Below are positions 1 to 32,000 of a DNA stretch of 32,000 nt, one piece after another (position 1 is the stretch's first letter; each line of letters starts with the position of its first letter). The notes under the pieces are model-generated. The model was not told the DNA's origin. It did no database searches and saw only the letters and a list, made by a program, of their open reading frames with translations. The stretch is taken from assembly GCA_000002455.1 (NCBI GenBank), contig DQ158857.1:60001-92000 (forward strand). Reading direction: 5' to 3'. This DNA comes from Bigelowiella natans nucleomorph. Taxonomy: Eukaryota; Protista; Cercozoa. Made by a program: the position numbers and the translations under genes.

Positions 1-1224
1 ATATTTAATTTTCACGTAAGTGTAAAAATTTTAGATCACTGAACAAAACAAAATTTCTGTATTTGATTTTTCTAATAATCAAAAGCTGTATTTCTCTAAT
101 TTGAGTTTTATTTTCAATATAAATTTATACTTAAATTATAAGGAAAAACTGAAATTTCGAGAACTAAACTTAAAACTAGATAATTACATCAAGTATTTTT
201 TCATTAATTAGTTTTGATTTATTTATAAGTACAGTAAAAACTAGTAACAAAAAACAATTTTCTGATATCTTTTATATTTTCGATAAAACAGTTATTAAAG
301 AATCAAATATTAACAATGAGATAAAATCTAAGTACAAGAAGCTTTTGGGAATAATGATGTATTCTAAGCCTTATTTGAGTAACACCAAGAAAAGTTATAT
401 TTTAAAAATTAGATTACTTAAAACAATTATATTATTCGATTAGAAAGCAAAAATACTCAAATAAAAACTATAAAATTAGTAACCATAAAATATTTCTAAG
501 TTTCTTAAAGTTATCATACTTATCATCAAAACTTTATTTACATAAAAAGGTATTTTACCTTGAATAGGTTAAATTCAGTACATTTGAAGAGATATTGTCT
601 ATTTTTTCTAGAGCTTTGTAAATTAGAAATAATTACTCTAAATAATTATAATTGAATTTAAATGTTTACAGATATTCCGTTGGTTTGTAATAAGTGTTTA
701 AGTAATAAAAAATATGTGACTTTCGTCAAAGTTATTTTGAAGTAAATAGGACAATAATATGAAAAAGTGTGTAATTAGTGGATTTAGTTTTTTTCCTTTT
801 ACTGTTAATGTTAATGGTCATAATATTAAAACTATAATTTGTAAAGAAATTGCAATTCTCAAATTAATTTGTCAAGTAAATATTACAAAATAGGTATGTC
901 TCTTGAACGTAGCAAATAACAATAATATTAAAAGAAAGCCATCAATAAGAATTAAATTAGATGATAAAAGTATCTCTAAAAAAAGAAATATGTATTAAAA
1001 TATATTTTAGTTGTACTACTTTCTTTAGAATAAATAGTAGAAATAATGAATTTGAAGAATTATACAATGAGCATGAACTTTTTCGATTTTGTTCATTAAA
1101 GATCAACAATAAGTATGGGATTGAGTACTTATCCTTAAATACCTCTGATCATAAAGGAAAGCTTAGAATAGTAATTGGTAATAAACGATTTCAATTTTTT
1201 AATTTAAAAGTATATATAATTTAA
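1..1224 (+). CDS. Partial multi-exon hypothetical protein (5' end outside window; possibly two genes, the second from ATG 759)
   Basis: The reading frame can be carried across short GT-AG introns (e.g. 16-34, 193-211, 876-893, 992-1010) into ORF 961-1224. I did not trace every junction. No family motif recognised. Confidence 0.45.
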
Positions 1225-1367
1225 AAAAGTATTTCATAAGAGCTTTTTATACATCTATATTGAAACAAAATAAATAAATCTTTAATTATTTATTATAAGT
1301 AAAGTATAAAAAATACACTTATTTTTTTGTTGATTCCAAAAAAAAATTTATTTAACCTATTATACTT

Positions 1368-1638
1368 TTAAATAAATTTAACTTTTAAAAAAGTAAGAAT
1401 ATTTGTCATTACTAAGGATGATTGACGAAATATTTGCTTTGTAGTTCTACTTGTATCAACTTTGAAGTTGGAAACTCCGAAAATATTTTTCCAGTTAAAA
1501 GGACCATGTTTACAATTTCTTGTGAAGTGATTATACTTTTATATAATGCGTTACTTCTCCGCATATTTCGCAGCTTATACTCATTATTTTGATGTTTTTT
1601 ATAATTGATAGCATGTTATTAGTTTTGGGTCTTAACAT
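1368..1638 (-). CDS. Small CCHC zinc-knuckle protein
   Basis: Removing the 19-nt intron 1536-1554 gives ...SCEICGEYNHFTRNCKHGP..., an exact C-x2-C-x4-H-x4-C knuckle. The 3' end may extend via a further 18-nt intron. Confidence 0.65.
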
Positions 1639-1693
1639 TATGTATAAAAGTAGATCTAATTAAAAAAACTACTACTTCTGTGTTGTGGTATTA

Positions 1694-2416
1694 ATGGTAC
1701 AACCTAAAAAAAAGTTTTCTAAGCAGACAAAGTTAAATTAGAAATAAAGAAAAATTAATTACTTAGAAAAATTCAAAAATACAAAAGAGTGGAAAATAGT
1801 AATTGCTCCTAAGATATTTGAATATAAAATTATAGGATACATTATTAATAATAAATACACTAATAATTCAGGTCGACTAAAGGAAATTTCAAAAAGAAAT
1901 TTGGAAGTTTCTTTATCTGAGCTAATAAATGTTTTTAAACTCAAAATAGGATTATTCAAGCTATTATAAGATTATAAAATTACAACCTTATACTATGAAT
2001 AAAATGTTTATTAGAACTACATTTAATGTGATTATATTGTATTTTAGGGTTTTAGACTCTCGTATGACTTTATTTTCTCAATGGTTTTAAAGCCTACTAA
2101 ACTAGTAGAATTTTCAATAAAAATAAACACACTAAAAAAAAAAGTTGTAGAAATATTCGTCCTTTACACAATAACTAAAAATTTACATTCGAACTCAATA
2201 ACGTATGGGAAAAGATCACGAATTAGAAAAATAAACCGAGAATCAATATTATGCATTAAAAAAATGCTTGAAAATAAACCCATTGATTTTATTTATAAAA
2301 TATGTTGTTCAGATGTAATAGGAAATTCAATAAAAAGAAGATCTAAACGTAAAAATACTTAAATAGGGGTAATTCCAATAAAAAATTTTATAATCAGTAG
2401 AATTAAGCATAAGTAA
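1694..2416 (+). CDS. rps3a: 40S ribosomal protein S3a (eS1)
   Basis: Four introns (18, 19, 20, 18 nt; last at 2349-2366). Spliced product has KEWKIVIAPKIF, LEVSLSEL, TTFNGFRLSYD and VIPIKNFIISRIK, collinear with eS1. Confidence 0.88.
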
Positions 2417-2516
2417 TCTAAGTTTAATTTAATTAAACTATAACTAATGAAAAAGTTTGACAAAAAATATTTTGGAATACAATTTAAAGACTATGTTTTA
2501 AAAACATATTCTAAAG

Positions 2517-3266
2517 ATGGTTGAAACAATAACAATAGATGAAAAAAACTTATTCACTAAAAATGAAATAGCAACAATTTCTAAAAGATATGATACAATC
2601 ATTAGAAAAGAAGCAAAAAATAAAATTTCTAAGAGAAAGAAACTTAGAAATAAAGACGAAAAAATTTTTAAAAATGAAGAGAAAATGATACAGGTTAGAA
2701 AAATACATATTAATCCAAAAAGAGTAAGTATAGCTGACATGAATAGCAAAAGTTACAAATTAATTTCATATTTTAAAGTTAGTTGTTACTCATAGATATT
2801 TAATAAATATATAGATGTTCCTAGCGTTTGGAATTCAAAACAAAAGTATCTTATAGGGAATAAAAACAAAGTAGCAGAAAAATATATAACTAGTGATGAA
2901 ATAAGATTTAATAATGATAAAGAGCAAAGTGGTTTTGCAAAATTTAAAGGCTTTAAGTCTTTTTTTGCTTCAAAAAAGCTTTCACTCAGACTTTTTCCCT
3001 TTGGTCAATTTTATTACGAAGGTAAAGAACGTGAGTCAAGCATCCATTCATTTGTACCAGGCTTTCTTTCTGAATCCCTAAGAAATGCTCTTGGCATCAG
3101 TAAAAAAGCACTTCCCCCTTGGATTGTAAATTTTAAAAGGTTCGGTAGACCTCCGTCCTATCCTACTCTAGATATTACTTATGGATTATCCACTGATTCA
3201 GTCATTGGTTTTGGCAATGAGATTTTGAAGTTTTATAAGTCTGATAAATTTAGTTATTGGGTTTAA
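2517..3266 (+). CDS. sf3b2: U2 snRNP splicing factor SF3B2/SAP145/Cus1 (reduced)
   Basis: 18-nt intron 2778-2795. Motifs IDVPSVWNSKQKYL, FGQFYYEGKERE and PGFLSESLRNALG...LPPWIVNFKRFGRPPSYPTL (PSP domain). An upstream ATG at 2447 is possible via a 22-nt intron. Confidence 0.92.
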
Positions 3267-3304
3267 CTTATTTGTTTTTAATTTAATGTCTATTTATAAA
3301 TTAA

Positions 3305-3765
3305 ATGAAAAAATTTAATACATTAATGCATAATACAAAAAAATATTCTCTTAATAGACGTTCAATTTGTAATATGAAAAAGTTTGTTTATGTAATAACT
3401 TCATTAATAGAAAAATTCCTTTATTTATTTGAATATTGATAAAAACGTTTCTTTTGACAATGGAATTTTTTCTATTTCTTGTAACTCGGGGTTATTATCG
3501 ACGTTTCGTTCAAAAGGAAAAAGCAACAATTTAAGCACTTACAACTGTATTTTTGTACCTGTTATTTCCGATGCAAAGGTTGAACTCGTCATTTTAGATT
3601 AAAAGATGGATAGGAATGAAATTAGATATTAAGAATGAAACTGTTTTAGAAAATATTTTATTTGATTGTGAAGTTGAATCAGTAACTTTTAACAGTTATT
3701 ATAGTCAAAAGATTTTTAATTATGATGATATAAAGTTAGTAATAAAGTATTTCTATATTATTTAG
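3305..3765 (+). CDS. Hypothetical protein, ~140 aa
   Basis: ATG-to-TAG frame is open after removing 19-nt GT-AG introns 3392-3410 and 3579-3597. No motif recognised. Confidence 0.65.
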
Positions 3766-3791
3766 TTTTAAAACTTTGGAAGTTAATACAT

Positions 3792-6700
3792 CTAAATTGG
3801 TTTAACATTAGACAAGGCGATTAGTGATAATTTGATTATGGATCGATAAAAATTGGAATTGTCAGACAACGACAAGTGATCTAGGTGATAATTAGTTTTT
3901 TCTTTTTTATGTTCTTTTATAATAATTAACCTTTTTTTTTTATTATATTTTCTATATGCAATATTGAGAAAAGCGGAATTGCGATGTTTGTTCATATGCT
4001 CATAGTATTTATTATAAATAAAAAGTTTGAAAATTAGTGAATTTTTAGAAATTGATTTTCTATTTTTTCGGATTTTTTTGCTCTTGCTATCATTCAACCT
4101 TTGTCCAATAAGTCTACAGCCATCAGCTAAATAAATATTGAGATACGGTTTGATAAAATGCTTTATAGTAGAAACAAAATTATAAAAACCAAGTATCAAT
4201 CTATTAGATAAATAATTCTGGGCTTCAACTATTGAATTTCTAAGTGATATCGATATATTTATCATACTTGCTGAATTAATTTTAAAATTAGTTCTAAAAA
4301 ATGTGTTATCTTTGACAAATAAATATTCTATATAGACTAGGAAGCATTTATTAAGCACTTTTAGTGAATATTGAAAAAAAGTATTAAAATTACTATTCAT
4401 GTTTTTAAATTTGTAATTTTTAAATTTTTGATAGTTTATTAAATTATAAAGTAACTTTTCATGAAAACATTTAAGTAATTTATAAGGATTATGTTTGTAA
4501 GAATTTTTTAAGATTGTAAAAAGTATCATTGAGCATAGTTTTATTTGTAAAATATAATAAGATTGATTTTTTAGCAATCTAGTTTTAATAGAAAGTTTAT
4601 TGTGATATCTTAAAAAGTATGCTTTAATAGGATAAAAAAATAAAAAAATATATTTCAAATTGGTGTATAATAATTTTGGTGAGCTAGATTGATTTATATT
4701 TCTAAGAACTTCATTATGAATCTTTAATATTTTTATTATAGTTTGATTAAGAATATACTTCTTGTAAATAAAGTAGCGTGATATCTTGACTATCATAGAT
4801 AAAGTCTTAGCAACGAAACCGGTTATTTTAAAGCTTTTTTTTAATTTTTTTGTATATAAAAGTTTTATGAATAAATCTCTAAAATATTTACTTGTGCTCA
4901 TTTTATACTCTAATGTAATTTCATCTTCGTTAAATTTAATTAAACTATAAAGTTTTTTCTTATTCATTCCTAGCAATTTTTTATCTTTTCTAGAAGAAAA
5001 ATGTTTTATTTCTTCGTAAAAATCAGAAGAATTTTTTTCTAAATGTCTTGATAGAGTGTCTACAGTTTCATGCAAAGAACTATTTATAACATTTTCATTG
5101 AAGCCAATCCATAAACAAGTTTTAGTATTGTCACAATTACTAAAAGAGTATAAAGGTCTAATTAAAGCTACAATTAACCGAAAATAGATCAATAAAACCC
5201 GATATAAAGAAATATAAACTTTACTATATGCATGCTCCGTTATCAATTTTATAAGAAAATTTCTCGCTTTTATATAGTTAATAATCGTGTGATTTTTTAA
5301 GAAATCAAATCTACTGATTTCTTTATTAGGTCTGTCTTTATTTTTTAATTCGCAATTCTTTTGATTTAATAAATTATTTTCAAAATATTTATTATAATCA
5401 TTCATATTTATTAAAGAACATTGCATTAAAATCCTAATCTTATAAAAAGAAAAGTTTTGATAGAGATAATGAATGCTTTGCATTAATGAAATATTTAATC
5501 TTATATTGGACTTTGAAATTAAGAATAATTGATTGGGTATATTTAAATAAATTTGAAAATTATAGATAGTTTTGTAAAAATTTGGTTTATTGCTTGTTTG
5601 AATTTTTTCTGTTCGTCGATTGCTAGTTTCATAAAAAGAGTTTTTATATAGCATAATTTTAGACATGGCTTTGTAATCTATACGATTAATTAGTATTTGT
5701 AAATGAAAAGCTTTTTTTTTTAAATATAGCTTATCAATTGTTTCTAAAGAAAACATTTTATGCAAACAAACATAGTATTCTTTTGTAATGAATGATTTAC
5801 ACAAGCTATGGAATTTTATCAATGACAAATTATTGAACATAAAATTATTATTATATTTTAAGAAATGTTTGTTTTTTTTAAACTATTAAACCAATCAATA
5901 CATTTTTTCTGTTCAAATTACATCTAAAAAGCTGCTCTTGATTATGGAACACGTAAAAGTTCTAAATGATATTATTATACGTGATTTATATGAATATTCA
6001 ATTTTTTAGATAGTAATATGAATCTAATGATAGTACTATAATATTTTTTATCTAACAGATTACTGTTTCTCGAAAATATATTAAAAGTTATTTTAAATGA
6101 ATTTAGTAGAACTATTAAGAATAACCCGTTGTAATAATATTTTGTTAACTGAAAAAAATAGCCGTTATTTTTTTCAAAATTGTTTACATACGTTGAAATA
6201 TGACCTTTTTCAAGAATTACATACATTCCAATATTGATTTTTGACTTTTTGTTTCGATTTTAATTTTTGTTTCATTAAGATTCATGTAGTTAACAAGAAA
6301 ACTTGATTTAATGAAAAAGTTAATTGATTCAAAGTAAGCTATATACTCAAGGTAATAGTTAAGTTTTAATTTCATAGACCTTTTTGATCCGCTGATAAAC
6401 TTACTTTTATGATTTAAGGTGTTAAAGTGTGGTAGTAAATTTTTTAAAATCCCTAGTCTAAAAAATAAAAATGGTATGCTTAATTTTGTTATTTTGTAGA
6501 GTCTTGATAAAACAGTATATAATCTAGTTATTCTTTTCACGATCTCTAACCTAAAATTGATGAGCACATTATTATACAATGAAAATGTCTGATTTAATTT
6601 TTAGTACATTAAAAGTAGCTTTAGATAAAAATTCATGTTTATAATATAAAAATAAGTAAATTTTAGTTGAAATTCGCTTAGTTCTCTTGCTAGAATCATC

Positions 6701-7784
6701 TAACTCATTTAATTTTCTATACTATTTTTATAATAAAGTACTTTTCCATGTAATTGAATTTTTAAATTTTGTTTGAAAAAACTGATAAAATACTCGATAC
6801 GAAAAGTTTCAAATATCTTTATTCTTTTAAATGATAAGTAATAGTTCATATTAACTCTCTAATTCTTTAAGCGTTAACCCTGTTGTTAAAAAGAGTAATT
6901 TTTTTATCATAATTTTTTGAGAAAAATTTCGGTAAAATAAGTTTATCTATTAACTTTAAAAGAATTTTTCTATTCGTTTCTTCTTTATTTGTTGAATGTG
7001 TTTGGAGTACTTTCTAAATATTAGACTTATAACTTTCACGCTAGTAGATACAATAGAATCTAATCCATAACATTCTCTTAATGATGTCATATTAGAATAA
7101 ATCTTTAGTAACATAATAATATTACGACTAAAAAATTTATTGTAAAAACAATCTTTTTTCTTTACTAATAGTATACTCTTTTTAATACTTGATAAGTACT
7201 TATTACTAAATATTAACTTTAAAAATCTCTCTAAATAATAATAAAAAGAAAATTTTCGTAAAATAATAGAGCTCAAATTTAATAGCTGATTTTTTTAAAC
7301 TCAATTGATACTTAATTTTTTTTAAAAATATTTTATAAAAAAGAAAAATATCATTATACGAAAAGGATTTTCTTAATCCATTATCAAGTTTTAAAAAATT
7401 TAATATAGTAATAATTAACGTTTTGTAGCTATTAATACTCGAATAGATATTCTTTAAAAAAGAAGTATCAGATTTTATAAAATTACTTATCATTATAATA
7501 GCCTTTTTTTTTAAAATCTTCGAATTTTCTATTTTAAAGTAATATAGTTTATTAGATAAATAATTAAAAAATTTAGTAATTTGAATAAAATACTCTCGGT
7601 TTTGGAAGAATATTGTTTTTTGCTGTTCAAAACAATTTTGTAATGAAGATAGACCTTTTCGGCTTTTATGAAAGATAATTTTTTTGGTTTTAAGTTCTAA
7701 TATTTCTTTAATATTTCTTTTGAGATACATAATTCTGTTATAAAAGGAGATGCAATTTTTCAATTTTGTAATATCAGTCAACAT
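3792..7784 (-). CDS. Large hypothetical protein, ~1278 aa, 9 exons
   Basis: Five track ORFs plus small exons join in frame through eight 19-20-nt GT-AG introns (first at 7199-7217). No family recognised. Confidence 0.75.
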
Positions 7785-7825
7785 GATTTAATAAATTTTA
7801 GTTAACAAATTAACTAAAGTCTTTA

Positions 7826-8275
7826 ATCCCCGAACGTAAAGTATTAAATAAGTATTACCCACACGATTTCGATCCATCTAAAGTCTACAAGCGTAAAAAA
7901 TCTGGTAGTAAAATTGTTAGAGTAAGAACAATGATTCCTTTTACCGCTATTTGTGTTCAATGCGGAACTTATTTATATAGAGGTACCAAATTTAATACAA
8001 TTAAAAAAAAGATTAGCAACCAAACTTATTTAGGTATCGAACTTTATAGATTTTATATGAATTGCAAAGTTTGTAATGCGATCTTTTATTTTAGAACTGA
8101 TCCAAAATCTGGTTCTTATCAAATTGAAAAAGGATTAAAGCACATTAAATTAATAAACTCGAATAAACCAGCTGCTAAGAATAGTAACAATGACAGAGAA
8201 TTTTATTTAAAACTTAAAAACATACCTAATAACAAATATTTAAAAATTATATTAAATAAGTTTAAGAATAAATAA
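7826..8275 (+). CDS. yju2: Splicing factor Yju2/Cwc16/CCDC94
   Basis: In-frame extension upstream of ORF 7931 reads (I)PERKVLNKYYPHDFDPSK. Zn-binding CVQC...CKVC and FRTDPKS motifs present. The initiator position is ATC, not ATG. Confidence 0.92.
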   Translation: MPERKVLNKYYPHDFDPSKVYKRKKSGSKIVRVRTMIPFTAICVQCGTYLYRGTKFNTIKKKISNQTYLGIELYRFYMNCKVCNAIFYFRTDPKSGSYQIEKGLKHIKLINSNKPAAKNSNNDREFYLKLKNIPNNKYLKIILNKFKNK

Positions 8276-8276
8276 A

Positions 8277-8986
8277 TCATTTTTTTTCAATCCAAATTGT
8301 ACTCGTCAAGATATTTCTCGTTTTAAACTTGTCATTATTAAGATAAAGCTTAGTATTTTTCGAATTCTGATAACTTTTACTACATTGTTTTTTAAAATAC
8401 TTTTTCTAGTTTTGTTACTTTTGATTTTTCAATTAAATATAATAATATCTCAAAAGATATATAATGTTCATTTGTTTTTTCATAGTATTTATCAAAGAGA
8501 AAAAATGCCAAACACCATGAATTTATATTACTATCGATACTATTAGAATAAAAAGAATAATTGTTATCCAGGATCTTTAAAACCGATGTTAAATATAAAG
8601 TATCAATAAATAAATTGGAACTATTTTCATGTAAATTGTGATGAATTTTATAAGATATTTCCTCAACGTCTATCGATTTATTCTATTAGGAAAATTACAA
8701 CCATAGCACTTTTTTTATTCGTAAAAAAAATATTGTTATTCTTGATATAGCGAGGATAAATTTCATAAGATGATACATTTACTTTTCTTAAAACATTGGA
8801 TCTTAGTAAAAACTTTGAAATAGATTTATCATTCACTTTCATACTACTATTGGATATTTTGAATTTTTTTAGGTTTTTTACTTCAAGTATATACTTATTA
8901 TTTTCGATTTTGTTAGATTTGAATATATTCTAAATCAAATTATATATTACTTCATTTATTTTTTTATTACTATTTAGCATGATCAT
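8277..8986 (-). CDS. Hypothetical protein, ~216 aa
   Basis: Open from ATG 8986 to TGA 8277 after removing three GT-AG introns (21, 19, 19 nt). No motif recognised. Confidence 0.6.
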
Positions 8987-9013
8987 AAATTTGTTATTTA
9001 TATAAAGTAGAAG

Positions 9014-9637
9014 TTATTTTAAAATTTTATCAATTAGACCATAGTTAGTAGCTTGTTTTGAAGACATGAAATAATCTCTGTCGGTATCAACTAATATCTC
9101 ATTGAGAGGTTTGCGACAAAAATCTGATAGGTAGCCACTTAGTACTAATTTGAAATATAATATTTCGTTTGCTTGTATTTCTACACCTAGAGAATCACCA
9201 AAAGCCCCTCCTAAAGGCTGATGAATCATAATTCTACTATTTAATAAAGCTTGTCGATAATTTCTAGATCCAGAAGCCAACAAAAATGCTCCCATAGAGG
9301 CAGCCAAAGCCAAACATACAGTATTATTTCTTACTTTTACATAGTTTAAAGCGTCCATAATTTTTAGGCCTGCTGTAACTGAACCACCTGGTGAATTAAT
9401 TAATAATGTTAATTCTTTGTTATTGTCAACTGACTTAGTAAACAATGCTTTTTTAAAAATCAAATCAGCTATATTATCATCCACTCCCCCGTATAGCGAT
9501 AAAATAGTGTTATTGTTAAATTTAAATTTAGAACATTTTGTAGAAAAAAGCATACATCTTTCACTTTTCACTGTAGAATATAGGTTTGATTTGATTGACA
9601 TTTTTGTATTACTAAACAAAAAAGAAACTCTAGTCAT
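9014..9637 (-). CDS. clpP: Plastid-type ATP-dependent Clp protease proteolytic subunit, catalytic triad intact
   Basis: INSPGGSV, AASMGAFLLASG (Ser), IMIHQPLGG (His) and DTDRDYFMS (Asp). S/K/F-rich N-terminal extension resembles a transit peptide. First ATG is at 9637. Confidence 0.95.
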   Translation of the reverse strand: MTRVSFLFSNTKMSIKSNLYSTVKSERCMLFSTKCSKFKFNNNTILSLYGGVDDNIADLIFKKALFTKSVDNNKELTLLINSPGGSVTAGLKIMDALNYVKVRNNTVCLALAASMGAFLLASGSRNYRQALLNSRIMIHQPLGGAFGDSLGVEIQANEILYFKLVLSGYLSDFCRKPLNEILVDTDRDYFMSSKQATNYGLIDKILK

Positions 9638-9699
9638 ATAATATGACAAAATGGGTTCTGTATTTAGCCAGTGCTAATTTTTAAATTATTATAATAATG

Positions 9700-9793
9700 A
9701 GGGGTAAAAATAAGTTAAGCGGAATTATTTTCAACTAGCATTCAATCTCATCAAGAAAATCATTTGAGATTGTTTGTCCCCAAGCGCAAGTTT
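9700..9793 (-). ncRNA. U4: U4 spliceosomal snRNA (3' end uncertain)
   Basis: Minus strand reads AAACUUGCGCUUGGGG (U4/U6 stem II arm), a 5' stem-loop CAAUCUCA-AAUGA..UGA-UGAGAUUG with kink-turn GA motifs, UGCUAGUUGAAAA (stem I arm) and an Sm-like AUUUUUA. Confidence 0.88.
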
Positions 9794-9849
9794 AAAAGTA
9801 GAATGATTTTTCAATATTAATTTTTTTTTGAATTTTTAATATATAGTAA

Positions 9850-9882
9850 TTTAATAAATTATCCCTAGGATAATTTATTAAA
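9850..9882. repeat. Perfect 15-bp inverted repeat with 3-nt spacer
   Basis: TTTAATAAATTATCC-CTA-GGATAATTTATTAAA, lying between the divergent U4 and tRNA genes. Confidence 0.9.
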
Positions 9883-9952
9883 GTAATTCTTATTTATTTA
9901 AAATATTATATTTATTAAAATTGTGTTCAATTAATTTTATTATTGACGAAAT

Positions 9953-10029
9953 ACCCAAGTAGCTTAGTGGTAGAGCGCAAGGCTCTTAATCAAACCTTGT
10001 AGTCATGGGTTCAAGTCCCATCTTGGGTA
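9953..10029 (+). tRNA. trnK-CUU: tRNA-Lys(CUU) with a 5-nt intron at 9989-9993
   Basis: Acceptor ACCCAAG/CTTGGGT, D arm GCTT-AGTGGTA-GAGC, anticodon stem CAAGG/CCTTG enclosing the 12-nt loop CT-CTT-A-(ATCAA)-A, T arm ATGGG-TTCAAGT-CCCAT. Confidence 0.93.
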
Positions 10030-10953
10030 ATTAGCTTCCTTAGTGTAGTTATGTTATTCGGCATTCTTGCTTCTAGTTTATTTTTTTTATAAGCTTTCTT
10101 TAAAAGGACAGAAAATCTTATAAGCTTACTTTTGGATTCTTTATTATACTTATTAATTAATTCTTGTTTTTTCACTATTGTTTTGATTTCCATAACTCTT
10201 CTATTAATTGTATGCTGGCTTATATTGGTAATGCTCTCTATGGTTTTGATGCAACTTTTTAAACCTTTATTATATTAGTAAACCTAAAATTTTTAATGCT
10301 ATAAAAATTGATGCTCCATATACTCCGAAAGGACTAACTGCTTTCCCTTTCCATAAAAAATTTGAACTATTAACTATCTTGAGTGAATATTTAGCTACTC
10401 TACTCGTGTTATTACCTAATTTTAGTTGATTTGTATATTTATTTATATATAAACTTGGATCTGTATATCTTTTATACAAAATTAAACTTACTGTTACAAA
10501 TTATTTCACTGATGTTAAACTTGCGACAAAATTTAAAGAATATTGGTATTAGCTCTAATACACTAATATTGAATAATTTTCCATAATCATACAAATTTAA
10601 CGGTATTTTTTCATTTTTACATGCAATAAAGCATAATATTATTAAAAACTATTTTTTTTTTAAAACATGAAATATTTTATTTGAAAGGTAAAGAAGAAGA
10701 ACAATTAATAGTTTGAAATAAAAGAAATTTAGCCTGTGAATATACTCTTTTTTTATGAATAATCTTAGTTTTTAAAATAATTTTTTTCAATACTCTAGAA
10801 AATCTAACTATATTTAATAGTATCTTATTATTTTATTATTACATTTTCAGAATGAGAATTGCTATTTCTTCTCATTTCATACCAAGTAATTAGTTTATTT
10901 ATCCTATGTTTAAAATCGAGTTCATTAATTCGATCATTTTGTTTCATATTCAT
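10011..10953 (-). CDS. brf1: TFIIB-family factor, most like BRF1 (TFIIIB subunit); 5' part not cleanly in frame
   Basis: Spliced exons give LCFIACKNEKIPLNLYDYG, TDPSLYINKY, PFGVYGASIFIALK and HTINRRVMEI (cyclin-fold repeats; DPSLYI is BRF-like). One frame break near 10670-10790 cannot be explained by an 18-21-nt intron. Confidence 0.72.
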
Positions 10954-11213
10954 ATAAAATACAATAATCGGGTAAGTTTTCAATTTAGTACTAAAGAGTA
11001 AGTAGTTTTACTTAAAATACAAAAATGCTAAAAAAAGTATAAACAAAAAAGTAGATCCTTTAAATTAGTTACTAAATGAGATAATTACGGAACTTTAATT
11101 AGATTATGGTTTGATTCAACCAACTTAGTTACTGTTTATTCAGAGTTGACTGCACAGTAAAAAAGAGATCGAAGCTTGTTAGTTCTACATAATGTTTGTT
11201 TTTAGTTATTAAA

Positions 11214-13257
11214 ATGAAGATAGAAAAAACAAGTAATTTTGCTCCAATAAATCTACTATATAAAAAAAAAACAAGCTTTAATAGCAGAGGTATATTTTTG
11301 ATAATAGCGTTTAATAACTCCAGTTTTAATCTTATTTACAAAAATAACAATAAAAGCTATAAGAGTACAAGATTAAATACAATACTTAGAAAAAAAAATC
11401 GTGTTATTGAACAAGTTCTGGATAAAGATATTATTGTAGTACCACTAGGAGGGTTAGGTGAAATAGGAATGAATTGTATGCTTATTGGGTCAAAAAAGCG
11501 TTTTATTCTCATAGACTGCGGTATTATGTTTACTGAGTTAATAATATTTTTATAGTTTGTCTCATTTAGGTATCCAAAAAGTCATACCAGATATCAATTT
11601 TTTAACTCATATTCAAAATTTAATAGAGGGCTTAATAATAACGCATGGCCATGAAGATCATATTGGTGCAATTAATTGGGTAAAATACTAGATTTCAGGT
11701 ATTGCCTATTTTAAGGACCGATGCTCTAGTATATACGTCAAGATTTGTTTATAATATCATTAGTAAAAGAATCGATAAGCAAAACTATTTATTTAAAAAG
11801 TTATTCAGAATATTTGATTTAAAAAAAAGATTTCAACTAGGACCATTCGAGTAAAACATTTTAAAATAGATGCGAAGCGTTTAGAGTTACTCATTCAATT
11901 CCTGATTGTTGTGGATTTGTGATAAGATCAAAATATGGATTAATAGTTCACACTGGCGATTGGAAAATTGATGAGTTTCCTCTCGATGGAGAAAAATTTG
12001 ATAGAGAATTTCTTGAATCTATTTCTAAAGAGAAAGTTTTATTAATGATGAGCGATTCGACAAATTCTCTTTCTCATGGTAGGACCGCTAGTGAAAAAGT
12101 TGTGCAAGATTCATTGGTTTCTATAATAACTAACCCCAAGATAAAAGGTAGAATTATTACTACTCAATTTGCTTCTAATGTTTTTAGGTTGAGTTATCTT
12201 TAATAGACTTTACTCTATCAAAAAAGCTGCTGATATCAGTAAAAAAAAGATTTGCTTTCTAGGTACAAGTTTAAATTCATATCTCGACGCATCTTTATTA
12301 GACGGGCGAGCTCCTTTTCATCCTTCAGAGTTAGTTCAAGAATCCGAATTAAAAAATATCGATCCTGACAAAATAATTATTGTTACAACTGGTAGTCAGG
12401 GAGAAGCTAGATCTACTTTAAATCTATCATCTCTAGATCTTAGTCCAAGACTTTCTCTCAATCCGTATGACACAATAATATACTCGGCAAAAATTATACC
12501 AGGTACTGAAACATAGTTTAGGAAACGATAAAAAAGTCGTAAGAATGCTCAATAGAATTTCTAGTCATGGCTGTAAGATAATTTATGGAAATCAAGCTAA
12601 AATTCATACCTCAGGTCATGCCTATGAAGATGAATTAAAAGAAATTCTTAAAATAGTAAAACCCTCTTACTTTTTACCTGTACATGGAGAATTAATCTCT
12701 CTAAATGTTCACTCCTCGATAGCTCTACAAAACTGCGGAATTAAAAATACTATTGTGATGAGAAATGGACAAGTATTAAGTTTAGAATCTGATAATCAAA
12801 ACCCACTAGGTTTCAAATTATTTAATTTATCAGGAGAGATTAATTTGGTAAATCACTATAATACTGGTATTAATAGTACTTAAAGGTAGTTCTATTTTGG
12901 GAAGTTATGCTGATATAGGTATAAGCGATAAGATCAAAATTTCTAACGAAGGAATAATTTTAATTTCTCTTGAATTTGTTAGAATCAAAGAATCGGATAC
13001 ATACGTCAGCTTTAAATCAAAATTGAGGATTTCATCTCGAGGTTAAAGGATCTTTTATAGGAATTTGGATTGATAGAGGTAAACTAAATTTTATTATAAA
13101 AAAACTATTATTTAACATATTGAATAAATGTCGAACCAACATATCCATAATATCCTTAGAACAAATTATTTCAGAAACAATGAATTATTCATGCTATAAA
13201 ATAAATCGTTCTAATCCTGAGATAATAGTATATGCTAATGAATTAACTAATATATAA
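11214..13257 (+). CDS. rnj: Plastid ribonuclease J (metallo-beta-lactamase/beta-CASP), ~636 aa
   Basis: Seven 19-nt introns (11537-55, 11680-98, 11851-69, 12188-206, 12503-21, 12867-85, 13042-60). Motifs [42 protein letters not shown] and PVHGE. K/N/S-rich N-terminal extension. Confidence 0.95.
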
Positions 13258-13273
13258 TAAAATTCGTAGTACA

Positions 13274-13538
13274 TTAAAATTTTGACATCAAAGTAGAAAG
13301 TACAGCGTTTGTAAAACCCTTTTATTGGTATTTTTACTTGTGAACGAATAGATGTAGCAATAACAATGGCTATTATTCGTTTATTAAGTTCTTTTCTCGT
13401 ATTTAAACATCTTATATTAATAATAAGATGTCCTTTACTATTTGGTTCAATAATCTTTTTTGTCCAAGAACTTTAAAAATTTTAATACCAGTATAACGGA
13501 ACATAACTATCTATAAACAAACCGTGATTGTTAAACAT
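13274..13538 (-). CDS. rps21: 40S ribosomal protein S21 (eS21)
   Basis: Two introns (18 and 19 nt). MFNNHGLFIDSYVPLYCSWTKKII...IRSQGFTNAVL matches the eS21 pattern. Absent from the ORF track. Confidence 0.88.
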
Positions 13539-13634
13539 ATTTAATAATCCCTAAAAGTTTCATTTTTGTTTTGAAAAATACAATATCAGCAATCAAGATA
13601 TTTAGGTATATACATTTAATTTAAACACAATTCC

Positions 13635-13954
13635 ATGAACAAAGTTATAAACTAATTTAAAGTTAGGCTCATTCTTAGATTTATCAAATCCTTCAAAGAA
13701 GACAGAGGCTAAAAAACACAAACTAAAAAGGTTAATACAGAGTCCTAATTCTCATTATATAGCTACTAAATGCTTAAAATGTAAAAAAATGTGATTAAAT
13801 TAATAATAGAAATATTATCTTTTCACATAGTGTTTTCTGGAAAACTTGCGTCGATTGCTCAACATTATTAACTAGACCGAGTGGAGGGAAATTTAAATCT
13901 TCTAAAAGTATGCAAATCGTTAAAAGACTGCTTAATTATCAAAGAATTCTATAA
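13635..13954 (+). CDS. rps27: 40S ribosomal protein S27 (eS27)
   Basis: Two 19-nt introns. DLSNPS..EAKKHKLKRLIQSPNS, CLKC...IFSHS...CVDC...PSGGK. Confidence 0.93.
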
Positions 13955-13974
13955 AATTTGGTAAATCTAGATTA

Positions 13975-15277
13975 CTATTCTTCATAATCTGAAAATAAAT
14001 AATTTGATGTATTAAATTGTAACTTTTTTAAGGCTTTAATTTCTATTTGTCTAGCTCTTTCTCTGGTTACCTATTAAAATAATAAATACATTTAGATATT
14101 CACCAATTTCTTCTAACGTTCTCTCATTACCATCATCTAAACCGTATCTCAGACGAATAACAGCAGACTCTCGATCACTTAAAGTCAACAAAGCCTTGTT
14201 TAAATCTTGCTTAAGCGATTTTTCAATTGCATAAACTTCAGAATTAATAACTTTAGAATCCTATTGTAATTTAGAAAACTTCAATTGAATCATTTAACAT
14301 ATTACTGTCATTTGAATCATTTTCAATCAACGAATCTAATGAAATCAAATCATTACAAGATAAAAGCAATTTTCTTAACTTTTTCAAAGGAATCCCTATT
14401 AACAAAGAAATTTCTTCTTCAGTTGGATATCTTTTCTTATCTTCATAAAATTTATTTTTTATTTTATTAATCTAAAAAAGCAAATTTACTTTTGATAAAA
14501 TCTCTTTCACATAAACTGGTAATCTAATTATTCTTGACTGATCATCGATAGACCTAGAGATAGATTGTCTGATCCACCAATGAGCATATGTTGAAAATTT
14601 ATGTCCTTTGGAAAAATCATACTTTCTAATTCCCTTCATTAACCCTAAAATACCCTCTGCTATTAAGTCCTCAAAGGAAAGCCCACATCCATTATACCTT
14701 TTTGCTATTGATATTATTAATTTAAGACTTCTTTTTATCAAAATTTCTTTTGATATCTTACCAATGGCGAGTCTCTCTTTTATTTCACTTGTTAAATCTA
14801 TTATACCTTTTGTCTTTTTGAGAATATTTTACAAAGAAATCTATTGTTGGATAAAATCCTAGTTTATTTTCAAGCTTTAAAAATAAATCCTCCCATCTTA
14901 ACAAATCCTTAACCCATTCCATAATTATTGATTCATTAGTACTTGTATTATTTTTATTCTAAATATTTTATGCTAACTTTATGTTTTAAATTTATTTTCT
15001 TTTTATTTAGTTCATCAATATACGAAAAATCAACTATTTGTTTATCAAATAAATTATCTAAATCTAAACATTATATTTTTTACTATTTTTATAATTATTA
15101 ACACTGGAAGCCTTTCTATTTTCATAAGCCTTTTTATAAATTTGTAACTTTAGAAATGCTATTTTTTAATGGCTGAGAATATCGGTTAATATTTTTTATA
15201 TTGTAATTATTTTCTAAAGTCATAGAAGTGTTATTTAGCATTTTTTTTAGCTTAATAATTTTAACAGAATTCTTCAT
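13975..15277 (-). CDS. rpoD: Plastid RNA polymerase sigma-70 factor
   Basis: Region 2 FEDLIAEGILGLMKGIRKYD..KGHKFSTYAHWWIRQSI and region 4 LRYGLDDGNERTLEEIG...VTRERARQIE, joined by several short introns. 5' exons are approximate. Confidence 0.92.
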
Positions 15278-15339
15278 TTATTTTATGATTCAATATATAA
15301 ATCTTCTTTAAAATAATACTTGTTCCAAGACACTACTAT

Positions 15340-18300
15340 ATGATTAACTTAGCTAGGGATAAAAGTTTTTCTATAATCCTAAATATTCTTAACATAGTTA
15401 AAAAGTATTCGAAAAAAAATTCGATAAGAAACACATTATTAATAATAAAAAGCATTAAAAAGTTTAAAGATAAGACTATTGATATTAATCTTCTAAGATT
15501 AACTTTATCTAAAATAATTGGCAATATAATAACAGTTGATTGCCAAAAATTATTATTACTTGCTAAGAAAATTTTGAACTATGAAATAAAAGAATCAAGT
15601 GCATCAAACTCAAACATAAACTTTGATAAAAAAAATGTAACAATGAAAAAATTTGTAGAAGATGACTTCACAAATGTTCTTAAAATAGAGTCAAATAACT
15701 CTCATTTATCAAAGCAACTAGATAATATCGACAAACATAGTTCTAATTCACTGGCTTCTTCAATCAACAATTTAGGATTTAATAATTTAGATTTAATAGC
15801 ATTTTTAAATAAAAAAGCTGATTTATCTAATTCAATAATAGAGCTTTTCTTAAATTTAAAACAAGGTAGTTCAATAGCAAAGGGCTTGAAAAATCTAATA
15901 AAAAAAGATAAAAAAGTATTTATTTTCTTGCGTAAAGCTATTGATGATATGAAAAATCGCAAAAATTTAGTCAAGAACAACTATTATAATGATGTAAAAT
16001 GGAACGAAAGACTTTTTAATCTAAATGATTTAGAAAAGTCTAATTCTCTGGATAATTCTAAGTTTAATAGTCAATTACAAATTCCGCAAAACAGTTTTAA
16101 GATTTACAATGATTTATACGAAGAAATTTGTATTGAACCTAAACAAAATATAGCTAAATTTAATAAAGGATCCCTCATTTCGCTATCCCGATTACCAAAA
16201 TGGATTAATAAAACTCTTTCAAATATTAATAAATTTAATGCTATGCAAAGCAAAGTATACCCTATGGCTATTTTACATGATGACAATATATTCGTATCTG
16301 CACCAACTGGGTCAGGAAAAACCCTGATCGCATATTTTTGCATTCTAAAAGTCATTAAGCAATCCTCTTTATCCTTGTATGATGAAAGAAAAAGAATGAT
16401 ATTGAAAGTTGTTTACTTAGCTCCAATGAAGGCTTTAATCCGAGAATTAAATGATTATTTTAAAAAATTACTCACTTTCTATAAATTAGATACGTTAAAA
16501 ATGATTAGTGATACTTTTGTACCACTTTCACAAGTTAAAAAAACTTTTATGATAATAACTACACCTGAGAAACTTGATATCATTACAAGAAAATCCTATA
16601 ATGAAATTTTATTGAATTGTTTAAAGTTGTTAATAATCGATGAACTTCATTTACTACACTATTTAAGAGGTAATGTGATCGAAAGATTAATTGCAAGAAT
16701 TTTCGTTCATAATTCATATAATAATAAAAAAATTAGATTATTAGGACTATCAGCTACTTTTCCAAATTTTATTGATGCAGCTAAATTATTAAGGGTCAAT
16801 ATTGATAGAAGTTTATTTGCTTTTGATCAAAGTTTCAGAACAATACCAATAAAATATTCAATTATAGGCATAAAAAAAACAGAAAATAGTAATCAAGCGA
16901 TGCTCATAGAAAAAATCTTACTGGAAAAAACAAAAAGTATTTTTAAAAAAAAGTTTCAAACAATAATATTCGTTCATTCAAGAAAGGATTGTATAAAAAC
17001 AGCTAAAAAAATTATTGATAACAACAATATTGAAAATAATACAGAAGAAATTAAAGAAATTACTGAACAAGAATTTGTAAACGTAGAAAACAAACAAATC
17101 AATGATATATTGGGGAAAAAAATAGGTGTTCATAACGCAGGTCTTTCAGCCAAAACTAGAATACTAATTGAGGATCTGTTTTATTGCAAGAAGTTATTAT
17201 TTTTAGTTTCTACATCAACTCTTGCATGGGGGGTAAATCTTCCCGCTAAAATTGTTTTAATTAAAGGAACATCTGTTTACGATTCGTTTTTATGTAAATG
17301 GAGTGAATTAAATTTTATAGAAATACTTCAAATGTTTGGACGGGCTGGTAGACCTCAATTTGACATTCACGGAGAAGGAGTTTTATTAACAACTTCAAAC
17401 AAGGTTGGCATGTATTTAGCTTTTCTTAGTAATATGTTAAACATTGAATCTACCTTATTACATAAAATTACTGATAGTATTAATACTGAAATAACTACTG
17501 GATTAATCTACGACGAAATTTCAGGAATTAACTGGCTTTCTTTCAGTTTCTTATTTGTAAGGATTAAACGAAATCCCACTTTTTATTATCTAAAGAAAGA
17601 TCTTATCAAATCTCAAGATGGTATCGCGATTCTTAAAACAAAAATTATCAAGGCAGCAGTTAAAAAATTACAAATTTGTGGTTTCCTTCTAATACACTCT
17701 AAAAAATTTTATGAAAATACAAATTTAGGTAAAATAGCAAGTTACAACGATATCAATTTTTTGACATTTTTTCACTTATCAAATAATCTTACGACAATGT
17801 TTGACGAAGGATTATTCTTAAAGACTTTATGCTTAAGCGACGAGTTGCAAAAAATTGTCGTAAGACTAGATGAGTTTTTAGATATAAAAATGTTAGTTGA
17901 TATTATACCTATACCCTATACTATTGAAGAAAATATAAATATACTTAAAATATTTTCTTTAGCTCAAGCTTATATAGGTAGATTCTCTTTTAATGATTCT
18001 GTTTTAGCAAGTGATTCTAAATATATTCAAAAAACGATGGTAAAGATTTGTCACGGATTAATTTACTTGAGCCTATCTAAAGGAAATTCATCAGTTTTTA
18101 AGTTAAGCCTAAAATACTCAAAAATGCTAGCTTTAAGACTATGGAATATTTTACATCCTTTTAGACAATTTTCTTCGTTTCCCTTAAGACTAACTGAGGC
18201 CTTAGAAAAATATCAGCTCAGTTGTCAAAAGATAAAAAAATTTTCCCATAATGATATTAAAAAACTGACTGGAATTTCAAAGAATATTAGTTATATAAAA

Positions 18301-21018
18301 GAAATGGCTAACTATTTTCCTGATTTGAAAACTAAAGTTAAAATCTATACACTAACAAATAATTTAATAGTTCTAAATATTCAATTTTATTCAATGTTTA
18401 ATCATTCCTCTTTAATTCACGATTTAAAAGAGTACTTTTGGATTAATATTACCAACTCATCTTTCGAAGAAATTCATTTCTATGATATCTTTTATTTCAG
18501 CAGAGATAAAAAAATACAAGAGATAAGTACAATCATATCTTTAACCAATCCAATTACTCCTTACATTTTTATTAATATTAACTCTCATAAATGGCTCAAT
18601 TGTTCATTCTCTGTTCCTATAAGTATATCGAACTTAGTTTTGCCAGCTTTATTTACAAGTAGCATAAATATTCAAAAAAAGAAGTCAAAAAGTATAAAGG
18701 AATATAAAGTATTTCATTCTAAAAATTTAAGAAATACAACATATAAACCCAATCATAAAGAGTCAGATAAGTTAAAATTTCTGTATTCAACTGGCAAAAA
18801 TACGATTCTAGAAATTTCAAAAGGTGTATCAAAAACAATAATTAGCTTATATTTAATATTATTTTATTATCTTGAAAGTATTGAAGCTATTGAATCTAAA
18901 AAATTTTGCTATATTTGTGAAAGAAACGCAAATACTTTTGATGTCTTCAAAAACTTTAATAATATACTAGCAAAAAATTCAAAAAAACAACCTTGCTTTA
19001 GCCTTAAAACTGGAATTATTTTAGAACCTTATTCATATGATGATAAAGATCTCGATAAGAATATTAATATAATAGAATTAAACAATTTTTATAGTATTTC
19101 TAAAAGAAAAAATCTAAATCATAATTATCTAGCAATTATTGAAAACTCATTGACCGATTGTGGAAATCTACATCCCTTTTTAGAAGAAGTATTCTCTAAT
19201 ACATTTAACAAAAAAACTTTTACTAATAAATTTAGATACGTGGTTTTTTGTGATACTTTCTTACAATACGATTTTGTTCACAAATGGATATCTAATAAAG
19301 GATTCAATCTATTATTCAATTGGGAAATGGATTACTTTAATACAGATATTATATTGAAAAGATTATCAACTCATACATTTAATAACCAGTGTAAATTCTT
19401 GATTTTTAACTATTTTACCAATTTAAATAGATTTCCTAAAGTTCGAACACTTAATATATTTTATCTTCCGAATTATCCAAGTTTTAAATTCTTTTTATAC
19501 AATGTTCTCGAATATTTAAAATATGATAATATGATTAATACTGTATCAAAAGAATACTGCTCTCATAGCGTTAAAGAATTTCTACTTTTACAAAATATAA
19601 TAGTAGTTGATTCAGAAATTATCACTGATAATCTAAAATACAAATTTTCTTTAATATTATCAAACTATGTAAACACGATTATTTCCATTTTTTCTCCTCG
19701 ACTGAAATTTTTATTTAAATTTGATAGTTTTTATTTATTTTCAGAACAAACAAAGAAATTCGAAATATCTAAAATAAAATTAAATTTTCTCAATTATTTC
19801 GTGAATCGTATAAGAGAAAAAACTAAAAAATTAAATCCTTCAGCCATTTACACTGATAATTTGAGTAAACAGCTAATAAAACAATACTTAGGAAAATCTA
19901 ATCTTATTGAAAGCGATCTCCTTAAATATATTGATCAAAACATAGCTATCAAATTATTGAACCAGAATCAACTCAAAATTCAAGCTTTACTGTACTTTTT
20001 TAACTCTACTTTTTTATACACAGCTTTGCTACGAAATCCTAATTATTATGGAATTACAAATAATAATCGCTATACTATAAGTTTATTTTTCAGCTCGATA
20101 GTTGAGAACATTTTAACAAAATTAATAAAATCTAGAGTAATATATATTGATAAATCGAATAATATTATACCTTTACATCTTGCTTTGATAATACTGAAAA
20201 GCAAAGAAAGCTATTCATCAATAATTTATCTTGCGAAAAATTTATTTAAAACAAGCACATTCACTGATATACTCGTTCTTATTTGCAAAGCTATTAATTT
20301 TAAGAACACTCAAAATCTATTTACAGTAGACTTAAATATTAAAACTAGTCCTTTTGCTTCTCAAAAAACTGTTTTTCATAATTCGATCTCTTTTATGTTA
20401 AAACATTTTAAACGAAATTTTATAGCAAATGAAAAACTTATTGACTATTTTAAACTAATAAAAAACTTTAGAGAATTATTAACTATTTGTATAGAAATCG
20501 CATTAAGTTTTAGTACACTTGATAAACTCTTAAACTTAATAGAAATAAATCAGTTATTTCAACAAGCTACCCTAAAAGCATTTTCAAGGAATATAACCCA
20601 AACTATGTCACTAAGAAATTCTTATATTTACGATTATGAAGAAAATAAAATACTTTTCAAACATGATAATAAAAATATATTTAATAAAATTAAACGGATA
20701 TTACACATCTTTTCTAATTCTCAATCGATTCATATATTTTTTACAAAAATCGGTGATCAAAAGGAAAGTATATTAAACATAAATATAAATCACAATGAAA
20801 TCGGTCAAAAAAGTTCAATCTTTGAAAAGAATATAAATAATAAAGAATGCTGGTTAATTTTATTTGAATCAAAAGCCAAAAAAATTATTTTCTGTAGAAA
20901 AATACATAAGCATTATCATACCAGATTAATTGCTCTTTTAAAAGAAGATTTACCAAATTTACAATTAATATATATTCAAAATTCTAGCATTGGGAAGGAT
21001 ATTTCGTTAGTTATTTAA
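15340..21018 (+). CDS. brr2: U5 snRNP 200-kDa Ski2-like helicase Brr2
   Basis: 1892-aa ORF with APTGSGKT, TTPEKLD, IIDELH, GLSAT, TLAWGVNLPA and QMFGRAGRPQFD, a Sec63 unit, then a degenerate second cassette (RNPNYY retained). Confidence 0.93.
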   Translation: MINLARDKSFSIILNILNIVKKYSKKNSIRNTLLIIKSIKKFKDKTIDINLLRLTLSKIIGNIITVDCQKLLLLAKKILNYEIKESSASNSNINFDKKNVTMKKFVEDDFTNVLKIESNNSHLSKQLDNIDKHSSNSLASSINNLGFNNLDLIAFLNKKADLSNSIIELFLNLKQGSSIAKGLKNLIKKDKKVFIFLRKAIDDMKNRKNLVKNNYYNDVKWNERLFNLNDLEKSNSLDNSKFNSQLQIPQNSFKIYNDLYEEICIEPKQNIAKFNKGSLISLSRLPKWINKTLSNINKFNAMQSKVYPMAILHDDNIFVSAPTGSGKTLIAYFCILKVIKQSSLSLYDERKRMILKVVYLAPMKALIRELNDYFKKLLTFYKLDTLKMISDTFVPLSQVKKTFMIITTPEKLDIITRKSYNEILLNCLKLLIIDELHLLHYLRGNVIERLIARIFVHNSYNNKKIRLLGLSATFPNFIDAAKLLRVNIDRSLFAFDQSFRTIPIKYSIIGIKKTENSNQAMLIEKILLEKTKSIFKKKFQTIIFVHSRKDCIKTAKKIIDNNNIENNTEEIKEITEQEFVNVENKQINDILGKKIGVHNAGLSAKTRILIEDLFYCKKLLFLVSTSTLAWGVNLPAKIVLIKGTSVYDSFLCKWSELNFIEILQMFGRAGRPQFDIHGEGVLLTTSNKVGMYLAFLSNMLNIESTLLHKITDSINTEITTGLIYDEISGINWLSFSFLFVRIKRNPTFYYLKKDLIKSQDGIAILKTKIIKAAVKKLQICGFLLIHSKKFYENTNLGKIASYNDINFLTFFHLSNNLTTMFDEGLFLKTLCLSDELQKIVVRLDEFLDIKMLVDIIPIPYTIEENINILKIFSLAQAYIGRFSFNDSVLASDSKYIQKTMVKICHGLIYLSLSKGNSSVFKLSLKYSKMLALRLWNILHPFRQFSSFPLRLTEALEKYQLSCQKIKKFSHNDIKKLTGISKNISYIKEMANYFPDLKTKVKIYTLTNNLIVLNIQFYSMFNHSSLIHDLKEYFWINITNSSFEEIHFYDIFYFSRDKKIQEISTIISLTNPITPYIFININSHKWLNCSFSVPISISNLVLPALFTSSINIQKKKSKSIKEYKVFHSKNLRNTTYKPNHKESDKLKFLYSTGKNTILEISKGVSKTIISLYLILFYYLESIEAIESKKFCYICERNANTFDVFKNFNNILAKNSKKQPCFSLKTGIILEPYSYDDKDLDKNINIIELNNFYSISKRKNLNHNYLAIIENSLTDCGNLHPFLEEVFSNTFNKKTFTNKFRYVVFCDTFLQYDFVHKWISNKGFNLLFNWEMDYFNTDIILKRLSTHTFNNQCKFLIFNYFTNLNRFPKVRTLNIFYLPNYPSFKFFLYNVLEYLKYDNMINTVSKEYCSHSVKEFLLLQNIIVVDSEIITDNLKYKFSLILSNYVNTIISIFSPRLKFLFKFDSFYLFSEQTKKFEISKIKLNFLNYFVNRIREKTKKLNPSAIYTDNLSKQLIKQYLGKSNLIESDLLKYIDQNIAIKLLNQNQLKIQALLYFFNSTFLYTALLRNPNYYGITNNNRYTISLFFSSIVENILTKLIKSRVIYIDKSNNIIPLHLALIILKSKESYSSIIYLAKNLFKTSTFTDILVLICKAINFKNTQNLFTVDLNIKTSPFASQKTVFHNSISFMLKHFKRNFIANEKLIDYFKLIKNFRELLTICIEIALSFSTLDKLLNLIEINQLFQQATLKAFSRNITQTMSLRNSYIYDYEENKILFKHDNKNIFNKIKRILHIFSNSQSIHIFFTKIGDQKESILNININHNEIGQKSSIFEKNINNKECWLILFESKAKKIIFCRKIHKHYHTRLIALLKEDLPNLQLIYIQNSSIGKDISLVI

Positions 21019-21282
21019 TACATCTATTTCTTATAGAAGAATTAAATTAGATTTACAAATTAGATTATATAAATAATTATATTACTAAAATAAAACTAAA
21101 TATTTGTTTTTTCATACAATAACTTAAGTTCTTTAATACTCATATTAGCCTTAATAACACTATTTATCAAGTAAAAGACTATTAGGAAATAAAAAAATTT
21201 ACTCAAACGTAAGTTTATAAAATTATTTTAAAACGTCACAATAATAATAATAATAAAAACTCTTTACTAAAAAATTATTAAA

Positions 21283-21531
21283 TCAATATCTTAATTTCGT
21301 TAGAATTAAAAGCTTATATTTATTTAATATAACTCTCATCTGAATCAAAGAATTCTTACCTTATAATGATATACTTGCTCGACGATATTTGTAAAATTTA
21401 AATTTTTTATTAAAACCTGCATATTTAGGAAATTATGTATTTTTATTATTACTCTGTGATGGCCATTAAACCTAATCAAAAATAATTAACACCGTACTTA
21501 ATAAATAGGATTTTTTGATTATATTGTACAT
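21283..21531 (-). CDS. Possible small hypothetical protein
   Basis: ATG 21531 is open to TGA 21283 after removing 19- and 20-nt introns. May extend toward 21020. No motif. Confidence 0.3.
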
Positions 21532-21576
21532 AGTAATAAAATTAATAAATTCAATTATTATGAGGATAATATTTCA

Positions 21577-21935
21577 ATGGTATTTCCTAATTTTGAGGAT
21601 AAAAATAAAAAAATTATAAGTAATAATCTAGTTTACGGATATCTTGAAAAAACAAATTCATTAAAATCAAAGTTCTATAAATAATAAAGATTAATTACGA
21701 AAAAACATTTGAGTATCAAACAAAATATATTCAAGCTCAGCAAATTTGATTGTACTGTATTTATAATTATTATAAGATTTGTAAATGTTATCTCTGGGAT
21801 TCAGACTCATTTCTTAAACATCTAACTGGAAAAAAACATAAAAGAAATATCTTAAAGTTTTCAAAATTGAAGAAAAAGACGAATAATTTAAATGTAAATT
21901 ATTTTTAATAGATAATTAAGAAATATTTGAAATAA
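21577..21935 (+). CDS. snu23: Snu23/ZMAT2-like matrin zinc-finger spliceosomal protein
   Basis: After removing 18- and 20-nt introns: FDCTICKCYLWDSDSFLKHLTGKKHKRN, matching Snu23 YC.VC.C..KDS..FLDH.NGKKHQR. Ends at 21908 if the last 18-nt intron is not used. Confidence 0.8.
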
Positions 21936-21939
21936 ATAA

Positions 21940-22590
21940 AAATTCCTAATCTTAAGATCCTTTCAGTATTGTTTCGAAATATTTATTTTTTTTATCCTAT
22001 ACTAATACCTTTACTTCCAATACCCAATAGGTTTTTAATTTGTTAAAATTCTTTTTTGGATAGGGTACCGAATTTGAAGCCATTTTTAGTAAAGAAATGT
22101 TTTTTTTCCTCTTTATACAGCCTTGAGAAGATATCTTTCCAAATACTTTACCCTATTTATTACTTTAATACCTTTCTTGCCTTTCTTTTATTTTTTCGTT
22201 TACTAACCTTTGTAATTACAACAATGTGTTTTTTATCGTTTTTAAACCCATATTTTTTACTTAAATCAATACGTAAGGGTTTTTTTAAAACTTTATTTTT
22301 TTTTATGTCTTTTAATTTCATACTTCTAATTTTTTGAATAATTTTAATAATTTTTCCATTTTTAGCTCTCCAGAGCTTACTTACAATCTAAATAAGTTAA
22401 TTCTACTCTTGCTAGATTCATTACTAAGTCTATTACAATAGTTACCTTCACGATATTTAAAGCTTGTTAATAAGCTAAAAAAACTTTTATATCGTTTATA
22501 TTTGTATAATTCTAGAGGTCTTGAATGAATTATTACAAGCTTAAACTTTTTAAAATATTAATTAAAAGAATGCTCTTATAATAAAATTAA
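21940..22590 (-). CDS. Lys-rich intron-containing hypothetical protein, boundaries unresolved
   Basis: Long A-rich open stretches with candidate short introns on the minus strand. Exon chain not fully solved. Confidence 0.35.
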
Positions 22591-22610
22591 ATCTTATTAG
22601 TTATAGTAGA

Positions 22611-23056
22611 TTAAAATCCAAATTTATTAAATGACGATGCTTTAGCAACTGAATTACTAATTAAAAATTTAGTATTAATCAGGGAATAAACAAAAAACAT
22701 TAAGTTCCTTTCTGAACGATGAAAAACTTTTTTGAGACTAGTATAATTACGAATAGAAATAATTTTTTTTACATCTCTTACTAATTTAAAGTATTCATTA
22801 AAATTTATATCGAGCCTATCTATTCTATAAAACATATAAAATACTTGTCTAATTTTTTTAAGAAAATGAAAACATTTACCATTCTTAAAAATTTGGAGAT
22901 TTTTTTTGTTAATAATTTACTCTCATTTTTTAATATATATTGCTTTTTTTTTTTATTATTCTGATGAGATGGATTTAATATAAAACTAGTAAACTGAAAT
23001 CCACTTAGCCCTGTCCCTTTTATGGATTTTTTTTCGCGAGTATCTAAAAGTATCAT
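22611..23056 (-). CDS. Hypothetical protein, ~141 aa
   Basis: ORFs 22820-23056 and 22611-22835 join in frame via the 20-nt intron 22825-22844. Confidence 0.6.
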
Positions 23057-23106
23057 TCTCGATTGACTAAAGGGATTAACAAATAAATATTCTTATTAAT
23101 ATTTAG

Positions 23107-23734
23107 TTAAATTATTTTATCGATTATGCCATAGTTTAAAGCTTCGACCGATGTCATATGAAAAGGCCTTGTCATATATGATGTTATTTCAGTTGGATGT
23201 CTCATCGTGTGTTTGCTAAATATATTAATCTATTAATATTTCATATACAATTAAATTGTTAAACTTGTATAGTTCTGATTTTTTAATACCTATGTCACTT
23301 GTCTGTGAGGAGCCAATTGAATTCATAAAAACATCAATATACAATAAGCTAGATGGTAAAGCATATCTGTAGTCCTGATTAAAAAAAATTTACTTTACTT
23401 CCATAACTACTGATAAGGCACATTTCATTAAAAGCAATTCCTAGAACTAAAGTTGAAAGTTTTGATTTCATGCTGTTAATAATATCATGCATGCTAATAA
23501 TCTGGTCATAACGTGAAAATAGATTATAATACTATTGAATAATATTTAACCGAACTACCTTTACCATTTATATATAAATTTATGGTTTCATTACTATTTT
23601 TATTTTTTAAGTATAAAATAGTAGAAATAAAAGATTTTGTACTATTAAAATCGATTTCAGTAGACTATTAATCAAAAAAGTACTAAATACAGAATATTTT
23701 TTTCTAGTAAAAATGTAGAGTAGTTAGAGCTCAT
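23107..23734 (-). CDS. clpR: ClpR-like non-catalytic Clp protease subunit, ~183 aa
   Basis: Four 19-nt introns. INLYINGKGSS, STLVLGIAFNE, RYALPSS, QTSDIGI, IFSKHT and MTRPFHMTSVEALNYGIIDKII. The triad Ser/His/Asp positions read Asn/Asp/Pro. Absent from the ORF track. Confidence 0.88.
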
Positions 23735-23799
23735 TATAGAAATCAATGTATATACCTAGATTTTGCACTTTTTTAATTAATATAATCAAAGCACAAATT

Positions 23800-24267
23800 A
23801 TGATAATAACAAGACGAATAAGAAAGAAATTTTCTAAAAGTAAATTTAAGATCTCTCTCGGTATTTTTATAAAATCTTGTGTAAAATGCTCAGATAATTC
23901 AGGTGCTAAACTTTTATCTATAATTGGAGTGTTCAAATCTGGATCAAGGCTAAATAGAATACCAGGAGCATCACCTGGATCAATGATTCTAGGCAGTGTT
24001 AAGAAAGGAAAAATAAAACTAAGAAAAACAAGTATAAAATTTCTAAATAAGTTTTATCAGCCATAATTATTAGACAAAAAAAATCATGGAGAAGAAAAGA
24101 TGGATCTCATGTTTGTTTTGAAGACAATGCCTGTGTAATCGTTAATCTTAAAGGTGAACTCAAAGGTATAATATTATCGAAAAGGAAGTAGTATAACTGG
24201 ACCAGTTGCCAAGGAATGTGCTCAAGTTTGGCCTAGAATATCAAATGCAGCCCATAGCATTATGTAA
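23800..24267 (+). CDS. rpl23: 60S ribosomal protein L23 (uL14)
   Basis: [26 protein letters not shown] and [14 protein letters not shown]. Introns of 20 and 19 nt. Confidence 0.96.
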
Positions 24268-24322
24268 AACTTTTGAACTGATTATATAGGTCTGTGTAAT
24301 GATTAGATATTACAATCATGAT

Positions 24323-24839
24323 TTATTTCTTTTTTCTTACAACTCCTATCGTTTTTCCTCTACGCCCATTAGATTTAGTATGTTGCCCTCGAGTCTTTAG
24401 TCTTGAAAGATGTCTTAATCCTTTATTATTTCTATAAAAGAAATTTTACTTTATTGTCACTAAACGTTTAATATCCTCTTGAAGAGCAGAATCTAAAACA
24501 GTTGAAAGAACATGAAGATTATCACCTGTTAAAAAATCTGCTCTTCTATTCATTAGCCAAGAAGGAAATGCCTTCCTGCTAGATTTTCCAAAAATATTAA
24601 CTACTTCCTCTAGATCTGCTTTTTCAATGTTATATAATCTACAATAACAATACATACTTATAATTAATATCTTTTTTCAATATTTTTCTTAATACATTAC
24701 TCATTCTAATACCAACTCCTTTGATATTTCTTAGACCAAAATTGCATGATAAAGAACCATTAATATTACAATCAAATATTCTTATAAACGTCATGCTTTT
24801 TTCATCTTTATAATTTAATTTATTATTAGGCTTGCCCAT
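24323..24839 (-). CDS. rps18: 40S ribosomal protein S18 (uS13)
   Basis: [19 protein letters not shown] and GLRH...[18 protein letters not shown]. Introns of 19 and 18 nt. Confidence 0.95.
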
Positions 24840-24882
24840 CAAGAAAGATTAAATAAATACAAGCCGTATAACATTGCTGTTA

Positions 24883-25496
24883 ATGATGAACTTGACGACT
24901 ATTCTTATAAAAAGTGATATAAAAAGACTAAATAGAAAGAAAACCCAAAGAATCACATTGAAATTTAAATTATTTTTCGATAAATTAATAAAAATACCAA
25001 GTAGAGCTTTTCAAAAAGAACTACTTAGAACTTATAATATAAAAAAAGCTATCAATAAGTCTTTCATAAGTTTTACTATAACAGAATACTCATTAAAAAA
25101 TCAACGTTCTAACACATTAAATTATATAGTATTCCAAAATTTATTTACTAAATTATATCTAATAATAATCGAGATATTTAAATCAAATAAACAAAATGAA
25201 ATAAAATTATTGGATACAAATTATCTAAGAATCCCAAGATTAAATACAAACATACAAGACCAGCTAACAAAACTGTATTCATTAGTGTTTGCACACGCAT
25301 TCTGCTCGATAAAAATATTTAAAACCTGGCAAAAAATGAACTGTAAAAAAATAAAGTAAAACTGAATCAGTATAGAATGATCACAAAGCGTATAATTCAT
25401 AATACAAATCATCAGATCACTAGCTTTACCTTCTACAGATGTACAAGCAAAACAAAAAGAATAACAAGATTTTTAGACTACCGATCAAGTAACTAG
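24883..25496 (+). CDS. Hypothetical basic protein, ~197 aa
   Basis: ORF 24874-25359 is extended via the 20-nt intron 25356-25375 to TAG 25496. Confidence 0.55.
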
Positions 25497-25556
25497 TTGT
25501 TTATACATTAATACACATTTATTGTCGGATAACATTTATGACCATTGAAAATTTAA

Positions 25557-25989
25557 ATGTACAATAAAATACAAAAGGGTAAACTAATTTTTTCTCTAGC
25601 TGGAAAATATGCAGGAAAATATGGATTTATTGTAAAAAGCTATTCAAAATATAAAAACTTTAAAAACTTTAATCATTTTTTAGTCTGTTTTCTTACGAAT
25701 ACAAAGTTTACAAACAAAGTAATACAAGTAATAAAGAATTCAAAATCTTTTATTTCTAAAATGAACGATCAACCGAAAATTTTTAAATATAAAGTACAAT
25801 TTGATTGAAAAGATCAAACTAAAAATTCTAAATGCTAATCATATAATTGTATCAAAAAAATCAATAAATGTTAACTGGGTTACAGATGACCTTATCCGTA
25901 TGCTATCGAATAAAATTACTCTAAAATATGGGAAAAACGTATTGTTCAAAATAATAGAAAATAAATTCTTATTTAAAAGAAAACATTAA
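25557..25989 (+). CDS. rpl27: 60S ribosomal protein L27 (eL27)
   Basis: KOW motif GKLIFSLAGKYAGKYGFIVK, then ILNANHII and YGKN. 19-nt intron 25794-25812. Confidence 0.85.
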
Positions 25990-26061
25990 AAAAATTGACT
26001 CAGCTACTTTTATGAAATTAATTTAATGATACATATTCATAACTTTATTAATTAAATAATC

Positions 26062-26682
26062 ATGGCCGATCATTTAGCTTCGATTCATGGAACTGAAAAA
26101 GATAGAGTAAACTGTCCTTTTTATTTTAAAATTGGGTATGTACTCTTATTAATAGAGCATGTAGGCACGGTAGTAAGTGTTCTCGCCTTCATAATAAACC
26201 CACATCTAGTCAAACTATTCTATTCGTTAATCTATACCAAAATCCAGCCTTAAAAGCACCTGTAGGCAAAGATGGTTTACCAAAACCAAAAAATCCATAC
26301 AAATCTCAAAAGCAATTTGAAGTATTTTTATTGATAAAGTTTTTTTATGAAGATCTTTTTCAAGAAATGTCCTTTTTTGGCGATATCGATAATATCTATG
26401 TTTGTGATAATTTATCTGATCATCTAATAGGTAATGTTTATGTAAAATTTCTAAAAGATAAGTCAGCAATGAAAGCTCTCAAGTCTGTTAGTGGTAGATT
26501 TTACGATAAAAGACTGATTGTCGCTGAAACATCTCCTGTTACTGACTTTAGAGAATCAACATGTAGACAATACGAAGATAATACATGCAATAGAGGCGGA
26601 TATTGTAACTTTATGCACTTAAAACCCTTAAAAAGGTAATTTATATTTTAACAGATCTTTTAGAAATAAGATATTTTCTTTA
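26062..26682 (+). CDS. u2af1: U2AF small subunit (U2AF35), no RS tail
   Basis: [33 protein letters not shown] domain ([15 protein letters not shown]) and second CCCH finger ([16 protein letters not shown]). Introns of 20, 18 and 19 nt. Confidence 0.96.
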
Positions 26683-26797
26683 AAAAAAAATAAACAATAA
26701 CAGTTTGAATTATAAATTAATTGAATGAATAACCATAAAATAAGTAATTTAATTTTTACCTTAAATATTAGTTTACTTCACGGCTTTTATTGTTATT

Positions 26798-27818
26798 ATG
26801 AAATACTTAAAAATCGAAAAATTTCATTCTCTTCGAGGAGCAAGAATAAGTCATCTAAACAAAAAAAAATTACCAATAATAATGTTAAAAGTAAATTGGA
26901 AAGTTAATGATATATTAATAGGATGGAACTTATAGCTGGTAAAAATTATGGGTAAAGGGAAGATTCAAAAAATGTATCTGTCGATAGTTTGAAAAAGTTT
27001 GAAGATAACATTATGTTAAATTTCGATAAGGTATAATACTATTCATAAGAATAACAAGTCTCTACAAAGATTAATATTGAATAACTCTCAATTAATACCT
27101 TTTATTGTAAATGAACAACAGAGAAAGTATACTCTATTATTTTTAGCATAAATCATTTTTCACCGATTTTAAAAGACTTGGTATTAGCTAATATAACGAC
27201 AAAAATTGGATCCTCTTCGGATTTTCCTGACTTTCAGAGTTCAATTAGCTATTTATAGATAGAAGTCCTATTGATATCGCTCTCAACTACGATCAGTTAG
27301 ATCTTTTGAAAATGTACCTATCATCGATAGAGGCTCTTAATTCTGATGTTAATAACTATAGAAAATATCTGGTTTTGTGCAAAACAAAAGGAATTAATTT
27401 GTTTTCAGAGCCGCAATTTCAAAATGAATCTTCACAATTTAGATATATTAAAACATTAAAAGTGGTTTATAATTGGTTTTTTGAAACCTTATATATAAGA
27501 AATTTCGACTATGCCCTTGAAAAAAATAAAATTACTTATCTTCTAATGAATAATAATGAAAAGGATAGTAATCATTTTTGGACTACTTCAGAATCCACAG
27601 AAAATTCAATTTTACTTAAAACTAATAAAGATCTTAATATTCATTATAATTACATAACTTTTTCACGAAGAAAAAAAAACAATGAAAACTATCACCTAAT
27701 TTATAACGAAAAACTAAAAAATAAAATATGGATAAATGCACCTGAAAATTCTAAAGCAATATTTAGTTCTGAATTTAAGATGAAAATGAAACTACTATCC
27801 CAAAGCTTCTTAATTTAA
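26798..27818 (+). CDS. cpSRP43 (chloroplast SRP 43-kDa subunit)-like chromodomain/ankyrin protein, ~307 aa
   Basis: Introns 26903-21, 26939-57, 27031-49, 27127-46 and 27239-58 give CD1 (LRGAR...VNWKDGTYSWEDSKNVSVDSLKKFED), ankyrin-like repeats, then two degenerate chromodomain-like units. Confidence 0.72.
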
Positions 27819-27827
27819 ATTTAGTAA

Positions 27828-28203
27828 TTATAAATGATTATAACCCAAACTAACTAAGATATCCTCAGTTTCAGTTGTGTTATAGAAGCTTACAAGAACC
27901 TTTTTTTTGTTATCGAATCTTATTCAATTTAGGTTACGTGTTTAGCGAATTGATTTTTTTTATTTTGGTATCTAGAAGATTTTCTAGTAAATTCTTGACA
28001 TTTTTCTTACTAAATCTTTTGTCAATCCTAAAAGTCTATAAAAATATTTAAACAATAGTATTATAGTTTTTAATCAGGAATCTTGATTTTTGAGATATTT
28101 CCAATTTAATATCGTAAAAAGTAGGTTCTTTTAAATAATTTTTAAATATAAGTGAGATTTGGATTTTATTTTGTTTATATTTTCTAATTATTTTATTTTT
28201 CAT
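27828..28203 (-). CDS. rpl23a: 60S ribosomal protein L23a (uL23)
   Basis: Introns of 18 and 19 nt. YNTITFRIDKRFSKKNVK...KKINSLNTFDNKKKVLVSF matches uL23 NTLVF.VD...K..IK...KVNTL...G.KKAYV. Confidence 0.85.
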
Positions 28204-28254
28204 GTAAATATCTATATTATTATAGTAAAAAAAGTAAAACACATTAATACATTA

Positions 28255-29550
28255 ATGACTGATTATAGTTTTTATTTAAAGGAGTCCTATCAAGAAGTGA
28301 ATGAAATTAATAAGAAAAATCATAAATCAAAGTTTAAGTTAACTCATATTTTAAAAATAAAAAAATTTAAACGTGTACTGTCTTGGATGATTTTCTATAG
28401 GTACTTTTTTTCAAAGTAGAAAACTATTTTTTGATTTGTCTTTATTGTTGCTGCTTCAAACATGTAAATACTTTTTTATTAGTTAATGTAGATTTAGTCT
28501 ACAGATCAATATCCTCCAAAACTAATAACTTTAAGAGCATCAAATTTAGTAAATGTATTAATAATGATAAAATCAAAAATGCATCAAACTTTTCTGTTTT
28601 TCTGAAGAATCATTTCTTATCTCATATTTCAGGTGTAAATACTGTAAGCAATTTTCTCAACAATAATAATATGGTTTTAGGCGGCGGTCTGAATGGTAAG
28701 ATAAAATTATGGGATTTTCGTCATAAAATATCCCTAATAAAAAGCTTTGGGTTCAGTAGAAAACCTATAACTCATATTTTATCTAATCCTGAAACAAACC
28801 ATATCGTCATAAATGGTATAGGAAAAACAATACACATATTAGATCCTTACACATTTAGGGACAAATATTGCGTTAATATAAATAAAAATTTTACATGCCT
28901 TCTTTTATCAAAAAGTAATCCTAACATATTATTTACGGGGTGCTCTGACGGGAACATTTACGAATGGGATCTAGAATACCATGTCCTAAAAAATACCTAT
29001 AAAAACCATTTAGGGAAAGTTACAACCATCTGTAGTCTAAAGGAAAAAGATTATTTTCTTTCTGCAAGTGAAGACAAAACATTCGGTTTATGGAAAATTA
29101 ACACGGCTCATAAAATTAAAAAAATATCTAGAACGTTTGCAGGTAACATAAATAACTCAAGCACTCCTTTTTTAGACTCATCATTGGTATGTTATAATTC
29201 AAAAGAAAATAAAGTCTAATAAGTACTTATAGATTTTAATTGCGACAAACGATATTCATAATTTATGTAATGTCAAACAAACGTTAACTGGACATATAGT
29301 CAATAATTTTAGGTGCGATCTTATGATAGTCGAAAAAAACTTTCTTATTGCTTCAGGAGATGCTTTTGGAAAAATTCACTTCTGGTTTTGGAACATAAAA
29401 CGAAGTCCGATAAAATCTATAATTGCGCACAAAAGGGCAGCAACTAGCCTTTTATCTCAATATTCTGGTGATTTCTTTATAAGTGGTAGCTGGGATGGCT
29501 ATATAAAAATATGGAATTTCAGTAAGGAGATCTCTGGTGCCATAATTTAA
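28255..29550 (+). CDS. prp17: WD40 splicing factor Prp17/CDC40
   Basis: Three 19-nt introns. WD repeats with IKLWD, IYEWD..YKNHLGKV, GHIVNNFRC...ASGDAFGKIHFW and SGSWDGYIKIW. Confidence 0.82.
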
Positions 29551-30756
29551 TGCACCTGGAAGTGTCAGAGCTAATAAATCTAGATCCTGTTCTATCAAAT
29601 TTAATATCTATTATAGAATTTTTCTCATCAAGGGTTGTTCTTTTGTCCATATTTACATCAAGCTTATTCAACAATTTTTGTTTAAACTTATGCCACACAA
29701 AGATAAAACCATCTTCAGTTCCTGTTAATATAATACCTTTTTTTGATAGATCTATGCATGTAAAAAAGGATTTTTTTAAATTAAATAAAGGAGTAACTAT
29801 TTTATTGTTCTTATATTTAATAGAATACCTCAGAATTTTTTACTTTAAAAAATAAATCTATTGATACCCCATAAATGAAGCCATCATTGGAAAGTTTTAG
29901 ATCTCTAAGTGCATTATTAAATTTATTAATAGAACCAGTACATTTTGCAGTTCTCAAATCCCAAAATTTGATAGTCCTATCAATACTAGCTATTAATTTT
30001 AAAAAAACTTGAAATGATTTTAGGATTTTTTCTATCGGATATTATCTTCATTATAGTATTCTCATGACCACGCATTGAATTCACTTCTTTATTAGATCTT
30101 GTATCCCAAACCTTAATAACACAATCTCTTCCTCCACTGAATAATATTTTCAATGGGTTAAACAAATTTATCGTATAAACACCAGATTTATGGCCATAGT
30201 ATTGGTTAATTACACGATTTTGTTTAAGGTCCCAACATTTGATTGTTTTATCTAGACTTGCAGAATATAATAAATCTTGATCTTGATCTACTAATATATC
30301 AGTAATTTGATCAATATGACCAGGTAATGTAGATAAAAGCCTACCTTTAGGAAAATTCCAAATTTTTATTGTCCTATCTGAGGATCCAGTAAAAAATAAA
30401 GAATTAGAATAATTAAAATCTATTGATCTAACCCATCTATAAATAATACCGGTACCCTAAATGAGCAAAAATAGTATTATATATCTTCCATTTGAATCTA
30501 ATTGCCATTTCTTTTTTTTGCGTTTTATCATGATACTGTTTTCTAATAACATTGCTTAATCTATATTCAAAGTAATTACATTTTTCTTTTTATATCATTA
30601 TTGGAAGTACATTTATTTTTTTTTATTGACAATATTTTTTCGATTATACTTTCTATTTTTATAAATTAAACGTCTTGAATTTTTTTCCATGATAAACTTA
30701 TTTTCATTAATGATTTTTTGGTGTATTACAAATTTGTTATTTTTATGATTACCCAT
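29519..30756 (-). CDS. prp46: WD40 splicing factor Prp46/PLRG1/PRL1
   Basis: AHLGWVRSIDF, TGSSDRTIKIW, DKTIKCWDL..NRVINQYYGHKSGVY, SGGRDCVIKVWD and FDRTGSRFI. Several short introns. Absent from the ORF track. Confidence 0.92.
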
Positions 30757-30799
30757 TATCCTTTATAATAAAAATTATAACAATTGTTTTTTTATAAGA

Positions 30800-31335
30800 A
30801 TGAAAGGTCTATATAAAAAAAGAATACAACACCTTCTTTTTACAAAAAGAATTAAAAATTTCAAAAAGAATTTACAAAAAAGTCAAAATAAAAAGATCAA
30901 AATAAATTACTTTAGAAACTTTATTAATAATTTAAAAATATTTAATAATAAAAAGAAGAATGATTCATCAATAAAGGACAAAAATAATATTAAAAATATT
31001 ACTCCTAGTAAAATAGTTTTTATAGAGAAGGAATTTGCTTTATATATTTCAAAGTTATTCTTATCAAATAAAATATACAAATCAATGACTAAAGTATGTT
31101 CATAAAGCATTAGATCCGTTGCTATAATTTTTGTTTCTCTCTAGGATATAATAGAATTGATAACACTAAATTCTTTAAATGGATGAAAAGTCGTCAAAAA
31201 ATTTCAAAATCTATACTTGTAAAATTTATAAAATTAGATTCACAACCTTCTCTATAAAATACATAGCCTTAAATTTTATGAGACAGAATATAAAGAACTA
31301 AAAAGTAAGAAAACTATAGATAGAACACGAAAATG
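30800..31335 (+). CDS. Lys-rich hypothetical protein
   Basis: ORF 30800-31105 continues through 20- and 19-nt introns. 3' end approximate. Confidence 0.5.
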
Positions 31336-31394
31336 AATAAAACAACATGATAAATACCTTTTAATTAGCCAGTTATATTGTTATCTTACAATTC

Positions 31395-32000
31395 ATGGAT
31401 TCCTTAAAAAGTTTATGCCACTCATTAACTATACAAGATTTAGATATTAAGCTTCAAATTTATAAACAAATAAAAAACAACATCAAGCACTATAATTTTT
31501 TTAATGTCATAAAAAATTCTATCAATAAACTTCCACTAACTCTAGCTATAGTTAGAATGGTATTAAATAAAAAATAGCCTTTGATTATTGAATTAAATTT
31601 AGATAGGATAAGAATTTTTAATGATAAAATATTTTATTTTTTGATTAATAAACCTTTAAAATTACTATCAATACTAGAAACAACAATAAGTGAAGTAATA
31701 TTTAATAAATTTAACTTACTGACTAATAATGTTAAAGTTTAACTATCAATACTAGCTAATTTTTGTTTCAGTTTTGAAACCCGAGATACCTTATGTCCTA
31801 AATCATCTTCTAATTGACAAACTTATCATAACTAACATCCAAGTCTCTCAATTAGAATTACTTTGTTTGGCCGGTATGCAAGAAAAGTATAATGAAAATC
31901 AAAAACTCAGAAGTTCTTTAAAAATAAATAGTTAATCAAAAAAATTTAATATCTCAAAAAAAAATTCAACTTAGTTTAGTTTATTTTAGTAAAATCCAAG
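31395..32000 (+). CDS. MCM-family replicative helicase subunit, N-terminal part (MCM5-like), runs off window
   Basis: After 18- and 19-nt introns: IELNLDRIRIFNDKIFYFLINKPLKLLSILETTISEV...IDKLII, resembling the MCM N-domain pattern V.L.DL..FD..L...L...P...L...E.A..EV. Confidence 0.55.

What the first reader, a model, noticed from the sequence alone, without database searches (positions are those of the whole stretch)
26798..27818. Hidden, highly diverged cpSRP43-like gene in a nucleomorph
Seen: five 19-20-nt introns join an unlisted frame to ORF 27306, giving ~307 aa. Exons 1-3 read FHSLRGAR...VNWKDGTYSWEDSKNVSVDSLKKFED. Next come VNEQQRNINHFSPILKDLVLANITTKIGSSSDFPD and NRSPIDIALNY, then QF...FFE and two units of the form YLL...W and YHL...W...EN. 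Established: plant cpSRP43 is chromodomain 1 (IIGSR...IEWKDG..SW...D....YE), ankyrin repeats (VDENGRTALLF...L....GADLD..D; TALHMAAGY), then chromodomains 2 and 3. It is green-lineage specific and delivers LHC proteins to Alb3. Inference: the relict nucleus still encodes the LHC chaperone. I do not recall it among commonly listed chlorarachniophyte nucleomorph plastid genes, so it may be annotated only as an ORFan.
Basis: partly seen in the sequence, partly recalled or inferred. Interest (0 to 1): 0.9.

Follow-up and report, generated by a model that had tools for sequence, protein, structure and literature searches.

The report
Nucleomorph orphan gene is leaderless cpSRP43
A gene long listed as an orphan in the tiny relict nucleus of chlorarachniophyte algae is the gene for cpSRP43, the chaperone of light-harvesting proteins; it adds an 18th plastid-related gene to a list fixed at 17, and the protein lacks the usual plastid address tag.

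Summary
Confirmed and extended. The window is Bigelowiella natans nucleomorph chromosome 2. The five 19-20-nt introns are real: a transcriptome protein of 307 aa holds every exon piece, and an intronless contig skips all five. RefSeq lists the gene as hypothetical BNATCHR2105 (248 aa, missing chromodomain 1), a published shared ORFan. Orthologues occur in about nine chlorarachniophyte-type sequences (dN/dS 0.11 in one pair). Orthology with green cpSRP43 rests on independent lines: profile-profile match (98.3%, E 1e-14, collinear over 273 columns); Foldseek top two PDB hits are cpSRP43; and all five introns sit at the same codon and phase as in Volvox cpSRP43 (chance about 1e-11). The LHC-binding tyrosine (Arabidopsis Y204 = Y132) is invariant. 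Differences: no transit peptide in any orthologue (greens: median 65 residues), chromodomains 2-3 eroded and not significant alone, net charge flipped from acidic to basic. Best reading: an LHC chaperone, probably stromal; periplastidial action is the live rival. Alb3 docking is not shown. No paper found linking cpSRP43 to nucleomorphs; host nucleus not testable.

The parts
26798..27818 (+). cpSRP43 orthologue gene, 6 exons, 307 aa (RefSeq BNATCHR2105 covers only 27013-27818)
26903..26921 (+). intron 1, 19 nt, codon 36 phase 0; same site in Volvox cpSRP43 and in L010
26939..26957 (+). intron 2, 19 nt, codon 41 phase 2 (inside the CD1 Trp codon); same site in Volvox, Trebouxia, Micractinium and L010
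27031..27049 (+). intron 3, 19 nt, codon 66 phase 0; same site in Volvox, Trebouxia, Micractinium and L010
27127..27146 (+). intron 4, 20 nt, codon 91 phase 2; same site in Volvox, Trebouxia and L010
27239..27258 (+). intron 5, 20 nt, codon 122 phase 1; same site in Volvox, Trebouxia and Micractinium
26813..27024 (+). chromodomain 1 (about residues 6-63), starting almost at Met1; G14, P26, W34, W41, E42, E56 invariant in 8 orthologues
   Evidence: hhalign 95.7%, E 8.9e-9 alone; three strands plus helix, pLDDT about 60-84
27050..27338 (+). ankyrin repeats 1-3 (about residues 66-148), with R90 (27122-27124, Arabidopsis R161) and Y132 (27288-27290, Arabidopsis Y204)
27339..27479 (+). two long helices in the Ank4 position (about residues 149-195); sequence diverged
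27480..27644 (+). eroded chromodomain 2 (about residues 196-250); W229 matches the CD2 Trp; the cage residues equivalent to W291/D293 are lost
   Evidence: register; three strands plus helix; intron right after this Trp shared by L010 and Trebouxia
27645..27794 (+). eroded chromodomain 3 (about residues 251-300), S257-R-R-K start and W279; strongly basic
   Evidence: not significant alone
26770..26783 (+). 14-nt upstream block identical in the second species but in a different frame relative to the ATG, so probably non-coding (promoter or UTR element); single exact copy in the genome
26062..26702 (+). upstream neighbour u2af1 (zf-CCCH/RRM); syntenic in L003/L004
27834..28203 (-). convergent downstream neighbour rpl23a (matched part); syntenic in L003 and L005

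Best explanation
The gene is the green endosymbiont's own cpSRP43 gene, kept in place in the nucleomorph with its ancestral introns shrunk to 19-20 nt (shown; about 0.99). It is expressed, spliced and under purifying selection (shown). Most likely it still works as the ATP-independent chaperone for the host-encoded LHC apoproteins. The CD1-Ank4 block folds as one unit, and the Ank2-4 groove clamps the LHC L18/DPLG loop around Y132 (Arabidopsis Y204), keeping the hydrophobic precursor soluble until thylakoid insertion (inferred from residue conservation and from published work showing that the ankyrin repeats suffice, PMC2898393). It probably acts without cpSRP54, as in chlorophytes (PMC5115805), which fits the loss of the CD2 cage. 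It is made on periplastidial ribosomes and most likely enters the stroma without a cleavable leader, perhaps using its basic N-terminus (inferred). Hand-over to Alb3 through CD3 may be weakened or rewired, because the acidic surface is gone (inferred).
For: A profile of two Bigelowiella-type sequences alone retrieves chlorarachniophyte-type orthologues and two green cpSRP43 proteins, with matches running from CD1 into the ankyrins, from 1.84 billion proteins (E 7.6e-5 and 1.5e-4). Nine orthologues against 59 green cpSRP43: hhalign 98.3%, E 1.3e-14, 273 nearly gap-free columns. An AlphaFold model built only from nucleomorph sequences shows bbb-a, helical repeats, bbb-a, bbb-a. Its best two Foldseek hits among 350,542 PDB chains are cpSRP43 3ui2 (E 3.4e-4) and 3deo. 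Five of five introns match Volvox cpSRP43 in codon and phase (P about 1e-11). Y132 is 8/8 in the family and 59/59 in greens; R90 is 7/8 and 58/59. dN/dS is 0.08 over residues 1-148 and 0.16 over 196-307. B. natans has 19 nuclear LHC genes as clients (PMC3542566). A missing leader does not exclude the plastid here: the accepted plastid genes cpn60 and one clpP also lack one.
Against: No transit peptide: 0-12 residues precede CD1 in 8 orthologues, against a median of 65 in greens, while dnaK, three clpP genes and ycf16 of this genome keep 20-65-residue leaders. The ankyrin consensus is decayed, with no Pfam Ank or Chromo hit in the B. natans-type proteins. Net charge is +10 to +25 against a green median of -29. 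The model is of low confidence (pLDDT 58, pTM 0.41). DPLG conservation in B. natans LHCs and the host-encoded partners were not testable.
Confidence: 0.55

Rival explanations
1. Same gene and same LHC-binding groove, but relocated. Having lost its transit peptide, it stays in the periplastidial compartment (the former algal cytosol) and shields LHC precursors while they cross from the second membrane to Toc75. CD2 and CD3 decay because cpSRP54 and Alb3 are not in that compartment.
For: Leader absent in all orthologues, with no in-frame upstream ATG in five loci with known upstream DNA. Conservation falls from CD1/Ank (46% and 30% identity within the family) to CD2/CD3 (18% and 17%). The acidic docking surfaces turned neutral or basic. 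Five of seven plastid-type nucleomorph genes checked keep leaders.
Against: cpn60 and one clpP are leaderless too yet are counted as plastid proteins. The basic shift is expected from AT bias and affects all domains. CD2/CD3 are still under purifying selection (dN/dS 0.16) and keep their length and Trp residues.
Confidence: 0.27
2. It is a cpSRP43 orthologue whose retained job is not LHC delivery but another client, for example stabilising tetrapyrrole-synthesis enzymes (a second role of plant cpSRP43, from my own knowledge, not checked here) or a lineage-specific partner.
For: Heavy divergence of Ank3-4 and CD2/CD3; family-specific invariant residues such as K31 that differ from greens. Euglenophytes run green LHCs with no cpSRP43 at all (10.1101/358895).
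Against: The LHC-binding tyrosine and the Ank2 arginine are among the best-kept residues.
Confidence: 0.13
3. It is a chromatin chromodomain-ankyrin protein (HP1/CBX or MPP8-like) working in the nucleomorph.
For: No plastid leader; basic N-terminus with KKK; the CD1 model resembles chromatin chromodomains structurally (7vrf Z 6.9).
Against: The CD1 profile hits cpSRP43 chains and no chromatin chromodomain in the PDB at E up to 10. Domain order, spacing and five intron positions are those of cpSRP43.
Confidence: 0.03
4. It is a decaying relic, functionally replaced by a host-nuclear copy.
For: Very long branch; host genome not searched.
Against: Open frame of 307-319 aa in every full-length orthologue, dN/dS 0.11, spliced transcripts, and retention across the group, including L. 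oceanica orf326 and A. amoebiformis BAS01911.1.
Confidence: 0.02

Closest known systems
Chlorophyte cpSRP43 (Volvox, Trebouxia, Chlamydomonas TLA3 type)
   Same: CD1-Ank1-4-CD2-CD3 order and spacing; chlorophyte-type CD1 loop Pro (P26) and the R..LH[FY] Ank2 motif; Y204 equivalent; five intron positions shared with Volvox and four with Trebouxia; no intact cpSRP54 cage, as in chlorophytes.
   Different: Encoded in a nucleomorph; no transit peptide; about 15% identity; basic rather than acidic; CD2/CD3 below detection on their own.
Arabidopsis cpSRP43 (CAO; PDB 3DEO, 3DEP, 3UI2, 5E4W)
   Same: Best structural match; R161 and Y204 equivalents kept; F267 equivalent mostly aromatic.
   Different: The CD2 cage equivalents of E268, W291 and D293 for cpSRP54 ARRKR are not conserved; acidic CD3 for the Alb3 tail is lost.
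[quoted passage not shown]
   Same: Retained across the group; mostly protein import, folding and thylakoid targeting functions.
   Different: Not on the list; a eukaryotic green-lineage invention rather than a cyanobacterial gene; annotated as shared ORFan BNATCHR2105/orf326.

Membership tests
cpSRP43 | N-terminal chromodomain CD1 fused by a helix to ankyrin repeat 1 | tested here: met
   hhalign of CD1 alone 95.7%, E 8.9e-9; model strands 9-43 and helix 49-63
cpSRP43 | Ankyrin repeats Ank1-4 after CD1 | tested here: met
   Family profile hits ankyrin/DARPin chains down to E 4e-6; Atlas features are ankyrin; collinear with green Ank1-4. Ank4 is matched by register and helices only
cpSRP43 | Ank3 tyrosine (At Y204) that binds the LHC DPLG motif | tested here: met
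   Y132 in 8/8 orthologues and 59/59 greens; numbering via 3DEO
cpSRP43 | C-terminal chromodomains CD2 and CD3 | tested here: inconclusive
   Correct register, Trp residues and two bbb-a units; shared intron after the CD2 Trp in L010 and Trebouxia; not significant alone: E 0.41, 5e4w rank 3 at E 0.2, no VIA match of Z 5 or more
cpSRP43 | Orthology with the green-lineage gene | tested here: met
   5/5 intron positions and phases shared with Volvox cpSRP43; Foldseek top hits; tree gives one long-branched clade, position among chlorophytes unresolved
cpSRP43 | Cleavable plastid transit peptide | tested here: not met
   0-12 residues before CD1 against a median of 65; no upstream in-frame ATG with 18-21-nt introns. 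A targeting feature rather than a feature of descent; lowers 'is a canonical stromal cpSRP43'
cpSRP43 (streptophyte type) | Twinned aromatic cage in CD2 that binds cpSRP54 ARRKR | tested here: not met
   E268, W291 and D293 equivalents not conserved; chlorophyte cpSRP43 does not bind cpSRP54 either (PMC5115805)
cpSRP43 | Binds LHC L18 and prevents aggregation | not testable with these tools
   needs biochemistry
cpSRP43 | Stromal location and docking on the Alb3 C-terminus | not testable with these tools
   CD3 net charge +2 to +12 against a green median of -6 argues against the usual docking; no Alb3, SRP54/FtsY or LHC gene detected in the nucleomorph
Chromatin chromodomain proteins (HP1/CBX, MPP8-like) | Best similarity to histone-binding chromodomains | tested here: not met
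   The CD1 profile finds cpSRP43 chains and no chromatin chromodomain in the PDB

The most novel reading that the evidence does not exclude
Chlorarachniophyte cpSRP43 has moved one compartment outward. Leaderless, it stays in the periplastidial space and chaperones host-made LHC precursors between the second and third plastid membranes, a relocation of a thylakoid-targeting factor fitted to four-membrane import.
Probability: 0.27. Interest if true: 0.85.

Novelty: new variant of a known kind. Interest (0 to 1): 0.63.

Why it matters
Nucleomorphs are argued to persist in order to express a fixed set of 17 plastid genes (PMC4494063). This adds an 18th candidate, conserved across the group, and it is a photosynthesis-specific green invention, so antenna assembly may depend on the relict nucleus. 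It names a shared ORFan and shows why it was missed: the annotation dropped the first chromodomain. Intron positions prove to be a strong way to identify ORFans at 15% identity. It also contrasts with euglenophytes, which lost cpSRP43. The family-wide loss of the transit peptide makes a clear question testable: leaderless import into a secondary plastid, or a chaperone relocated to the periplastidial space.

Tried and rejected
The joined splice model was not sent to any search tool. As the operators asked, I searched exon by exon by reference and then used database proteins that the tools returned with ids (P0005, P0008 and others). Joined translations were made only inside local scripts, to check frames and intron positions. 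Things that led nowhere: Pfam on single exons or whole B. natans-type proteins (only weak LolA, ACT and C39 hits, rejected as composition noise). Word-index homologue search, which found only the two closest species. cpSRP43 profile against the unspliced genome, no hit, so ordinary annotation misses it. The search for related loci in metagenomes. Read laying, contigs only and no joints. VIA wide search and Atlas shape search, dominated by helical bundles. Rfam around the gene, nothing credible. Upstream ORF 26725 as a leader: rejected, because it is out of frame, the DNA is confirmed by a contig, and the second species has no such ATG. A 28-nt intron (26744-26771) would give a 15-residue leader but lies outside the 18-21-nt size class and has no counterpart in L003. 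The Atlas top row 'T3SS effector EspL' is an ankyrin look-alike with few shared features and was ignored. Gilson 2006, Traeger 2012, Hirakawa 2012 and Koziol 2007 were not held, so prior mention there cannot be excluded.

Full report
Source and observation. The window lies at C2:60001-92000 of a 372,870-nt, three-contig genome. That size, and the 134,144-nt contig carrying the RefSeq protein, match the Bigelowiella natans nucleomorph (PMC4035089 table 1). Enumerating all 18-21-nt GT..AG introns between ATG 26798 and stop 27818 gives one minimal open model, with five introns and 307 aa. A search with exon 6 by reference found two clusters. Their members include an MMETSP protein of 307 aa (P0005) that contains every exon piece in register, and RefSeq hypothetical protein BNATCHR2105 (248 aa), which starts at Met60. 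An intronless Logan contig skips all five introns. The reads tool held only contigs and reported no joints, so it adds nothing on splicing. The joined model itself was not searched; later searches used database proteins by id.

A conserved family. A profile of P0005 and its 76% identical orthologue P0008, scored against 1.84 billion proteins, returned seven further AT-rich relatives. One is Amorphochlora amoebiformis BAS01911.1, annotated as hypothetical. The L. oceanica paper lists BNATCHR2105 as a shared ORFan (orf326) and gives 17 plastid-associated genes, none of them SRP43. The neighbours u2af1 and rpl23a are both kept in the second species; rpl23a also follows the gene in L005. Between the window and L003, dN/dS is 0.11 overall, 0.08 for residues 1-148 and 0.16 for 196-307.

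It is cpSRP43. (a) The same two-sequence profile also retrieved two green algal proteins, with matches running from the chromodomain into the ankyrins (E 7.6e-5, 1.5e-4). One has three Chromo hits plus Ank and matches cpSRP43 chain 3UI2 at E 1.7e-46. Generic ankyrin proteins scored through repeats only. (b) Nine nucleomorph sequences against 59 green cpSRP43 give hhalign probability 98.3, E 1.3e-14, over 273 nearly gap-free columns; CD1 alone gives 95.7 and E 8.9e-9. (c) AlphaFold on the nucleomorph alignment only (pLDDT 58, a modest model) predicts three strands and a helix, a helical block, then two more three-strand-plus-helix units. Its best Foldseek hits in the PDB are cpSRP43 3ui2 (E 3.4e-4) and 3deo. 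(d) Independently of sequence similarity, the introns at codon/phase 36/0, 41/2, 66/0, 91/2 and 122/1 coincide with five consecutive introns of Volvox cpSRP43; Trebouxia shares four and Micractinium three, while Pedinophyceae shares none and Bryopsis is intronless. The chance of five hits on eight Volvox sites among 921 positions is about 1e-11; proto-splice bias would soften this but not undo it. A distant chlorarachniophyte-type contig shares introns 1-4 and has another right after the CD2 Trp, where Trebouxia also has one. A tree of CD1-Ank3 gives one long-branched nucleomorph clade whose place among chlorophytes is unresolved.

What is kept and what is lost. Using 3DEO numbering (residues 85-267, PMC6244792), Y132 is Arabidopsis Y204, around which the LHC DPLG motif wraps, and R90 is R161. 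Y132 is invariant in the family and in all 59 greens; R90 is 7/8 and 58/59. Published work shows that the ankyrin repeats suffice for LHC chaperoning and CD2/CD3 are dispensable for it (PMC2898393). The C-terminal half keeps its length, register and Trp residues but is not significant alone (E 0.41; 5e4w third at E 0.2; nothing). The CD2 cage for cpSRP54 is gone, which fits chlorophytes, where the two proteins do not bind (PMC5115805). Net charge is +10 to +25 against a green median of -29, and CD3 is +2 to +12 against -6. Part of this is AT bias, but it questions docking on the basic Alb3 tail.

The missing leader. Eight orthologues have 0-12 residues before CD1; greens have a median of 65. 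No upstream ATG can be joined by an 18-21-nt intron, five loci show an in-frame stop or no ATG within 21 codons upstream, and a contig confirms the upstream DNA. As a control, dnaK, three clpP genes and ycf16 of this genome keep 20-65-residue leaders, whereas cpn60 and one clpP do not. So the lack of a leader is real and family-wide, but does not by itself exclude the stroma.

Mechanism. Shown: an expressed, spliced, constrained cpSRP43 orthologue. Inferred: it is translated in the periplastidial space and binds host-encoded LHC apoproteins (19 genes, PMC3542566) through the Ank2-4 groove and Y132, keeping them soluble without ATP and probably without cpSRP54. I put stromal action after leaderless import at 0.55, periplastidial escort at 0.27, another client at 0.13, a chromatin role at 0.03 and a relic at 0.02. 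Alb3, SRP54/FtsY and LHC genes were not detected in the nucleomorph (an exon-wise search can miss diverged genes). The host nucleus could not be searched.

Novelty. Full-text searches for cpSRP43 or SRP43 with nucleomorph gave no paper. Searches with chlorarachniophyte or Bigelowiella gave only incidental co-mentions, of which I read one. Several key papers were not held, so prior mention cannot be fully excluded. The family is known; its presence in nucleomorphs, its leaderless form and its identification with a published ORFan appear new. I rate it a new variant of a known kind, interest 0.63.

Noticed in passing
G000:C1, about 88179-88190, minus strand (locus L011): The nucleomorph cpn60, counted among the 17 plastid genes, has only about 3 residues before the GroEL domain; no leader can be built with 18-21-nt introns.
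   Followed up: partly
window 23107-23734, minus strand: A clpP-family gene starts essentially at the protease domain with no leader, unlike three other clpP genes that carry about 27-50 extra residues.
   Followed up: partly
window 26770-26783 and L003 about 2186-2199: A 14-nt block just upstream of the ATG is identical in two species whose intergenic DNA is otherwise diverged, and sits in different frames; candidate promoter or UTR element, single exact copy in the genome.
   Followed up: partly
P0025 (A. amoebiformis BAS01911.1), residues 66-71: The annotated protein has six extra residues at the intron 3 position compared with the transcript-derived P0010; probably an unrecognised in-frame 18-nt intron.
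   Followed up: no
L003, L004, L005: Intronless contigs of 3.5-5.6 kb carry five to seven genes on both strands, consistent with the overlapping transcripts of nucleomorphs being merged in assembly.
   Followed up: no
L010 716-734 and 852-870: This distant orthologue keeps two further 19-nt introns in the C-terminal half that B. natans lacks; one matches a Trebouxia cpSRP43 intron. Matching intron positions to green algal genes could identify other nucleomorph ORFans.
   Followed up: partly
window 27818-27834: The gene's stop codon lies 15 nt from the stop of the convergent rpl23a, and contig L002 runs across both genes.
   Followed up: no
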